Shown here piece after piece: positions 1 to 64,000 of a stretch of 64,000 nucleotides of DNA (the stretch's first letter is position 1; every line of letters begins with the position of its first letter). Where the stretch lies: positions 56-64,055 of the forward strand of contig JAFXIF010000053.1 of NCBI GenBank assembly GCA_017533325.1, read 5' to 3'. A program made the position numbers and the translations under genes. This DNA is from Alphaproteobacteria bacterium (GTDB taxonomy: Bacteria > Pseudomonadota > Alphaproteobacteria > CAAHEQ01 > UBA3637). Under the pieces are notes generated by a model. That model did not search any database and was not told the origin of the DNA. It saw only the letters and a program-made list of their open reading frames with translations.

Positions 1-2038
1 TGCGGTCATAAAGCCCTTTGATATAAACTTTAGCGCGCGGATCTTCTTCACCACCTGAATGACCAAGGATTTCAGCTTCTTTTCCCATTACCATTTGAGA
101 AATTACCCTCGTTAACTCATTAAAATGACCTGCGGCTATGGATTGAGAAGATGGTTGTTCACTGGTGCCAACTGCTTTTAAGGCTTTCTTGGCTTTTTGA
201 ACTTGAGCTTTATCTTCAGACTGAAGTGCCTCAAGCATTTCTTCTTGCACTTGATTAAAGACTTTATGAGCGCTTTCCGACTCAATAAAGGCAACAGCAA
301 CGGCACTTTCTGACGCTGACATATCAAAGTCTTTCATCAAGTTTTCTGACGTTTTTTTGCTAACTTCGTATGCCCCGTTTTTAAGATCTGTGATGTTAAA
401 CAATTTATTTTCTTTTAATGCAATATCATTATCTTTCTCAAAAATTTTATACTCACCTTCCTGTGCACTAATTTTTAATCCGAAATCCAAACGTGATTTT
501 TCTCCCCCTTCAACATTTCCTTTGACCGTTCCATGTTCAGTAAGAGAAGTTAAGGCAACTTTTAAAGTTCCTCCTTCATCAATTTTTAAAACACCGGTTT
601 CAATTTCACTATTTTGAATATCCAAAACACCATCTTTAGCGATTGTAAGGGTTCCGCTTCCTGTTATTCCACTGTTGACAACAGTTGTCCCCTCAAAAGT
701 CATTTCCCCTTCGTTATGGATATCATTTAAAGCATTATTGACCTTATTTTCAGCAAAAATATTGTTTCCTTTAAACGTCATTTTACCAGCATTATAAATA
801 GCGCCACCTTTGGCTTCCCCCTCTTCTGACAAAACTTCATTGTAAAAGAATTGACTATCTTGAACAAGCAAATTACCTGTATCGGCATTATAAATAGCTC
901 CGCCTTTTGCATTTTCAACGCCGAGTACCTGATTACCAACAAATTTACCTTCTATCTCTTTTATAATACTTGCATTATAAATGGCGCCACCTAAAGCTTC
1001 TTTAGCATTGGCGCTATTATATAAAAATGTCCCATTAATAAAATCAATAGAAATCCCTTCCCCATTATAAATGGCGCCGCCACCTGCTCCTTCCATTGAA
1101 ATAACTTTATTATCAATAAAATCACCTTTCAAACTAAAATTTTCACTCCAGCAACCGGACCGATATTTTAAGTAGACACCGCCACCCATAGCGATTCCTG
1201 TTTCAGAGCGCGCATAGTTGCCAATAAAATCACCCACAATGTTAATATCATGACCATAAAGGAAAACAGCACCACCACCTGCTTCACCAGATACTGACTC
1301 TGCATAGTTTCCAATAAAATGACTATGAACTACATCACTATATCCACCAAAATTCACCAGAGCTCCACCATTTGCTTTTGTTCCGCCTTTTGCCCAGTTG
1401 CCGATAAAAATAGCATTTGGTGCAGCCAAATTTTCTTGGCTATAAATTGCTCCTCCTTGAGCTGTTCCTTCACTTAAAGCTCCATTTGCAATATAATTAC
1501 CTTTTATACTGGAAATCGCCCAATCATATACATTCCCATAGGCGCCCCCTCTTGCTGTTGAAGATCCATTGTCAATAATATTATTTACAAAATCACCAGT
1601 AAGGGTTGTTGTTCCCCCATACCAATTATTATAAGCACCCCCTAATTGATCTTTAGTTTCAATATCAACCCATGTGCCTGAAATATCACCATCTGGACTA
1701 TGATATCTTGGATTTGATTTTTCGGGATCATAGTTTGCAATTATATCTATCTCTTTCCCAAAAATTTCAACTTGATATGTTCTTGAAACATCATCATTCC
1801 CATAACTTTTATTTTTTAAATCAATTTCATACTGTTTATTAACTAATGAATTGGTATTAGAATCATATTCAGGGACTAAAATACCACCAGTCCCAACTTC
1901 TTTCATTACATACGAACTTTCCGCAAAAGAAGAGGTCGCAAAAAGAAGCACTCCTATATTAATTAGAAAACATTTCTTTAAAACATTTAAATATCGTTTT
2001 TTAAGTTCTCTTAATGTGGTTCTTGAATAATTTGTCAT
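1..2038 (-). CDS. Autotransporter-type surface protein, passenger region with polymorphic-membrane-protein (Pmp) GGA[ILV]/FxxN-type repeats; 5' end complete, 3' end runs off the window
   Basis: Not in the supplied ORF track, probably because it is open at the window edge. Manual translation of the minus strand from ATG at 2038 (AGGAGG 7 nt upstream) gives MTNYSRTTLRELKKRYLNVLKKCFLINIGVLLFATSSFAES... with no stop down to nt 1. GGAIYN/GGAVF/GGALVN motifs recur, alternating with GDFI/GNFxxN-like segments. The tail ...EDPRAKVYIKGLYDR looks like entry into a beta-barrel domain. Confidence 0.7.
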   Translation of the reverse strand, partial: MTNYSRTTLRELKKRYLNVLKKCFLINIGVLLFATSSFAESSYVMKEVGTGGILVPEYDSNTNSLVNKQYEIDLKNKSYGNDDVSRTYQVEIFGKEIDIIANYDPEKSNPRYHSPDGDISGTWVDIETKDQLGGAYNNWYGGTTTLTGDFVNNIIDNGSSTARGGAYGNVYDWAISSIKGNYIANGALSEGTAQGGAIYSQENLAAPNAIFIGNWAKGGTKANGGALVNFGGYSDVVHSHFIGNYAESVSGEAGGGAVFLYGHDINIVGDFIGNYARSETGIAMGGGVYLKYRSGCWSENFSLKGDFIDNKVISMEGAGGGAIYNGEGISIDFINGTFLYNSANAKEALGGAIYNASIIKEIEGKFVGNQVLGVENAKGGAIYNADTGNLLVQDSQFFYNEVLSEEGEAKGGAIYNAGKMTFKGNNIFAENKVNNALNDIHNEGEMTFEGTTVVNSGITGSGTLTIAKDGVLDIQNSEIETGVLKIDEGGTLKVALTSLTEHGTVKGNVEGGEKSRLDFGLKISAQEGEYKIFEKDNDIALKENKLFNITDLKNGAYEVSKKTSENLMKDFDMSASESAVAVAFIESESAHKVFNQVQEEMLEALQSEDKAQVQKAKKALKAVGTSEQPSSQSIAAGHFNELTRVISQMVMGKEAEILGHSGGEEDPRAKVYIKGLYDR

Positions 2039-2114
2039 GGGATGCCTCCTTTAAAATAAAAAAATGTTTACATGGTTTTTCCTTTTGTTAAATGTTGTTG
2101 GAATAGCAAAAGCC

Positions 2115-2419
2115 CGGAAATCTAACGGTCGTTAGATTTGCCGGTTTTTTGGTTAAAAAATGAGGCTAAAAAAATGACTATTTTTTGCCGATTTTGGAGT
2201 AGTTTTTTTGTAACAAAAAACATAAAATTTCATATTTTTATCAATTTTTATGCAATTTTTTAATAAAAAATAATCCTTTAAAATCAATATACTAAAAGAA
2301 AATATTAAAAAATCATTAATTTTTTTTGAAAAATTTTGGACACGAAAATTCAAACCCATGGTATAATAAAAGTATGGAAAGGAAAAAGTTCGGCAAAAAA
2401 AACGACCGTTAGAATTCCG
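2115..2419. repeat. 19-bp inverted repeat pair (CGGAAATCTAACGGTCGTT at 2115-2133; reverse complement with 1 mismatch at 2401-2419) flanking about 270 bp of AT-rich DNA. The left copy lies in a 22-bp palindrome (2118-2139) followed by a T-run.
   Basis: Direct reading. AAATCTAACG-GT-CGTTAGATTT is palindromic, with outer CCGG/CCGG pairing and TTTTTT at 2145-2150. Confidence 0.4.
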
Positions 2420-2464
2420 ACCCTTAAAATTCAATCAACCATTTGATTTTATTGCAAAATAAAC

Positions 2465-2502
2465 AAAAAAAAAGAGCGCAACAAACAGCAACGCTCTTTT
2501 TT
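2465..2502. terminator. Bidirectional intrinsic terminator downstream of accA
   Basis: AGAGCG (2473-2478) pairs with CGCTCT (2492-2497); A-run on one side and T-run on the other. Confidence 0.55.
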
Positions 2503-2531
2503 AATAATTTTATATTTATTTTCTTTCCGGC

Positions 2532-3476
2532 CTAACTTCTTGTCATCGCTAAAAACTTCTCATGACGCATGGCTTTAAGTTCATCCGGAGTGAATTGTTT
2601 TAACTCTTCCAAATACTTTTTAATTGAAGTGGCTAAGGCTCCCATTGCTTCTTTTGGATATCGATGAGCTCCACCAATCGGCTCTTTCACAACTTCATCA
2701 ATAATACCTAAACGCAATAAATCATCTGCTGTTAAATTTAAAATTTCAGCTGCTTTAGGTGCCATTTTTGAATCTTTCCACAAAATGGAAGCACACCCTT
2801 CCGGCGAAATAACAGAATAAATTGAATTTTCAAGCATCAAAACTTTGTTACCGGAAGCCAAAGCAATTGCACCACCGGATCCCCCCTCTCCAATAATGCA
2901 ACAAATAAGCGGAACTTTTAAATCCAAACAAGCTTCTGTTGAAGAAGCAATAGCTTGTCCTTGTCCGCGTTCTTCACCTTCCATACCGGGGAAAGCACCC
3001 GCTGTGTCAACAAGCGTGATAACCGGCACATTAAATTGTTCTGCCAACTTCATTAAACGAATGGCTTTTCTGTATCCTTCCGGTTTTGCCATCCCAAAGT
3101 TATGCACAATTCGGCTTTCCGTATCATGCCCTTTTTCATGACCGATAACCATCACTGTTTGCCCCTCAAATTCAGCAAAGCCACCTATAATAGCTTTATC
3201 ATCCGCAAAAGATCTGTCCCCGGATAAAATGCAAAAGTTTTGAAAAATTGTGTTGATATAATCAGATGTGTGCGGTCTTGATTCATGGCGAGCAACAGCC
3301 GATTTTTGCCAAGCTGTTAAATTGCCATAAATATTAGTAAGCGCCTTTTCTTTTTTGTTTTTTAAACGAAGGGCTTCTTCTTTTTTTTCTTCCACCGTTC
3401 TTGTCCCATCTGATTCAATTTGAGCTAAACGAGAATCGATTTCAAGTATTGTTTGTTCAAAATCCAAATATTGCAT
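2532..3476 (-). CDS. accA: Acetyl-CoA carboxylase carboxyltransferase subunit alpha
   Basis: MQYLDFEQTILEIDSRLAQI... matches the AccA N-terminus pattern (LDFEQPI), and the carboxyltransferase core ...GGFAEFEGQTVMVIGHEKG...DTAGAFPG...GEGGSGGA is present. The track ORF extends to 3527, but the internal ATG at 3476 fits the AccA N-terminus better. Confidence 0.9.
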   Translation of the reverse strand: MQYLDFEQTILEIDSRLAQIESDGTRTVEEKKEEALRLKNKKEKALTNIYGNLTAWQKSAVARHESRPHTSDYINTIFQNFCILSGDRSFADDKAIIGGFAEFEGQTVMVIGHEKGHDTESRIVHNFGMAKPEGYRKAIRLMKLAEQFNVPVITLVDTAGAFPGMEGEERGQGQAIASSTEACLDLKVPLICCIIGEGGSGGAIALASGNKVLMLENSIYSVISPEGCASILWKDSKMAPKAAEILNLTADDLLRLGIIDEVVKEPIGGAHRYPKEAMGALATSIKKYLEELKQFTPDELKAMRHEKFLAMTRS

Positions 3477-3582
3477 TTTTAATCCTTTTATAATTTGATT
3501 TTTTTCATTATAGTCTGTATACTTCAAAAAGTCCAGTTATTTATCGGTTTTTCATAAAAACGAAACATTTATCAGGTGTAAA

Positions 3583-5382
3583 ATGCGCTTAAATTTTCTT
3601 TCATCCGCAGTTATTTTAGGTTTAGTTACTCTTTTCAATTTAACCTTTTCTTTTCCTTTGCAAGCAAAATATCCTTTTCAATCTTCTGCTGCCATGTATG
3701 GTGAACCAAAATATAAAGAAGGGTTTTTATCTTTTGATTATGTGAATGTTTCTGCTCCTGACGGGGGCGAATTAAGACAAGCTGCGTTCGGTTCTTTCGA
3801 TTCTTTTAATCCTTTTTCAATTAACGGGGTTTCGGCGGCAGGCATCGGATTAACCCATGATTCTTTAATGAAGCAAAGCGCAGATGAATCGTTTTCTCTT
3901 TACGGATTAATCGCCGATGGTTTTTATATTTTACCCAAACAACAAGGTGTTGCTTTTCGCATTAATGAAAAAGCAACATTTAGCGACGGCTCAAAAATAA
4001 CACCTCAAGACGTTCTTTTTTCCTTTAACACCTTAAAAGAAAAAGGATCACCAACATACCGATACTATTACAGAGATGTCGAAAAAGTTAAAATCGAAGG
4101 CGAAAATATTATTGTTTTTTATTTTCAAAAAGACACTCAAAACAAAGAGCTTCCCTTTATTTTGGGTGAACTTCCCGTTCTTTCAAAAACATGGTGGGAA
4201 AATAAAGATTTTTCCAAAACCTCTCTTGAAATTCCCGTTTCAAGCGGGCCTTATGTTATAGATCATTTTCAAGCCGGCAGATATATCGTTTATAAAAAAA
4301 ATCCAAAATATTGGGCTTGGGATTTAAATGTGAATAAAGGATTTTATCATTTTGATAAATTTAAGTTTGATTATTATAGAGATACAACTGTTGCCGTTGA
4401 AGCATTCAAAGCCGGCGAATTTGATGTTCGACTTGAAAATGAAGCAAAAAAATGGGTTCATTTTCAAAATGAAAAAAATGTTCAAAACGGTCGCATTGTT
4501 ATGAAAAGTTTTTCTCATCATCTCCCTAGCGGTATGCAAGGTTTTGTGTTTAACTTAAGAAAACCGATTTTTCAAGATAAACGCGTTCGTAAAGCTCTTT
4601 CTTTAGCTTTTGATTTTGATTGGATGAATAACAATTTATTTCATGGCCTTTATACAAGAACCACCAGCTTTTTTGATAATTCCTATTTAAAAGCGCCCTC
4701 TTTACCTGATAAAGAAGAATTAAAATTATTAGAACCTTATAAAAATATGCTGGATAAAGAAGTTTTTGAACCTCTTTATCAAAAAGAAGAAACAAACACC
4801 AGAAAACGCCTTTATCAAGCCATTGAATTATTAAATCAAGCCGGTTGGGTTGTTGATGACAAGGGTATCTTAAAAAAAGATGACATTCCTTTTGAATTTG
4901 AAATTTTAATTGATACAGCTTCCAGTGGTGCTTGGGAAAGAATTATTCTTCCTTATGTCAGCAAATTAAAAAGACTTGGGATTAATGCGCGTATCAGAAC
5001 CGTTGATTTGTTGCAATATAAAAACAGGCTCGATTCATTTGAATATGATATGATTGTTTCTGTTTGGGGACAATCTCTTTCTCCAGGGAATGAACAGCGT
5101 TACTTTTTCAGCTCCGGGGCAGCCGATTCGCATGGTTCTATGAATTATAGCGGTATTAAAAATCCAGTCATTGATGCTATTATTGAAAAAATTATTTCTG
5201 CGCATTCGAAAAAAGAACTTGTTACTGCCGTTCATGCGCTTGACAGGATATTATTAACTGAAATCATTGTGATTCCCCACTGGTATACACCTAAAAATCG
5301 ATTTATGTTTCAAAACAACATTAAAATGCCCCAAAATACTCCCTTAAAAGGCACGGATATTTTAACATGGTGGAAAATATAA
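3583..5382 (+). CDS. ABC transporter substrate-binding protein, family 5 (YejA/OppA-like), orphan
   Basis: 599 aa with a signal peptide (MRLNFLSSAVILGLVTLFNLTFSFPLQA). Overall SBP_bac_5-like layout; no permease or ATPase adjacent. Confidence 0.7.
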   Translation: MRLNFLSSAVILGLVTLFNLTFSFPLQAKYPFQSSAAMYGEPKYKEGFLSFDYVNVSAPDGGELRQAAFGSFDSFNPFSINGVSAAGIGLTHDSLMKQSADESFSLYGLIADGFYILPKQQGVAFRINEKATFSDGSKITPQDVLFSFNTLKEKGSPTYRYYYRDVEKVKIEGENIIVFYFQKDTQNKELPFILGELPVLSKTWWENKDFSKTSLEIPVSSGPYVIDHFQAGRYIVYKKNPKYWAWDLNVNKGFYHFDKFKFDYYRDTTVAVEAFKAGEFDVRLENEAKKWVHFQNEKNVQNGRIVMKSFSHHLPSGMQGFVFNLRKPIFQDKRVRKALSLAFDFDWMNNNLFHGLYTRTTSFFDNSYLKAPSLPDKEELKLLEPYKNMLDKEVFEPLYQKEETNTRKRLYQAIELLNQAGWVVDDKGILKKDDIPFEFEILIDTASSGAWERIILPYVSKLKRLGINARIRTVDLLQYKNRLDSFEYDMIVSVWGQSLSPGNEQRYFFSSGAADSHGSMNYSGIKNPVIDAIIEKIISAHSKKELVTAVHALDRILLTEIIVIPHWYTPKNRFMFQNNIKMPQNTPLKGTDILTWWKI

Positions 5383-5498
5383 AAAAAAAATAAGTTTTTA
5401 ATTTTAACGCTTTTTTTGCTTGCCTTCTTCAAAAAAAAACTTTATTCTGATTTAAGAAGAAAAAGAAAGGGGCGCCACATGAAAAATTAAAATCCGCG

Positions 5499-6143
5499 TT
5501 GTTTTTAGCCTGTTTTTCCTTAAGCTCAACCGTTTTTGCGCAAAATGCCTTTTGGTCTTTTGACACAAATAATGATGAATTGAACATTCCTCTTCAGTGC
5601 GATGGACAATTTGATGAAACGCGTGGCGGTGTTTTCTTGCCGACACCGGAAGAGCTTTTTGATTATGGCGAAACCTTTTTGCTAGAACGCGGAAAAGATA
5701 AAAACAATGCCGCCTATTGCTTACTCTCTGCCGCTCTTCAAGGCCATGTAGAAGCACAATACCGATTGGCACAGTTATATAACAAAGGAATTATTTTTCC
5801 GCAAAACGATTTAGCCGCTTATAAATGGTCTTTTTTAGCCTCTTTATACGGGCATAAAAAAGCCGAACAAATGGCTCTTACACTTGAGCAACTTCTTTCG
5901 ACAAAAGATATTGATTTAGCCACAAATTCAATCAAAGATATGCTTCCTTCAATTACTTCAATTAAAAATGCCGATTTATCAAAAATCAATGATAATTTAA
6001 AGGCAAAAAAAGATGAACTGGCTAAAATCAATAAAGAAATTGATGATATTTTAGGAATTAAATTTATGCCTCCTTCAGGTGGCAAGAAAGGGTCTGCCTC
6101 AAGAATGCCAATCACTCATTTTTCAGAAGCAGACAGGATGTAA
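5499..6143 (+). CDS. Sel1-like repeat (SLR/TPR) secreted protein; start uncertain (see finding on the A-tract)
   Basis: AAYCLLSAALQGHVEAQYRLAQLYNKG...AAYKWSFLASLYGHKKAE are Sel1-type repeats. The track start is a TTG inside what looks like a signal peptide. Confidence 0.6.
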   Translation: MFLACFSLSSTVFAQNAFWSFDTNNDELNIPLQCDGQFDETRGGVFLPTPEELFDYGETFLLERGKDKNNAAYCLLSAALQGHVEAQYRLAQLYNKGIIFPQNDLAAYKWSFLASLYGHKKAEQMALTLEQLLSTKDIDLATNSIKDMLPSITSIKNADLSKINDNLKAKKDELAKINKEIDDILGIKFMPPSGGKKGSASRMPITHFSEADRM

Positions 6144-6146
6144 AGC

Positions 6147-6503
6147 ATGAAGCTTTTACAATTGTTTGCTTTAATTTTCTTTTGGTCAGTATCTGTTCAT
6201 GCTGAGGATTTTTTAGCAAACACAAGTGATATTCCAATCATGAATGGACTTCAAATCAATGTTGCCGAACAAATGGATTTTGACACTCCCACCGGTCAAC
6301 TTCTTGTTTTAGAGGGTATCTCAATAAAAAAAACAGGGGATGAGATTTTAAAATTTTATCAAACAACTCTTCCTCAGCTAGGGTGGAAAGAAAAATCAGA
6401 CGGCGTTTTTTTAAGACAAGATGATTCCTTAAATATCGTTATTTTAAAAAACAAAGCCCCCTCTAAAGTGCGTTTTGATATATCCTTAACAAGCGACAAA
6501 TAA
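6147..6503 (+). CDS. Hypothetical secreted protein
   Basis: 118 aa with signal peptide MKLLQLFALIFFWSVSVHA; tightly follows the previous gene. Confidence 0.5.
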   Translation: MKLLQLFALIFFWSVSVHAEDFLANTSDIPIMNGLQINVAEQMDFDTPTGQLLVLEGISIKKTGDEILKFYQTTLPQLGWKEKSDGVFLRQDDSLNIVILKNKAPSKVRFDISLTSDK

Positions 6504-6542
6504 GAACCATTTGTTTTTCTTGACAAAACTTGATAAAATAAG

Positions 6543-6571
6543 TTGACTTTTCTTTTTATTTAGTGTATAAA
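6543..6571 (+). promoter_or_regulatory. Sigma70-like promoter for rpsT (TTGACT-N17-TATAAA)
   Basis: TTGACT at 6543-6548, 17-nt spacer, TATAAA at 6566-6571, about 43 nt before the rpsT ATG. Confidence 0.4.
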
Positions 6572-6613
6572 GAAGGCCTTAAGTTTAAAATTTTTCAATT
6601 GAGGAATAAAAAT

Positions 6614-6874
6614 ATGGCCAATATTAAATCGGCAAAAACACGTGTAAGACGCAACACTAAAAAAGAAAGAGTCAATGCTGACCGTTTAAATGCAGTCAGA
6701 ACTGCCACAAAAAAAGTTCGTGCTGCTATCTTAGCCGGTGACAAAGAAGCTGCTCAAGCAGCATTCAAAGTTGCTGAATCAGCTTGGGCTCGCGCCGGTG
6801 TTCGTAACACAGTTCACAAAAGAACAGCTTCTCGCAAAATCTCAAGATTAGCTGCTGCTGTTAAAGGAATGTAA
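6614..6874 (+). CDS. rpsT: 30S ribosomal protein S20
   Basis: MANIKSAKTRVRRNTKKERVNADRLNAVRTATKKV... is a typical S20. GAGG lies upstream of the ATG at 6614; the track ORF starts earlier at 6563. Confidence 0.9.
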   Translation: MANIKSAKTRVRRNTKKERVNADRLNAVRTATKKVRAAILAGDKEAAQAAFKVAESAWARAGVRNTVHKRTASRKISRLAAAVKGM

Positions 6875-6902
6875 TTTTACATCGTGTAGCCAAAAAAATT
6901 AA

Positions 6903-6927
6903 AGCACTTTAAGAGTGCTTTTTTTTA
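6903..6927 (+). terminator. Intrinsic terminator of rpsT
   Basis: AGCACT-TTAAG-AGTGCT hairpin followed by T8. Confidence 0.6.
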
Positions 6928-6940
6928 TGAAAGGACCCTT

Positions 6941-7585
6941 ATGTCAAAAATAATTTTATGGGATTGGGATAATACCTTAGCAGATACATTCGGTGCAATT
7001 TTAGTCGCTCAAAATGTGATGAGACAAGCATATAATCTTTCTCCTTGGACAAAAGAAGAAGCTAAAATTGCAATGAATAGTAGCGGAAGAAATTTAATCA
7101 AAAATCTTGTCGGCGAAGAAAATGCCTTGCAAGCCCGTCAAATATTTTTAAAAGCTTATGAAGAAAATGCTTCCGAAATTGTGTTAAAAGAAGGTGCAAA
7201 AGAAATTGTTCACATCACAAAAGAACATGGCTATATTAATATTTTAGCCAGTAATAAAGCCGGACCTATTTTAAGAAATGAAGTTGAAACACTCAGCTTA
7301 ACAAAATTTTTTGATAAAATTATCGGTGCTGAAGATTTTGAACATGATAAACCTTCCAAAGAGTTTACCGATTCTGCCATTAATGGATATACTATTGATG
7401 AACTTTATTCTGTTGGTGACGGAAAAGCAGACATCAAGATGGCTCACAATTATCCAAATGGTAAAGGTATTTTGGTATGGACAGATCCAAACACACCGGA
7501 ATTTAACGAAATTAAACCGGATATTGTTTGCTCTTCTTTGGTGGATTTAAAAGCAATTTTAACAAACCAAAAGCAACGTTCTTAA
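6941..7585 (+). CDS. HAD-superfamily hydrolase (phosphatase-like)
   Basis: N-terminal DxDxT motif (ILWDWDNTLADT) and a late GDGKADI motif. Confidence 0.7.
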   Translation: MSKIILWDWDNTLADTFGAILVAQNVMRQAYNLSPWTKEEAKIAMNSSGRNLIKNLVGEENALQARQIFLKAYEENASEIVLKEGAKEIVHITKEHGYINILASNKAGPILRNEVETLSLTKFFDKIIGAEDFEHDKPSKEFTDSAINGYTIDELYSVGDGKADIKMAHNYPNGKGILVWTDPNTPEFNEIKPDIVCSSLVDLKAILTNQKQRS

Positions 7586-7669
7586 AAGTTATCCACAGGA
7601 TAAATTACCGTCGGAGAAAAACTCTCTGACGGTTTTATTTTAAAAACTTAAACCCAACACGCTTAAATA

Positions 7670-7897
7670 TTATGAATTTATATTCATATCTTGCTCAATT
7701 AACAATTCTTCTGTAAACTTTACAAATGTTTTTGTTGCATTTCCATAAAAACAATGTTTGGCGTTAACATTTTCACTTATATCACAGTGTGAACATACTG
7801 TTTCAGCATCAATATCGCCACCAATTTTTGTTATCTTTCCACAATTCAGACAGATACATTCATCTATACGTCCATGTATATGATATATATTTTTTTG
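7670..7897 (-). pseudogene. Truncated, internally deleted paralog of the Sir2/CobB deacylase gene at 11833-12546
   Basis: The minus-strand frame reads KNIYHIHGRIDECICLNCGKITKIGGDIDAETVCSHCDISENVNAKHCFYGNATKTFVKFTEELLIEQDMNINS*. The full gene has KNIYHIHGCIDECICLNCGQITKVCGN...CPHC...HFYGKASETFKQFAEDLLIEQESSL. The fragment has no start codon, no N-terminal NAD-binding half and no middle segment. Confidence 0.7.
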
Positions 7898-7908
7898 TAT
7901 GCTTTTCT

Positions 7909-8988
7909 TTATCTGCTTTTATCAGAAACAGAGCTCATCATTAACCCCATTTTTTGTAATTGAATACCAAATTGTTTGCTCATTTTTTTTGCAACTTCTT
8001 GTTCTTGCTGATTGGAATTTTCAGCAAATGCTGTTTGATTTAAAAATTTAGCAATGGCATTTAACATTTTAGCTTTATTCTGAGATGTTATTTGCGGCAC
8101 AAAAGAAAAATGCGACTCGTTTTCATTGCGATTTATAGTTCTTAAGAACCAATAAACACCCGACTCTTTTTGTGCATTTTTTATCATATTATTTAAAATA
8201 TCGGCAGCTATTTTTTCTTCCTCCTTTAAAACGCTAAAATTAAAATGCAAAGTTTGTGGCTTAATATTTCTATAATCAACTTGATTATTTGTAGGACGAT
8301 TTTCAAAATTATCTGTAATTTGACGAGCGTCTGATTGAATCTTTGGGATATCTTTTAAACGCGTGCGCCGAATAAATTCTTTAAAAGTATCAAATTCAAG
8401 AGGGGTTTCAAGGCGTAAAGTCAAATTTTTTGCTCCATACATAAAACGCGCCTGTTGATTCAATTCCCGGACTGAAAAATCTTGAGTATAATTAGCTTGT
8501 TGATTCATAAAATTATAAATTTTATCATCTGTCACATCTTCAATAACTCTATCTTTTTCATCAAATGTCACCGGATAAAAATAACCTCCAAAAAATCTAA
8601 ACTTGTTTTTATGTAATGCCTGCCCGGCCCATTCTTCAAAAATTACACGTTTTTCGGATTCAACTTTTTCAGGCTCAAGAGATAAATTAATTAAGTTATC
8701 GCCTAAAGAATTTAAAACATTTGAGGCTTGTTTGATATTGTCAATTTGTGAAAGCTGATGCGAAATAAAAGTTGAGCGAACTTCAGCATTTCCTTTAAAT
8801 GGCCCTGATAAACAATGCTCAATTAAATGATTAGCCGCCAATTGGAATTGCCTTTTTTCGCCTTCAATAAAATCATTTGATGCATAAAGTGTGCCACTCC
8901 ATTTATAAGAATTTGGAACAACTTCAATTTTCATTCCATTTTCTAATTCAATAAAAAACATATCTTCTGATTTTATTTTTTCACTCAT
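7909..8988 (-). CDS. Hypothetical protein with M16 (insulinase/pitrilysin)-like HxxEH motif
   Basis: LAANHLIEHCLSG contains HxxEH, followed downstream by EKRVIFEEW, which resembles the M16 ERxVVxxE motif. No signal peptide is obvious. Confidence 0.4.
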   Translation of the reverse strand: MSEKIKSEDMFFIELENGMKIEVVPNSYKWSGTLYASNDFIEGEKRQFQLAANHLIEHCLSGPFKGNAEVRSTFISHQLSQIDNIKQASNVLNSLGDNLINLSLEPEKVESEKRVIFEEWAGQALHKNKFRFFGGYFYPVTFDEKDRVIEDVTDDKIYNFMNQQANYTQDFSVRELNQQARFMYGAKNLTLRLETPLEFDTFKEFIRRTRLKDIPKIQSDARQITDNFENRPTNNQVDYRNIKPQTLHFNFSVLKEEEKIAADILNNMIKNAQKESGVYWFLRTINRNENESHFSFVPQITSQNKAKMLNAIAKFLNQTAFAENSNQQEQEVAKKMSKQFGIQLQKMGLMMSSVSDKSR

Positions 8989-9146
8989 AAATCCCTCCCT
9001 ACTTTTATTAATTATATCATAAAATCAATTTTTAATAAAATAATTCAGATTCAATTCTTTCAAAGGATACCATTATAAAGCTTATTTTTCAATCCAATTC
9101 AACTTGTTAACAGCACATTAAAATCCTTGATTCTCACTCTTTTTTA

Positions 9147-9175
9147 TTGACATTTATTTTCCTTTTTCTCAAAAT
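9147..9175 (+). promoter_or_regulatory. Possible sigma70-like promoter (TTGACA-N17-CAAAAT) for the CDF transporter gene
   Basis: TTGACA at 9147-9152 and CAAAAT at 9170-9175, with AAGGAG before the ATG at 9193. Confidence 0.3.
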
Positions 9176-9192
9176 AATGCAAGGAGATAAAT

Positions 9193-9843
9193 ATGCACAC
9201 ACATGAACATCATTTAACAAAAAAAAATGAAAAGAAAACATTAACAGTTATCTTAATTACGTTATCAGCTATGTTTTTTGAAATTGTTTACGGGTATCTC
9301 ACAAATTCAATGGGATTATTGGCTGATGGATATCACATGATGACGCATGTTTTAGCCCTTTCACTCACTTATGTTGCTTATCTATTAATCCGAAAATTTT
9401 TAAACTCTCCGCTTTTCCCAAATGGAACTGAAAAAATCGGCACCTTAACTGCTTATACAAGCTCCTTATTTTTGGGATTGACAGGCCTGTGGATAATTTT
9501 CGAATCGGTTACAAGATTTATTCATCCGCTTAAAATAGAATTCAATGAAGCCATTTTAGTTGCTGTAATCGGATTAATTGTAAATATTATATGCATTTTC
9601 ATTATGCATGATAAACACCATTTGCATAAAAAAGACCATAATTTTATGGCCGCTTATTATCATATTTTAGCAGATGTTTTAACATCTGTTTTAGCAATTA
9701 TTGCCTTAATTATCGGCAAACATTGTAACTTTACTCAGCTTGATTCTTTTATCGGTATTTTGGGCGGAATTCTCATCTTAAAATGGGCATATACCTTAAT
9801 TTGTTCCACGACAAAAATTTTGGTTGATATGAAGGAAAATTAA
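9193..9843 (+). CDS. Cation diffusion facilitator (CDF) family metal efflux transporter, short form
   Basis: LLADGYHMMTHVLAL (TM2) and YHILADVLTSVLAI (TM5) are CDF signatures. At 216 aa it appears to lack the usual C-terminal cytoplasmic domain. Confidence 0.7.
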   Translation: MHTHEHHLTKKNEKKTLTVILITLSAMFFEIVYGYLTNSMGLLADGYHMMTHVLALSLTYVAYLLIRKFLNSPLFPNGTEKIGTLTAYTSSLFLGLTGLWIIFESVTRFIHPLKIEFNEAILVAVIGLIVNIICIFIMHDKHHLHKKDHNFMAAYYHILADVLTSVLAIIALIIGKHCNFTQLDSFIGILGGILILKWAYTLICSTTKILVDMKEN

Positions 9844-9848
9844 TTGAT

Positions 9849-10907
9849 TTATCTTTGCTTACTAAACACAATTGGTTTTTGAATCGGAAAAGTTTTTTTA
9901 AATTCGGAACTATTTAAAACCTGATTAAAAAACGCATTTGAAATCGGTTTATTTTGTTGCATATATTCTTTAAAAATCGGATAAACAATGCGAGTTAATC
10001 CATCAACTTCTTTAAAATTCGAATTAATCTTTTTCATATCCATCGGGTTAAAAGTCGGATCTTTTGTTTCTTTAAAAAATAAACCACAAGAATCCGCAAA
10101 TGCCTCATGAATAATTGCATAGGCAAAAGATTTAGGGGATTTTTTATTTTGACCCTCAAAATATTTTTCTAAATGCTGAAAAAGTTTATTTGCCGATGAG
10201 TTAGGGTTTCCAACTGCATCTTTTGAACTTTGAGAATTTTCAAACAAAAAATGTCCAAATTCATGAATCGGCGTTAACATTCTTCGCGTTAAAATACATG
10301 TGTCTTTAAAATAATTTGCTTCAGGTTCATCACGATTTAATGAAATATTTTGATGAATACACTCACTTGTTGAATACCCACTGTCCATCAATTTTTTTGG
10401 GAAATGATGTAAATAAAAATTCATCTTTTTTGACTCATCAACTTGAAAAAATGAATACATCTTATCAAAATAATCTGAAGCCTTCCATTCGCTATATGCT
10501 AAAGAAAGAGCTGATTTACTCTTCATAATCTCTTTTTTGTTCAAATCATAAAATTTTTTGTATGATTCATAGGCCTTTGTTAAATTTTTTTTATCCTCAC
10601 CATTTAATTGGAATATATCAACCATATCATCAATTAAATTTTCACCAGAATTGTAACGACCGGCGCAAACATCAGAACTCAATCTTGTAAAATTCTTCAT
10701 TAATTGAATTTTTTCTTCAACAGATAAATTTTGAATAGAAGGAACTGTCTTTTCCAATAACGGAATATTTTCACTCGAAAAAGTTTTTAATAGCTCAGAA
10801 AATGAAAAAACTCTATCTGTTGTCGGATTTATTAATTCATCAAACGCATAACTCCACAACGAAAAGAAACTAACAACCGGATCTGTTTTTATATCCATAT
10901 TCGCCAT
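9849..10907 (-). CDS. Hypothetical protein with HExxH zinc-metalloprotease motif
   Basis: TPIHEFGHFLFE contains HEFGH. No other family is recognisable by eye. Confidence 0.4.
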   Translation of the reverse strand: MANMDIKTDPVVSFFSLWSYAFDELINPTTDRVFSFSELLKTFSSENIPLLEKTVPSIQNLSVEEKIQLMKNFTRLSSDVCAGRYNSGENLIDDMVDIFQLNGEDKKNLTKAYESYKKFYDLNKKEIMKSKSALSLAYSEWKASDYFDKMYSFFQVDESKKMNFYLHHFPKKLMDSGYSTSECIHQNISLNRDEPEANYFKDTCILTRRMLTPIHEFGHFLFENSQSSKDAVGNPNSSANKLFQHLEKYFEGQNKKSPKSFAYAIIHEAFADSCGLFFKETKDPTFNPMDMKKINSNFKEVDGLTRIVYPIFKEYMQQNKPISNAFFNQVLNSSEFKKTFPIQKPIVFSKQR

Positions 10908-10974
10908 TATTGTTTCCCCCTTATATATTCAAACAATAATATTATATCATATTTTGCTATTTTTAGCAATAATG

Positions 10975-11715
10975 TTATGAATGAGCAAACATCACCACAA
11001 CTAACACAAAGATTTTTAAAATAAAATCTAAAATACCCATAAAGAAATCACTAATCGCCATTAAAATTGAAGAAGATTGCCATAAATTCAACAATGTTTT
11101 TCCCACTGTTTTTTCAGCAATTCTACCCATATACATCCCCATGGATTCATCATTGCCTCGTTGCCATTGTTTATTTTCATGAGCCTTAATCTGATCCTCA
11201 CTTAAACAACTTCCCATTCCGTATCGTTTTGTTCCATCAGGACAAATTCTTAAAACAGAAATCCAACTATCAGTCCTTTTAACTTTTCTTATCCATCTGT
11301 TTGAACAATTTTCATCAGATAATCCTGTAGAAGAAAACCAATCGTCTTTCCCTTCCTCTCTTAGATTATGTATTCTTTCTTTTATTTTATCATTTGACAT
11401 TAAAATAGCTTTCGTTTCATCACAAGAATAACAAGATAATGACCCACTTTTTAAAGGATATTGCTCTGGACATTCTTTTAAATGGCACACTGTTTTTAAT
11501 TGTTTACCTTCTAAAGGTTGAATAATTGAAATATCCCTATTTAAACAAGATCTACAGATATCTGGTTCTATTTCAAAAGATTTTAAACTCTCACATGAAA
11601 AACACTCGCCACTTAATGATCGAAGTGGTTCTAAAGAGGAACATTTTATTTCATTGGCCATTGATATACTTGCAAATAAGCAAATAAATAAAAGTAATCC
11701 AATTGCATTTTTCAT
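10975..11715 (-). CDS. Cysteine-rich secreted or membrane-anchored hypothetical protein
   Basis: Signal peptide MKNAIGLLLFICLFASISMA, many paired Cys (CSSLE..CFSCE..CRSC..CHLKEC..CYSC) and a hydrophobic C-terminal segment. Confidence 0.5.
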   Translation of the reverse strand: MKNAIGLLLFICLFASISMANEIKCSSLEPLRSLSGECFSCESLKSFEIEPDICRSCLNRDISIIQPLEGKQLKTVCHLKECPEQYPLKSGSLSCYSCDETKAILMSNDKIKERIHNLREEGKDDWFSSTGLSDENCSNRWIRKVKRTDSWISVLRICPDGTKRYGMGSCLSEDQIKAHENKQWQRGNDESMGMYMGRIAEKTVGKTLLNLWQSSSILMAISDFFMGILDFILKIFVLVVVMFAHS

Positions 11716-11832
11716 AGCAAAAACTCCTTTTATTTACTTATAATCTTTTTTCAATTAATGTGTCAATCGCTTGTTTTTATTATTTTTTTAAGAAAAATTT
11801 AATATCTATACAATAAAAAACGTCTAAAAAAA

Positions 11833-12546
11833 TCATAATGAACTTTCCTGTTCTATTAAAAGATCTTCTGCAAACTGTTTAAAAGTTTCAGATGCTTTAC
11901 CATAAAAATGATAATCAAACAAATCGGCATTATCTGATTTATCCAAATTAAATAAATATGTTTTTGCTCCATTTTCTTTAGCAATTTGAACAAATCCAGC
12001 CGCAGGATAAACAGATCCCGAAGTTCCAATAGCAATAAAAAGATTACACTCAGCTAATAATTTTTCAACCTTATTTAAGTGTTTTGGCATTTCTCCAAAA
12101 AAAACTATATTTGGCTTTAGCATACTCATCAGTTCACAATGGGGGCATACATTATCACTGCCAATATTTCCACATACTTTTGTTATTTGCCCGCAATTTA
12201 AACAAATACATTCGTCTATGCACCCATGAATATGATATATATTTTTATTTTTTGCCTTTTCATGCAATAAATCAATATTTTGAGTAATAATATTTATTTC
12301 AGAATCCAAGAGTTCAGATTGTAACATAGTAATTGCATAATGCGCTAAATTTGGTTGAGCTTTATTCATAATAGGCCTTAACTCATTATAAAATTTATGC
12401 ACCACATCTGGCCTATGCTCAAAAGCATCTATAGTGGCAACATCCTCAACTTTATAATTATTCCATAAACCATCAGCGCTTCTAAAGGTAGATAAGCCAC
12501 TTTCAGCACTGATCCCCGCGCCTGTTAGAATAACAATCTTTTTCAT
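11833..12546 (-). CDS. cobB: NAD-dependent protein deacylase, Sir2 family (CobB-type)
   Basis: GAGISAESGLSTFR, TQNIDLLHEKA, HIHG and a Zn ribbon CLNCG...CPHC are present; 237 aa. Confidence 0.85.
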   Translation of the reverse strand: MKKIVILTGAGISAESGLSTFRSADGLWNNYKVEDVATIDAFEHRPDVVHKFYNELRPIMNKAQPNLAHYAITMLQSELLDSEINIITQNIDLLHEKAKNKNIYHIHGCIDECICLNCGQITKVCGNIGSDNVCPHCELMSMLKPNIVFFGEMPKHLNKVEKLLAECNLFIAIGTSGSVYPAAGFVQIAKENGAKTYLFNLDKSDNADLFDYHFYGKASETFKQFAEDLLIEQESSL

Positions 12547-12696
12547 ATATATTCTCGCTCTTTAATCTTACCTATTATTAACTATACAAGAATATCAATC
12601 TAAATTCAATAAAGTCGTCCTTAATTTAAATACAGATAAAAAAACATCTTAATAAAATGTTATAAAAAACTGGCCTATTGGTCAGTATTTCCCAAT

Positions 12697-12715
12697 TGGA
12701 GCGAGTGAAGGGATT
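12697..12715 (-). repeat. Duplicated 3' end of tRNA-Gly (19 nt, 1 mismatch), in direct orientation with the intact gene
   Basis: TGGAGCGAGTGAAGGGATT at 12697-12715 versus TGGAGCGGGTGAAGGGATT at 12869-12887. Confidence 0.6.
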
Positions 12716-12832
12716 GCTCGCTTTAATAAGCTCATCCCTCTTTTTATTCGGGAGAGCCCTCTCGGGCGTCCGCTCCTTTTCAGTCGCGACTGAACCCACA
12801 GCTCGGATTCTTATCCTCTTTCCAACTTCCAA

Positions 12833-12867
12833 TAAAAAAAACCGGCCCAGTGGCCGGTATTTTTTTA
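12833..12867. terminator. Hairpin terminator immediately 3' of tRNA-Gly
   Basis: ACCGGCC-CAGT-GGCCGGT flanked by an A-run and a T-run. Confidence 0.6.
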
Positions 12868-12868
12868 T

Positions 12869-12943
12869 TGGAGCGGGTGAAGGGATTCGAACCCTCGACA
12901 TCAACCTTGGCAAGGTTGCGCTCTACCCCTGAGCTACGCCCGC
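12869..12943 (-). tRNA. tRNA-Gly (anticodon GCC), CCA encoded
   Basis: The reverse complement is GCGGGCGTAGCTCAGGGGTAGAGCGCAACCTTGCCAAGGTTGATGTCGAGGGTTCGAATCCCTTCACCCGCTCCA. It folds as a cloverleaf with anticodon loop TTGCCAA and T-loop TTCGAAT. There is one C-A mismatch in the acceptor stem. Confidence 0.85.
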
Positions 12944-13044
12944 AAATTCGATAGGTGTATTTATCGCATATTTTTTTTAAAAAAGCAAGAGTTATTTATA
13001 AAAATATTAAAAAAAATGACAATCATTTGATTATTATATTTTTT

Positions 13045-13551
13045 TTAACCATTTTGGTGTTGCTTTTTCCGACATAAAACTCTTTTGGATACATAAATTT
13101 TTGTTTTTGAGTATGTTAAATTATGTTTTTCAGCCGAATCGAGAGACCGTTGCTGATGTTTAGAATAAACAAGCGCTAATTTATATCCATGATGAAACCC
13201 TTTTAAAATTTCGGCATTCATTTTGGTTTCAGCTTTAAATTCGCGAACGGCAACAAGTTTTTTTTGCGATAAAAAATTATAAATTTGAAGTAAATTTGAA
13301 ACGCTTTTATATTCATCTTGATTCATAAAAGCCTTATTCTTTTGATTCCACTCAGATGCAATACAAAAACCGATTAGTGAAGCTTGTTCAAATGCTCCTT
13401 TTAAACTTTTTGTATTTTTAGTTGTAATATCAATTGTCAAAGCAAGCAAATTTTGCCATCCGGCACGATGAGAAAAGTCAAATCGTTCAGGATTTTTATT
13501 CATTTTTAAAAGAACTTCAAAAGCAATCATTGAACCGCCAAAAAAATTCAT
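13045..13551 (-). CDS. Hypothetical protein
   Basis: 168-aa ORF with no motif recognised. Confidence 0.4.
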   Translation of the reverse strand: MNFFGGSMIAFEVLLKMNKNPERFDFSHRAGWQNLLALTIDITTKNTKSLKGAFEQASLIGFCIASEWNQKNKAFMNQDEYKSVSNLLQIYNFLSQKKLVAVREFKAETKMNAEILKGFHHGYKLALVYSKHQQRSLDSAEKHNLTYSKTKIYVSKRVLCRKKQHQNG

Positions 13552-13691
13552 ATCACAAAATTACCTTTCAAAAAAATTAAAAAATAGAGGTGCACTTTAT
13601 AATTTTTTTTCACCAAATGCAACAAAAAAATTTCATTTTTTTTAATTTTTTTAATTAGTTATAAAAAAAATAAAAAGATGAATAAAAAATA

Positions 13692-13720
13692 TTGTTTTTT
13701 TTGTTAAAATTAGATACAAT
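13692..13720 (+). promoter_or_regulatory. Possible recA promoter (TTGTTT-N17-TACAAT)
   Basis: -35-like element at 13692-13697 and -10 TACAAT at 13715-13720. Confidence 0.35.
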
Positions 13721-13726
13721 ATATTA

Positions 13727-13741
13727 GAACATAAATAGAAC
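13727..13741 (+). promoter_or_regulatory. Alphaproteobacterial-type LexA (SOS) box, GAAC-N7-GAAC, upstream of recA
   Basis: GAACATAAATAGAAC lies between the putative -10 element and the AAGGAGG RBS of recA. Confidence 0.55.
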
Positions 13742-13757
13742 ATAAGGAGGATTTTTT

Positions 13758-14789
13758 ATGGAAAAAGATAAAGCACTTGAAGCAGCCCTCAGCCAAATTG
13801 AGCGCGCATTTGGAAAGGGTTCCATTATGCGTTTGGGCCAAAAAGGTAATGCCGTTGAAATTCCGGCGATATCAACCGGATCATTGGGACTTGACTTAGC
13901 TCTCGGCATCGGCGGCCTCCCGAAAGGAAGAATCATCGAAGTATACGGTCCTGAAAGTTCAGGTAAAACAACTTTAGCGCTTCATGTTGTGGCAGAAGCT
14001 CAAAAATCAGGAGGAACATGTGCCTATATTGACGCGGAACATGCGATGGATCCGATTTACGCCTCAAAGCTCGGCGTTGATATCAATCAATTATTGGTTT
14101 CTCAGCCGGATACAGGCGAACAAGCCCTTGAAATTGCAGATACATTAGTTCGCTCAGGAACAATTGATGTTTTAGTTGTTGACTCTGTTGCCGCCTTGGT
14201 TCCTAAAGCTGAACTTGAAGGAGAAATGGGCGATTCACACATGGGTCTTCAAGCTCGTTTAATGAGTCAAGCGCTCAGAAAAATTACAGCATCTGTTTCA
14301 AGAGCAAATACACTTGTAATTTTCATCAACCAGATTCGCATGAAAATCGGTGTTATGTTTGGAAATCCGGAAACAACAACCGGTGGTAATGCGCTTAAGT
14401 TTTATGCCTCTGTGCGTTTAGACATTAGAAGAATCGGAGCTGTTAAAGATAAAGAAAACACTGTTGGAAACCAAACGCGCGTTAAAATTGTTAAAAACAA
14501 AGTGGCGCCACCATTCAAAACAGTTGATTTTGACATTCTTTATGGAGAAGGCATCTCTAAAACAGGCGAATTATTGGATTTAGGAGTCAAAGCCGGTATC
14601 ATCGAAAAAGCAGGTTCTTGGTTCTCTTGTAAAGGTGAACGAATCGGGCAAGGTCGAGAAGCAGCGCGCACTTATTTAAAATCTCATCCGGAAATTGCTG
14701 ATGAAATTGAAAAAACGATTCGCTCAAATGCAACTGATTTATCCCGTCAAATGATGATAGCTGACGGCGATGATGGAAGTATTGAATAA
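13758..14789 (+). CDS. recA: Recombinase RecA
   Basis: [22 protein letters not shown]..., Walker [10 protein letters not shown], and overall canonical RecA. Confidence 0.97.
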
Positions 14790-14847
14790 TATATTGGGTA
14801 AAAGAAACCGTTCGCTCTCTCCCTCGGCGGTTTCTTTTTTTTGAACT

Positions 14848-15579
14848 ATGAAAACAAATAATTATATTCTTTCTTCTCTTATTTATCCTTTATCTGCCTT
14901 GGAAAATGATAATTTTTTATATATTTCCAGTGGTTTTTTATATAGATCAAAAGAAAAATTTTACTTTATTACTTCTCTTGGTAGCGTTTTAGGGCGATCT
15001 GTTCCTAATGGATATTTTAAGTTAAACAGTAAAAAAATTCCAACTCACTTTAAAACAAAATTTTCCGTCTTTCAAAAAGATTTGGTATCAATAAACAAGA
15101 AATGTTTTTCTGTTCACATTCCTCTTTATGACGATAATTTTGAATCAAATTTTTACATTCATCCCACTTATAAAAAAGAAGTCGATATCGCTGTTTTTCC
15201 CATTGACCCTCAAGGACAAGATTTAGTAGCCCTTAATGATTTTGACACCCTTAAAAAAGAAGAAGGTGAAGACGAGGTTATTGTTATCGGCTACCCTTTA
15301 TTTCCCAATGAATCAGACGATAGAAATAATCCGGTTTATGCAGAAGGCAAAATTTTGAAAAAAGAGAAAAATGTTTTGTTAATAAACACCACCAATCGCA
15401 ATGGATTTTTTGGAGCAGCTGTTTTCAAAAAAACAGATTTAAATCAAAATTCTTTTTGTTTTATAGGGGTATTTTCCGGCAATCATCCCTCTCCCATAAA
15501 AGAGCAACCTCTTGTTTGGGATAAAACACTTATCGAAGAAATTATACAAGCTCAATATAAAGAATCTTGTTTAGATTAA
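14848..15579 (+). CDS. Hypothetical protein, possibly a trypsin-like fold with substituted catalytic residues
   Basis: EVDIAVFPI resembles the Asp motif (DIAllkl). NGFFGAAVF sits where GxSGGPv would be, and ITSLGSVLG where TaaHVv would be. Weak by-eye similarity only. Confidence 0.3.
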   Translation: MKTNNYILSSLIYPLSALENDNFLYISSGFLYRSKEKFYFITSLGSVLGRSVPNGYFKLNSKKIPTHFKTKFSVFQKDLVSINKKCFSVHIPLYDDNFESNFYIHPTYKKEVDIAVFPIDPQGQDLVALNDFDTLKKEEGEDEVIVIGYPLFPNESDDRNNPVYAEGKILKKEKNVLLINTTNRNGFFGAAVFKKTDLNQNSFCFIGVFSGNHPSPIKEQPLVWDKTLIEEIIQAQYKESCLD

Positions 15580-17702
15580 TTTTTTAACTTAAACAATAAA
15601 CCTCCCGTTATTGGAGATACTTCTTTTAAAACGGCTTTCACTTTATCTCCAATTCTATATATTTTTCCTGTGCTTCGACCCATAAGAATTTGCGCTTTTT
15701 CGTCATAATCATAAAAATCACCTTTTAAATATCTCATCGGGATAAAACCATCCGTTCCGTATTGTTCCATTCGAACAAAAACACCAAAATCAGTGATAGA
15801 TGAAATACGCACCATAAATGCCTTTTGCTCTTTATTTTTAAGAAATGAAGCAATATATCTATCCAATGCATCTTGTTCGGCAGAGGCTGCTTGCCTTTCT
15901 GTTTGTGAAATATGAATTGTTGTTTTTTCAAAGTTATCCACAGCCTCTTTTGAAAGACCACCCTCGCCTAATTTTAAAGCATCTACTAAAGCACGGTGAA
16001 CCATTAAATCTGCATATCTTCGAATCGGCGATGTAAAATGAGCATATCTTAAAAGAGCCAAACCAAAATGCCCGATATTTTCAGGACTGTATTTTGCTTG
16101 CGATTGACTGCGCAATACAAATTCATTAATCGCAAAGCTGATATCTTTTTTTCTTGTTTTGGTTAAAATATCGTTAAAATCTTTTGGTTCAACAGATTCT
16201 TTTAAAGGGTTTTTAATAATATGCAATGATTTCAAAAAATTACTTAATACTTCCAATTTTTCATTAGAGGGCTTGTCATGAACGCGATACATAACCGGGC
16301 TTCTTTTTTCCTCTAATGTCTCAGCTGCAGATACATTAGCTAAAATCATCAATTCTTCAATTAAATGCATACTGGAAAGCATTTGCCGTGGATGAATGGA
16401 AATAATATTCCCTTTTTTATCTAATTGCACTTGCTGTTCAGGAACATCAATTTCAATTACACCACGTTTTTGGCGTTGTTTTTTTAACAACCCATAAACG
16501 TTTTTAAGCGATTCTATTTCTTTTTCAAGTCCGTTAATCGGCGTTATATTTTTAATAGCCTCTTCAACTTCGGGATATGTCAATCGCCTGCAAGATTTGA
16601 TAAGCGCCCGATGAAATAAATGTTTTTTCTTCACACCATTTTTATCAATCCATACTTCACAAACAAGAGCCGCACGCTCCTCATTTGGATTTAAAGAACA
16701 AACACCATTTGATAATTCAAAAGGAAGCATCGGAATCACTCTGTCCGGAAAATAAACGGAATTACCTCTGAGTTTTGCATCACTATCAACAGCTGTTTCA
16801 CACTTGACATACCAACTGACATCTGCAATAGCAACCATAATATGAAAGCCACCTTTATTTTTTTCATCTTGATCAGGTTCGGCCCAAACAGCGTCATCAA
16901 AATCCTTTGCATCTTCCCCATCAATGGTTACAAAAGGGATATTCCTTAAATCAATCCTAAACTTGTCCACAGGAGGAACAGTAAGGTTTTTAACCTCTTT
17001 TTCAGTTTGCTTTAAAAACATGACCGGTAATTTATGCATATAAATTGCCAAAATCGTGGCCGCAAAAGGGTCTTCCCAAGATCCCACTTTTTGAATAAAT
17101 TTGGCCACCGGCTCTTTGGTTCTGATTAACGGGATTTCAACCAAAAGAATATCTTTATTTTTAACATTTTTTGGAACATCTAAAAGTAAAAAAGATTGTT
17201 TTAAACGGCGATCTACAGAATAAACTTTATTATTTTCATAAACCCCAACCATTTGATTTTGATTGGCGGTTATTCGGCGAATAATTTCACCTTCATAAAA
17301 AAGTTTTTTTAACTGTTTTAAACGTGCTTGAACAATATCCCCAACACCAGCCGGTGGATTAATATTATTTTTCGTAATTAAAATTTGAGGGGTTTCTTTA
17401 TTTGTTTTCCAATCCAATGGACGGGCAACTAAATCTCCCATTGAATCTATTCCGGTAATTTCAATTTGCTCATATTCAGAAAGCTTGCCGGCAACATGAA
17501 GACGTCCTTTTCTGGTATCTGATTTTGAGATAAGCCCCTCTTCAGCTAAACTTTTAAGCATTTTTTTTAAGGCTTTTCTGTCATCCCCTTTAATTTTAAA
17601 ATCTCTGGCAATATTTCGTTTTGACACAACCCCTGTTTGTGCATTCAAATAATCCATCAATTCTTTCATTGATGGCAATTTTGAAAGGGATTTTTTACTC
17701 AT
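15576..17702 (-). CDS. rnr: Ribonuclease R (RNB family 3'-5' exoribonuclease with C-terminal S1 domain)
   Basis: 708 aa. RNB core motifs are present (DGEDAKDFDDAV, YFPDRVIPMLP, HFGLALLRYAHFTSPIRRYADL), with an S1-like tail. Confidence 0.9.
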   Translation of the reverse strand: MSKKSLSKLPSMKELMDYLNAQTGVVSKRNIARDFKIKGDDRKALKKMLKSLAEEGLISKSDTRKGRLHVAGKLSEYEQIEITGIDSMGDLVARPLDWKTNKETPQILITKNNINPPAGVGDIVQARLKQLKKLFYEGEIIRRITANQNQMVGVYENNKVYSVDRRLKQSFLLLDVPKNVKNKDILLVEIPLIRTKEPVAKFIQKVGSWEDPFAATILAIYMHKLPVMFLKQTEKEVKNLTVPPVDKFRIDLRNIPFVTIDGEDAKDFDDAVWAEPDQDEKNKGGFHIMVAIADVSWYVKCETAVDSDAKLRGNSVYFPDRVIPMLPFELSNGVCSLNPNEERAALVCEVWIDKNGVKKKHLFHRALIKSCRRLTYPEVEEAIKNITPINGLEKEIESLKNVYGLLKKQRQKRGVIEIDVPEQQVQLDKKGNIISIHPRQMLSSMHLIEELMILANVSAAETLEEKRSPVMYRVHDKPSNEKLEVLSNFLKSLHIIKNPLKESVEPKDFNDILTKTRKKDISFAINEFVLRSQSQAKYSPENIGHFGLALLRYAHFTSPIRRYADLMVHRALVDALKLGEGGLSKEAVDNFEKTTIHISQTERQAASAEQDALDRYIASFLKNKEQKAFMVRISSITDFGVFVRMEQYGTDGFIPMRYLKGDFYDYDEKAQILMGRSTGKIYRIGDKVKAVLKEVSPITGGLLFKLKN

Positions 17703-17871
17703 TTTAGCCTCCTTGTTTCTTTTACTTTAACATAAAAACAACTTACAAGCAAGAAGAAGCACTTTTTTATGTTAAAATAATATTTTAATCTTGTATTTAA
17801 GCTTTTTTTTTGATAAGAGTAAAATTATAAACTTAAAAAATTTTAAATTATTATAACAAACAGGGGGAAAT

Positions 17872-20685
17872 ATGTATTATCAGGGAGTCAGAGAGGCCTT
17901 AGCCCATATTATTCACAACAAAAATATTCGACAAATTTTATTTCAAAATCCAGATGCTGTGCCAAATGTTGTTAGTGAAAATATGTTATCAAACAATGAT
18001 AATATTTTACAGTTTCAAAGGAGAGAAGGAAAAATTGGAGCTATTTCCTCCCAACTCAAACCTTGGGCAAGAATGTCCCAAGAAGAAAGAAAACAACTTT
18101 TAACATCTTTAAATGCCACTCTCGCAGGACGAAATCAATACAATGAACAACTTCTAGTTTATGATATGATTATGGCTCAAATTGGTGCACCTGGTTACTC
18201 TGGTGCAAGCCCCCATGCAGCTAATATGGGATGGATAGAAACAAATTATAGGGATGCCAGAAAAAGAGCTGATGCCGCCGGTGTTAATTTGGAACAAGCA
18301 GAAAACGATTTACTTGCCGCTTATAACATAAGAAATGAAGACCCTGCCCCTATTATAGAAGCGGCAAAATCTGGAGATATAAACAGAGTTTCTCACTTAA
18401 TAACAATTGGTGCGGATGTTAATACAGCAGATAGCAACGGTGACACCCCCTTAATGGTTTCTTTACGTACAGGCAAAGAAGATGTAGCAACAGAATTAAT
18501 TAAAAGAGGCGCTGAAATTAATCATAGAAATATAGCAGGAATGACCCCTCTTTTAGAAGCAGTTACACATGGACACTTCGATCTAGCAACGTCTATGATT
18601 GCAAATGGGGCCGACTACACAGTTAAAACACCAGGTGAAAATGGGAAAAGTATTGAAGAAATACTTGTTGAATATCGAGAAGCTCATCCCAATGAGGGAA
18701 ATGCTGTTGAAGGAGTTTTAAGTGTTATTCAGAGACAAAAAGAAAGCGTTGTAAATACAGGACAACAAGAACAGCCTGTGCCATCTACAACACCAGGACT
18801 GGTGCTCGCAACAACTGAGGATGAAAAGAATTTTTTAGTAGCTTGTCGTTCCGGCAACTTAGAAGAGATAAACCGATTACTATCTGCGGGTGTTAATCCA
18901 AATGTATGTAATGAAGCCAATCAAACAGGTCTTATGTTTGCAGCTGTAGCCGGTCGTGCAGAAGCTGTTGACAGATTGCTTCAAGCAGAAAATATTATTG
19001 TTGATGCAAGAGATAACAACAATAATACAGCTCTCATATTGTCAGGACGATCGGGAAATACAGATGTTATTCAGTCATTATTAAGTAAGGGTGCAGACGT
19101 CAATGCACAAAATGTCGCAGGAACAACAGCCCTTATGTGGGCGGCCCCAATGGGACATTCAGATGCGACAACTATGCTCTTAGAAGCTGAAGGCATTAAT
19201 GTTAATCTTCAAAATAAAAATGGTCAAACAGCTCTTGATTTAGCTCAAAATGACAGTATAAAAAATATTATCAGCAGTCATGGAGGTTTATCTAGTAGTG
19301 ATTTAGCACAGCAAAACCCTCAAAACAACGAAGAAGAAAATGGATATCAAAGTGCTCTGAATACCCCCTTAATTGTAGCGATTCGCGACAACAACAAAGA
19401 AGAAGCTTTAAGATTAATTCGGGAAAACCCTATGCTTGTTAACACAACAAATAGAGATGGTGACACCCCTCTTCATTGGGCGGCCATAAACGGGGATGCC
19501 GACATAACAAAAGCATTAATTGATGCAGGGGCTAACATCCATGCCGTTGATGGAAATGGTGATACACCTATTATGCATGCCGCAAAGCATGGAAGTCCAG
19601 AAGTAGTAGCATTATTGATTGATAAAGGTGCAAGATTTGAAGAAAAAGATAGCGACGGCAGAACACCTCTTATTTTAGCAGCAATCGGCCAAAGAACAGA
19701 AACAATGCAAGTGTTAATAGAAAAGGGAGCTGATGTCAATGCTGTTGATAATAATGGTCAAACAGCTCTTATTCACGCGGCTATTGGTGGAAATGCTACA
19801 GATATCGACTTGTTAATCAAGGCTGGTGCAAATATTAATGTTCAAGATAATTATGGAGATACAGCTCTTTCGCATGCTTCAGTTTATGGGCATAATGAGG
19901 CAGCAGAACTTCTTACACAAAATGGTGCTGATGCAGCTATAAGAAATTCTAATGGAGATAATGCATTAGATCTTGCTGAAAATGATAATGTCAGAGAAAC
20001 TATTGGCGGACAAGAAATTGAAGTTGTCAGACATCGATATGGTGCGGATAATGATGCACACACCAGAGCTGTTCAACAGGCTAAAAACCGCATTAATAGA
20101 GCTGGCAGATCCAGACAAGCCAGAAGACAACGGGCAGCCTTAGGTGGCAGAGTTGGGATGGAAACTGCAACCGCTAATGCTTTGGCAAATATCAGGGAAA
20201 TGGAAAAGAAAGGTCTTTTGCCAATGGGTCCTGGAGGGCAAAGTAACGCTGAAGTTTATCTTTATCGTATGCAACAAGCACGTCTTTTCTATGGCCCATC
20301 AACAAAACTTCAAATGTCTGATGGCACATATCAAACAGCCGATCAAGCCTTAGGTTCAGGTGATATGACTTTCAGACAGGTTTATGACGCCTTGATTAGC
20401 GGTCAAATAACAGATCCTGCCCAATTAGAAAGTTTAGCAAGATCAGTTCAGTTGGCTGAAGGTTGCATTAATAATAAAGGGCAAGCTAGAACAAACCCAA
20501 GAATCCCTGTTTCCGGCATGAGTTATGCTCCAGGTGATGATAGACAGGTAAGCGTCGTCAAAGAACAAACATCTTTGTCAGACAGGTTGCGTGCCGGCGC
20601 TGAAAGAGAAATCACTGAAGATCAAGGATTACAAAATGCCGTTGCTAATAACTATATGCGCATGAATGGCTCCCGAATGGGTTAA
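17872..20685 (+). CDS. Large ankyrin-repeat protein (candidate secreted effector)
   Basis: 937 aa with more than a dozen ANK units, e.g. DGDTPLHWAAINGDADITKALIDAGANIHAVDGNGDTPIMHAAKHGSPEVVALLIDKGA. The non-repeat N- and C-terminal regions include a basic tract, RSRQARRQRAALGGR. Confidence 0.85.
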   Translation: MYYQGVREALAHIIHNKNIRQILFQNPDAVPNVVSENMLSNNDNILQFQRREGKIGAISSQLKPWARMSQEERKQLLTSLNATLAGRNQYNEQLLVYDMIMAQIGAPGYSGASPHAANMGWIETNYRDARKRADAAGVNLEQAENDLLAAYNIRNEDPAPIIEAAKSGDINRVSHLITIGADVNTADSNGDTPLMVSLRTGKEDVATELIKRGAEINHRNIAGMTPLLEAVTHGHFDLATSMIANGADYTVKTPGENGKSIEEILVEYREAHPNEGNAVEGVLSVIQRQKESVVNTGQQEQPVPSTTPGLVLATTEDEKNFLVACRSGNLEEINRLLSAGVNPNVCNEANQTGLMFAAVAGRAEAVDRLLQAENIIVDARDNNNNTALILSGRSGNTDVIQSLLSKGADVNAQNVAGTTALMWAAPMGHSDATTMLLEAEGINVNLQNKNGQTALDLAQNDSIKNIISSHGGLSSSDLAQQNPQNNEEENGYQSALNTPLIVAIRDNNKEEALRLIRENPMLVNTTNRDGDTPLHWAAINGDADITKALIDAGANIHAVDGNGDTPIMHAAKHGSPEVVALLIDKGARFEEKDSDGRTPLILAAIGQRTETMQVLIEKGADVNAVDNNGQTALIHAAIGGNATDIDLLIKAGANINVQDNYGDTALSHASVYGHNEAAELLTQNGADAAIRNSNGDNALDLAENDNVRETIGGQEIEVVRHRYGADNDAHTRAVQQAKNRINRAGRSRQARRQRAALGGRVGMETATANALANIREMEKKGLLPMGPGGQSNAEVYLYRMQQARLFYGPSTKLQMSDGTYQTADQALGSGDMTFRQVYDALISGQITDPAQLESLARSVQLAEGCINNKGQARTNPRIPVSGMSYAPGDDRQVSVVKEQTSLSDRLRAGAEREITEDQGLQNAVANNYMRMNGSRMG

Positions 20686-20707
20686 GCATTTTTAACCTAT
20701 GAAAAAA

Positions 20708-20732
20708 ACACGGGTTTTATCCCGTGTTTTTT
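20708..20732 (+). terminator. Intrinsic terminator of the ankyrin gene
   Basis: ACACGGG-TTTTAT-CCCGTGT followed by a T-run. Confidence 0.6.
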
Positions 20733-20791
20733 ATTATTAAGAATATAAAAAAACGCCGATTTTTTTCAGCGTTTTTTCTTGATATCTATCC

Positions 20792-20995
20792 TTAACCTAA
20801 AACAAGATTTGTGGCACAAATTTTGCCATTTTCTTCTTTTAAATCGTATGAAATAGGTTGATCATCTTCTAATACGCGCAAATGGGAGGCATGTAAAGCG
20901 GTAATGTGAACAAACACATCTTTTTCCCCTTCATCCGGTTTGATAAAACCATACCCCTTTTTATAGTTAAACCATTTTACTTTACCTGTATGCAT
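20792..20995 (-). CDS. Cold-shock protein (CspA family)
   Basis: GKVKWFNYKKGYGFIKPDEG..DVFVH contains the RNP1/RNP2 motifs; 67 aa. Confidence 0.9.
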   Translation of the reverse strand: MHTGKVKWFNYKKGYGFIKPDEGEKDVFVHITALHASHLRVLEDDQPISYDLKEENGKICATNLVLG

Positions 20996-21156
20996 TTTTT
21001 TAACTCCATATAATAATTTTTAAATAACATCATCTGATTCTTTTTTCACCTTAACCGTTGAAAGATCGATGCTTTTTTATCTGCCCCCGTATTAAGACTT
21101 TTGATGACTTAAACAGTATAGGAATCTTCAAAAACTTTTTCAAGTAATAAAATAAA

Positions 21157-21381
21157 TTAATGCACACTTAATCCAATAAATTCATTTTGCATCACAACGG
21201 CAAATGCAACTTCGCGAGATGCGGCATAACCTAATTTTTCGCCCTGTTCATTATAAATGGACCAAACCATATCGTTATTTAACGGCTCTTGTTTGATATA
21301 TGCCGTGTCAAAATTTAATTGAAGCGGATTAATTAATGCTGACAACTCTTCATTCATTCCTATTTTAATTTTTTTACTCAT
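21157..21381 (-). CDS. DUF1150-family small protein (commonly paired with hsp20 in Alphaproteobacteria)
   Basis: 74 aa. AYIKQE...WSIYNEQGEKLGYAASREVAFAVVMQNEFIGLSVH matches my recollection of the DUF1150 pattern, and its start overlaps the hsp20 stop. Confidence 0.55.
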   Translation of the reverse strand: MSKKIKIGMNEELSALINPLQLNFDTAYIKQEPLNNDMVWSIYNEQGEKLGYAASREVAFAVVMQNEFIGLSVH

Positions 21382-21832
21382 CTATCTCTCCTTTTGTTGG
21401 TAAAACCAAACAATCACAGCCGGATTTTTGAGTTTTAATCGTTATTTTTTGAATCTTTTTTTGCAAAATCTTTTTCTTTAAATCAATATTAAGAATCCCA
21501 TTTTCAAGAGATGCCCCTTTTATTTCCAAACCATCAGCTAACACAAACGCTTTAATAAAAGAACGAGATGAAATCCCTTTGTGCAAAAAATGACGATTCG
21601 GGTCATTTATTTGGCGACCTTTAATTGTGAGCTGTTTTTCTTCTAAACTCACCTCTAAATCCTCCTCTTTATAACCGGCAACAGCTAATGACAATCTCAA
21701 ATATTCATCGTCCAACTGTTCAATGTTATATGGAGGAAAATTTTCAGCGCCTTTAGAGATTTGGAGTAACATATTTTCAAATTCTTCAAATCCCAATAAA
21801 AACGGATTATTGAAAGAATTGATGTTAGACAT
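21374..21832 (-). CDS. Small heat-shock protein, Hsp20/IbpA family
   Basis: FPPYNIEQLDDEYLRLSLAVAGYKEEDLEVSLEEKQLTIKG is an alpha-crystallin domain. Confidence 0.85.
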   Translation of the reverse strand: MSNINSFNNPFLLGFEEFENMLLQISKGAENFPPYNIEQLDDEYLRLSLAVAGYKEEDLEVSLEEKQLTIKGRQINDPNRHFLHKGISSRSFIKAFVLADGLEIKGASLENGILNIDLKKKILQKKIQKITIKTQKSGCDCLVLPTKGEIDE

Positions 21833-23345
21833 TATACCCCTCTTTTAAGTGAACGCGCAAACGTTCTAAATCATCTTGTAATTGTTCATCTTTAGCGACC
21901 AAATCTTCAATCGTTCGAATCGCATGCAAAATTGTTGTATGATCCCTTTCAAAATGCATTCCTATATCAGGCAAAGATAAAGACGTTAACAATTTTGATA
22001 AATACATTGCCATTTGGCGCGGACGAGCAATTCTTCTTTCTCTTCGAACAGATTTTAAATCACTTATTTTTAAACCATAGTAATCTGCTGTTACTTCCAA
22101 AATATCGGCAATGGTAATTTGCTTTTCATAAATTTGCAAAATATCACGCAAAATTTCTCTGGTTGTTTCAACATTAATCGGCGTTCCGATTAATTCGGCA
22201 CGTGCCACAACCCGTTTTAAAGCCCCTTCAAGTTCACGCACACTTGCTGTAATGTTTTGGGACAAAAATTCCAACACATCTGAAGGCACACTTGTTTTAA
22301 TTGTTTTAATCTTTTCATTCAAAATACCTAAACGTAATTCAAATGAAGTCGGTTGAATATTCACAACCAATCCTTGCGCAATTCTTGTTTTTAAACGATC
22401 ATCAATTTGCAAATCAAGCGGATTTGTATCTGAAGATAAAATAACCTTTTTACCTTTTGTAACAAGCGCATTAAACGTGTGAAAAAATTCTTCCTGTGTT
22501 GCTTTTTTCCCAAAAATAAATTGAATATCATCAACCATTAACACATCAACATTTCTAAATAAATTATGAAATGATTCAGTATTATTATAACGAAGCGCTT
22601 TTACAAAATGTTGGAAAAATTGTTCTGACGACAAGTAGAGAACTGTTTTTTCAGGATAAAGCTCTTTAATGCGCCAAGCTGTTGCATGCATTAAATGAGT
22701 TTTTCCAAGACCCGCCGGAGCATGAATATACAACGGGTTAAAAGAAACAGAATCATCCTCTGCAACTTTCCTCGCCGCAGCATAAGCAAACTCGTTCGAT
22801 TTACCGACAACAAAGGTTTCAAATGTATTCGCAGGATTTAAAATGCAAGGAACTGTCTCCCCGTCCATCGAAAGTTGCAATTCACTAACAATCGGCTTTG
22901 TCGATTGCTGTTCCACAATAATCGGCTTGCTTTTTTGAAGCTCTGATAATGTTCTTAAAAATGGTTTATTAACAGGAGGCAAAACAGGTTTTGCCACTTC
23001 TTGAAAAAAGGGTTCTTCTTTTTCTTTAACTTCAAGAGGCAAAACCTCTTGCTTTGGTTCCGGTTGAAAGGAATCATTTAATTGGCTTGCCAATTTAAAT
23101 TTTAATTTCTCAACCAAAGGATTTTCTTGTTTCCACAAGGATAACAATTGATCGGCATAATTTTGCTTAATAAACTCATGAATACATGTTGTCGGAACAC
23201 TCAGACAAACCTCATTTGCCTCCATTCCTTTAACAGCAACACGCTTTAATAAACGCAATGCAAGCTTGTTCCCCTGCTCTTTTTCAAGATAGGAACAAAC
23301 CTTTTGCCATTCATGAGTAAGCGTTTGTGAACCTTGTTCAGCCAT
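21825..23345 (-). CDS. dnaA: Chromosomal replication initiator protein DnaA
   Basis: AAA+ Walker A GLGKTHLMHA, VDVLMVDDIQF, and a C-terminal DNA-binding helix ...HTTILHAIRTIE; 506 aa. Confidence 0.95.
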   Translation of the reverse strand: MAEQGSQTLTHEWQKVCSYLEKEQGNKLALRLLKRVAVKGMEANEVCLSVPTTCIHEFIKQNYADQLLSLWKQENPLVEKLKFKLASQLNDSFQPEPKQEVLPLEVKEKEEPFFQEVAKPVLPPVNKPFLRTLSELQKSKPIIVEQQSTKPIVSELQLSMDGETVPCILNPANTFETFVVGKSNEFAYAAARKVAEDDSVSFNPLYIHAPAGLGKTHLMHATAWRIKELYPEKTVLYLSSEQFFQHFVKALRYNNTESFHNLFRNVDVLMVDDIQFIFGKKATQEEFFHTFNALVTKGKKVILSSDTNPLDLQIDDRLKTRIAQGLVVNIQPTSFELRLGILNEKIKTIKTSVPSDVLEFLSQNITASVRELEGALKRVVARAELIGTPINVETTREILRDILQIYEKQITIADILEVTADYYGLKISDLKSVRRERRIARPRQMAMYLSKLLTSLSLPDIGMHFERDHTTILHAIRTIEDLVAKDEQLQDDLERLRVHLKEGYNV

Positions 23346-23606
23346 TTTGTCTTCCTTGATTTTCTGATTTTCTGATTCTTATCTTAAAAAAATATTTTTA
23401 AATAGCAATTAACTTTTTGTTTATTTTCATAAATAAATTTCTTGACGCAATATATTGTATTCAAGATTCAAGATATTGTGTTTTAAACCTTTATTTTGTA
23501 TACTTTTTTGCTTTTTTCCTCTCACTTTAAGAAAGATAAATCAAAAAAATATAAGAATCGGGAATAAATTAAAAAAAACACCCCGAATCGTCAAATGAAT
23601 CTAAAA

Positions 23607-24185
23607 TTATTTTAATTCTTGCACTCGGTCATAAAATTCTCTATCAAATGAAGAATTATCTAAAAAGAGGGCGGCCTCCTCATCTAATAAAAAACAAGCA
23701 TCTTTTAAATTAAGTTTTTGCTCAAATTCTTTAGACCACCGAACTTCTTCGGGAGAGATATTTTTTTGATGCGCAATAACATATTTTGCGGCCATTCTTT
23801 CAATATCAATGAGTTCTTTTTTTATATCAGTTGAAATACTATCAAACAACTTTGGGTCAAAATGAACTAAAACTTCTTTTAAATTTGTTCCGTCTTTTTT
23901 CCAAGCCTCATCAATTTTTTGGATTCCATTTTTATATTTAGAGGCAAAATAATCCGGATATTTTTTAAGATCTACACTCTCCTCCTGACAAACCATTTTA
24001 TATCCGACCAAATGACGATAAACCATTCCTGTTAAAATTCTTAAATGCAATTTTTTTGTGCTTTCAAGTTCTGTTAACAGTTGTCCGGAAGATGATTTTT
24101 TTTGAACTGACATTCGCCAACCAAAACCTGTGGCGATAATCAATAAAACAACCAATATTATACCGGCAATCTTTTTTTTCGTCAT
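23607..24185 (-). CDS. Hypothetical membrane-anchored protein
   Basis: 192 aa with an N-terminal TM segment (IAGIILVVLLIIATGFGW). Confidence 0.45.
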   Translation of the reverse strand: MTKKKIAGIILVVLLIIATGFGWRMSVQKKSSSGQLLTELESTKKLHLRILTGMVYRHLVGYKMVCQEESVDLKKYPDYFASKYKNGIQKIDEAWKKDGTNLKEVLVHFDPKLFDSISTDIKKELIDIERMAAKYVIAHQKNISPEEVRWSKEFEQKLNLKDACFLLDEEAALFLDNSSFDREFYDRVQELK

Positions 24186-24346
24186 TTTAACCTCTATCTG
24201 TTATATTGATATTTTTTTTATTTTAACAGGCTTGAAAACGAAAATCAACATAAAAACCAATCATTTTTAAATGAAAAAAGTGATATTTTGTTGACAAATT
24301 ATATAACTATCTTATACTCAAATATATATTTTTATTGAGGTTTAAA

Positions 24347-25471
24347 ATGCTAAAGAAAATATTATTCATTTTTGTTTTTTTAATCATCTCCTGTTCTGCT
24401 TGTTTTTATTTTTTAAGAGATACAACAAAAACAAAAAAGACATTTTTCAGCAATGGCCATATTCAATCTGAAATTACTTACGTGAATAGCAAAAAAAATG
24501 GCATTGCTCGTTACTATTACGAAAATGGCACACTCCGCCTTGAAATCCCATATAAAGACGATCGCATTGACGGCCTTTTCAAACAATATTTTCAAAACGG
24601 AACTTTAATGGTTGAATATATGCGTCATAATGATATGACTGAAGGTGTTTTAAAAGAATATTATGATACAGGTGTTTTAAAATATGAAGAACATTATTTA
24701 AATGATTTACTCACAAAGACTGCAAAAGAATTTTATCCCACCGGAATTTTAAAACAAGAAACACCCTATCAAAACGGCTTAAAAAACGGCGAAGAAAAAA
24801 CTTATTATGAAACCGGGCAGTTAAAAGAAGTTTATACTTATAAAAATGATAAATTAGAGGGGCTGAGTTTAACTTATTCAAAATCAGGAGCACTCAAAAC
24901 CCAAGCACCTTATATCAATAATACAATTAACGGTTCATTAAAAATGTATTATGATTCAAAAGGATTACAGGCCGAATTTCCTTATGTAAACGGAAAAATA
25001 AACGGCATTGCCACAGAATATGATCTTGATGGGAAACAAATTGCGACTTATTCCTATCAAAACGGGGTTAAACATGGAGTATCAAAAGCTTTTGATAAAG
25101 ACGGAGCAACATTGGTTGAAATGACGTATAACAACGGCAAAATCGATGGCGTTTTAAAAGAATATTTCAAAAACGGGAAAATTCACAGTGAAATTCCTTA
25201 CATTAACAATCAAAAACAAGGGGTTGCAAAAGTTTATAATGAAAAAGGACAACTTACAAAAGAAGTCTCCTTTCAAAATAATAAATTCCACGGCGTTGCA
25301 AAAAGTTATTCACAAACCGGTGAAATTTTAACAGAGCTTATTTTTAATGAGGGAATTATTGAAAACGGGTTTTCATATAAAAACCAAGAAAAAATCCCTC
25401 TGACAGAAAAGGAAATGGCAAAAATAAGAATGTTAAAAGACGTTTTATTTTACGATGAAGCTAAAAAATAA
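24347..25471 (+). CDS. MORN-variant (YwqK-like) repeat protein with N-terminal signal or anchor
   Basis: About 14 repeats of the form YYENGTLRLEIPYKDDRIDGLFKQYF. ATG at 24347 is preceded by GAGG; the track gives a TTG at 24335. Confidence 0.7.
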   Translation: MLKKILFIFVFLIISCSACFYFLRDTTKTKKTFFSNGHIQSEITYVNSKKNGIARYYYENGTLRLEIPYKDDRIDGLFKQYFQNGTLMVEYMRHNDMTEGVLKEYYDTGVLKYEEHYLNDLLTKTAKEFYPTGILKQETPYQNGLKNGEEKTYYETGQLKEVYTYKNDKLEGLSLTYSKSGALKTQAPYINNTINGSLKMYYDSKGLQAEFPYVNGKINGIATEYDLDGKQIATYSYQNGVKHGVSKAFDKDGATLVEMTYNNGKIDGVLKEYFKNGKIHSEIPYINNQKQGVAKVYNEKGQLTKEVSFQNNKFHGVAKSYSQTGEILTELIFNEGIIENGFSYKNQEKIPLTEKEMAKIRMLKDVLFYDEAKK

Positions 25472-25480
25472 GAGTTAAAA

Positions 25481-26596
25481 ATGGCATTAACAATCAAAAA
25501 TAATCAAAAAAATGAGTTATGTCTGGAATTAACTGATGATTTTTTTTCATTTGAAGATTTATCACTTAAAAACAAAGTATTAACCGCTCTTACTGATTCT
25601 TCCTTAAAAAGATTAACAATTCAAGCTGAAAAATTAAAATTATGGGATACAACACTCACAGCATTTCTATATAAAATAATAAAATTTGCTCAGTCAAAAA
25701 AAATTGAAATCAAATATCAAAAAATCCCAACTCAACTCAAAGACCAATTAAATTTAGCTTTGGCAGTTGACAGAAAACCAACACTTGATGTTAAAAAAAA
25801 CATTTCTTTTTTAGAAGATATTGGCGAAACAACGCTTAATCTTTTTCAAACAATTTTAAAAGGGATTTCGTTTATAAAAGAGGCCTTTTCATCTATTGGC
25901 AGATTGGTAACCGGAAAAGCTGTTACACGGTTCGTTGATTTTGTATTCGTTATGAATGACTGTGGACCAAAAGCACTTTTGATTGTTTCTTTAATCAGTT
26001 TTATGGTTGGTTTGATTTTAGCTTTTGTCGGCTCCATTCAGTTAAAACTTTTCGGTGCAGAAATTTATGTTGCCAGCCTTGTAACAATCGGAATGATTCG
26101 AATTATGGGAGCGATTATGGCTGGTATCATCATGGCGGGCAGAACGGGAGCCTCTTACGCGGCGACTATCGGAACCATGCAGGTAAATGAAGAGGTAGAT
26201 GCGTTAAAAACCATGGGTATTCCTTCCATGGATTTTTTGGTTCTTCCGCGATTGCTCTGTCTTGTTATTTCAATGCCGATTTTAGTTATGCTAGCTGATT
26301 TTATGGGAATTTTAGGCGGAGCATTTGTCGGTGTTTTCTTATTAAACATTCCTTCATCTGAATATTTAAAATATGCATTTGAAGCTTTTGGTTTAACAAA
26401 TTTTCTTGTGGGTATTTTTCATGGATTTATTTTTGGATTTGTTATTGCTCTTTGTGGCTGTTATTATGGAATAAATGCCGGCAAAAATGCAGATAGTGTT
26501 GGTCTTGCTACAACTAAAGCTGTTGTGTCAGCTATTGTTTGGATGATTATCTTAACAGGATTTATCACATGGGCTTTTTCTATTATAGGAATATGA
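25481..26596 (+). CDS. mlaE: MlaE-family ABC transporter permease with N-terminal extension (about 120 aa, possibly STAS-like)
   Basis: The C-terminal two thirds are polytopic with MlaE-like segments (GAIMAGIIMAGRTGASYAATIGTMQVNEEVDAL). Confidence 0.75.
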   Translation: MALTIKNNQKNELCLELTDDFFSFEDLSLKNKVLTALTDSSLKRLTIQAEKLKLWDTTLTAFLYKIIKFAQSKKIEIKYQKIPTQLKDQLNLALAVDRKPTLDVKKNISFLEDIGETTLNLFQTILKGISFIKEAFSSIGRLVTGKAVTRFVDFVFVMNDCGPKALLIVSLISFMVGLILAFVGSIQLKLFGAEIYVASLVTIGMIRIMGAIMAGIIMAGRTGASYAATIGTMQVNEEVDALKTMGIPSMDFLVLPRLLCLVISMPILVMLADFMGILGGAFVGVFLLNIPSSEYLKYAFEAFGLTNFLVGIFHGFIFGFVIALCGCYYGINAGKNADSVGLATTKAVVSAIVWMIILTGFITWAFSIIGI

Positions 26597-26597
26597 T

Positions 26598-27368
26598 ATG
26601 AAAACAACATCAGAAAATAAAAAAATAACCGTTCAAAATTTAACCATGGGATATGGCGATTTTATTTTACAAAAAAATATGAATTTTTCTGTGAATAAAG
26701 GAGATATTTTCATCATTATGGGTGGCAGCGGTTGTGGAAAAAGTTCTTTATTAAAAGTTTTGACCGGATTAGTTCCGCCACTCAAAGGAGAGGTTTTTAT
26801 TAATGGTAAAAAGTTCACGAATTCAGATGAAAAAAATCAAAAAGAAGTGATGAAAAAGGTTGGTATCCTTTATCAAAGCGGTGCATTATTCAGCTCCATG
26901 ACATTAGCTGAAAATATTGCGCTTCCTTTAACCCAATACACATCTTATTCTAAAAATACAATTGATGAAATTGTTTCTTTAAAACTTGCACTGGTCGGAT
27001 TGGCCGGATTTGAAGATTTTTACCCTTCTCAAATCAGTGGTGGAATGAAAAAAAGAGCAGGTCTTGCCAGAGCATTGGCTCTTGATCCTGAAATTGTTTA
27101 TTTTGATGAACCATCTGCCGGTCTGGATCCTGTTAGTTCCAAATTATTGGATGATTTAATTTTAAATATTAATCAAACATTGGGAACAACAATGGTTATT
27201 GTTACTCATGAACTCAGTTCTATTTTTTCAATTGGTAATAATTCCGTTTTTCTGGATGCGAATACAAAACAAATTATTGCCCATGGAAATCCAAAGGATT
27301 TGCTGAAAAATCCACCCAATGAAACAGTTTATAATTTTTTAACGAGAGGAAAAACTGAACATGTCTAA
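26598..27368 (+). CDS. mlaF: ABC transporter ATP-binding protein (MlaF-like)
   Basis: Walker A GGSGCGKSS, signature ISGGMKKR and Walker B VYFDEP. Confidence 0.85.
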   Translation: MKTTSENKKITVQNLTMGYGDFILQKNMNFSVNKGDIFIIMGGSGCGKSSLLKVLTGLVPPLKGEVFINGKKFTNSDEKNQKEVMKKVGILYQSGALFSSMTLAENIALPLTQYTSYSKNTIDEIVSLKLALVGLAGFEDFYPSQISGGMKKRAGLARALALDPEIVYFDEPSAGLDPVSSKLLDDLILNINQTLGTTMVIVTHELSSIFSIGNNSVFLDANTKQIIAHGNPKDLLKNPPNETVYNFLTRGKTEHV

Positions 27369-28176
27369 AAAACCAAATACAAAAGCCGTAGGCGTTTTTG
27401 TTCTAATCGGATTTTTGATACTTTTTGGTATTATCGGAAAATTTATGTTGGATAAATTTAACTCTTCACAAAATAATTTAGTAGTTATGTATTTTCAAGA
27501 ATCCGTTAAAGGATTGTCTGTGGGTTCTCCGGTGGTTTTAGAAGGAGTTGAAGTTGGAAAAGTAATCAGTATTGAGTTAATCACGGGTAAAAATCCTTTA
27601 GATTTTAATATACCGGTTTATGTTAAATTCCAAAAATTAAAAGACATCAATGATTCTTCTTTTATAAATGCGACACAAAGAAGAAAAAAATTAGAACAAC
27701 TTATTGAGCATGGACTGCGCGCAAAACTTGCAACTCAAAGTTATTTAACAGGTCAATTAATGATTGAACTTGTTTTTTTACCAAATACCCCTATCATCTT
27801 AAAAAGAAAACATAATACCGGTGTATTAGAAATACCAACAACACTCTCCACGATTAAAGAACTCTCCCAAGGAATACAAAAACTTCCTTTAAAAGAAATG
27901 GTGGATAGAGCTAATAAAATCTTATCTGCATTAGAGGAAAATTTACCAACAACATTACCAAGAATTAATAATCTTTTAGATGCCATGACAGTTGTCACTA
28001 AAAAAATGGAACAAATGACACCTGCCAGCAAAAAAATTCTTGTTAATACTGATAAAACCTTGATTCATGTTAACACAACATTATCTGATATCAGTGCCGC
28101 TGCAAAATCAATGAAAAATTTAACAGATTATTTAGAACAACATCCGGAAGCGGTTTTAAAAGGAAAGGCTAAATAA
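27361..28176 (+). CDS. MCE/MlaD-family substrate-binding protein
   Basis: An N-terminal TM segment is followed by an MCE domain (LSVGSPVVLEGVEVGKV); sits within the operon. Confidence 0.7.
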   Translation: MSKKPNTKAVGVFVLIGFLILFGIIGKFMLDKFNSSQNNLVVMYFQESVKGLSVGSPVVLEGVEVGKVISIELITGKNPLDFNIPVYVKFQKLKDINDSSFINATQRRKKLEQLIEHGLRAKLATQSYLTGQLMIELVFLPNTPIILKRKHNTGVLEIPTTLSTIKELSQGIQKLPLKEMVDRANKILSALEENLPTTLPRINNLLDAMTVVTKKMEQMTPASKKILVNTDKTLIHVNTTLSDISAAAKSMKNLTDYLEQHPEAVLKGKAK

Positions 28177-28749
28177 ATGAAAAAAATATTTCTTGTTTCT
28201 CTTTTCTCCTTATTTTTAACAGGTTGCTTTTCAGGAAGAAGTCCGAATCCCTCTTTTTATCTTCTTGAACAACAATCCGGAAAAGAAATATCATCAAAAA
28301 AAATTTCCGTTTTGGTCGAACCTATTAAGTTACCAGCTCTTGTTGATAAACCTCAAATTGTGCTAAAAGAGGAAAATAGTCCTGAAGTAACAGTTTCCGA
28401 ATTTAACCGCTGGGGTGAACCGCTTTCAAATATGATAAGGCAAACTCTTATTGCAGATTTAAACACTTATTTACCAAACGCATTTATCAAACCGGATAAT
28501 TATGATACAAGTGGTCGATTTGATTATACCCTATTAATTGAAGTTGATCGGTTTATTGGTGAAAAAAAGAGTTTTGCCGCTTTTGATGTTTGGTGGACAC
28601 TTAGAAACGCAAATGGAAAAATAATTAAAAGAGAAAAATCCAATTTTTATTCCTCAATGGAGGAAAGTTACTCTTCTTATGTTGAAGCTCAAGGGTATAA
28701 TATTGACGAACTTGCACAAAAAATTGCACACAAGTTGTCAACTAAATAA
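28177..28749 (+). CDS. ABC-transport auxiliary lipoprotein (PqiC/DUF330-like)
   Basis: Lipobox LFLTGC. About 190 aa, immediately after the MCE gene. Confidence 0.6.
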   Translation: MKKIFLVSLFSLFLTGCFSGRSPNPSFYLLEQQSGKEISSKKISVLVEPIKLPALVDKPQIVLKEENSPEVTVSEFNRWGEPLSNMIRQTLIADLNTYLPNAFIKPDNYDTSGRFDYTLLIEVDRFIGEKKSFAAFDVWWTLRNANGKIIKREKSNFYSSMEESYSSYVEAQGYNIDELAQKIAHKLSTK

Positions 28750-28759
28750 TTGATAATAT

Positions 28760-28788
28760 AAAAAAGCGGGGAATTCCCCGCTTTTTTT
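28760..28788. terminator. Bidirectional terminator shared by the Mla-like operon and rpoH
   Basis: GCGGGG-AATT-CCCCGC flanked by an A-run and a T-run. The rpoH stop codon overlaps the T-run. Confidence 0.7.
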
Positions 28789-29668
28789 AAATTGTTAATC
28801 CCACCGCTTCGGCTTTCACATATTTTGAAATTTTTTCAAATGCTTTATTTTCAATTTGCCGAATCCGTTCTCGACTGATTTTAAATTCGATTCCTAAATC
28901 TTCCAATGTTACAGTTTCTTCTGTCAAAAAACGTTTTTGAATAATAGTTTTTTCTCTATCAGACAACGTTTCAATTGCCTTTGTTAACAATCTTTTTTTA
29001 ACTTCAAAATCTTCTTTGTTTCCCAAATCTTCCTCAATAGATACAGAGTTATCCACAAGCATATCTTGATGATTCGTGCCTGTATCTGATGATAAAGTTG
29101 TATTTAATGAAGAATCACCACTTAACCGCTGTTCCATTTCAATAACATCTTTTTTCGGAACACCCAACATTTTTGAAATTTGCTCAGCCGTTTCATCATT
29201 TAAACTGGTTTCATCATATAAACCCAAACGAGATTTAATTTTGTGTAAATTATAAAAAAGACGCTTTTGTGTTGCAACTGTCCCTATTTTAACCAATGAC
29301 CATGATTTTAAAATAAATTCCGAAATAGAGGCTTTAATCCACCAAATAGCATAGGTTGCTAAACGAAACCCTTTATCAGGGTCAAACCGTTTAATAGCTT
29401 GCATCAACCCAATATTTGCTTCAGAAATTAAATCCGCCAAAGAAAGACCATAATGTCTAAACGATAAGGCAACTTTTGCTGCTAATCTTAAATGAGAAGT
29501 TGTGAGTTGATGAGCTGCTTCAACATCATTATCTTCATGAAAACGTTTAGCTAACATATATTCCTGATCCGCATCCAGCATTGGAAATTTATTAACTTGC
29601 GCCAAATATAAAGTTAAAGAGTTACTTGAGTATAATAAAGATAATACATTTGCATGTGACTGCGCCAT
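28787..29668 (-). CDS. rpoH: RNA polymerase sigma-32 factor RpoH
   Basis: Sigma70 regions 2-4 are present, plus an RpoH-box-like TQKRLFYNLHKIKS. Confidence 0.85.
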   Translation of the reverse strand: MAQSHANVLSLLYSSNSLTLYLAQVNKFPMLDADQEYMLAKRFHEDNDVEAAHQLTTSHLRLAAKVALSFRHYGLSLADLISEANIGLMQAIKRFDPDKGFRLATYAIWWIKASISEFILKSWSLVKIGTVATQKRLFYNLHKIKSRLGLYDETSLNDETAEQISKMLGVPKKDVIEMEQRLSGDSSLNTTLSSDTGTNHQDMLVDNSVSIEEDLGNKEDFEVKKRLLTKAIETLSDREKTIIQKRFLTEETVTLEDLGIEFKISRERIRQIENKAFEKISKYVKAEAVGLTI

Positions 29669-29820
29669 TTTTATATCCTTTCAAAAAGCAATATAACTTT
29701 GGTCTCTCTACTTCGAGACAAGACCCCTCCCTTTTCATAGGGTATACCAACTATAGCAAAATAATTTAAGTATGTCAACAAAATCAAAACTTGATTGATA
29801 ATGTTTTTTTATAGCTCTGT

Positions 29821-29910
29821 TTAATTAAAAATCGGAGAATTTTTTAACATGTAATAAGTAATAAAAAAAACTATGATTCCCGCCATCAGGCACTTTTGCA
29901 AAGAAAACAT
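29821..29910 (-). CDS. Possible small hydrophobic peptide (29 aa)
   Basis: AGGAG, a 5-nt spacer, then ATG. Translation MFSLQKCLMAGIIVFFITYYMLKNSPIFN*. Below the ORF-track size cutoff. Confidence 0.3.
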   Translation of the reverse strand: MFSLQKCLMAGIIVFFITYYMLKNSPIFN

Positions 29911-30050
29911 CTCTACTCCTTGTTGACTAAATATTAAAAATAAGTTTCTACAGTATAACATTTATTTGAAAATCAACAATATTTTTCTTGAAAAAAACAA
30001 AAAAAGAAGTATTTTATATATAAAAGTTGTTTTAAAATAAAGAGTTTATA

Positions 30051-30845
30051 ATGTCAAAAAAAGTAACTGTCTATTCATTAAAGGATTTTGAAGGTATGCG
30101 AAGAGCAGGACGACTCGCAGCCGAAACTTTAGATTATATTACACCGTTTGTTAAACCTGGGGTTTCAACCGGTTATTTAGATAGCTTATTGGAATCATTT
30201 ATGCGCGATAATGGTGGGATTCCTGCTTGTATCGGATACAATGGTTATCCGAAAGCAAGTTGCATTTCTCCCAATCATGTTATTTGTCATGGAATTCCTT
30301 CTGACAAAAAAATTCTTCAAAATGGAGATATAATCAATATCGATATTACGGTTATTGTAGATGGTTGGTATGGAGATACATCTCGTATGTATTATGTTGG
30401 AAAACCATCTGTAAAAGCTCGCAGATTGGTCGAAACAACCTATGCGACCATGATGGCCGGAATTGAACAATGTATCCCCGGAAAAACAACCGGTGATATT
30501 GGCCACGCAATGCAAAAGTTGGCGGCAAAGGAAAATTATTCTGTTGTCCTTGATTTTTGCGGGCATGGTATAGGTCGCGTTTTTCATGATGCACCCAATA
30601 TTTTAAACTATGGAACTCCAGGAACCGGCACGACATTGGTTCCAGGAATGATTTTTACCGTTGAGCCAATGGTTAATATCGGAACGCATCAATCAACCAT
30701 TCTTTCAGATGGGTGGACTGCTATAACAAAAGACCGTTCGCTCTCTGCTCAATTTGAACACACTTTAGGCATAACAGAAACAGGATTTGAAATTTTCACC
30801 CTTTCACCCAAAGGATTTACTTTTCCGCCCTACGAAGAGGCATAA
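30051..30845 (+). CDS. map: Methionine aminopeptidase, type I
   Basis: Metal-ligand context DIINIDITVIVDGWYGDTS, GHGIG, FTVEP and EHT. Confidence 0.92.
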   Translation: MSKKVTVYSLKDFEGMRRAGRLAAETLDYITPFVKPGVSTGYLDSLLESFMRDNGGIPACIGYNGYPKASCISPNHVICHGIPSDKKILQNGDIINIDITVIVDGWYGDTSRMYYVGKPSVKARRLVETTYATMMAGIEQCIPGKTTGDIGHAMQKLAAKENYSVVLDFCGHGIGRVFHDAPNILNYGTPGTGTTLVPGMIFTVEPMVNIGTHQSTILSDGWTAITKDRSLSAQFEHTLGITETGFEIFTLSPKGFTFPPYEEA

Positions 30846-31558
30846 TGACAGAAAAAGAGAAACTTGATAAACCCCTGCCCCCAGATTATATCGGTCATAG
30901 AAAACGTATAAAAGAACGCATTCTAGACAAAGGCGCAACATCTCTTACCGAAACAGATTTACTGGAGGCTATATTAACTTATTCTATTCCCAGAAAAGAT
31001 GTAAAACCATTGGCAAAAAGTTTATTACGTCGTTATTCTACCTTAAGAAGAGTTTTAGCGGCAGAACCAATTGAATTGATGGAAATAAAAGGGATTAAAG
31101 AATCAAGTGTTGCCTTATTCAAATTAGTTGAAGGAATGTGTTATCAAATGCTGCTTCCTTTAAATAAAAAATTGGTATATTTAGATGATTGGAGCTCTAT
31201 TTTTAATTTTGCAAGGATGAAATTATCTCATCTTGAAGAAGAAGCACTCCTTTGTTTATTTTTAACACCAGCGAAAACATTAATCAGGCATGAAATTTTC
31301 AACAATGGGACTGTTGACAGTATCAACATTCCAGCAAACAAAATTATCAGCCGATGCGTTTCATTAAAGGCATCTTTTTTCATTTTAGTTCACAATCACC
31401 CTTCAGGTAATTTTTATCCGTCAAAAGAAGATATTATTTCCAGCAGGACACTAAAGGAAAAACTTTCAACGATAGGCGTTGATTTTCTGGACCATTTTAT
31501 TATCGGAAATAATAATATTTATTCCATCTTCAATCAAAGCTTTGTTAAAGAAGATTAA
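30845..31558 (+). CDS. radC: RadC-family JAB-domain protein
   Basis: An HhH-like N-terminal half, then a JAMM motif HNHPSG. Confidence 0.85.
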   Translation: MTEKEKLDKPLPPDYIGHRKRIKERILDKGATSLTETDLLEAILTYSIPRKDVKPLAKSLLRRYSTLRRVLAAEPIELMEIKGIKESSVALFKLVEGMCYQMLLPLNKKLVYLDDWSSIFNFARMKLSHLEEEALLCLFLTPAKTLIRHEIFNNGTVDSINIPANKIISRCVSLKASFFILVHNHPSGNFYPSKEDIISSRTLKEKLSTIGVDFLDHFIIGNNNIYSIFNQSFVKED

Positions 31559-32586
31559 ATTCTCCTTATTTTTTTAGGAATTCCCGCAATTGTTGTTACC
31601 AGGCGTTCAATGATAAGCTCTGCTGGTAACTCAGTTGTTTTTGTTTGTTTTTCAGCTTCTAATAATAATTGAAGCACTTTAACCAAAAAATTCTTTTTCC
31701 AAATATAAATTTGAGTCGCCATCATATCTTTTTGTTTAAATTGATTCGCTCTTAAAACTTTTTTCAAAATTTCTTCTTTGGCAACATTGTTTTCAGACAA
31801 ATCTACTGCCATTAAAAGCTTATTAAAGTGAGAGATCAAAACCCTTACAATCGTAACAGGAGCTTCCCCATTAACTAATAGGTTTTTTAAAATTCTATCA
31901 GCCTCTTGCTGTTTTCCAAGAGCTGTTTGGTGACACAAATCATCAAATGTGGCGCTTTGTGGTTTTGGAATAACAGCCTCTACATCTTGAATTGTTACCC
32001 CTTGTTTGTTTCCGACATACACAGATAATTTTTCAATTTCAGATAATGTTGTGATTCTGTTTTCTGTTAACCGTTCAGATAATAAATTTAAAACATCAGT
32101 ATCTGCTGTTAATCCTTTTTCTCTTAATGCATTTAAAATTGTTAAACGAATATCTTTTTCTTCATCATTATAACAAGCTATTTCTAAACCATCCGGTGCA
32201 TTTTCAACTAAATTTCTTAATACAGATGATTTTTGAAGTGCATCCGAAGTAATTAATAAAAATGTGTCAGATTGAATATAATTTAAATAATCTTCAACAG
32301 AGGAAACAACACTATTATCTGCCTCTTTTAACCAAATAAGTTTTCGTCCACCTAAAAAAGAAATAGAGTTTCCCTCATCCAATAAACAAGCCGGATTTTC
32401 CTTAAGATGTTGTTTACTTATCTTGATAAAGGAAAACTCATCCTTTTGAGGAATAACCATTTTAATTATTTTTTGAGCACAATCCTCAACAATTCCAAAA
32501 TCAGCCCCATGAATTAAAGCAATTTTAAATGTTGAACAAATTTGTTTGGAAAGTGCCTCAATCTGTGAGGGTTTGGCCTTCATCAA
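31555..32586 (-). CDS. holA: DNA polymerase III subunit delta
   Basis: 343 aa, located downstream of lptE (conserved lptE-holA arrangement). N-terminal pattern ...ALIHGADFGIVED. Confidence 0.7.
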   Translation of the reverse strand: MMKAKPSQIEALSKQICSTFKIALIHGADFGIVEDCAQKIIKMVIPQKDEFSFIKISKQHLKENPACLLDEGNSISFLGGRKLIWLKEADNSVVSSVEDYLNYIQSDTFLLITSDALQKSSVLRNLVENAPDGLEIACYNDEEKDIRLTILNALREKGLTADTDVLNLLSERLTENRITTLSEIEKLSVYVGNKQGVTIQDVEAVIPKPQSATFDDLCHQTALGKQQEADRILKNLLVNGEAPVTIVRVLISHFNKLLMAVDLSENNVAKEEILKKVLRANQFKQKDMMATQIYIWKKNFLVKVLQLLLEAEKQTKTTELPAELIIERLVTTIAGIPKKIRRI

Positions 32587-33082
32587 AAACCTCTTCTTGT
32601 TTAAAATAAGCTGCTACCCGTGTTGAAATATTTGTCACAAGAATTTGAACCAAATCTTCAATTTGTCTTTTTTCAGCTTGATAAGTTGTATAAGGTTCAT
32701 AGAAAACGTTAAATGCCCCAAGAGCCGTTGTTGAGGAAGATAACAATTCTTTTTTTGTTTCCTTATCAATTAATTGAAAAGATGCTCTTAAAGAAACCTT
32801 TTTTCGACTGGCAAAATTATCCCCTTGAATACTTTGACTTGAAAGATGGGGATTTTTCATTTGAACTTTTAAAATATATTTTTTAGGCCCATGAACTTTC
32901 TTGGGATTAAAAGCATTATCTAAACCTTGTTTTAAAACATAACCATTATAATCTTGAATGGGGGCAACTTCAATTTTTTCAGTTTCCAACTGTCCGGTAT
33001 TTTTATCAACCATATATAACGGCGAAAACCCGCAACCGGATAAAAGAAATAAGCAACCGACAAAAATTTTTTTCAATAACAT
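32558..33082 (-). CDS. lptE: LPS-assembly lipoprotein LptE
   Basis: Lipobox LLSGCGF; about 170 aa, immediately upstream of holA. Confidence 0.65.
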   Translation of the reverse strand: MLLKKIFVGCLFLLSGCGFSPLYMVDKNTGQLETEKIEVAPIQDYNGYVLKQGLDNAFNPKKVHGPKKYILKVQMKNPHLSSQSIQGDNFASRKKVSLRASFQLIDKETKKELLSSSTTALGAFNVFYEPYTTYQAEKRQIEDLVQILVTNISTRVAAYFKQEEVFDEGQTLTD

Positions 33083-33200
33083 AATGCCTCATATCCATAA
33101 CTGGTTAAAAAAAGCCTTTTTATTTGCTTTTTAGATTAAAATATTATATACTTATATTAACTTTTTTTATTTAAAAAAACAAGGAAAATTTATTAATCAA

Positions 33201-34052
33201 ATGCAAAAACCAATTCCAATTATTGTTGGCCCAACAGCCAGTGGAAAATCCGCCTTTTCAATTCAAGTTGCAAAACGCACGAATGGTGAAATTATTAATA
33301 CCGATTCTCTTCAGGTTTATAAAGATTTAAAAATATTATCTGCCAGACCTTCTTTAGAAGAGCAAGAAGGAATCAAACATCACTTATATGGATATATGTC
33401 AGCATTTGAAACAAGTTCCGTTATGGGCTGGCTAAAAGATGTTAAAGATATCATTAACCAAGTTGAAAATCCTATTTTTATAGGTGGAACAGGGCTTTAT
33501 GTTAAAGCACTGACGGAAGGTATTTCACCTATGCCCGATATACCGGATGAAATTAGAAATCTTGTTCGACAAATGGATATTGAGGAGGTTAAATCCAAAG
33601 TAAAGGGATGCTCTGCTATTGATCCTCAACGATTAAGAAGAGCCCTTGAAGTTGAATTATCCACAGGAAAACCTTTTTCATATTTTCAAAATTTGGAAAA
33701 AATTAAAGTTATTGATAAAAAATTTCAAATTTTCTTTTTAAATCCCCCACGGAATATACTATATGAAAGATGCGACAAGCGTTTCATTCAAATGCTATCT
33801 CAAGGAGCAATTGAAGAAGTTAAATATCTGCAAGAAATCAAAGCAACCGGTGGCGTCACAAAAGCTATCGGAGTAAAACAAATATCGCAATGGTTAAATA
33901 ATGAAATTTCAAACAAAGAAATGATTGAAGAAGCTTGTAAAGAAACAAGACACTATGCTAAACGCCAAGTAACATGGTTTAAAAATCAATTTGATAACAA
34001 AATTACATTCACTCCGGAACAAACGAAAGAAGTCTTAAAAACCTATTTTTAA
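33201..34052 (+). CDS. miaA: tRNA dimethylallyltransferase
   Basis: P-loop GPTASGKS, then INTDSLQVYKDL and GGTGLY. Confidence 0.9.
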   Translation: MQKPIPIIVGPTASGKSAFSIQVAKRTNGEIINTDSLQVYKDLKILSARPSLEEQEGIKHHLYGYMSAFETSSVMGWLKDVKDIINQVENPIFIGGTGLYVKALTEGISPMPDIPDEIRNLVRQMDIEEVKSKVKGCSAIDPQRLRRALEVELSTGKPFSYFQNLEKIKVIDKKFQIFFLNPPRNILYERCDKRFIQMLSQGAIEEVKYLQEIKATGGVTKAIGVKQISQWLNNEISNKEMIEEACKETRHYAKRQVTWFKNQFDNKITFTPEQTKEVLKTYF

Positions 34053-34131
34053 CAGACGGATAAACATCTTGATTTGAAGGATAAAGAATGTTATACTTTC
34101 TTTAAATCACCCTTAAACCAAGGAGTTTTTC

Positions 34132-35751
34132 ATGTATACACAAAACAATAATCCCTCTCAACAAGATGAAATGACTTTATCAATTGAACAACCTGAAAAA
34201 CAAATATGGTGGGAAAAAAAGGGGTTTATTGCTGCCAGTATTTTTTCCGTTATTTGGCTTGCTGTTATTTGCGACTTTTTGTTTTCTTCCGGTTGGTGGA
34301 ATGAAAGACATACCCTTTCACCAGCTGAATTTATTGGTGGCATTTGTGGTTTATTTTTTCCGATTTTAATATCATTTATGGTCAGCTCATATTTTGACAG
34401 AGTTAATCAAATTTCTTATGAAGCTCAAACGATTCGCTCATATTTAAACGAACTTATTTATCCGGCAAACAGCAATGCTGTTTATACAAAAAGTTTAACC
34501 GGCGCACTTAAAGAACAAATAAAAGAATTTAAAAAAATTCATCAAGATGTTTTAAATTTAACAAAAAATTTAAACCAAGAAATAAATACTTGGATTAATG
34601 AATTAAAAAACACCTCTTTACAATTAGATGAAAAAACAAAAATGAGCCTTAAATCTCTCACAAAAAGCCTTGTAGATTTAAACAAATCTTCATTAGATGC
34701 CAGCTCAAAGGTGATGCAAAGTTCGGATATGTTTAGTGAGAAAACCATTCTTTTACAAAACACAATTAAAGAAGCTGCCCATACATTTACTCCTCTGCTT
34801 TCTGATTTAAACAAATATGGAAACGAAATTAAAAAGATTGAAGACGCTTTAAAACAATCAGATGAAAAATCAAAAGATGTTTTAACACATACCCAACAAT
34901 CTGCTTCAGAAATAGGATTAAAAATTAAAGAAATTGAAAATGTTATTAAAACATATAATGAACAAGCTGAAAAACATGACTTTATCTTGAAAAACCGATT
35001 GGAACAAACTCAATCGATTTTGGATTTACAAAACAAAGCTCTTGAGCAATCGGATTCGTTTGTTAAAAATCAAACTTCATTTATTGAAGAAATAAAAAAA
35101 GGTCTTTCAAATCAAGATGAGGTTTTATTACAATCTGAAACAACTTTAAAATCACATCAAAAAAATATTGAAAAAACATTTGCAAAAACAAATGAGCAAA
35201 TTAAAAATATTGAAGGCACTCTTCAAAAAAATTACGATTTAGTTCTAAAAAAATCAGACGAAGCTCTTTTAAAAGTAAAAGCTTTGAATGATGAGATAAA
35301 AGAAACAAAAACCCTTTCCAAAGACATTCAAGAACCAACACCTCAACAAACAGAAAATCTTGTTTCACAAGAAACTAAAACAAGTGTTGATTTCTTGCAA
35401 AATGCCTCTCTTATTTTGGATAAATTACAAACATTTTCCATTGACATGGCACATATTTTCACACCAAAAGCCGAAGATATGTTATGGAAAAAATATTATG
35501 ATGGGGATAAAGCTGTTTTTATGCGATATATTACCCGTATGATTAGTGAAACACAACACAAACAAATTAAAGATCTTTATTTAAATAATGAAGAATTTAA
35601 CCAAGCCATAACAAGATATATGACTGAATTTGAAGATATGACCAAAATGATGCAAAATGTAGATAAAAATTTAATGACTACATTAATTGGTTCAGATAGT
35701 GGTCGCTTATATATGGTATTAGCGGATGTTTTAAAACGAAGTGATAACTAA
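34132..35751 (+). CDS. Hypothetical membrane protein with long coiled-coil region
   Basis: 539 aa with two N-terminal TM segments followed by heptad-rich K/E/Q/L sequence. Confidence 0.45.
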   Translation: MYTQNNNPSQQDEMTLSIEQPEKQIWWEKKGFIAASIFSVIWLAVICDFLFSSGWWNERHTLSPAEFIGGICGLFFPILISFMVSSYFDRVNQISYEAQTIRSYLNELIYPANSNAVYTKSLTGALKEQIKEFKKIHQDVLNLTKNLNQEINTWINELKNTSLQLDEKTKMSLKSLTKSLVDLNKSSLDASSKVMQSSDMFSEKTILLQNTIKEAAHTFTPLLSDLNKYGNEIKKIEDALKQSDEKSKDVLTHTQQSASEIGLKIKEIENVIKTYNEQAEKHDFILKNRLEQTQSILDLQNKALEQSDSFVKNQTSFIEEIKKGLSNQDEVLLQSETTLKSHQKNIEKTFAKTNEQIKNIEGTLQKNYDLVLKKSDEALLKVKALNDEIKETKTLSKDIQEPTPQQTENLVSQETKTSVDFLQNASLILDKLQTFSIDMAHIFTPKAEDMLWKKYYDGDKAVFMRYITRMISETQHKQIKDLYLNNEEFNQAITRYMTEFEDMTKMMQNVDKNLMTTLIGSDSGRLYMVLADVLKRSDN

Positions 35752-37172
35752 AAATCAATCGGAAGATAAACGTTAAAACTTGTTCCTTTTTTTAAAGAAC
35801 TTTGAACCGTGATTAATCCATCATGTGCATTAACTATTTGTTGCGCAATGCCAAGCCCTAAACCGGTTCCTTCCACCCCTCGGCTTTTAAAATTATCAAC
35901 ACGATAAAAGCGTTCAAAAAGCCTTGTAATATCTTGTGGGGCAATCGGGTTACCCGTGTTATGAACACTAACCAGAACAACTTGCCTCATATCACTAAAA
36001 TATTTATCAGATTTACGAGGAAACCCAGCTTTTAATTCTGCACGAATCGTTATAACGGAATTATCTTCACCATATTTAATGGCATTATCAATAAGATTTT
36101 GAAAAACATGAATCAACTCGGTTTTATTCCCAATTAAACGCGGAATATCATGAACAAGTTTTAACTCTATTTTTTTATGTCGTGCAGCAGCTTTCAACTC
36201 TAATGAATCGATGACACTTTGCAATAGATCCCAAATTAAAATAACATCTTTTTGATTATTTTTTTCCGTCATTTGAAGTTTAGATAAAACAAGCAAATCT
36301 TGAACAAGATTCGTCATTCTTTCTGTTTGTTCCGCCATCAAATTCAAAAATTTTTCCCGAGCTGTTTCATCATCTTTTGCCGCACCTTGTAATGTTTCAA
36401 TAAAACCGGATAAAACAGATAATGGCGTTTTTAATTCATGACTTGCATTGGCAAAAAAATCCGCTTGTTGTTGTTTAAATAACTTTAATTGAGTAATATC
36501 ATGCATAACCATGACAATAATACCCCCATTTCTCGCAGGGGCCGGTAATTTTTCAAAGCGAACTTGAAAGGAATAAAAACAATCGTCTTCAAAATCCCAC
36601 TCGAACCATTCTTGTTTGCTTTTTTCTCCAATTAATTGTTCAAACGCAAAAACAAAATCCGATTCTTTGAAAAAAGAATGCAATGGTTGATGCAAAATTT
36701 CATCTCCAAAGAAATTTCTTCCCATTTTATTTGCAAAAACGATATTTGCATTTTCATTAATCAAAAAAAGAGGATGGGGTAAATTTTCCAAAATTCTGTC
36801 TGCCGATATTGTTTGATTAGACCAACGATGTTTTACAGATAAAAAGGCATCAGCCAGTCGAAAAGAGCCAAAAATACCTTTATGCACATGTGGTAAATCA
36901 ACATCTCTACCCTGCGATAAATCCTTCAAATAATTAATAAATTGCTCTTGTTCATGAAAAACATAAATTGTCCATACAACAGAAAGAAGAAAAAAGGCAA
37001 TAAAGAAATAAAAAGCTGTTAATAAATTAACCTTCCCTAAAAAAATCAAAAAAATAAGGGCAATAATAATTGGCAAATTTAAAACAAAAATTCGCGCTAA
37101 GAATCTAAAAAAATAAAATGGTGTTTTTTTAACTTTTCTTTTTATCATTCGTGAAGTATAATAGAAAACCAA
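35748..37172 (-). CDS. Sensor histidine kinase (PhoR-like: TM, PAS, HisKA, HATPase)
   Basis: H-box FFANASHELKTPL, N-box NLIDNAIKY and G-box GTGLGLGIA. The start is uncertain (alternative MIKRKV at 37148), because only 18 nt separate 37172 from the mutS ATG. Confidence 0.75.
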   Translation of the reverse strand: MVFYYTSRMIKRKVKKTPFYFFRFLARIFVLNLPIIIALIFLIFLGKVNLLTAFYFFIAFFLLSVVWTIYVFHEQEQFINYLKDLSQGRDVDLPHVHKGIFGSFRLADAFLSVKHRWSNQTISADRILENLPHPLFLINENANIVFANKMGRNFFGDEILHQPLHSFFKESDFVFAFEQLIGEKSKQEWFEWDFEDDCFYSFQVRFEKLPAPARNGGIIVMVMHDITQLKLFKQQQADFFANASHELKTPLSVLSGFIETLQGAAKDDETAREKFLNLMAEQTERMTNLVQDLLVLSKLQMTEKNNQKDVILIWDLLQSVIDSLELKAAARHKKIELKLVHDIPRLIGNKTELIHVFQNLIDNAIKYGEDNSVITIRAELKAGFPRKSDKYFSDMRQVVLVSVHNTGNPIAPQDITRLFERFYRVDNFKSRGVEGTGLGLGIAQQIVNAHDGLITVQSSLKKGTSFNVYLPIDF

Positions 37173-37190
37173 AGAAAAGGAAAGAATAAA

Positions 37191-39806
37191 ATGAAAGAAA
37201 AGAAATTAACACCAATGATGGTGCAATATCTTGAGGTAAAAAAACAATATCCGGACTGTTTATTATTTTATCGTCTAGGTGATTTTTATGAGTTATTTTT
37301 TGAAGATGCAAAAACAGCGTCTTCTTTTTTAGGGTTGGTGCTTACAAGCCGAAATAAAAATGGTGACCAACAAGTTCCTATGTGTGGAATTCCTTTCCAT
37401 GCTTATCATAATTATTTGACTCGATTGGTTAAAGGTGGCTTTAAGGTTGCCATTTGTGAACAAACAGAAGATCCGGCTGAAGCAAAAAAAAGAAGCTCCA
37501 CAGCGATTGTTAACCGCGAAGTTGTTCGTATTGTTACTGCCGGAACTTTAATTGAAGATGATTTATTAGATGCCAAGAAAAATAACTTTTTAGCAACAAT
37601 TGTTGCCGGCTTTGAAGATTATGCCTTAGCTTGGGTTGATATGTCTACTGGCGCTTTTTACACTCAAACAGCTAAAAAAGAGGATGTTCACTCAATATTA
37701 TCTCGTATTGATGCTGCTGAAATTTTATTATCTGAAAACTTTTTTGAAGAAAATAAAAATGTTTTAAAAGAACAAGATGAAAGATATTCATTTCTTAAAT
37801 TTGAGAATTTTTCATTTATCAAAAGTCAAGACGAATTAAATTCTTTTTTTAAAAAACCGGACTTAAATGTTTTTGAGCGGCATGAAGTTATTGCTTGTGG
37901 TGTTTTATTATCTTATATTTTAAACTCATTAAAAGGTGCAAAACCTTCCTTAAGACTACCTGAAAAAACAGTTTCAACTAAATTTATGGAAATTGATGCT
38001 TCAACAAGACAAAGCCTTGAATTAACAACATCTCTTGCTAATAATAAAAACGAAACAAGTGTTTTAAAAACAATTGATTATACAAAAACCGCCATCGGGG
38101 CGCGCACATTAGCTGCTCAATTATCTACCCCTTTATTAGATAAAGATGAAATTAATAATCGGTTAGATAAGGTTGAATTTTTTATAGATAACCCAACTAT
38201 TCGCGAAAATGTTCACGATATCTTAAAAAAAATACCTGACATTGAACGTGGATTATCCAGAATTATGTTGGGGAACAGCGGTCCCAAAGAATTATTATCC
38301 ATTGCAAAAGGATTACAGCAAATTCCTCTGATTCGCTCGCAAATTTGTAAAGCTGAAATACCTAATGCACTTCAAAATGATTTATCTCATCTTAATGAAT
38401 ATTCGGAAATTGTAAAAGAAGTTATTTCTGCCATTAATGAAAAAGACGTTCCGCATTTAGCAAGAACCGGCGGTTTTATTAATAAAGGATATCATGCTCC
38501 GTTAGATGAACTTCTTGATTTGGAAGACAATACCAAATATAAAATGAGAGATTTACAATTAAAATATATTGAACAAACGGGTATTTCTAATTTAAAAATA
38601 TCATTCAATAATTTAATTGGTTATTATATTGAAGTTCCAACAAAATCAGCAGAAAATATGTTAAACGATAAATCGCTTGGATTTATTCACAAACAAACTA
38701 TGTTGAATGTAATCAGATTTACAACTGATGAATTAATTGAGTTTGAAAACAAGCTTATTCATGCAAAAGAAAGAACAATTGAATTAGAACTTGAAATATT
38801 TGATAAGTTAATACAATTAGTTTGCAACGAAAATGATAACTTGGTTCGAACCTGTATAGCAATTGCAAATATTGATATCGCTTGCTCCCATGCGGAATAT
38901 GCTTCAAAATACTCTTGTTGCAGACCGATATTAACAAATGACACCTCTTTTGAAATTAAAGCCGGTCGCCATCCTGTTGTTGAAAAAGCATTACAAAAAG
39001 AAAGAATTAGCTTTATTCCAAATGATTGTGAAATGAGCGAAGAGAAAGATCTTTTATGGATTTTAACCGGACCTAATATGGCAGGTAAAAGCACATTTTT
39101 AAGACAAAATGCCGTTATTGCAATTTTAGCACAAATTGGTATGTTTGTTCCTGCTGAAAGTGCAAAAATAGGAATTGTGGATAAACTTTATTCGCGTGTC
39201 GGGGCCAGTGATGATTTAGCCAGAGGACGATCAACTTTTATGGTAGAAATGGTTGAAGTTGCCAGTATTTTAAACGGTGCAACGGAACGTTCCTTAGTTA
39301 TTTTAGATGAAGTTGGGCGCGGAACGGCAACGTATGACGGGCTTTCAATTGCTTGGTCTGTTATTGAATATTTACATGACCACAACAAGTGCCGCTCACT
39401 TTTTGCAACACACTATCATGAATTAACCGCCCTTGCTAAAAGAATGGATAAAATCGCTTTATACACTATGAGAGTTAAGGAATGGCAAGGTGATATCGTT
39501 TTTCTCCATGAAATAGCAAAAGGAGCTTCTGACAGGTCTTATGGTATTCATGTTGGAAAATTAGCAGGATTACCGGATATAGTCATCAATAGAGCAGAAA
39601 ACATTTTAAATCAGTTAGAAGAAAAAAAACAAGATCAAAAACCTTTATTTGATGATTTACCCTTGTTTTCACAAACATTTAACCAAATATCTAAAGTAAA
39701 GGAATCTCCGGCTTTAACTGCTTTAAAATCGCTTGATTTAGATATGTTAACTCCAAGAGAGGCCTTAAATCAATTATATCAATTAAAAAAAATGACAGAG
39801 GAATAA
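37191..39806 (+). CDS. mutS: DNA mismatch repair protein MutS
   Basis: TPMMVQYLEVKKQYPDCLLFYRLGDFYELFFEDA, Walker A GPNMAGKST and DEVGRGT; 871 aa. Confidence 0.97.
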   Translation: MKEKKLTPMMVQYLEVKKQYPDCLLFYRLGDFYELFFEDAKTASSFLGLVLTSRNKNGDQQVPMCGIPFHAYHNYLTRLVKGGFKVAICEQTEDPAEAKKRSSTAIVNREVVRIVTAGTLIEDDLLDAKKNNFLATIVAGFEDYALAWVDMSTGAFYTQTAKKEDVHSILSRIDAAEILLSENFFEENKNVLKEQDERYSFLKFENFSFIKSQDELNSFFKKPDLNVFERHEVIACGVLLSYILNSLKGAKPSLRLPEKTVSTKFMEIDASTRQSLELTTSLANNKNETSVLKTIDYTKTAIGARTLAAQLSTPLLDKDEINNRLDKVEFFIDNPTIRENVHDILKKIPDIERGLSRIMLGNSGPKELLSIAKGLQQIPLIRSQICKAEIPNALQNDLSHLNEYSEIVKEVISAINEKDVPHLARTGGFINKGYHAPLDELLDLEDNTKYKMRDLQLKYIEQTGISNLKISFNNLIGYYIEVPTKSAENMLNDKSLGFIHKQTMLNVIRFTTDELIEFENKLIHAKERTIELELEIFDKLIQLVCNENDNLVRTCIAIANIDIACSHAEYASKYSCCRPILTNDTSFEIKAGRHPVVEKALQKERISFIPNDCEMSEEKDLLWILTGPNMAGKSTFLRQNAVIAILAQIGMFVPAESAKIGIVDKLYSRVGASDDLARGRSTFMVEMVEVASILNGATERSLVILDEVGRGTATYDGLSIAWSVIEYLHDHNKCRSLFATHYHELTALAKRMDKIALYTMRVKEWQGDIVFLHEIAKGASDRSYGIHVGKLAGLPDIVINRAENILNQLEEKKQDQKPLFDDLPLFSQTFNQISKVKESPALTALKSLDLDMLTPREALNQLYQLKKMTEE

Positions 39807-39809
39807 AAT

Positions 39810-40085
39810 ATGCCCCCATTTTTAGCCAATCTTATTGCCGCTTTATTTGTATCAGGATACAGCATATTTACGTTTATTTTATTTATATTATTTTTTATTT
39901 TTATGCTTTATTTTGCCGCTTATATCGCACTGCCCTTACTTGTTGTTTGTTTGGTTATTTATCTTATTAAACGTTCAGGAAAAGTTTTTTCTTTAAAAAT
40001 AACCCCCGAAATAAATATTAAGAAAAAACCTCATAAAAGCAAAAAAGAAAATATTATTGATGTTGAATATACTGAAATAAAATAA
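39810..40085 (+). CDS. Small hypothetical membrane protein
   Basis: 91 aa: two hydrophobic segments followed by a basic tail. Confidence 0.4.
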   Translation: MPPFLANLIAALFVSGYSIFTFILFILFFIFMLYFAAYIALPLLVVCLVIYLIKRSGKVFSLKITPEINIKKKPHKSKKENIIDVEYTEIK

Positions 40086-40193
40086 TTTTATACCCAAGTA
40101 TCTTTGGTATAGCACATTGTTTTTATTTTATTTTTCTCTTGAAATAACAAAAAAACAAAATTATTTGTTTGATGTTTAAAAAAGGAGAAAAAA

Positions 40194-40403
40194 ATGAATA
40201 TAGTTATTAAAATATTAGCAATTATTTGCCTTATCGGTGCATTAAATTGGGGTTTAATAGGTATTTTCGGATTTGATTTGGTAGCAGCAATTTTTGGCCC
40301 AATGAGTTTATTATCCAGACTTGTTTATTCTCTTGTCGGATTAAGTGCCATCTTATTGGTTGTTTTATCAATTCGAGAAAACAAATTATTATCCTTAAAT
40401 TAA
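40194..40403 (+). CDS. DUF378-like small membrane protein
   Basis: 69 aa. ALNWGLIGIFGFDLVAAIFG is typical of DUF378, and GGAG lies upstream. Confidence 0.55.
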   Translation: MNIVIKILAIICLIGALNWGLIGIFGFDLVAAIFGPMSLLSRLVYSLVGLSAILLVVLSIRENKLLSLN

Positions 40404-40415
40404 TATATCATCTTA

Positions 40416-40450
40416 CAAAAAATCCCTTGAAAAAATTCAAGGGATTTTTC
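40416..40450. terminator. Bidirectional terminator between the DUF378 gene and virB4
   Basis: ATCCCTTGAA-AAAA-TTCAAGGGAT followed by a T-run. Confidence 0.65.
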
Positions 40451-40452
40451 TT

Positions 40453-42897
40453 TTATGCCTGCTCTAAATAAGCTTGAACCAATGCATCAGTATCTTGAAT
40501 TTGTTTAGCTAACCGCTCTGCTAAAATAACACTCTTATTCCCTGAGGAATATATCTTTAAAAGCGGTCCCAATCCACTTAAATCAACATCAAGGATAACA
40601 GATTCATGGATTGCTGGTCTTGAAACCAAAATAGCATATTTTCTTTCAGCAAACTCTTTACCCATAATAAAATTCATTTCTCTTGGCGTTAAATTCCATG
40701 TTGCATAATCTGATGGATTTGCTTGTGGATTTCTAAAGAAAATAACTGTTTGACATTGACCTCTAATAACATCGCCGAGTCCATTATCATCTAAAAATCT
40801 TGGTTGCTGGAAGGCACATAAATAAGCTTGACGTTTTTTACGTCCTTCACGAAGCCCAACGATAAAGCTATCTTTAAACATTGGATGTTCAAGCATAGGA
40901 GCCGTTTCATCAATCATAATTAAACTTGGTGTTCCCATAACGGTTGAAAGAGTTTGAATTCGATACATAACATAACTGATAACTGCAGGCGCCAATACAC
41001 TATCTTGGAAAATAGTTGTAAAATCAAATGCCATATATCTGCTTGATAAATCAAGATTATCTGTTAACGAGTTAAAAACACGTCCATATTGATCATCATT
41101 TACCCATCTAAAGAGTTCTCTTCGCATAAACCCATTTGGAGCAAAACAACTTTTATAAAGGTTTTTAAGCAATCTTTCATCCGGTTTTAAATATTCAAAT
41201 GCTGTTGTAACCGCTCTTGCTATTTCTTGTTCAGAAACAGCGTCTATTCCACCGGTAATATCACGCATCCATGTTCTTAAAAAAGCTCTTGTGTCTGCTG
41301 AATCAGGCACAGCAAACGGATTTAACGAAACAGATTCTTCACCACCATCAAAACGAACATAAGGAGCTCCTTGCATTAATGCAAAAACCTTAGCACCATT
41401 ATTACGATCAAAGAAATATGTTCTTAAATCAGGGATACGCATAGACTGACCGGCTAAGAATGAAAATAAAGTTGTTTTACCCTGACCTGTTGGCCCAATT
41501 AAAACAGTATGAGCAACAGCATAAGGTTCTTCAGAAACGTGAAATTGAAATGCATAGGCTGTTCCTGAAATTGTTCTGAAATAAGAAAGCGGCACAGGAC
41601 CCCAGTCTGATTTTTGACGCCCTTCAGCTGTTTTATCAATACAAATAGCGCAAGCCACCACTCGAGACAAATATAAAAACGTTCTCGGATAAATATCATA
41701 AGTTGGGAATTGGGCAAAAAATGTTGCTTGAGAAGCCCAACCTTCTCGAACTGGTGTTACATTATATAAACGACAAATTTTTTCAATTTCCTCTTGCCCG
41801 AATTTTAATTCATTTTTAGAATATCCATAAACAAAAATAGTCATAGCATATTCATTTAAAGTTTGCCCATCAGCATCTGATTGATCCATCCATTCCAGAG
41901 CCGTATTATACTGGGCCATCACGTTTGTTGAGAATGTTGTCAACCAAGCCATTCTTCGTTGTTGCATTAAAAGCATATTTGCCTTAACCATTGGAATTGC
42001 TTTGATATTATGAGTTAAAGTAACTTCACAATCAATGCTTAAAATATCAGCAATCATTTGCTCATCCATAAAATCCCCAGGCTTTCTGATACCGATACAA
42101 AGAGCATATTTTTCAATATCACCTGAAAAGAATTTTATAATGCCTTCATCTTTTGTAAAATGAATATAATCTGCGGTTAATAAAGCATTTAAAGATTCGC
42201 CTTCTTCCAATCCGATTCTTGGTTGTGGAACAGAAAGAGGACTTGCTAACTGTGAAAAAAGCCAAAAAGGACTTTTATCTTTATGCTTCATTGGTGTTTT
42301 TTCAGAAATAAGAACCGGTTGATATGCATCCAAAATTGAAGTCAAAGCAATTGTTGCTTGTTGCAAATCATCTAATGCTGTTTTTCTGTCATTTACAGAT
42401 AAAACAATATAGTGTTTATTCCTAAACACTCGACTCATACTTTCAGACCATTTTAAAGAAACTTGACGCAATAATTTTGAATCTTTATGTTCACCTTCTT
42501 CACCTAAAACAATTCTTTCCCTGATTGTAATAACACGAGAAACAACTTCTAAAGATGCCATTGAATCAACCCACTGTTTACGGGCATTCATTAATGCAAA
42601 TCTTTCAGAAGCTGTTAATAAAGTTGTGTCAGCTCCCGTTATTTCAAATACACGCGCAAGAGAACCATTTCTTAAATGAATGGTTGCTCCATCTTCATCT
42701 AACCGACTAAAAGGCAAAAAATCAGAAACTCTTGTTTCTTTTGGTTTGGGCAAAATCATGTCTCCCAATTTTGTTACAAAGACAGACATGATAAACATTG
42801 CTGCAATAACACCAATCACTGCAACAAGTGTTGAAAAAGAGGAAGCCCCCTGTGCCAAAAAATCAAATACATTCATATCAAATTGAATATTATTCAT
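40453..42897 (-). CDS. virB4: Type IV secretion system ATPase VirB4
   Basis: 814 aa with Walker A GPTGQGKTT and Walker B-like LIMIDET; directly downstream of virB3. Confidence 0.88.
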   Translation of the reverse strand: MNNIQFDMNVFDFLAQGASSFSTLVAVIGVIAAMFIMSVFVTKLGDMILPKPKETRVSDFLPFSRLDEDGATIHLRNGSLARVFEITGADTTLLTASERFALMNARKQWVDSMASLEVVSRVITIRERIVLGEEGEHKDSKLLRQVSLKWSESMSRVFRNKHYIVLSVNDRKTALDDLQQATIALTSILDAYQPVLISEKTPMKHKDKSPFWLFSQLASPLSVPQPRIGLEEGESLNALLTADYIHFTKDEGIIKFFSGDIEKYALCIGIRKPGDFMDEQMIADILSIDCEVTLTHNIKAIPMVKANMLLMQQRRMAWLTTFSTNVMAQYNTALEWMDQSDADGQTLNEYAMTIFVYGYSKNELKFGQEEIEKICRLYNVTPVREGWASQATFFAQFPTYDIYPRTFLYLSRVVACAICIDKTAEGRQKSDWGPVPLSYFRTISGTAYAFQFHVSEEPYAVAHTVLIGPTGQGKTTLFSFLAGQSMRIPDLRTYFFDRNNGAKVFALMQGAPYVRFDGGEESVSLNPFAVPDSADTRAFLRTWMRDITGGIDAVSEQEIARAVTTAFEYLKPDERLLKNLYKSCFAPNGFMRRELFRWVNDDQYGRVFNSLTDNLDLSSRYMAFDFTTIFQDSVLAPAVISYVMYRIQTLSTVMGTPSLIMIDETAPMLEHPMFKDSFIVGLREGRKKRQAYLCAFQQPRFLDDNGLGDVIRGQCQTVIFFRNPQANPSDYATWNLTPREMNFIMGKEFAERKYAILVSRPAIHESVILDVDLSGLGPLLKIYSSGNKSVILAERLAKQIQDTDALVQAYLEQA

Positions 42898-42909
42898 GTT
42901 TTAAGTTCC

Positions 42910-43200
42910 TTATGGAGCAAGTTTGTTTCCTTTATCAGGATAAATATTTTTTGAAGGTGTGGCCATTGGCCCATACGTTAACATCATTTTGGATAAATGT
43001 GGTTCTTTAAAAGAATAGGCGGCAATTAAAATATGAGCTAATCCGATTGTTACAATAAAATAAAGCGGGCTTATATCAAAAGCTGTGATGCAAACAAATA
43101 AAATACCAGCTTGAATGGCAAAATTTACAATTGCCGGATACATGGGTGCCCAAAACACTCGTGGTGGCATAGCAACAGCTTTTAAAACCGGTTCTTTCAT
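42910..43200 (-). CDS. virB3: Type IV secretion system protein VirB3
   Basis: 96 aa with two TM segments, located immediately upstream of virB4. Confidence 0.7.
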   Translation of the reverse strand: MKEPVLKAVAMPPRVFWAPMYPAIVNFAIQAGILFVCITAFDISPLYFIVTIGLAHILIAAYSFKEPHLSKMMLTYGPMATPSKNIYPDKGNKLAP

Positions 43201-43461
43201 ATTCTTGTCCCCTTTAAAATAAACCCTTTTTCTTTATTATATACTATGAAAAAAATAAATAACAGAAAAAAATAACTTTTTTATAAAAAATTCATTGATT
43301 AAGATTTATTTTTTCTTTTTCTTCAAAAAAAGGAAAAAATACTCATTATCATTAAAATTCACTGGATTTCTTATATTTTTCTTGACTTTTTCGCAAAAAA
43401 AAGTCATCGTAAACAACGTAAAAATTCAACAAGTTAAACAATTTTAAAGAGAGTTAAAAAA

Positions 43462-43749
43462 ATGAGTTTTAACGAAAAAACAATTAAAAATATTGCAACA
43501 TTGGCAAGATTAAAATTTCCTGCCGATCAAGAAGAAAAATTTACAGCGGATATTAACAGCATTTTAAATTGGGTTGAAGAATTAAAAGAAGTTAATGTTG
43601 ATGGTGTTGAACCATTAATCAGTGTATCTCTTCAAGAACCTGTTTTAAGAAAAGATGAAGTCACCACTGGTGATTTACAAAAAGAATTATTGATGAACGC
43701 TCCTGACGCCAGTCATGGGTTTTATGCTGTTCCTAAAATGGTGGAGTAA
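43462..43749 (+). CDS. gatC: Asp/Glu-tRNA amidotransferase subunit C
   Basis: 95 aa. IATLARLKF...[19 protein letters not shown]. Confidence 0.9.
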
Positions 43750-43754
43750 TTTTT

Positions 43755-45239
43755 ATGACAACGAATTTAACAGATTTACATATCAGTGAAGCAATTTCAC
43801 TTCTTGAAAAAAAAGAAATTTCTTCTGTTGAACTTACAAAAGCTCATTTGGAAGAAATGGAAAAAGCAAGAGTTTTAAATGCTTACATCACAGAAACGCC
43901 AGAATTAGCTTTAGAGCAAGCTCAAGAAAGTGATAAAAAAAGAATTAATGGTGAAAAAATCGGCCGTTTGGAAGGTATTCCAATTGCAAATAAAGATTTA
44001 TATTGCACAAAAGGAGTTAAAACTACCGCCGCTTCTAAAATTTTATCCAATTTTCTTCCACCTTATGAATCAACCGTCACCCAAAAATTAAAAGATGCCG
44101 GAACTATTATGCTTGGAAAGGTAAACACTGACCAATTCGCCATGGGTGGTTCTACTATGACAAGTTATTTTGGCGTAACAAAAAATCCATGGGCAGATGA
44201 AAATGGTGAATATAATTTAGTCCCTGGCGGTTCTTCAGGTGGATCAGCTGCTGCTGTAAGTGCGGGTCTTTGCATGGGTGCAACAGGATCGGATACCGGT
44301 GGCTCCATTCGTCAACCGGCTTCATTTTGTGGTATTACAGGGATAAAACCAACATACGGCAGATGTTCTCGTTATGGAATTGTTGCTTTTGCCTCTTCAT
44401 TAGATCAAGCCGGCCCAATGGCCCGTTCTGTCGAAGATTGCGCTTTATTATTACGCGAAATGGCTGGACATGATGAAAAAGATTCAACAGTTGTTAATAC
44501 TCCGGTTCCTGATTATACTTTGGCTTTAACAGGAGATATTAAAGGCAAAAAAATCGGTATTCCAAAAGAATATCGTTCAAAAGATTTAAATCCTGAAATT
44601 GCTCAAGCTTGGGATAAGGGTATTGAATTACTTAAAAATGCCGGCGCTGAAATTGTTGAAATTTCATTACCTCACACAAAATATGCTTTACCTGTTTATT
44701 ATATTATTGCTTGTGCAGAAGCTTCTTCAAACTTAGCCAGATATGACGGGGTTCGCTACACAACAAGAGTTGAAGGTAACTCATTGGATGAAATGTATGA
44801 AAACACAAGAACGGATGGTTTTGGGCCAGAAGTTATCCGCCGTATTTTATTAGGAACATTTGTTCTCTCAGCCGGTTTCTATGATGCTTATTATACAAGA
44901 GCTCAACGCGTTCGTAGACTCATTTATAACGATTTTATCAGTGCTTTTGAAAAAGTTGATGCGATTTTGGCTCCGGCCGCTCCAACAACCGCTCTTTCTT
45001 ATGAAGCTATGCAAAATATGAGTCCGGTTGACACATATTTAGGAGATGTATTTACCACTCCGGCTTCTTTAGCTGGTGTTCCTTCTTTAGCTTTACCAAT
45101 TACGATTGCTCAAAACGGTCTTCCAATCGGATTGCAAGTGATTGGTAAACATTTTGATGAAAATACAGTATTCCAAGTTTCAGGTGTTCTTGAATCTTTG
45201 GCTGGATTTGATAAAAAACCACACCATGTGAAAGGATAA
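43755..45239 (+). CDS. gatA: Asp/Glu-tRNA amidotransferase subunit A
   Basis: Amidase signature [14 protein letters not shown]...[12 protein letters not shown]. Confidence 0.95.
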
Positions 45240-45243
45240 CAAA

Positions 45244-46701
45244 ATGACATATACAATTAAAGGAAAAACAGGTGAGTGGGAAATCGTTGTAGGTCTTGAA
45301 GTTCACTGTCAAATCATTTCAAATTCAAAAGTATTTTCAGGCGCTTCAGCAAAATTTGGTGCAAATCCAAATGCAAATGTTTCATTTGTTGATGCCGCTT
45401 TTCCAGGGATGTTACCTGTCGTAAATGAAAAATGTATTGAACAATGTGTTAAAACCGGTATGGGACTTAATGCAGTTATCAATAAATATTCTCGTTTTGA
45501 CAGAAAAAATTATTTCTATGCTGATTTACCACAAGGATATCAAATCAGCCAATTATATTACCCGATTGTTGGTGAAGGATATATTGAAGTTACAACTGAT
45601 GATGGAACAAAAAAGATTGGTGTGGAACGGTTACACTTAGAACAAGATGCAGCAAAATCAATTCACGATATGAATCCCAGTAAATCATATATTGATTTAA
45701 ACAGATCTGGTGTAGGATTAATGGAAATCGTTTCAAAACCGGATATCAGAACACCTCAAGAAGCTGGCGAATATTTACGCCAACTCAGAGCCATTGTTCG
45801 CGCACTTGAAACTTGTGATGGTAACATGGATGAAGGCTCTATGAGATGTGATGTTAATATTTCTGTTCGACCGGTCGGCTCAACCGAACTTCGTCAGCGT
45901 GTTGAAGTTAAAAACGTCAATTCAGTTCGTTTCGTAATGCAAGCAATCGAGATTGAGGCGCAAAGACAGGTGGATTTATACGAAGATGGAAAAACATTTT
46001 CGCAAGAGACGCGATTATTTGACTCTGTAAACATGGAAACACGCTCTATGAGATCAAAGGAAAACGCTAATGATTACAGATATTTCCCTGATCCAGATTT
46101 ACTTCCGGTGATACTGACTGATGAATATATTGAAAATATTAGACAAAACCTCCCAGAACTGCCAGAAGCCAAGAAAAAGCGCTATATTGAGGTTTTAGGA
46201 CTTCCTGCGTATGATGCTGGTATTTTAGTAAGTGATAAAGAAACATCTTTATACTTTGAAACAGCCAGTGAAAATCAAGATGCTAAAAAAGTGGCAAATT
46301 GGATTATGGGTGATTTATTTGCATATTTAAATAAATCAGGCTTAACAATTTCTGAAAGTCCTGTTTCTGCAAAAAATCTTGGTGCATTAGTCGGATTAAT
46401 TAATGATGGAACAATTTCAGGTAAGATCGCTAAAGAGGTTTTTGAAATTATGACAGAAACCGGAAAAGATCCTTCCGTAATTGTTGAAGAGAAAGGATTA
46501 AAACAAGTATCTGATACAGGCGCTATTGAAGCATTGATTTCAGATATTTTAAATGCAAATCAAGATAAAGTTGCTGAAATTAAAGCTGGTAAAGACAAAT
46601 TAAAAGGTTGGTTTGTTGGCCAAATTATGAAAGCTTCTCAAGGCAAGGTTAATCCAGCTCTTGCAAATCAATTGTTGGATAAGAAACTTTCAGAACAATA
46701 A
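45244..46701 (+). CDS. gatB: Asp/Glu-tRNA amidotransferase subunit B
   Basis: [13 protein letters not shown]..., [19 protein letters not shown], and a C-terminal GatB/YqeY domain. Confidence 0.95.
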
Positions 46702-46703
46702 AT

Positions 46704-46719
46704 TGTTTCACGTGAAACA
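46704..46719. promoter_or_regulatory. parS site 1 (perfect)
   Basis: TGTTTCACGTGAAACA, 3 nt after the gatB stop codon. Confidence 0.8.
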
Positions 46720-46720
46720 T

Positions 46721-46752
46721 AAAAAAAGAGCGATTATATCGCTCTTTTTTTT
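46721..46752. terminator. Intrinsic terminator of gatB
   Basis: AGAGCGAT-TAT-ATCGCTCT (46727-46745) with an A-run and a T-run. Confidence 0.7.
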
Positions 46753-46871
46753 ATAATGAAGAAATAAATCGTCTTTATCTATACAACAAAGATAATACTA
46801 TATATAAAATGTTAATATATTTATAATATCTATTATATAAAAATATATTATTTAATCATATTCAAAACAAA

Positions 46872-46887
46872 TGTTTCACGTGAAACA
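46872..46887. promoter_or_regulatory. parS site 2 (perfect; core of a 32-bp palindrome, 46864-46895)
   Basis: AAAACAAA-TGTTTCACGTGAAACA-TTTGTTTT. Confidence 0.8.
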
Positions 46888-46990
46888 TTTGTTTTATTTA
46901 TTGAAAGTAAGATATATTATATTTAATATTATCTATTATAAAAAAGAGAATTTTAATTTAAAATTATCATTCTTTACATCCTTCATGTAA

Positions 46991-47006
46991 TGTTTCACGT
47001 GAAACA
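46991..47006. promoter_or_regulatory. parS site 3 (perfect; 24-bp palindrome, 46987-47010)
   Basis: GTAA-TGTTTCACGTGAAACA-TTAC. Confidence 0.8.
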
Positions 47007-47095
47007 TTACTCATCTTATCAAACAATATAAATAAAAAAAATAAATACTTTTTCGTTCTATGAGATTTAATTCCAATCTTCTATAATGATAAATA

Positions 47096-47111
47096 TGTTT
47101 CACGTGAAACA
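47096..47111. promoter_or_regulatory. parS site 4 (perfect)
   Basis: ATGTTTCACGTGAAACAT. Confidence 0.8.
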
Positions 47112-47245
47112 TGAATATAATACCAAAAAACTATCTATTTTATTATCATATAAAATAGATTAAAAAAGACAATATTTCAAAAACATAAAATTAAAGAGAA
47201 TATTTTAATCTTTTGTATATTTTAAAATAATATAAAAAATAATAA

Positions 47246-47261
47246 TGTTTCACGTGAAACA
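47246..47261. promoter_or_regulatory. parS site 5 (perfect; 24-bp palindrome, 47242-47265)
   Basis: ATAA-TGTTTCACGTGAAACA-TTAT. Confidence 0.8.
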
Positions 47262-47390
47262 TTATATAGACATATTAAAAAATAATGTATATTTATATAA
47301 CATTATTTTTTCACACAAACCTGGTAATAAATTATTTAATTTTAATAAAAGGACTATTCATTAAAAAACTATTTTATCTTATTATAAACA

Positions 47391-47406
47391 TGTTTCACGT
47401 GAAACA
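47391..47406. promoter_or_regulatory. parS site 6 (perfect)
   Basis: ATGTTTCACGTGAAACAT. Confidence 0.8.
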
Positions 47407-47571
47407 TATTTATAAATTTTATTTAACTTAATTTGTTTTTACATCAGAGTTAAAAATACAAACTCTTATTCATCAATTGATCTGTTTTTATAAAAATTAC
47501 CAGATTTTAAATTAATTTAATACTGAAACAAATTATTATATATAAGTAAAATCTTAAGTAACCCTATATAA

Positions 47572-47587
47572 TGTTTCACGTGAAAAA
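47572..47587. promoter_or_regulatory. parS site 7 (1 mismatch: TGTTTCACGTGAAAAA; flanks palindromic across 47564-47595)
   Basis: CTATATAA-TGTTTCACGTGAAAAA-TTATATAG. Confidence 0.6.
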
Positions 47588-47698
47588 TTATATAGATTAT
47601 CCATATAAATAAATATATTTATGTTATTAAATAATCCCTATTCGATTTTATAATAAAAAAATAAAACTATTTACAATTATTTTCTATATTCACAACAT

Positions 47699-47714
47699 TG
47701 TTTCACGTGAAACA
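47699..47714. promoter_or_regulatory. parS site 8 (perfect; 24-bp palindrome, 47695-47718)
   Basis: ACAT-TGTTTCACGTGAAACA-ATGT. Confidence 0.8.
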
Positions 47715-47800
47715 ATGTAAAATATAAATCAAGGAAAAATTTTATTACATTATAATAAAATATATTTCAAATAAATTCATTTTATCCAGTTAAAATGAAA

Positions 47801-47816
47801 TGTTTCACGTGAAACA
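47801..47816. promoter_or_regulatory. parS site 9 (perfect; 32-bp palindrome, 47793-47824)
   Basis: AAATGAAA-TGTTTCACGTGAAACA-TTTCATTT. Confidence 0.8.
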
Positions 47817-47923
47817 TTTCATTTATTTCTTTATCTGGTAAAAAAAAGACACCCCATATTTAATATTATTTATAAAAAAAGAACTTTAATTAAAAATTAT
47901 CATTCTTTACATCCTTTATGTAA

Positions 47924-47939
47924 TGTTTCACGTGAAACA
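47924..47939. promoter_or_regulatory. parS site 10 (perfect; 24-bp palindrome, 47920-47943)
   Basis: GTAA-TGTTTCACGTGAAACA-TTAC. Confidence 0.8.
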
Positions 47940-48027
47940 TTACTCATCTTATCAAAGAATATAAATAAAAAAATAAATACTTTTTCGTTCTATAAGATTT
48001 AATTCAAATCTTCTATATTGATAAATA

Positions 48028-48043
48028 TGTTTCACGTGAAACA
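48028..48043. promoter_or_regulatory. parS site 11 (perfect)
   Basis: ATGTTTCACGTGAAACAT. Confidence 0.8.
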
Positions 48044-48139
48044 TATTTATATAAAAAAAATCAAGCACCCTACTCTGTTTTATCTTATTTTTATAATATC
48101 TTTTTAATTTAATTGATTAAAAAATTTTATATTCCATAA

Positions 48140-48155
48140 TGTTTCACGTGAAACA
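48140..48155. promoter_or_regulatory. parS site 12 (perfect), abutting the parB terminator
   Basis: ATGTTTCACGTGAAACAT. Confidence 0.8.
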
Positions 48156-48188
48156 TAAAAAAAAGAGCGATAAAATCGCTCTTTTTTT
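48156..48188. terminator. Intrinsic terminator of parB
   Basis: AGAGCGAT-AAA-ATCGCTCT (48164-48182) with an A-run and a T-run. Near-identical to the gatB terminator module. Confidence 0.7.
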
Positions 48189-49074
48189 ATTCCAATGGAC
48201 CCCCAATACTTAATCGCTGTAAAATTGCATCTAACTTATCCAAATTATCGCATTTAATTTGGATATCACCAGCATGTCCATTCCATTTAATTGTTAATTT
48301 TGCAGCCAAAACACTGCTTAATTCATTTTCTAACACAATGATATCATCTGGTTTTTCAACAGATTGACGTGATTTTGCCAAACCACTTCCTTTTTTAGAG
48401 GCTAATCTTTCCGTTTTACGAACGCTATACCCTTTTTTAAGAACCTCCATAGCTAAAGAAATAGGATCTTGTGCCGATAAAAGTGCTCGGGCATGGCCAA
48501 CAGTTAATTCTTTTTTTTCAACCATCTGCTTAATTTCATCCGGTAATTCTAATAAACGCATCATATTAGACAGATGACTGCGACTTTTTCCAATAACTTT
48601 TGATAATTCCTCTTGCGTATACTTAAATTCCTGTAACAAACGTTTATAGGATTCAGCTTCCTCTAACGGATTTAAATCTTCACGTTGCAAATTTTCAATT
48701 AAAGCAACTTCTAAAGCGTCTTTATTTGAAAATTGCTTTATAATCACCGGAACTGTTTTTAACCCAGCCATTTTTGAAGCTCGAAATCTTCTCTCACCGG
48801 CAATTATCTCATAACCAGTTGATTTTTTTGGATTTTTTCTAACCAAAAGAGGTTGTAAAACCCCTTTTTCTTTAATAGATAAAACCAAATCAGCTAAAGC
48901 ATCAGTTGCAAAAACTCTTCGCGGTTGATATGGACTTGGAACTAAGTCCTCAACATCAACAAAAGAAATACCCTCAGGAGGCTCAGAATTAGCCGTAGGA
49001 GCTGATTCATAAACCTCATCATCCTCACCCATTAAGGCACTTAAACCTCTACCTAAACGCGTATTCTTTTCCAT
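48187..49074 (-). CDS. parB: Chromosome partitioning protein ParB (Spo0J)
   Basis: RLGRGLSAL, the ParB-box GERRFRA(S) and an HTH region; 295 aa. Confidence 0.93.
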   Translation of the reverse strand: MEKNTRLGRGLSALMGEDDEVYESAPTANSEPPEGISFVDVEDLVPSPYQPRRVFATDALADLVLSIKEKGVLQPLLVRKNPKKSTGYEIIAGERRFRASKMAGLKTVPVIIKQFSNKDALEVALIENLQREDLNPLEEAESYKRLLQEFKYTQEELSKVIGKSRSHLSNMMRLLELPDEIKQMVEKKELTVGHARALLSAQDPISLAMEVLKKGYSVRKTERLASKKGSGLAKSRQSVEKPDDIIVLENELSSVLAAKLTIKWNGHAGDIQIKCDNLDKLDAILQRLSIGGPLE

Positions 49075-49852
49075 TTACTAAAAATTCCTTTTCTCTTTTT
49101 AAAACTTCAGCAGCTAAACGTAAATAACTTTGCGCCCCTGCACTTCGATAATCATAAATCATAACCGGCAATCCATGTGACGGAGCCTCGGGAATGCGCA
49201 CATTTCTTGGTATAAGAGTATCATAAACCTGATCACCAAAATACTTTTTCACATCACTCACAATTGATTTTGATAAATTAGAGCGTCCATCAAACATTGT
49301 TAATACAACCCCATGAACCATTAAATTAGGGTTAAATGTTTTTTGAATACGTCCAATTGTCTTCATTAAATCCGCCACCCCTTCTAATGCTAAATATTCA
49401 CATTGGACTGGAATAATCACACAATCAGAAGCAGTTAATGCATTCATTGTTAACAAACCAACTGCCGGCGGACAATCAATAAAAATATAATCAAAATCAT
49501 CAGCTCTTTCGAGAGCTTTTTTTAAGAAAAACTGCGGTTTATCCTCTGTTGCCAATTCAATATCAACACCTAAAAGCTCCTTACTGGCTGGTAAAACATA
49601 TAAATAAGGTATTTCTGTTTTACAAATACAATCTTCAAGATTTTCCCCACCAACTAAAACAGTATAAGAATTTTTCGTTCCTAAACGACGCTTTGCACCC
49701 ACACTTACTGTTGCATTTCCTTGAGGATCTAAATCAATAACAAGAACTTTTTTTTGAGCGGCAGCTAAAGCTGTTGCCAAATTAATGGTTGTGGTTGTTT
49801 TTCCCACACCACCTTTTTGATTAGATACTGAAAAAACACGTGCTTTTTTCAT
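49049..49852 (-). CDS. parA: Chromosome partitioning ATPase ParA (Soj)
   Basis: Deviant Walker A NQKGGVGKTT. The start is set at MKKARVF, whose ATG overlaps the rsmG stop codon by 1 nt (TAATG). The track ORF extends to 49885. Confidence 0.92.
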   Translation of the reverse strand: MKKARVFSVSNQKGGVGKTTTTINLATALAAAQKKVLVIDLDPQGNATVSVGAKRRLGTKNSYTVLVGGENLEDCICKTEIPYLYVLPASKELLGVDIELATEDKPQFFLKKALERADDFDYIFIDCPPAVGLLTMNALTASDCVIIPVQCEYLALEGVADLMKTIGRIQKTFNPNLMVHGVVLTMFDGRSNLSKSIVSDVKKYFGDQVYDTLIPRNVRIPEAPSHGLPVMIYDYRSAGAQSYLRLAAEVLKREKEFLVNGKEYAFR

Positions 49853-50460
49853 TAATAAACAACCTCCGTTATTGTTATGATACAACCGGTATCGCTTGTT
49901 AAACTATTTTGTTTCTTCCATTTGCAAGTATAAGATATTTTTGAAAGTTCTTCATCAATATTTTGCCCTTTTAGAAGTAAAAAAACAGTTTCTTTCGTAT
50001 AAAATGACTGTGATAAATTTAATAACAAATCTACCTGCCCTAAAGCTCTTGAAGTAATAACATCCGCTTTAACTGATTTTACATCCTCAATACGTTGATT
50101 TAAAATCGTTAAATTTAAATCTAAAAGACGGGATACTTCTTGTAAAAATACTGATTTTTTATTATCACTCTCTATTAAAACAACCTTTTCTAAAGGACCT
50201 TTTAAAACTTTATTTAAAATAGCAATAACAACTGCCGGAAAACCGCCACCAGATCCTAAATCAACCAAAACTTTTTTATCATTTGGAATTAAAAAATAAA
50301 GTTGAGCAGAATCTAAAATATGTCTATCCCAAAGAGATGAAATTTCTTTATTTGAAACCAAATTAACCGCTTTTTGCCACTTTAAAACAAGCGCCATATA
50401 GCGCTCCAATAATTTTTTTGCAGGTAAAATTTGGTTTTCTAATTGTTTCACGTGAAACAT
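49852..50460 (-). CDS. rsmG: 16S rRNA (guanine527-N7)-methyltransferase RsmG (GidB)
   Basis: LLERYMALVLKWQKAVNLVS...RHILDS, and SAM motif DLGSGGGFP. The start is proposed at MFHVKQ (ATG 50460), inside a parS site. The alternative upstream ATG at 50490 cannot be excluded. Confidence 0.85.
   Translation of the reverse strand: MFHVKQLENQILPAKKLLERYMALVLKWQKAVNLVSNKEISSLWDRHILDSAQLYFLIPNDKKVLVDLGSGGGFPAVVIAILNKVLKGPLEKVVLIESDNKKSVFLQEVSRLLDLNLTILNQRIEDVKSVKADVITSRALGQVDLLLNLSQSFYTKETVFLLLKGQNIDEELSKISYTCKWKKQNSLTSDTGCIITITEVVY
50444..50459. promoter_or_regulatory. parS site 13 (perfect), overlapping the rsmG start codon and N-terminal codons
   Basis: TGTTTCACGTGAAACA; the minus strand reads ATG TTT CAC GTG AAA CAA = MFHVKQ. 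Confidence 0.75.
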
Positions 50461-50544
50461 CCCCCAAAAACTATTATAAATCTTAACCAAACATTAACTT
50501 TTTTATATGAATTTTGCAAGTATTTTTTTATAAAAAAAAGAAAA

Positions 50545-50560
50545 TGTTTCACGTGAAACA
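50545..50560. promoter_or_regulatory. parS site 14 (perfect; core of a 34-bp palindrome, 50536-50569), intergenic
   Basis: AAAAGAAAA-TGTTTCACGTGAAACA-TTTTCTTTT. Confidence 0.75.
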
Positions 50561-50588
50561 TTTTCTTTTACATTAAAATTACTAAAAA

Positions 50589-51068
50589 TTAATTAAAAAT
50601 AAACATAATATTGTTTAAATTATCAAAATCTTTCTTCATTGTGCTATTTACCTTAACAGTAATCGCATCCATAAAAGCATTCACTAATTTATTACATTTA
50701 TTTTTATCAATATTTTTTAACTCAATAAAAAATTGCTTCCCATCAACAGGACCAATATTCCAATCAAATGCTCCAAAATTATAATTAAAAGATTCTTTTT
50801 TCAAATTTTCATAATTTCCCATTGAAAAAGAACGAATATCATTAATAAGTGTTTGAATTTGATTAATTAAAGAAGAATCGGTTAAAACAGGTTTAACCTC
50901 TTCTTGTTCAACAACTACATGCTCTGGCCTTGTTGTTTCACGTGAAACATTTTCTGTTTTTTGAGAAATTATCGGTGCATTATATGCATTTGTTTTTTTC
51001 TCACTTAAAATATATCCCCCTAACAAAACAAGTCCTGTTATAAATGCAAAAAAACTAATCCCCTTCAT
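50589..51068 (-). CDS. Hypothetical membrane-anchored protein (contains an internal parS)
   Basis: 159 aa with an N-terminal TM segment (ISFFAFITGLVLLGGYIL). Overlaps the dnaQ stop by 14 nt. Confidence 0.5.
   Translation of the reverse strand: MKGISFFAFITGLVLLGGYILSEKKTNAYNAPIISQKTENVSRETTRPEHVVVEQEEVKPVLTDSSLINQIQTLINDIRSFSMGNYENLKKESFNYNFGAFDWNIGPVDGKQFFIELKNIDKNKCNKLVNAFMDAITVKVNSTMKKDFDNLNNIMFIFN
50934..50949. promoter_or_regulatory. parS site 15 (perfect), inside the hypothetical CDS (encodes ..VSRET..)
   Basis: TGTTTCACGTGAAACA. Confidence 0.7.
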
Positions 51069-51759
51069 TTATCCCCCATAAGTTATTTTTAATTTTTTTA
51101 ACAAATTCAGTATGTTGCTCAACCTCTTCTTTTGAAGCTAAAAAAGATCTAGGCTCTTTAAATTCCCTTTTTATTGTTTTTAAATCTATTAAACCACCAG
51201 AAGATAAGAATATATCAGATTCTTTTTCAAGGACAAGGTCTGGCTGTCTTCCTCCAATTAATTCTAAATAAACTTCAGCTAATAACTCACTATCAAGCAA
51301 AGCTCCGTGAAACGTTCTGGCTGAATTATCAATATGAAACTTTTTACATAACTCGTTCAAATTAACCCTTGATCCAGGAAACATTTTCCTTGCCAACACA
51401 ACGGTATCAATAACCCTATCTCCAGATAAAGGTTCTTTCCCAATCCAAGATAATTCAGCATTCAAAAATTTAATATCAAAAGGAGCATTATGAGCTATAA
51501 GCTTAGAATCTGAGCCAATAAATGATAAAAACTCATCTGCAATTTCTTTAAATGTCGGCTTGTCAGACAAAAATTCTTCTGTCAAACCGTGTACTTTTAC
51601 AACTTCCTCGCTGAGAGAACGTTCAGGATTAATATACTGGTGATACACATTTCCAGTTGGAACATGGTTAACCAATTCTACACAGCCAATTTCAACAACT
51701 CTATCTCCTTGAAAAGGATCAAGCCCTGTTGTTTCGGTATCAAAAACTATTTCTCTCAT
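51055..51759 (-). CDS. dnaQ: DNA polymerase III subunit epsilon (3'-5' proofreading exonuclease)
   Basis: Exo I VFDTETTGL, Exo II LIAHNAPFDIKFL and Exo III HGALLDSELLAEVY. Confidence 0.92.
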   Translation of the reverse strand: MREIVFDTETTGLDPFQGDRVVEIGCVELVNHVPTGNVYHQYINPERSLSEEVVKVHGLTEEFLSDKPTFKEIADEFLSFIGSDSKLIAHNAPFDIKFLNAELSWIGKEPLSGDRVIDTVVLARKMFPGSRVNLNELCKKFHIDNSARTFHGALLDSELLAEVYLELIGGRQPDLVLEKESDIFLSSGGLIDLKTIKREFKEPRSFLASKEEVEQHTEFVKKIKNNLWGINEGD

Positions 51760-52529
51760 AAAAAAAACCTAATAAAATAAATAAACTTTTTAAATTATAA
51801 ATAAAAATCAAGAAGATATCAAGCATAAAATCTCACCCAAAAAAACAGATTTAATATTTAAACACATATCAAAAATAAAAAAATATTTAAAATCAATATG
51901 TTACAAGTATAAATATATAAAAAGTCATTCATACGACGTAGTTGTGGATAACTTTAAATAACTTGGATAACATTTGCTTTAGAATAAAAAAATTATAATT
52001 ATCCAAATTCATAAAATATCTATTCACATCCCCAAATGAGGTATAACTTACTTGTGGATAAATATGCAAAATAAGGATTCGAACTTGAATCATCACGATT
52101 CGTGTTTGGGGATAACTTTTAGTAAAAAACAAAATTTAAAATTATTCACAGTATCCACAATACCTATTACTAAAAAATATATATTTTATATAAATAAATG
52201 AAATTTTATTGTGGATATATTTCTATATCTTTTTTGTAATGAACATCTTTATGTTTTGCAAAAAAGGAAGGAAGAGAATGCTTTTAAAGAGTAAATAATA
52301 ATCTTTGATAATCACCCTTAACAAAAAATGATTTTAAAGCCCATAGAGCTACATATTTTATATTTTGGATATAATTAGTGGTATGGTAAAAAGTGATGCT
52401 TAAAACGTGCATAAAACTATTATTTGTAAACATATAAAAAAAATTTAATCTACTGTAATGATAGTTATATATATCATAAAAAAACGCTCGTATCTTTTGA
52501 TAGGAGCGTTTTTTTATATTTAATGTTGT
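51760..52529. other. Candidate chromosomal replication origin (oriC): DnaA-box cluster, GANTC cluster and AT-rich flanks in the dnaQ-trxB intergenic region
   Basis: Perfect TGTGGATAA at 51943-51951 and 52053-52061. One-mismatch boxes at 51999-52007 (TTATCCAAA), 52107-52115 (TGGGGATAA), 52142-52150 (TTATTCACA), 52151-52159 (GTATCCACA) and 52210-52218 (TGTGGATAT). GANTC at 52076, 52087 and 52097. The only ORF here (51929-52132) looks spurious. Confidence 0.55.
52478..52515. terminator. Hairpin terminator downstream of trxB
   Basis: ACGCTC...GAGCGT arms with an A-run and a T-run. Confidence 0.5.
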
Positions 52530-53441
52530 TCAAAGTAAATATTTTTCAGCACTTAAAGCTGCTATAGCACCACTGCCGGCTGAAATAATTGCCTGTTTAT
52601 AAGTATCTTCTTGAACATCTCCACAAGCAAAAATTCCTTTTATAGATGTTTCCATTGTTCTTTTATTTGTTTTAATATATCCATTTTTTGTTAATTTTAA
52701 TTTTTTATCCACAAGAGATATATTTGGTTTTGTTCCAATTGCTTCAAAAACCCCATCAATATTTAAAAACTCTTCTTTGTTTGTTTTTAAATTTTTAATT
52801 TTTATTGTGGATAACTTTTTTTCACCAATAAATTCAAGTGGTTCTGTGTTATTTAAAATTTTTATTTTTTCATTTTTGAATAATTCATCTAAAAGTTTCT
52901 TTTCTCCTTTTAATGAATTATTCTTATTAATTAAAAAGACTTCTTTTGCTATTTTTGACAAAAAGAGAGATTCGTAAAGAGCAGCGTTTCCTCCCCCAAT
53001 AACTGCAATTGATTTGTTTTTATAGAAAAATCCGTCACAAGTTGCGCAAATTGAAATACCATTTCCTTTAAATTGTTCTTCTCCTTTAATATTTAACCAT
53101 TTTGGACTTGCTCCGGTTGCTAAAATAATTGCATCTGCTGTGCCATTTTTTATACTGTGTGTTTCAAAACGAAAGGGTTTAGTTGAAATGTCTAAATTTA
53201 TAACTTCATCTTGAATGATATTTATTCCCGTATGAATGGCTTGGTTTTTTAAATTTTCCATTAAATCAAATCCGGATATGTTAATAAATCCAGGAAAATT
53301 TTCAACTTGATGTGTTCTTGTTAATTGTCCACCAATTGTTGAGCCGGTGACAAGAGTTGTTTCTAAACCTGCTCTAGAGGTGTATATAGATGCCGTATAA
53401 CCAGCAGGACCTGAACCAATAATTAAAACTTTTGTATGCAT
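52530..53441 (-). CDS. trxB: Thioredoxin-disulfide reductase
   Basis: GSGPAGYTA, redox CATCDG and GGGNAA; 303 aa. Confidence 0.93.
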   Translation of the reverse strand: MHTKVLIIGSGPAGYTASIYTSRAGLETTLVTGSTIGGQLTRTHQVENFPGFINISGFDLMENLKNQAIHTGINIIQDEVINLDISTKPFRFETHSIKNGTADAIILATGASPKWLNIKGEEQFKGNGISICATCDGFFYKNKSIAVIGGGNAALYESLFLSKIAKEVFLINKNNSLKGEKKLLDELFKNEKIKILNNTEPLEFIGEKKLSTIKIKNLKTNKEEFLNIDGVFEAIGTKPNISLVDKKLKLTKNGYIKTNKRTMETSIKGIFACGDVQEDTYKQAIISAGSGAIAALSAEKYLL

Positions 53442-53530
53442 AATAACTCCATTAAGGTAAAAAAAATCCTCTCTTAAAAGAGATAATATAATATGTTATC
53501 AAAATTCAAGAGAGGAATAAAAAATATTTG

Positions 53531-54007
53531 TTAAATGAATTGAACATTTAAAATTTCGTAAGATTTTTCACCTTTTGGAGTGATAACATCCACAAAATCA
53601 CCTTTATTTTTTCCAATTAAAGCTCTTGCAATCGGTGAAAGAAGAGAGATAAGACCTTTTTCAAGGTTGGCTTCATATTGCCCCACAATTTGGTAAGAAT
53701 GTTGACTGCCCGTTTCAGAATCTTCTAAAGTTACAGTTGCCCCAAATAAAACTTTATCACCGGATAATGATTTAATGTCAATCACTTGAGCTCTTGCCAA
53801 TGCGCTCTCAAGTTCCATAATACGACCTTCATTAAAGCTTTGTTGTTCGCGAGCGGATTGATATTCAGCGTTTTCAGATAAGTCTCCATGTCCACGAGCT
53901 TCTTCGATGGCTGCTACAATACGCGGTCTTTCTTCAAATTTGAGTCTTTTTAACTCATTTGATAAATTGTCATAGCCGTTTGATGTCATAGGTATTTTTT
54001 CTTCCAT
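53531..54007 (-). CDS. greA: Transcription elongation factor GreA
   Basis: 158 aa. ...[24 protein letters not shown]... Confidence 0.93.
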
Positions 54008-54046
54008 GGCTCATCCTTTCATTAAATTTTTTATTAAAAAATAAAA

Positions 54047-54066
54047 CTACGGCTCTTTATCCGTAG
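54047..54066 (-). terminator. Hairpin terminator downstream of the M23 peptidase gene
   Basis: CTACGG-N8-CCGTAG, followed by a T-rich run on the minus strand. Confidence 0.45.
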
Positions 54067-54135
54067 CTTTGTTAACAGATTTGATAACCCTATTATATGA
54101 GTTTTTTTATTAAAAAGCAAGTAATTAAATTATTT

Positions 54136-54948
54136 TTATTTTTTTGAGCAAGAAAAGTCATTAATTAATTGTTCCGGATCCAGTCTAACCCCTTGCCATG
54201 TGATCACGTAATGAAGATGTGGTCCGGTTGATCGACCTGTATTTCCAATTTCAGCAATAAGTTCTCCTCTTTTTATTTTTTTTCCCTCTTTAACCGTTAT
54301 TTTATTTAAATGTGAATAACTTGAAAAAAGACCGAACCCATGATTAATTAACAATGTTTTTCCTGATAAAAACATATCTTGATGAACAAGAGCTACAATA
54401 CCGTCTGCTGGTGCAAAAATTTTAGTTCCGATGGGGGCTGCATAATCAACACCACTATGACCTGCTTTTTTTATGTTATTTAAAATTCTTCTTGTTCCGA
54501 ATGGACTTGAAATCCTTTTAAAATTTTTAACAGGTCTATCAAAACAAAATGGAAAATAATTTTGATTAAAGTTATCTCTGGCTTTTTTTATTAAAAGGTT
54601 TTCTTTTTGAATTCTCTCTTGATTTTTGTTTGTTGGAGAAACTTTATCTTGTTGAAGACCTGAGATATATTCTTCTTGCCATTTTTGTTTTTGAACGGGA
54701 AAAGTTAGTTTTGTTTTTTTATTATTTTTAATTAATGTAAGTGTTAACTGTGTTGCATCTTGAGGAAGCCCAAAGAAGAAAAAACCACTTTTTGTTGCTT
54801 TTATTTCTTGATTATCCAAATAAAGTTTTTCATCTTTATCTAGTTTTCCGTATGTTAACCCTCCCTCTTTTACTGGGGATCTAAGTTCAAAAGAAAAACA
54901 AGATGTTGACAGTAAAATTGATAACGTAAAAAGAAAAAACTTTTTCAT
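54136..54948 (-). CDS. M23-family (LytM-like) metallopeptidase
   Basis: HSGVDYAAP...GNTGRSTGPHLH motifs and a signal peptide. The start is set at MKKFF, with GGAGA 5 nt upstream; the track start is 54960. Confidence 0.85.
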   Translation of the reverse strand: MKKFFLFTLSILLSTSCFSFELRSPVKEGGLTYGKLDKDEKLYLDNQEIKATKSGFFFFGLPQDATQLTLTLIKNNKKTKLTFPVQKQKWQEEYISGLQQDKVSPTNKNQERIQKENLLIKKARDNFNQNYFPFCFDRPVKNFKRISSPFGTRRILNNIKKAGHSGVDYAAPIGTKIFAPADGIVALVHQDMFLSGKTLLINHGFGLFSSYSHLNKITVKEGKKIKRGELIAEIGNTGRSTGPHLHYVITWQGVRLDPEQLINDFSCSKK

Positions 54949-54949
54949 T

Positions 54950-56245
54950 TTATTCTCCAAATAAATTTCCTTGAAAGTTTTTATTTCTTTGTTGTTTTAT
55001 TTTTTTTGAAGGTTTTTCTTGATTTTTTAATGGTGAAACTTCAACTTTTTTATCGCTATACTTAATAAAGAAAGTGTCTATTGTTTCAGCTTGTTTTCCT
55101 GTTGAAATAATGTTTCCTTTTTTATCCAAAGTTAATGAAAAACCTCTTTCCAAAATAGATGTATAAGAATATGATTTTAAAAGTTTTGATAAAAACTCTA
55201 ATTTATTTTCATATCCCGTATAATAAGTTTTAACAGCATTTGCAAGTCTTTCCGTTTTGTCATCAAGCTTTTCAAAAAAAAGATTAATAATTTCATTTAA
55301 TCGCGGCATTGATTTTGAAAGAGCATCTAATTTAAGATTTTTTTCATTTATAAACCTAAATAAAGCCTCTAAATTTCTGTTTTTAAGTTGATCTAAAGTT
55401 AAAATAAGTTCAGACCTGACCGGAACGGCTTTTTCGGCTGCTCCTGTCGGTGTTGGAGCTCTTAAATCAGCAGCATAATCAATTAATGTTGTGTCTGTTT
55501 CATGGCCAACTGCTGAAATAATCGGAATATCAGAAGCTGCAACTGCGCGAACAACAATTTCTTCATTAAAACACCATAAATCTTCAAAACTGCCCCCTCC
55601 TCTTGCAACAATTAAAACATCCGGTCTTAAAAGTTTTTTGTTTTGAAAATCAATTCCTTCTTGTGGAATTTTATTAAATCCTTGAATGGCAGAAGCAATT
55701 TGTTCGGCAGCACCCTCCCCTTGAACTAATACCGGCCATAAATAAACTTGTCTTGGAAATCTGTCATTTAATCGATGCATAATATCTCGAATAACAGCTC
55801 CACTTGGGCTTGTTACAACTCCGATTGTTTCCGGTAAGTAAGGAATTTTTTTCTTTTTTGATTCATCAAACAAACCCTCTTTTTCTAATTTTTCTTTACG
55901 TTCAGCTAAAAGTTTTAATAAAGCTCCAATTCCCGCTGGTTCCGCTTTTTCAACAATCATTTGATAATTAGATCGACCGGGATATGTGGATAACTTTCCT
56001 GTGCAAACAATTTCAAGTCCATCTTCAAGTGCTGCTATAGTTGTTTTATCTTTTCCTCGCCAACAAACAGCTGATAAAACCGAATCAGCGTCTTTTAATG
56101 AAAAATAAATGTGGCCGGAGGCGGCTTTTTTTACTCCGACAACTTCTCCTTTTACTCTGATATTGCTAAAAACTTGTTCAACACAGCTTTTCAAAGAAAG
56201 CGAAATTTGTGTGACTGTTAAAATCGGATTTTGTTCTGTTTCCAT
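54950..56245 (-). CDS. xseA: Exodeoxyribonuclease VII large subunit
   Basis: An N-terminal OB fold (VKGEVVGVKKAASGHIYFSLKD) and the catalytic region ...VARGGGSFEDLWCFNEE...; 431 aa. Confidence 0.9.
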   Translation of the reverse strand: METEQNPILTVTQISLSLKSCVEQVFSNIRVKGEVVGVKKAASGHIYFSLKDADSVLSAVCWRGKDKTTIAALEDGLEIVCTGKLSTYPGRSNYQMIVEKAEPAGIGALLKLLAERKEKLEKEGLFDESKKKKIPYLPETIGVVTSPSGAVIRDIMHRLNDRFPRQVYLWPVLVQGEGAAEQIASAIQGFNKIPQEGIDFQNKKLLRPDVLIVARGGGSFEDLWCFNEEIVVRAVAASDIPIISAVGHETDTTLIDYAADLRAPTPTGAAEKAVPVRSELILTLDQLKNRNLEALFRFINEKNLKLDALSKSMPRLNEIINLFFEKLDDKTERLANAVKTYYTGYENKLEFLSKLLKSYSYTSILERGFSLTLDKKGNIISTGKQAETIDTFFIKYSDKKVEVSPLKNQEKPSKKIKQQRNKNFQGNLFGE

Positions 56246-56249
56246 AATG

Positions 56250-56708
56250 TTATATTCTTTTTTGTTTAAAAAATTGAGTTAAAATTTGACTGTTTTTTTC
56301 TTCATCAAATCCACCTTGAAAATTTGGTTTATGATGAGTTTGTGAATGTGAAAAAACTCTTGCCCCTTGTAAAACAGCGCCGGTTTTTTGATCAAAAGCT
56401 CCAAAAAAAACATTATCTAATCTTGCCCATGAAATGGCGCCGGCACACATAACACAGGGTTCTAAAGTGACAAACAAAGAGTAACCGTTTAAACGTTTCA
56501 CTTTTAATTTTTTACAAGCTTTTTGAATTACTAAAACCTCTGCATGTGCTAAAGGATTTTTTTTTGCTTCTGTTTGATTATGGGCACAAGCAATAATTTT
56601 TTTTGTTTTGGTATGATAAATAACAGCTCCAACAGGAACTTCATCTTTTTGAAAAGCTTTTAAAGCATATTGGTAAGCTATTTTTAAAATCGTTTCATTT
56701 GGGGTCAT
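56250..56708 (-). CDS. tadA: tRNA-specific adenosine deaminase
   Basis: CDA motifs HAEVLVI and PCVMCAGA. Confidence 0.9.
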   Translation of the reverse strand: MTPNETILKIAYQYALKAFQKDEVPVGAVIYHTKTKKIIACAHNQTEAKKNPLAHAEVLVIQKACKKLKVKRLNGYSLFVTLEPCVMCAGAISWARLDNVFFGAFDQKTGAVLQGARVFSHSQTHHKPNFQGGFDEEKNSQILTQFFKQKRI

Positions 56709-56751
56709 TTTTTACTTTCATCTTTTTGTTTTTTACTATAATATACCAATT

Positions 56752-57465
56752 ATGACAGAAAAGAAAGAACGAATTGCAAAAATAATGGCAGCTTGTGGAT
56801 TATGTTCCAGAAGAGTGGCAGAAGAATGGATTTTAAATGGTCGGGTGAAAGTAAACGGTGTTGTGTTGACAACCCCTGCTTTTACAGTTTCTTCCGATGA
56901 TAAAATTTTAGTGGATGATAAACCAATTGGAGATAAACAAGAAAGACGGTTATGGTGTTATCATAAACCTGTTGGATTAGTAACAACTCATAAAGATCCT
57001 CAAGGGAGAAAAACTGTTTTTGAGTCTTTACCAAAATATTTACCCCGAGTTATATCGGTGGGGCGTTTAGATTTAAATTCTGAAGGGTTATTACTATTAA
57101 CAACAGATGGTGAGTTAGCGCGAGAATTAGAGCATCCTTCAAAAGGTTGGAAAAGAAGGTATCGTGTGCGTATTCATGGAATTTTAACTCCTGATATTCA
57201 AAAACGTTTGGCTAAAGGAGTAACAATTCAAGGAATAAGATACGCTCCTTGTGAAGCTGTTGTTGAACAAGTAAAAGGAACAAACAGTTGGATTTCAATA
57301 ACCTTAACAGAGGGAAAGAATAGAGAAATCAGAAAATTAATGGCTTTTTTCGGATTAGATGTTACCCGTTTAATCAGAGTTTCTTATGGGCCTTTTCAAT
57401 TAGGTAACCTATCAAAAGGTGAAGTAAGAGAAGTTTCAAAAAAAGCAATGAAAGAGTTATTATGA
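56752..57465 (+). CDS. Pseudouridine synthase, RsuA/RluB family, with S4 domain
   Basis: An S4 domain (RIAKIMAACGLCSRRVAEEWILNGRVKVNG) and catalytic GRLDLNSEGLLLLT. Confidence 0.85.
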   Translation: MTEKKERIAKIMAACGLCSRRVAEEWILNGRVKVNGVVLTTPAFTVSSDDKILVDDKPIGDKQERRLWCYHKPVGLVTTHKDPQGRKTVFESLPKYLPRVISVGRLDLNSEGLLLLTTDGELARELEHPSKGWKRRYRVRIHGILTPDIQKRLAKGVTIQGIRYAPCEAVVEQVKGTNSWISITLTEGKNREIRKLMAFFGLDVTRLIRVSYGPFQLGNLSKGEVREVSKKAMKELL

Positions 57466-58010
57466 GAGTTATATCGGGCGTTTTTCGGGGGAAAAAGTTG
57501 CTGGCTGCAGATGAAAGTATTACACGCCCAACATCTGATAGAGCAAAAGAAGGTTTATTTAATATTTTAAACCATCACCTTTTACTTTTAAATAAATCTT
57601 GGCCCGATATATGTTTTTTAGATGTTTTCTCAGGTTCCGGAGGTATGGGAATTGAGGCTTTTTCAAGGGGCTCAAAAAAAGTTTTTTTATTTGAAAAAAA
57701 TAAAGAAGCATTAAAATGTATCCGCCAAAATATTTTAAATATGAAAGATATAAAAGTTATAATTGGTGATGCTTGTTTGCCTCCTGTATCATCAGAATGT
57801 GCTGATATTATTTTTTTTGATCCACCTTATGGAAAAGGTTTGTGGCAAAAATCATTAATTCAATTTCAAAAAAACGGTTGGATAGATAATCAAACACTTG
57901 TTATTGTTGAAACAGATAAATTAATTCAAGAAGAAATACCGGATTCTTTTGAAATCACAAGAACTCAATCCTACGGAAGAAATCTTTTTTTGTTTTTAAA
58001 AGGGAAATAG
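57462..58010 (+). CDS. rsmD: 16S rRNA (guanine966-N2)-methyltransferase RsmD
   Basis: RPTSDRAKEGLFNIL, DVFSGSGGMGIEA and DPPY. Confidence 0.85.
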   Translation: MRVISGVFRGKKLLAADESITRPTSDRAKEGLFNILNHHLLLLNKSWPDICFLDVFSGSGGMGIEAFSRGSKKVFLFEKNKEALKCIRQNILNMKDIKVIIGDACLPPVSSECADIIFFDPPYGKGLWQKSLIQFQKNGWIDNQTLVIVETDKLIQEEIPDSFEITRTQSYGRNLFLFLKGK

Positions 58011-58124
58011 GATGTTGGTTTGAATTAAAAACTTGAAAGATTATATAAATTTTAAACAGTTTTTTATATGCTTTAATGGTGCTGTTACATTTATTAATTC
58101 TTTATTCGAGTGAAAGGGGTATAA

Positions 58125-60101
58125 ATGAAGGAAATGTTATCAAAAATGGCAAATGCCGTCAGATTTTTATCAGTAGATATGATTGAAAAAGCAAAATCCG
58201 GTCACCCTGGAATGCCTTTAGGTATGGCTGATGTTGCAACAGTTTTATGGTCGAAGTTTTTAAAAATTGATCCTTCAAACCCTTTGTGGATAAATAGAGA
58301 TAGATTTATTTTATCTAACGGGCATGGCTCCGCACTTCTTTATAGTTTAATGTATTTAACCGGTTTTGAAGATGTTTCTTTAGATGAACTTAAAAATTTC
58401 AGACAGTTGGGAAGTAAAACTGCTGGACATCCTGAAAAACATTTGATTAGAGGAATTGATTTTTCGACTGGACCTTTAGGTCAAGGAATTGCAGGAGCTG
58501 TTGGGATGGCTCTTTCTGAAAGACTTTTAAATGCCAGATTTGGAGATGATTTAATTAACCATAAAACTTATGTTTTTGTTGGCGATGGTTGCTTAATGGA
58601 GGGGATTTCAGAAGAAGCAATTTCTTTAGCCGGTCATTGGAATTTAAAAAATTTAATTGTTCTTTGGGATGATAATTCAATCACAATTGATGGAAATACA
58701 AGTATCACTTCTTCAACTGATATGAAAAAACGCTTTGAAGCAAACGGATGGAAAATTTTTGTTTGTGATGGTCATCATTTTGAATCAATTGAAGCCGCTT
58801 TAAAAGGCGCTATTATCTCTGATAAACCTGTTTTAATTGATTGCAAAACAATGATTGGATATGGAGCGCCCACAAAAGGTGGAACTCCTTCTTGCCATGG
58901 CTCCCCTCTTGGAATAGATGAAGTTAAAGGTTTAAGAGAAAATTTAAAATGGAATTATGAACCTTTTGAAATTCCACAAGATATTTTAACTGCTTGGAAA
59001 GATAGTGTTAAATCTCATCAAAAATTATATACTGATTGGGAAGAAATTTTAAAAAATCATCCTAAAAAAGAAGAATTTTTATCATTAATCACTAAGCAAA
59101 TACCTTCACAGCTTAAAAATGAGTTAATTTCATTTAAGGAAAAAGAAATTAAAGACAAGAAACCATTAGCAACAAGAAAATCATCTCAAAATGTTTTAGA
59201 TATTTTATTAAAAAATTGTTCGTTTTTATTATCCGGTTCTGCAGATTTAGCAGGGGCATGTTACACAAAACCATTCTCCGCACATCCTGTTTCAAAAGAT
59301 GATTTTAACGGCAATTATATTCATTATGGTATCAGAGAACATGCTATGGGAGCAATTATGAATGGAATTGCTTCTTATGGGGCGTTTTTACCCTTATCCA
59401 GCACTTTTTTGTCATTTGTTGATTATATGAAGCCTGCTCTTCGTTTAGGGGCATTAATGCAAGAACAAGAAATATATATTTTAACTCATGATTCTTTAGG
59501 GGTGGGTGAAGATGGGCCGACTCATCAACCGATTGAACAACTGGCTATGTTGAGGGCAATGCCAAATGTAACAGTTTTTAGGCCGGCTGACAGTGTTGAA
59601 ACGGCTGAATGTTATGAACTTGCTTTACAAAGTAAAAAAACGCCTTGTGTTATTGTTTGTTCGCGTCAAGAGTTACCTGTTTTAAGAAAAGATTATAAAA
59701 TGAATATGTCTTTCTTTGGTGGATATGTTATCAGTGAATCTTTAGGAGAAAGAGATGTAACCTTAATTGCAACCGGATCGGAAGTATCTTTAGCTGTTGA
59801 AGCTCAAAAATCACTGCAAAAACAAGGGATAAATGTGGCGGTTGTGTCGATGCCAAGTCGTGAACTTTTTGAAAAGCAATCCATTGAATATCAAATGTTT
59901 ATTTTAGGAAAAGCACCTCATTTAATCATTGAAGCAGCCTCTTCTTTCGGATGGGACAGATTTATCGGAGAAACAGGCGCTATTTTATCTGTTGATACAT
60001 TTGGAGCATCCGGAAATGGGAAAAAAGTTTTAGAAAAATTTGGATTTAGTGTGGAAAATATTGAAAATATTGTGAAAGAACTTATCTCATTAAAAGATTA
60101 A
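58125..60101 (+). CDS. tkt: Transketolase
   Basis: SGHPGMPLGMADV, ThDP motif GDGCLMEGISEEA and HDSLGVGEDGPTHQP; 658 aa. Confidence 0.95.
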   Translation: MKEMLSKMANAVRFLSVDMIEKAKSGHPGMPLGMADVATVLWSKFLKIDPSNPLWINRDRFILSNGHGSALLYSLMYLTGFEDVSLDELKNFRQLGSKTAGHPEKHLIRGIDFSTGPLGQGIAGAVGMALSERLLNARFGDDLINHKTYVFVGDGCLMEGISEEAISLAGHWNLKNLIVLWDDNSITIDGNTSITSSTDMKKRFEANGWKIFVCDGHHFESIEAALKGAIISDKPVLIDCKTMIGYGAPTKGGTPSCHGSPLGIDEVKGLRENLKWNYEPFEIPQDILTAWKDSVKSHQKLYTDWEEILKNHPKKEEFLSLITKQIPSQLKNELISFKEKEIKDKKPLATRKSSQNVLDILLKNCSFLLSGSADLAGACYTKPFSAHPVSKDDFNGNYIHYGIREHAMGAIMNGIASYGAFLPLSSTFLSFVDYMKPALRLGALMQEQEIYILTHDSLGVGEDGPTHQPIEQLAMLRAMPNVTVFRPADSVETAECYELALQSKKTPCVIVCSRQELPVLRKDYKMNMSFFGGYVISESLGERDVTLIATGSEVSLAVEAQKSLQKQGINVAVVSMPSRELFEKQSIEYQMFILGKAPHLIIEAASSFGWDRFIGETGAILSVDTFGASGNGKKVLEKFGFSVENIENIVKELISLKD

Positions 60102-60124
60102 AAAAATCTTTTAATGAGGGGATT

Positions 60125-61069
60125 ATGAATTTAAAAAAACATTCTACGCTATGGGTTGCCCAAAAATTAATTACAAAAGAGCAACAACAAAAAATATTAA
60201 AACAAGAGGATAAACGATTTTTACCGTTTGTCCTCTTAACTTTTATTTGGATTGGTATATTTTGTTGTTGTGTAGGGTTGTTTTCTCTTGGGTATGAACA
60301 TTGGGATAAAATACCTGTTTTTTTTAAAGGGTGTGTATTTATTTTATTAAGTTTAACTCTTCTTTTTTTAGGATATAAAGCAACAAAAACAAGAAAAAAA
60401 TTTCTTTTAGAAGTTGTTTTGTTTCTCGCATTTTTTATGATTGGCGGAGGGATAGGAATTTTTTCTCAAATTTTTAATTTACCTTTAACTCATATAAACG
60501 GAATTTTATTTTGGGCGCTTCTTTCGTTTATTTTGGTTTTTTTATCTAAACGAGAGTTTTTATTTTTGCTATGGATTCCGTTATTTTTGGGTGGCATTTT
60601 AGGGTCTTTAAAATTAGAATTATTATTTTTATTTTTTGAACAATCTCCATTATTTTCAATATGTTTGATTGAGGGAATGTTGTTTTTACTTATTTTTATA
60701 ACAAAAAATTTGAACACTCATTTTTTTAGAGCTGTTTATAAATGGAGTGTTTTGTTATATTTTGTTTTTTTATTTTTATCACTAAGAGAATTTTCCTCTT
60801 TTTCAGAATCGATTATTTTATTTTTATTTTTCAGCCTTCTTTTATTTGCTGTTTCCATTAAAGAAAAAAGGATTCATTTATTTAATGTCACAAGTTTTTT
60901 TGTGTTAATCAGGCTTGTTTATTTATATGTTGAACTTTTTAACAATAAACATATTGCAGGAATATGGTTTTTATTTATAGGTGGTTTCCTTTTGGCGTTT
61001 GTTTTAGGGTGGTTATTTTTTGAAAACAAAATATCTTCAAATAAAGAGAATGTTTTGATTAAAAATTAA
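60125..61069 (+). CDS. Hypothetical polytopic membrane protein
   Basis: 314 aa with roughly 9 hydrophobic segments. Confidence 0.5.
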   Translation: MNLKKHSTLWVAQKLITKEQQQKILKQEDKRFLPFVLLTFIWIGIFCCCVGLFSLGYEHWDKIPVFFKGCVFILLSLTLLFLGYKATKTRKKFLLEVVLFLAFFMIGGGIGIFSQIFNLPLTHINGILFWALLSFILVFLSKREFLFLLWIPLFLGGILGSLKLELLFLFFEQSPLFSICLIEGMLFLLIFITKNLNTHFFRAVYKWSVLLYFVFLFLSLREFSSFSESIILFLFFSLLLFAVSIKEKRIHLFNVTSFFVLIRLVYLYVELFNNKHIAGIWFLFIGGFLLAFVLGWLFFENKISSNKENVLIKN

Positions 61070-61076
61070 AAAATTA

Positions 61077-61105
61077 TTGATTTTTTCACGGTTTCTTTGT
61101 ATAAA
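61077..61105 (+). promoter_or_regulatory. Possible sigma70-like promoter for fba (TTGATT-N17-TATAAA)
   Basis: TTGATT at 61077-61082 and TATAAA at 61100-61105. Confidence 0.35.
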
Positions 61106-61155
61106 GGGAACAGAAATTATCATTCTTAACAAGACTATACTGAAAGGATAAAAAA

Positions 61156-62220
61156 ATGGCTTTAGTTTCTTTGCGACAATTATTAGACCATGCTGCAGAA
61201 TATGGTTATGGTATTCCGGCATTTAACGTAAACAACATGGAACAGGTGTTGGCTATTTTAGCTGCTGCACAAAAAACAAATTCTCCAGTTATCATTCAAG
61301 CCAGTAAAGGGGCAAGAGCTTATGCTAATGATGCTGTTTTAAAACATTTAATGATGGCTGGTGTTGAAATGTATCCTGATTTGCCGATTTGTGTTCATCA
61401 AGATCATGGTTCAAGTCCTGAAGTTTGCTATTCTGCTATGATGAACGGGTTTACATCTGTTATGATGGATGGTTCGTTAACATTAGATGGGCAACCGGCT
61501 TCTCATGAATATAATGCAAAAGTCACCGGTGAAGTGACTTCTGTTGCTCATCCGGTCGGTGTTTCTGTTGAAGGGGAATTAGGTTGTATCGGTTCTCTTG
61601 AAACAGGTAAGGGTGAAAAAGAAGATGGTCACGGTTTTGATGGTGAAATTGATAAATCAAAACTTTTAACAGATCCGGACGATGCTGTTCGTTTTGTTGA
61701 AGAAACAAAGGTGGATGCTTTGGCAGTTGCCATCGGAACAAGCCATGGGGCTTATAAATTTACCCGTAAACCGGATGGCGCAATTTTGTCAATTGATACA
61801 ATTAAGAAAATTCATGAAAAATTGCCATATACACACTTAGTTATGCATGGTTCTTCATCAGTTCCACAAGATTTGCAAGATATTATTAATGCTTATGGTG
61901 GGCAAATGCCTCAAACATACGGGGTTCCTGTTGAAGAAATTCAAGAAGCCATTAAACATGGGGTTCGCAAGGTAAATGTGGATACGGATTTAAGAATGGC
62001 TATGACCGGTGCTATCCGTAAATTATATACTGAAAAACCGGCTGAATTTGATCCGCGTAAATATTTAAAACCGGCATTAGATGCTATGCAAAAAGTTTGT
62101 GAAGAACGCTATGTTCAATTTGGAGCAGCAGGTCATGCGTCACAAATTAAACCAATTTCATTGGCAGATATGGCAAAACGTTATAAGTCCGGTGAATTGG
62201 ACCCGAAAATCGTTAAATAA
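61156..62220 (+). CDS. fba: Fructose-bisphosphate aldolase, class II
   Basis: [17 protein letters not shown] and HGSS; 354 aa. Confidence 0.9.
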
Positions 62221-62279
62221 TAAAATAAAAAAAGGGAAGAGGTTTATCCCCTTCCCTTTTCTTTTTTTTTGAGGGAAAA

Positions 62280-62918
62280 ATGGTTTTAATTGCTCCAAGT
62301 ATTTTATCGGCGGACTTTTCTTGTTTAGGAAAAGAGATAGTTAAATTAAATGATGCCGGTGCTGATTTAATTCATATTGATGTAATGGACGGAGTTTTTG
62401 TTCCGAATTTAACATTTGGAGCCCCTGTTGTTAAATCAATTCGGCCATATTCAAAGTTGCCGTTTGATGTTCATTTAATGGTGGAAAAACCTTCTATTTT
62501 AATTAAAGATTTTGCTGATGCCGGAGCAGATTTTATTACCGTTCATTTGGAATGCAAAGAAGAAATCCCTTTTTTAATTTCTTTAATAAAAAAAGAAAAG
62601 AAAAAAGTAGGATTATCAATTAAACCAAACACAAAAGTTTCTGATATTTTGCCATATATACCGGATATTGATTTGATATTGGTTATGTCTGTTGAGCCTG
62701 GATTCGGAGGTCAAAAATTTCAACAAGAAGCTATTAAAAAAATTGCTGATTTAAAAGAGTTAATCGGAAGAAAAAAAGTTTTAATTTCCGTTGATGGTGG
62801 GATTAATGATGTAACCGCTCCAGCTTGTGTCTATGCCGGTGCGGATATTTTGGTTGCCGGAAGTTATGTTTTTAAAAATAAGCCGTATAAAAAAGCAATT
62901 GAAAAGTTAAAGAGGTAA
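62280..62918 (+). CDS. rpe: Ribulose-phosphate 3-epimerase
   Basis: APSILSADF, HIDVMDG, VHLMV, MSVEPGFGGQKF and VDGG. Confidence 0.93.
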   Translation: MVLIAPSILSADFSCLGKEIVKLNDAGADLIHIDVMDGVFVPNLTFGAPVVKSIRPYSKLPFDVHLMVEKPSILIKDFADAGADFITVHLECKEEIPFLISLIKKEKKKVGLSIKPNTKVSDILPYIPDIDLILVMSVEPGFGGQKFQQEAIKKIADLKELIGRKKVLISVDGGINDVTAPACVYAGADILVAGSYVFKNKPYKKAIEKLKR

Positions 62919-62921
62919 TGA

Positions 62922-63623
62922 ATGACAAAAATAATGATTGTGGAAGATGAAACCGCATTGGTGACTCTTTTAAAATACAATCTTGAAAAGCAAGGATATG
63001 AAACCATTACGGTTATGGATGGTAAAGATGTGATATCAACAGCTTTAGAAGAAAAACCAGACTTGGTTCTTTTAGATTGGATGTTGCCAAATGTTCAAGG
63101 AATTGATATTTGCCGTGAAATGCGAAGAACATACGAATTACGCAGTACTCCAATTATTATGTTGACGGCCAGGGGAGAAGAAGCGGATAAAGTTCGAGGT
63201 CTTTCTTTTGGTGCAGATGATTATATGACAAAACCTTACTCAATTCCTGAATTAATGGCAAGAATTGGCGCTCTTCTTCGACGGGTTCAACCAGAAAACA
63301 GGCAAGATAATTTATCCTATGAAGATTTAACAATGGATTTTGCCAAACGTAGGGTTATGCGAGGGGATAGAGCTGTTCATTTGGGACCGACAGAATTCAG
63401 ATTACTTCAATATTTAATGGAAAAACCAGGTATTGTTCTTTCTCGCGAATCGCTTTTAAAGCTTGTTTGGGGTGGATCTATCCATGTGGAGCTTCGAACA
63501 GTTGATGTGCATATCAGACGGTTAAGACGGGCTTTAAATGAGGGGGGAGAACAAGATATTATTAGAACAGTTCGTTCTGCTGGATATGCTCTTGATTATT
63601 CTGCAACAGATGATGATGAATAA
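62922..63623 (+). CDS. phoB: OmpR/PhoB-family response regulator
   Basis: A receiver domain (DLVLLDWMLP) and a winged-helix output domain (VDVHIRRLRRAL, IRTVRSAGYAL). The PhoB assignment is by similarity of these motifs only. Confidence 0.7.
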   Translation: MTKIMIVEDETALVTLLKYNLEKQGYETITVMDGKDVISTALEEKPDLVLLDWMLPNVQGIDICREMRRTYELRSTPIIMLTARGEEADKVRGLSFGADDYMTKPYSIPELMARIGALLRRVQPENRQDNLSYEDLTMDFAKRRVMRGDRAVHLGPTEFRLLQYLMEKPGIVLSRESLLKLVWGGSIHVELRTVDVHIRRLRRALNEGGEQDIIRTVRSAGYALDYSATDDDE

Positions 63624-63633
63624 TTTATCTTAA

Positions 63634-63665
63634 CAAAAAAACTCCTTGAAAAAGGAGTTTTTTTA
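63634..63665. terminator. Bidirectional terminator between phoB and tRNA-Ser
   Basis: ACTCCTT-GAAA-AAGGAGT with an A-run and a T-run. Confidence 0.65.
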
Positions 63666-63689
63666 TGAATATTTGGTTCAAAATAATTT

Positions 63690-63781
63690 TGGCGGAGAGG
63701 AAGGGATTCGAACCCCCGATACTGTAAACCAGTATACATGATTTCGAGTCACGCGCATTCAACCAGCTCTGCCACCTCTCC
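63690..63781 (-). tRNA. tRNA-Ser (anticodon CGA), long variable arm, CCA encoded
   Basis: The reverse complement is GGAGAGGTGGCAGAGCTGGTTGAATGCGCGTGACTCGAAATCATGTATACTGGTTTACAGTATCGGGGGTTCGAATCCCTTCCTCTCCGCCA. Anticodon loop CTCGAAA; acceptor GGAGAGG/CCTCTCC. Confidence 0.85.
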
Positions 63782-63845
63782 ACATAACGGACCGCAGATG
63801 TTACCATCCCTATCCTAAAAAAAACTCTCAATCATGTATTTTTGC
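63745..63845 (-). repeat. Direct repeat copy A: 5' half of tRNA-Ser plus about 65 nt of its upstream region
   Basis: About 90% identical to 63901-64000. Confidence 0.7.
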
Positions 63846-63900
63846 TTTCGCAAACACATGATTTGTCCTCGGGGATTAACCCCTCGTTCCACTTCGTGAC

Positions 63901-64000
63901 CGAGTCAGCTTATTCAACCAGCTCTGCCACCTCTTAAACATAACGGACCGCAGATGTTACCATCCCTATCCTAAAAAAACTCTCAATCATGTATTTTTGC
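63901..64000 (-). pseudogene. Direct repeat copy B: degenerate tRNA-Ser 5' half plus upstream region (truncated by the window edge)
   Basis: ATTCAACCAGCTCTGCCACCTCT...ATAACGGACCGCAGATGTTACCATCCCTATCCTAAAAAAACTCTCAATCATGTATTTTTGC repeats copy A. The acceptor 5' strand is mutated (TTAAGAGG), and the adjacent 3' sequence (63850-63900) does not fold as a tRNA. Confidence 0.5.

Follow-up and report, generated by a model that had tools for sequence, protein, structure and literature searches.

What role might a dozen parS palindromes play when packed into one gap beside parAB, and do they make a new kind of chromosomal centromere? A sequence-only reading of this locus had described a tandem, plasmid-centromere-like platform for ParB loading and implied that it was unique among chromosomes. 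We searched the window (the whole 64-kb stretch of DNA analysed) for the parS palindrome TGTTTCACGTGAAACA with 0-2 mismatches and found 14 perfect copies and one copy with a single mismatch (at 47572), in exact agreement with the count and positions reported earlier. The chance expectation for such matches is 0.05, and none of 100 shuffles reached 15.

The parS cluster and its surroundings

All 15 sites lie inside 4.25 kb (46.7-50.9 kb), and the other ~60 kb of the window contain no parS even with two mismatches allowed, which bears out, for the window, the view that the motif is not dispersed. The palindrome fits the canonical chromosomal consensus tGTTNCACGTGAAACa, and a cognate ParB and ParA are encoded alongside, as had been proposed. 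Twelve of the 15 sites form a cluster (46704-48155; motif search, ORF and repeat analysis) within the 1,485-bp gap 46702-48186 between the convergent stops of gatB and parB, starting 32 bp from the parB stop. The density is one site per roughly 120 bp (12 in 1.45 kb), and 11 of the 12 cores are perfect. Start-to-start spacings are 168, 119, 105, 150, 145, 181, 127, 102, 123, 104 and 112 bp, which confirms the irregular range of 102-181 bp. Tandem Repeats Finder returned no periodic unit and no array-wide period, and a hand calculation (division by 10.5) gave no consistent helical phase. The term 'tandem array' thus holds for a dense cluster but not for a tandem repeat, the spacing being irregular and the repetition limited to one diverged duplication of ~310 bp.

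As described before, the gap contains no ORF of 60 aa or more; its frames of 25-48 aa are artefacts of ATG plus parS, which encodes MFHVKH. GC content is 18% in the array versus 33% in the rest of the window, and nowhere else in the window is AT content as high. When 46-53 kb was scanned against Rfam with a permissive threshold, there were sub-threshold chance matches on terminators only and no RNA family in the array.

Genes on both sides match the earlier description. GatB (Pfam GatB_N and GatB_Yqey) ends at 46701. On the minus strand follow parB (48187-49074, stop at 48187, 295 aa; ParB_N, HTH_ParB and ParB_C domains, GERRxR motif), parA (49049-49885; in relatives, gene callers place its start at about 49852, for a protein of 267 aa) and rsmG (49852-50460, 202 aa as called in contig L001 and scaffold L130). 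Three perfect sites remain: one (50444-50459) overlaps its start codon, so that the protein begins MFHVKH, one (50545-50560) is intergenic between rsmG and a conserved 159-aa ORF (50589-51068, minus strand), and one (50934-50949) lies inside that ORF. More widely, housekeeping genes flank the array on both sides (gatCAB, rsmG, dnaQ, greA, xseA, tkt).

ParB and ParA were identified by Pfam and NCBIfam matches. The best solved-structure match of ParB is Caulobacter ParB 6T1F/7BM8 (E = 2e-65), and plasmid RepB/PRTRC models score under their cut-offs. Aligned to 6T1F, the protein reads 'agerrfra', and its four specificity positions read R..M..E..G, which places it in the RXXG class; the counterparts of Caulobacter 173/201, which define parS specificity, are thus R and G (10.1101/724823). 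Judged by its sequence, the adjacent ParB is a canonical Caulobacter-like protein with a CTP motif and predicted specificity for parS.

Terminator-like hairpins bracket the array. The one after gatB (46719-46754, plus strand) has a GC stem with A and T runs on its flanks. The consensus terminator scan passed over this hairpin but picked up the putative intrinsic terminator of parB (48155-48190, minus strand), which is bidirectional in form. The two hairpins are near-identical, as seen in the sequence and in the repeat output. Promoter-like matches are not enriched in the array (24 versus 21.4 +/- 5 in shuffles).

The proximity to a putative origin also held up: seven DnaA boxes (two perfect, five with one mismatch) lie within 276 bp in the dnaQ-trxB gap (51943-52218), 3.8 kb from the array, and relatives have 3-6 boxes in the equivalent gap. 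The GC-skew minimum is near this cluster, at about 56 kb. We consider the cluster the probable oriC, as predicted from these features. The array itself was rejected as oriC or a DNA-unwinding region, since it holds one imperfect DnaA box only versus seven at 51.9-52.2 kb.

Growth of the array and the ParB-loading reading

A scaffold from a different sample (L130) has the same 12 parS at the same offsets, with 99.35% identity and one 10-N scaffold gap. Together with the divergence of the paralogous copies within the array, this led us to reject an assembly artefact of a single contig. About a dozen further contigs of the same species (L001-L004, L006, L131-L139) stop within the array after reproducing its first 1-4 sites. 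Short-read assemblies fragment at dense parS arrays, exactly in the origin region; in MAGs, such arrays can serve to mark the origin or centromere.

The sequence-only reading had left it undecided whether the array in the gatB-parB interval is conserved, variable in copy number or absent in related genomes. We found that parS number varies, from 0 through 3-4 and 6 to at least 7 in relatives, with 12 here; cores are identical, but spacers have diverged. In the sister species (L007; ParB 97% identical in amino acids, genes about 85% in nucleotides), BLAST homology is lost about 25 bp beyond the first parS, and the twelfth site is the only one in the array whose surroundings still align. The parS at 50444, in turn, keeps a constant offset from parB in every relative with ParB identity of at least 71%.

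The array spacers are unrelated to one another except in one diverged duplication of ~310 bp, which carries three parS and consists of copy A (46790-47135, sites 2-4) and copy B (47722-48070, sites 9-11). Between the copies, 48 of 48 core positions are identical and spacers are about 81% identical (P-value about 4e-5). A module of parS plus terminator is also duplicated at the two array ends. Comparative sequence data thus point to a lineage-specific expansion of the array, in which local duplication and new site formation would have taken the number from 0 to 3-4, 6, at least 7 and 12, while selection would have kept the cores perfect.

Overall, we suggest that the locus probably serves an uncultured low-GC alphaproteobacterium as its chromosomal centromere, with 15 parS around rsmG-parA-parB acting as a multi-site platform for ParB loading. 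The array is real and probably functional. This reading follows from the canonical parS, their confinement to the par locus within the window, the adjacent cognate ParB and ParA, the nearby probable oriC and the conservation of cores relative to spacers. By analogy with Caulobacter and Bacillus ParB, each 16-bp palindrome would be an independent loading gate, at which a ParB dimer binds CTP, closes as a clamp and slides away. Twelve gates per 1.5 kb would multiply the loading flux, and a higher flux might yield a ParB-DNA partition complex that is denser and withstands more force as ParA pulls on it, and that probably serves SMC loading too. Since the gap has no genes and a terminator-like hairpin at each end, little transcription is expected to enter it and sweep clamps off. 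The best reading is hence a multi-site ParB-loading centromere in what, from consensus scans, would be a transcription-free zone between two convergent terminators, with ParB presumably bound at its sites.

Published data are available on the effect of parS number. In vitro, ParB loading and condensation force increase as parS number rises from 7 to 13 to 26 (PMC8299390). One parS is enough for segregation in several model species (PMC7333895, PMC7022226); since the gap of close relatives holds 3-4, twelve may be redundant. Why some genomes have 1 parS and others more than 20, and why the sites cluster, are questions that reviews leave open (PMC7333895). The series 0, 3-4, 6, at least 7 and 12 forms a natural graded set in one conserved gene context, and can therefore be used to test how parS number relates to ParB loading, partition-complex size and SMC recruitment.

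Extended palindromes and alternative explanations

Most intergenic parS are embedded in longer palindromes whose flanks vary from site to site. Dyad symmetry past the 16-bp core averages 4.2 bp per side in the array and 3.6 bp over the 14 perfect sites, versus 0.5 at randomly chosen centres and 1.2 after left and right flanks have been exchanged among sites. The sites at 46872-46887 and 47801-47816 are centres of perfect 32-nt palindromes (46864-46895 and 47793-47824); they are paralogues, and between them both arms have changed in a compensatory manner. The sites at 46991-47006, 47246-47261 and 47699-47714 are extended by 4 bp on each side, 48028-48043 by 7 bp and the intergenic site at 50545 by 9 bp. 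In the mismatched copy (47572-47587, C15A, TGTTTCACGTGAAAAA), dyad symmetry still reaches 8 bp into either flank. Two further sites are paralogues of sites just listed (47096-47111 of the one at 48028, 47924-47939 of the one at 46991), and the one at 47391-47406 is a further perfect copy. The outermost sites of the array, 46704-46719 (3 bp past the gatB stop) and 48140-48155, abut the gatB and parB terminators, respectively, and are without extension, as are those at 50444 and 50934. As DNA hairpins, the extended sites have folding energies of -9 to -13 kcal/mol, versus -3.2 for the core alone.

Recognition of the 16-bp core by ParB does not account for these site-specific palindromes, and our literature search found no description of them at bacterial centromere arrays. 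Among the matches listed in a scan of reference genomes (see below), many arrays have site-specific extensions, and 34 of 78 share the excess. It is possible, though doubtful, that non-coding parS arrays across many phyla are built from, and maintained as, long site-specific palindromes. If so, hairpin or cruciform formation might have a part either in ParB loading or in the birth of new parS, with a half-site being copied by fold-back or template-switch synthesis.

The same palindromes bear on an explanation by neutral, mutation-driven expansion, in which the parS are genuine and the extra copies bring no benefit. Segmental duplication and hairpin-mediated template switching in AT-rich non-coding DNA beside a palindrome would generate the copies, and the array would be tolerated because extra parS are harmless only near the native centromere. 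Site-specific extension and a compensatory change in two arms are expected products of template switching, and both the three-site internal duplication and the module at the two array ends fit segmental duplication. In addition, relatives function with 0-4 sites in the gatB-parB gap, and a review notes that extra parS are tolerated near the native locus only and that self-reinforcing clustering has been proposed (PMC7333895). However, 11 of the 12 cores are perfect, cores stayed identical at every compared position where spacers diverged by about 19%, and arrays arose independently by parAB in many phyla, a recurrence that would be difficult to understand if they conferred no advantage. We therefore regard purely neutral growth as unlikely.

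Far less probable still is a mainly structural role, in which palindromes of 24-34 nt serve as bidirectional terminators, insulators or cruciforms, with the parS core of secondary or no importance. The folding energies and the compensatory change, which preserves dyad symmetry, are in line with such a role, and the consensus scan scored two parS sites as terminator-like. However, the 15 sites have no sequence in common except the exact ParB consensus, their flanks being different; the stems are AT-rich with just 3 G-C pairs; the four unextended sites still have perfect cores; and the gene-free gap already has terminator-like hairpins at its ends, leaving nothing to terminate. Finally, a dispersed REP/MITE-like palindrome, a part of oriC such as its unwinding region, or an assembly artefact is scarcely credible: the array's extreme AT-richness and the short-read contigs that end within it are all that speak for these, against the absence of further copies in the window, the single imperfect DnaA box, the independent scaffold, the diverged paralogues and comparable arrays in long-read complete MAG chromosomes (L011, L015, L052).

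Dense parS arrays in other genomes and known centromeres

We scanned reference genomes (one per species) for dense parS arrays, and at least 120 loci matched; the pattern demanded 101-131-bp spacings, so spacing statistics are biased, and the window's own genome is not among the matches listed. Among those listed, at least 81 arrays have six or more parS, with up to 61 sites, and they are distributed across many phyla. Many directly adjoin parA/parB, and their position relative to parAB varies. Canonical parS occur in the listed arrays at 6-20 sites per kb; 51 of 81 contain no open frame of 100 aa or more, and they are AT-richer than their flanks (median -7% GC). Examples are Clostridiales RUG611 (11 parS in 1.39 kb, 199 bp from parA), an Eisenbacteria MAG (12 in 1.5 kb), the complete alphaproteobacterial MAG chromosome OY970269.1 (the L052 named above; 11 in 520 bp, upstream of rsmG-parA-parB) and the cultured Achromobacter deleyi LMG 3458 (9-10 in 1-1.4 kb, upstream of mnmG-rsmG-parA-parB). 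These arrays belong to lineages unrelated to ours and have independent origins. A viral-contig scan for three closely spaced parS gave one match in 2.9 million contigs, and we rejected dense arrays as a phage feature.

The scan thus shows that closely packed parS in AT-rich, non-coding DNA are common among uncultured bacteria. Since they are widespread there and also occur in the cultured A. deleyi, the picture of few scattered sites drawn from model organisms is incomplete. A full-text literature search for natural parS arrays, clusters or density returned engineered arrays and Myxococcus papers; we found no survey and no description of a class.

A chromosomal parS cluster of Myxococcus xanthus was reportedly described by Livny in 2007. 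It comprises 22-24 parS within about 3 kb and is located some 4 kb upstream of parA (PMC3899335, PMC3778016) and about 30-35 kb from ori (Harms 2013 PMC3778016, Iniesta 2014 PMC3899335); in vitro, this cluster of 22 sites in 3 kb is bound by the ParB of M. xanthus itself (PMC3899335). The implied uniqueness of the present locus fails in the face of this published cluster and of the arrays in reference genomes. Both the M. xanthus cluster and ours are chromosomal, by parAB, origin-near and irregularly spaced, with canonical 16-bp parS at about 7-8 per kb (22 in 3.05 kb versus 12 in 1.45 kb); like a Myxococcus-type cluster, ours places at least 10 parS within a few kb of chromosome adjoining parAB. 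The cluster here, in contrast, is downstream of parB; it lies in a convergent, terminator-bracketed, gene-free, very AT-rich gap. The genome there is 9.1 Mb, whereas the one here is low-GC, and the consensus there is TGTTCCACGTGGAACG with many variants, whereas nearly all sites here match TGTTTCACGTGAAACA perfectly.

In the looser origin-proximal clusters of model bacteria, parS extend over much more than 1.5 kb and are commonly described as lying in or between ordinary genes. Close to oriC lie 4 of 10 sites in P. aeruginosa, S. coelicolor has about 20-23 near the origin, and B. subtilis has 10 sites; with these species, Caulobacter and C. glutamicum, our locus shares the consensus, the ParB family, origin proximity and, presumably, use in ParB/SMC loading (PMC5815017, PMC4368675, PMC7333895, PMC7022226). 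It differs from them in placing one parS per roughly 120 bp in dedicated non-coding DNA.

The plasmid centromeres F sopC (12 x 43 bp) and R1 parC (10 x 11-bp iterons) are built of head-to-tail repeats of fixed period bound by plasmid-specific proteins. As in these, many protein-binding sites share a short non-coding stretch by a partition operon; unlike them, the array has unrelated spacers and a universal chromosomal motif and ParB, and because it lacks a regular repeat unit it is not plasmid-like. Of the earlier interpretation, high-density ParB loading thus survives as the best reading, with binding presumed, but 'plasmid-centromere-like' does not, given the lack of a fixed-period iteron and the chromosomal type of ParB. 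The array is a further example of a known arrangement, not a new kind.

The parS array at the gatB–parB junction

A search for TGTTTCACGTGAAACA with up to two mismatches returned 15 matches in the whole 64-kb window and none beyond these (chance expectation 0.05). Fourteen are perfect and the one at 47572 has a single mismatch, which reproduces exactly the coordinates of the sequence-only reading. Twelve of the 15 form an array at 46704–48155, with start-to-start spacings of 102–181 bp, inside the gap between gatB and parB (46702–48186, 1,485 bp). The genes flanking the gap are as that reading had them: gatC, gatA and gatB on the forward strand, ending at 46701, and parB (48187–49074, 295 aa, with its stop at 48187), then parA and rsmG, on the reverse strand. 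The array has a GC content of 18% versus 33% in the remaining window. The gap indeed lacks ORFs of at least 60 aa, and nearly all of its ORFs of 25–48 aa contain MFHVKH, which is ATG followed by translated parS. The array had been called tandem, which is imprecise: Tandem Repeats Finder detected no repeat unit and the spacers mostly lack mutual similarity. There is one diverged internal duplication (46790–47135 versus 47722–48070), which carries three sites. Between these paralogous blocks the cores are identical (48/48) and the non-core positions 81% identical (P-value ∼4e–5), suggesting that cores are constrained or homogenised while spacers drift.

A parS site followed by a hairpin with a GC stem and A/T-run flanks is present at either end of the gap. 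The hairpin after parB (48155–48190) is an intrinsic terminator by consensus scan; the terminator-like hairpin after gatB (46719–46754), recognised from the sequence and the repeat output, was not returned by that scan. The two are near-identical (36 nt, 97%). In a relative with 75% ParB identity (L008) the two terminators are unrelated sequences; hence, the parS-terminator module was duplicated in the lineage of the window. Promoter-like matches in the array did not exceed those in shuffled sequence, and Rfam returned nothing real for the region.

The sequence-only reading had asked whether the array is an assembly artefact. This is ruled out by a scaffold from a different sample (L130), which spans parB–gatB and matches the window in all 12 sites and their offsets (99.35% identity, one 10-N scaffold gap), both full-length assemblies being short-read based. 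Besides, the internal copies are too diverged outside the cores for a mis-joined duplicate. Many same-species metagenome contigs carry the ParB protein. About 12 short ones (L001–L004, L006, L131–L139) contain the first 1–4 sites at the window offsets (32, 144, 248 and 371 bp from the parB stop) and then end. Overall, same-species short-read assemblies (L001–L006, L131–L139) nearly always break 150–400 bp into the array. Contigs ending in this way indicate that the array defeats short-read assemblers, and the centromere/origin region will be fragmented or absent in many MAGs.

The window is chromosomal, with housekeeping genes to either side of the array (gatCAB, rsmG, proteobacterial-type dnaQ, greA, xseA, tadA, rluB, rsmD, tkt). 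The nearest named ParB homologues are annotated as 'Alphaproteobacteria bacterium'. A gene for a VirB4/TrbE-type type IV secretion ATPase (814 aa, 40453–42897, reverse strand) adjoins gatCAB, with a 96-aa ORF at 42910–43200 beside it; the arrangement is kept in L130 and in three relatives (L008, L140, L141). Within the 64-kb window, the sites are confined to the par/ori locus. The array is not oriC itself, since it has a single imperfect DnaA box, versus seven (two perfect, five with one mismatch) clustered in 276 bp at 51943–52218, in the dnaQ–trxB gap (51760–52530). All seven relatives checked have 3–6 boxes in the corresponding gap upstream of dnaQ. This cluster is the probable oriC and lies 3.8 kb from the array, in agreement with the origin proximity previously proposed. 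The cumulative GC-skew minimum and a switch in gene orientation fall at ∼56.7 kb, slightly past the cluster.

Three perfect sites lie outside the array and likewise mark conserved positions. Site 50545 is intergenic and site 50934 is inside a conserved 159-aa ORF. Site 50444 (50444–50460 with the rsmG start, reverse strand) overlaps the rsmG start codon, RsmG beginning with MFHVKH, and its position relative to the parB start (–1385) is identical in all relatives whose ParB is at least 71% identical. Through this site, ParB binding may be linked to how the rsmG-parA-parB operon is expressed.

Expansion of the array and extended palindromes

We compared the same locus in relatives graded by ParB amino acid identity. 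At 60–63% (L142–L144), holA or another gene follows parB with no sites downstream, and 1–3 mostly imperfect sites lie upstream of rsmG. At 71–75% (L008, L140, L141), the convergent parB–gatB junction has a gap of 283–362 bp with 3–4 sites. Downstream of parB, L116 (72%) has 6 sites in 425 bp, and L007 (97%; genes ∼85% identical in nucleotides) has at least 7 in the 760 bp available up to its contig end. The convergent gap of the window and of L130 has 12 in 1,485 bp. The sequence-only reading had left open whether the interval is conserved; the array is shared with L130 while copy number varies from 0 to 12. From these counts, the array is a progressive, lineage-specific expansion, and one gene context offers a clean series of it. 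Homology between the window and L007 ends ∼25 bp past the first site, which is not surprising for an AT-rich intergenic region between genomes with genes 85% identical.

Most intergenic sites lie in the middle of longer perfect palindromes, with flanks that vary site by site, such as AAAACAAA-core-TTTGTTTT, CTATATAA-core-TTATATAG and AAAGAAAA-core-TTTTCTTT. In the window, extended palindromes include those at 46864–46895, 47564–47595, 47793–47824, 48021–48050 and 50536–50569. Mean perfect extension at the 12 array sites is 4.2 bp per side versus 0.54 at random centres in the same DNA (P-value < 5e–5). Where a site is hemmed in by coding DNA or a terminator (46704, 48140, 50444, 50934), the extension is 0–1 bp. 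The feature is explained neither by a longer consensus common to the sites nor by A/T-run composition, since cross-paired flanks give only 1.2 bp versus 3.6 bp per side for the 14 perfect sites (permutation test, P-value < 5e–5). A two-base difference between the paralogues at 46872 and 47801 is compensated in the opposite arm, so that both stay perfect 32-nt palindromes. Folded as DNA hairpins, extended sites reach –9 to –13 kcal/mol versus –3.2 for the core alone. The palindromes may stem from template-switch 'correction' of quasi-palindromes, from fold-back synthesis on a half-site that gives rise to new sites, or from selection for hairpin or cruciform formation. Among the matches listed from other phyla, ∼630 sites extend by 2.3 bp versus 1.2 when cross-paired and 0.4 at random centres, and the excess is clear in 34 of 78 arrays of other taxa (including L106, L064, L026, L085, L095 and L025). 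Centromere arrays in general may arise or persist by way of hairpins, although we consider this less likely than not. An incomplete literature search found no published description of extended parS palindromes.

ParB and the proposed function of the array

ParB contains ParB_N, HTH_ParB and ParB_C domains and the CTP-binding GERRxR motif. Its top match among solved structures is Caulobacter ParB (6T1F, parS complex, and 7BM8, CTPgammaS form; E = 2e–65). The positions that distinguish parS from Noc specificity (Caulobacter R173, T179, A184, G201) are R, M, E and G here, with the numbering offset taken from RTAG residue spacing in the alignment. In a mutational scan, parS-specific variants require R at 173 and favour G at 201, while position 179 accepts all residues but P, D and E, and 184 accepts any (10.1101/724823). 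The residues found fall within these tolerances, and binding of this ParB to the 15 sites is therefore expected, as far as its sequence tells.

ParB of Caulobacter and Bacillus binds parS and CTP, closes as a clamp and slides off, freeing the site for the next dimer. Twelve such gates per 1.5 kb would give a high flux of ParB loading into the origin region, and a gap without genes and with a hairpin at each end should protect the clamps from removal by RNA polymerase. In single-molecule work with 7, 13 or 26 parS sites, more sites gave faster clamp loading and a condensate resisting more force (PMC8299390). The array is very probably a functional centromere, and we think it likely that it acts as a multi-site platform for ParB loading. 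A dosage benefit of many sites is less certain, because one parS suffices in several model species (reviewed in PMC7333895, PMC7022226) and close relatives have 3–4 in the gap.

Dense parS clusters in other genomes

The sequence-only reading had likened the array to a plasmid centromere. The likeness fails: a regular iteron defines plasmid centromeres, whereas the array has none. It also knew of no chromosomal centromere organised like this, which many scanned genomes and Myxococcus xanthus contradict. We looked for three parS with 85–115-bp gaps in 185,579 species, each represented by a single genome, and obtained at least 120 loci; in viral contigs the pattern matched once in 2.9 million. 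Among the matches listed, at least 81 loci have clusters of six or more parS (up to 61), 51 of these 81 lack an open frame of at least 100 aa, clusters are AT-richer than their own flanks (median –7% GC), and many directly adjoin parA/parB. A Clostridiales genome has 11 sites within 1.39 kb at a distance of 199 bp from parA, and a complete, long-read alphaproteobacterial MAG chromosome has 11 in 520 bp upstream of rsmG-parA-parB. Achromobacter deleyi LMG 3458 (L112, NZ_CADIJO010000004.1, 5902–7322) has 9–10 in ∼1–1.4 kb upstream of mnmG-rsmG-parA-parB, and no ORF of at least 120 aa starts between ∼6134 and 7119. As a cultured betaproteobacterium, it is tractable for testing what dense arrays do.

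Three MAGs have much larger clusters, with no parB in the 8 kb examined around each. A Granulosicoccaceae MAG (L129, 47–4851) has 61 parS-like sites at ∼60-bp spacing over 4.8 kb; a MAG assigned to Enterobacterales (L099, 85–1769), an order not known to have chromosomal ParABS, has 20 over 1.7 kb; and a 'Deltaproteobacteria' MAG (L109, 34–952) has 19 over 0.9 kb. Eleven bacterial-type parS occur in 551 bp of a contig assigned to a Methanobacteriaceae archaeon (L061, 4149–4699); the contig is probably bacterial and wrongly binned, but would merit attention if it is not. We found no paper surveying dense parS arrays as a class in the literature searched, which was covered incompletely.

The M. 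xanthus cluster comprises 22 parS in 3.05 kb, ∼4 kb upstream of parA (PMC3899335), or 24 by another count, some 30–35 kb from ori (PMC3899335, PMC3778016), and M. xanthus ParB shifts a 3.1-kb fragment of it (PMC3899335). Its density is ∼7 parS per kb versus ∼8 in the array described here. The array thus belongs to the Myxococcus-type dense chromosomal parS clusters, which are already known, and its architecture is not new; its value lies in the evidence for a wide occurrence of such arrays, beside the expansion series and the extended palindromes.
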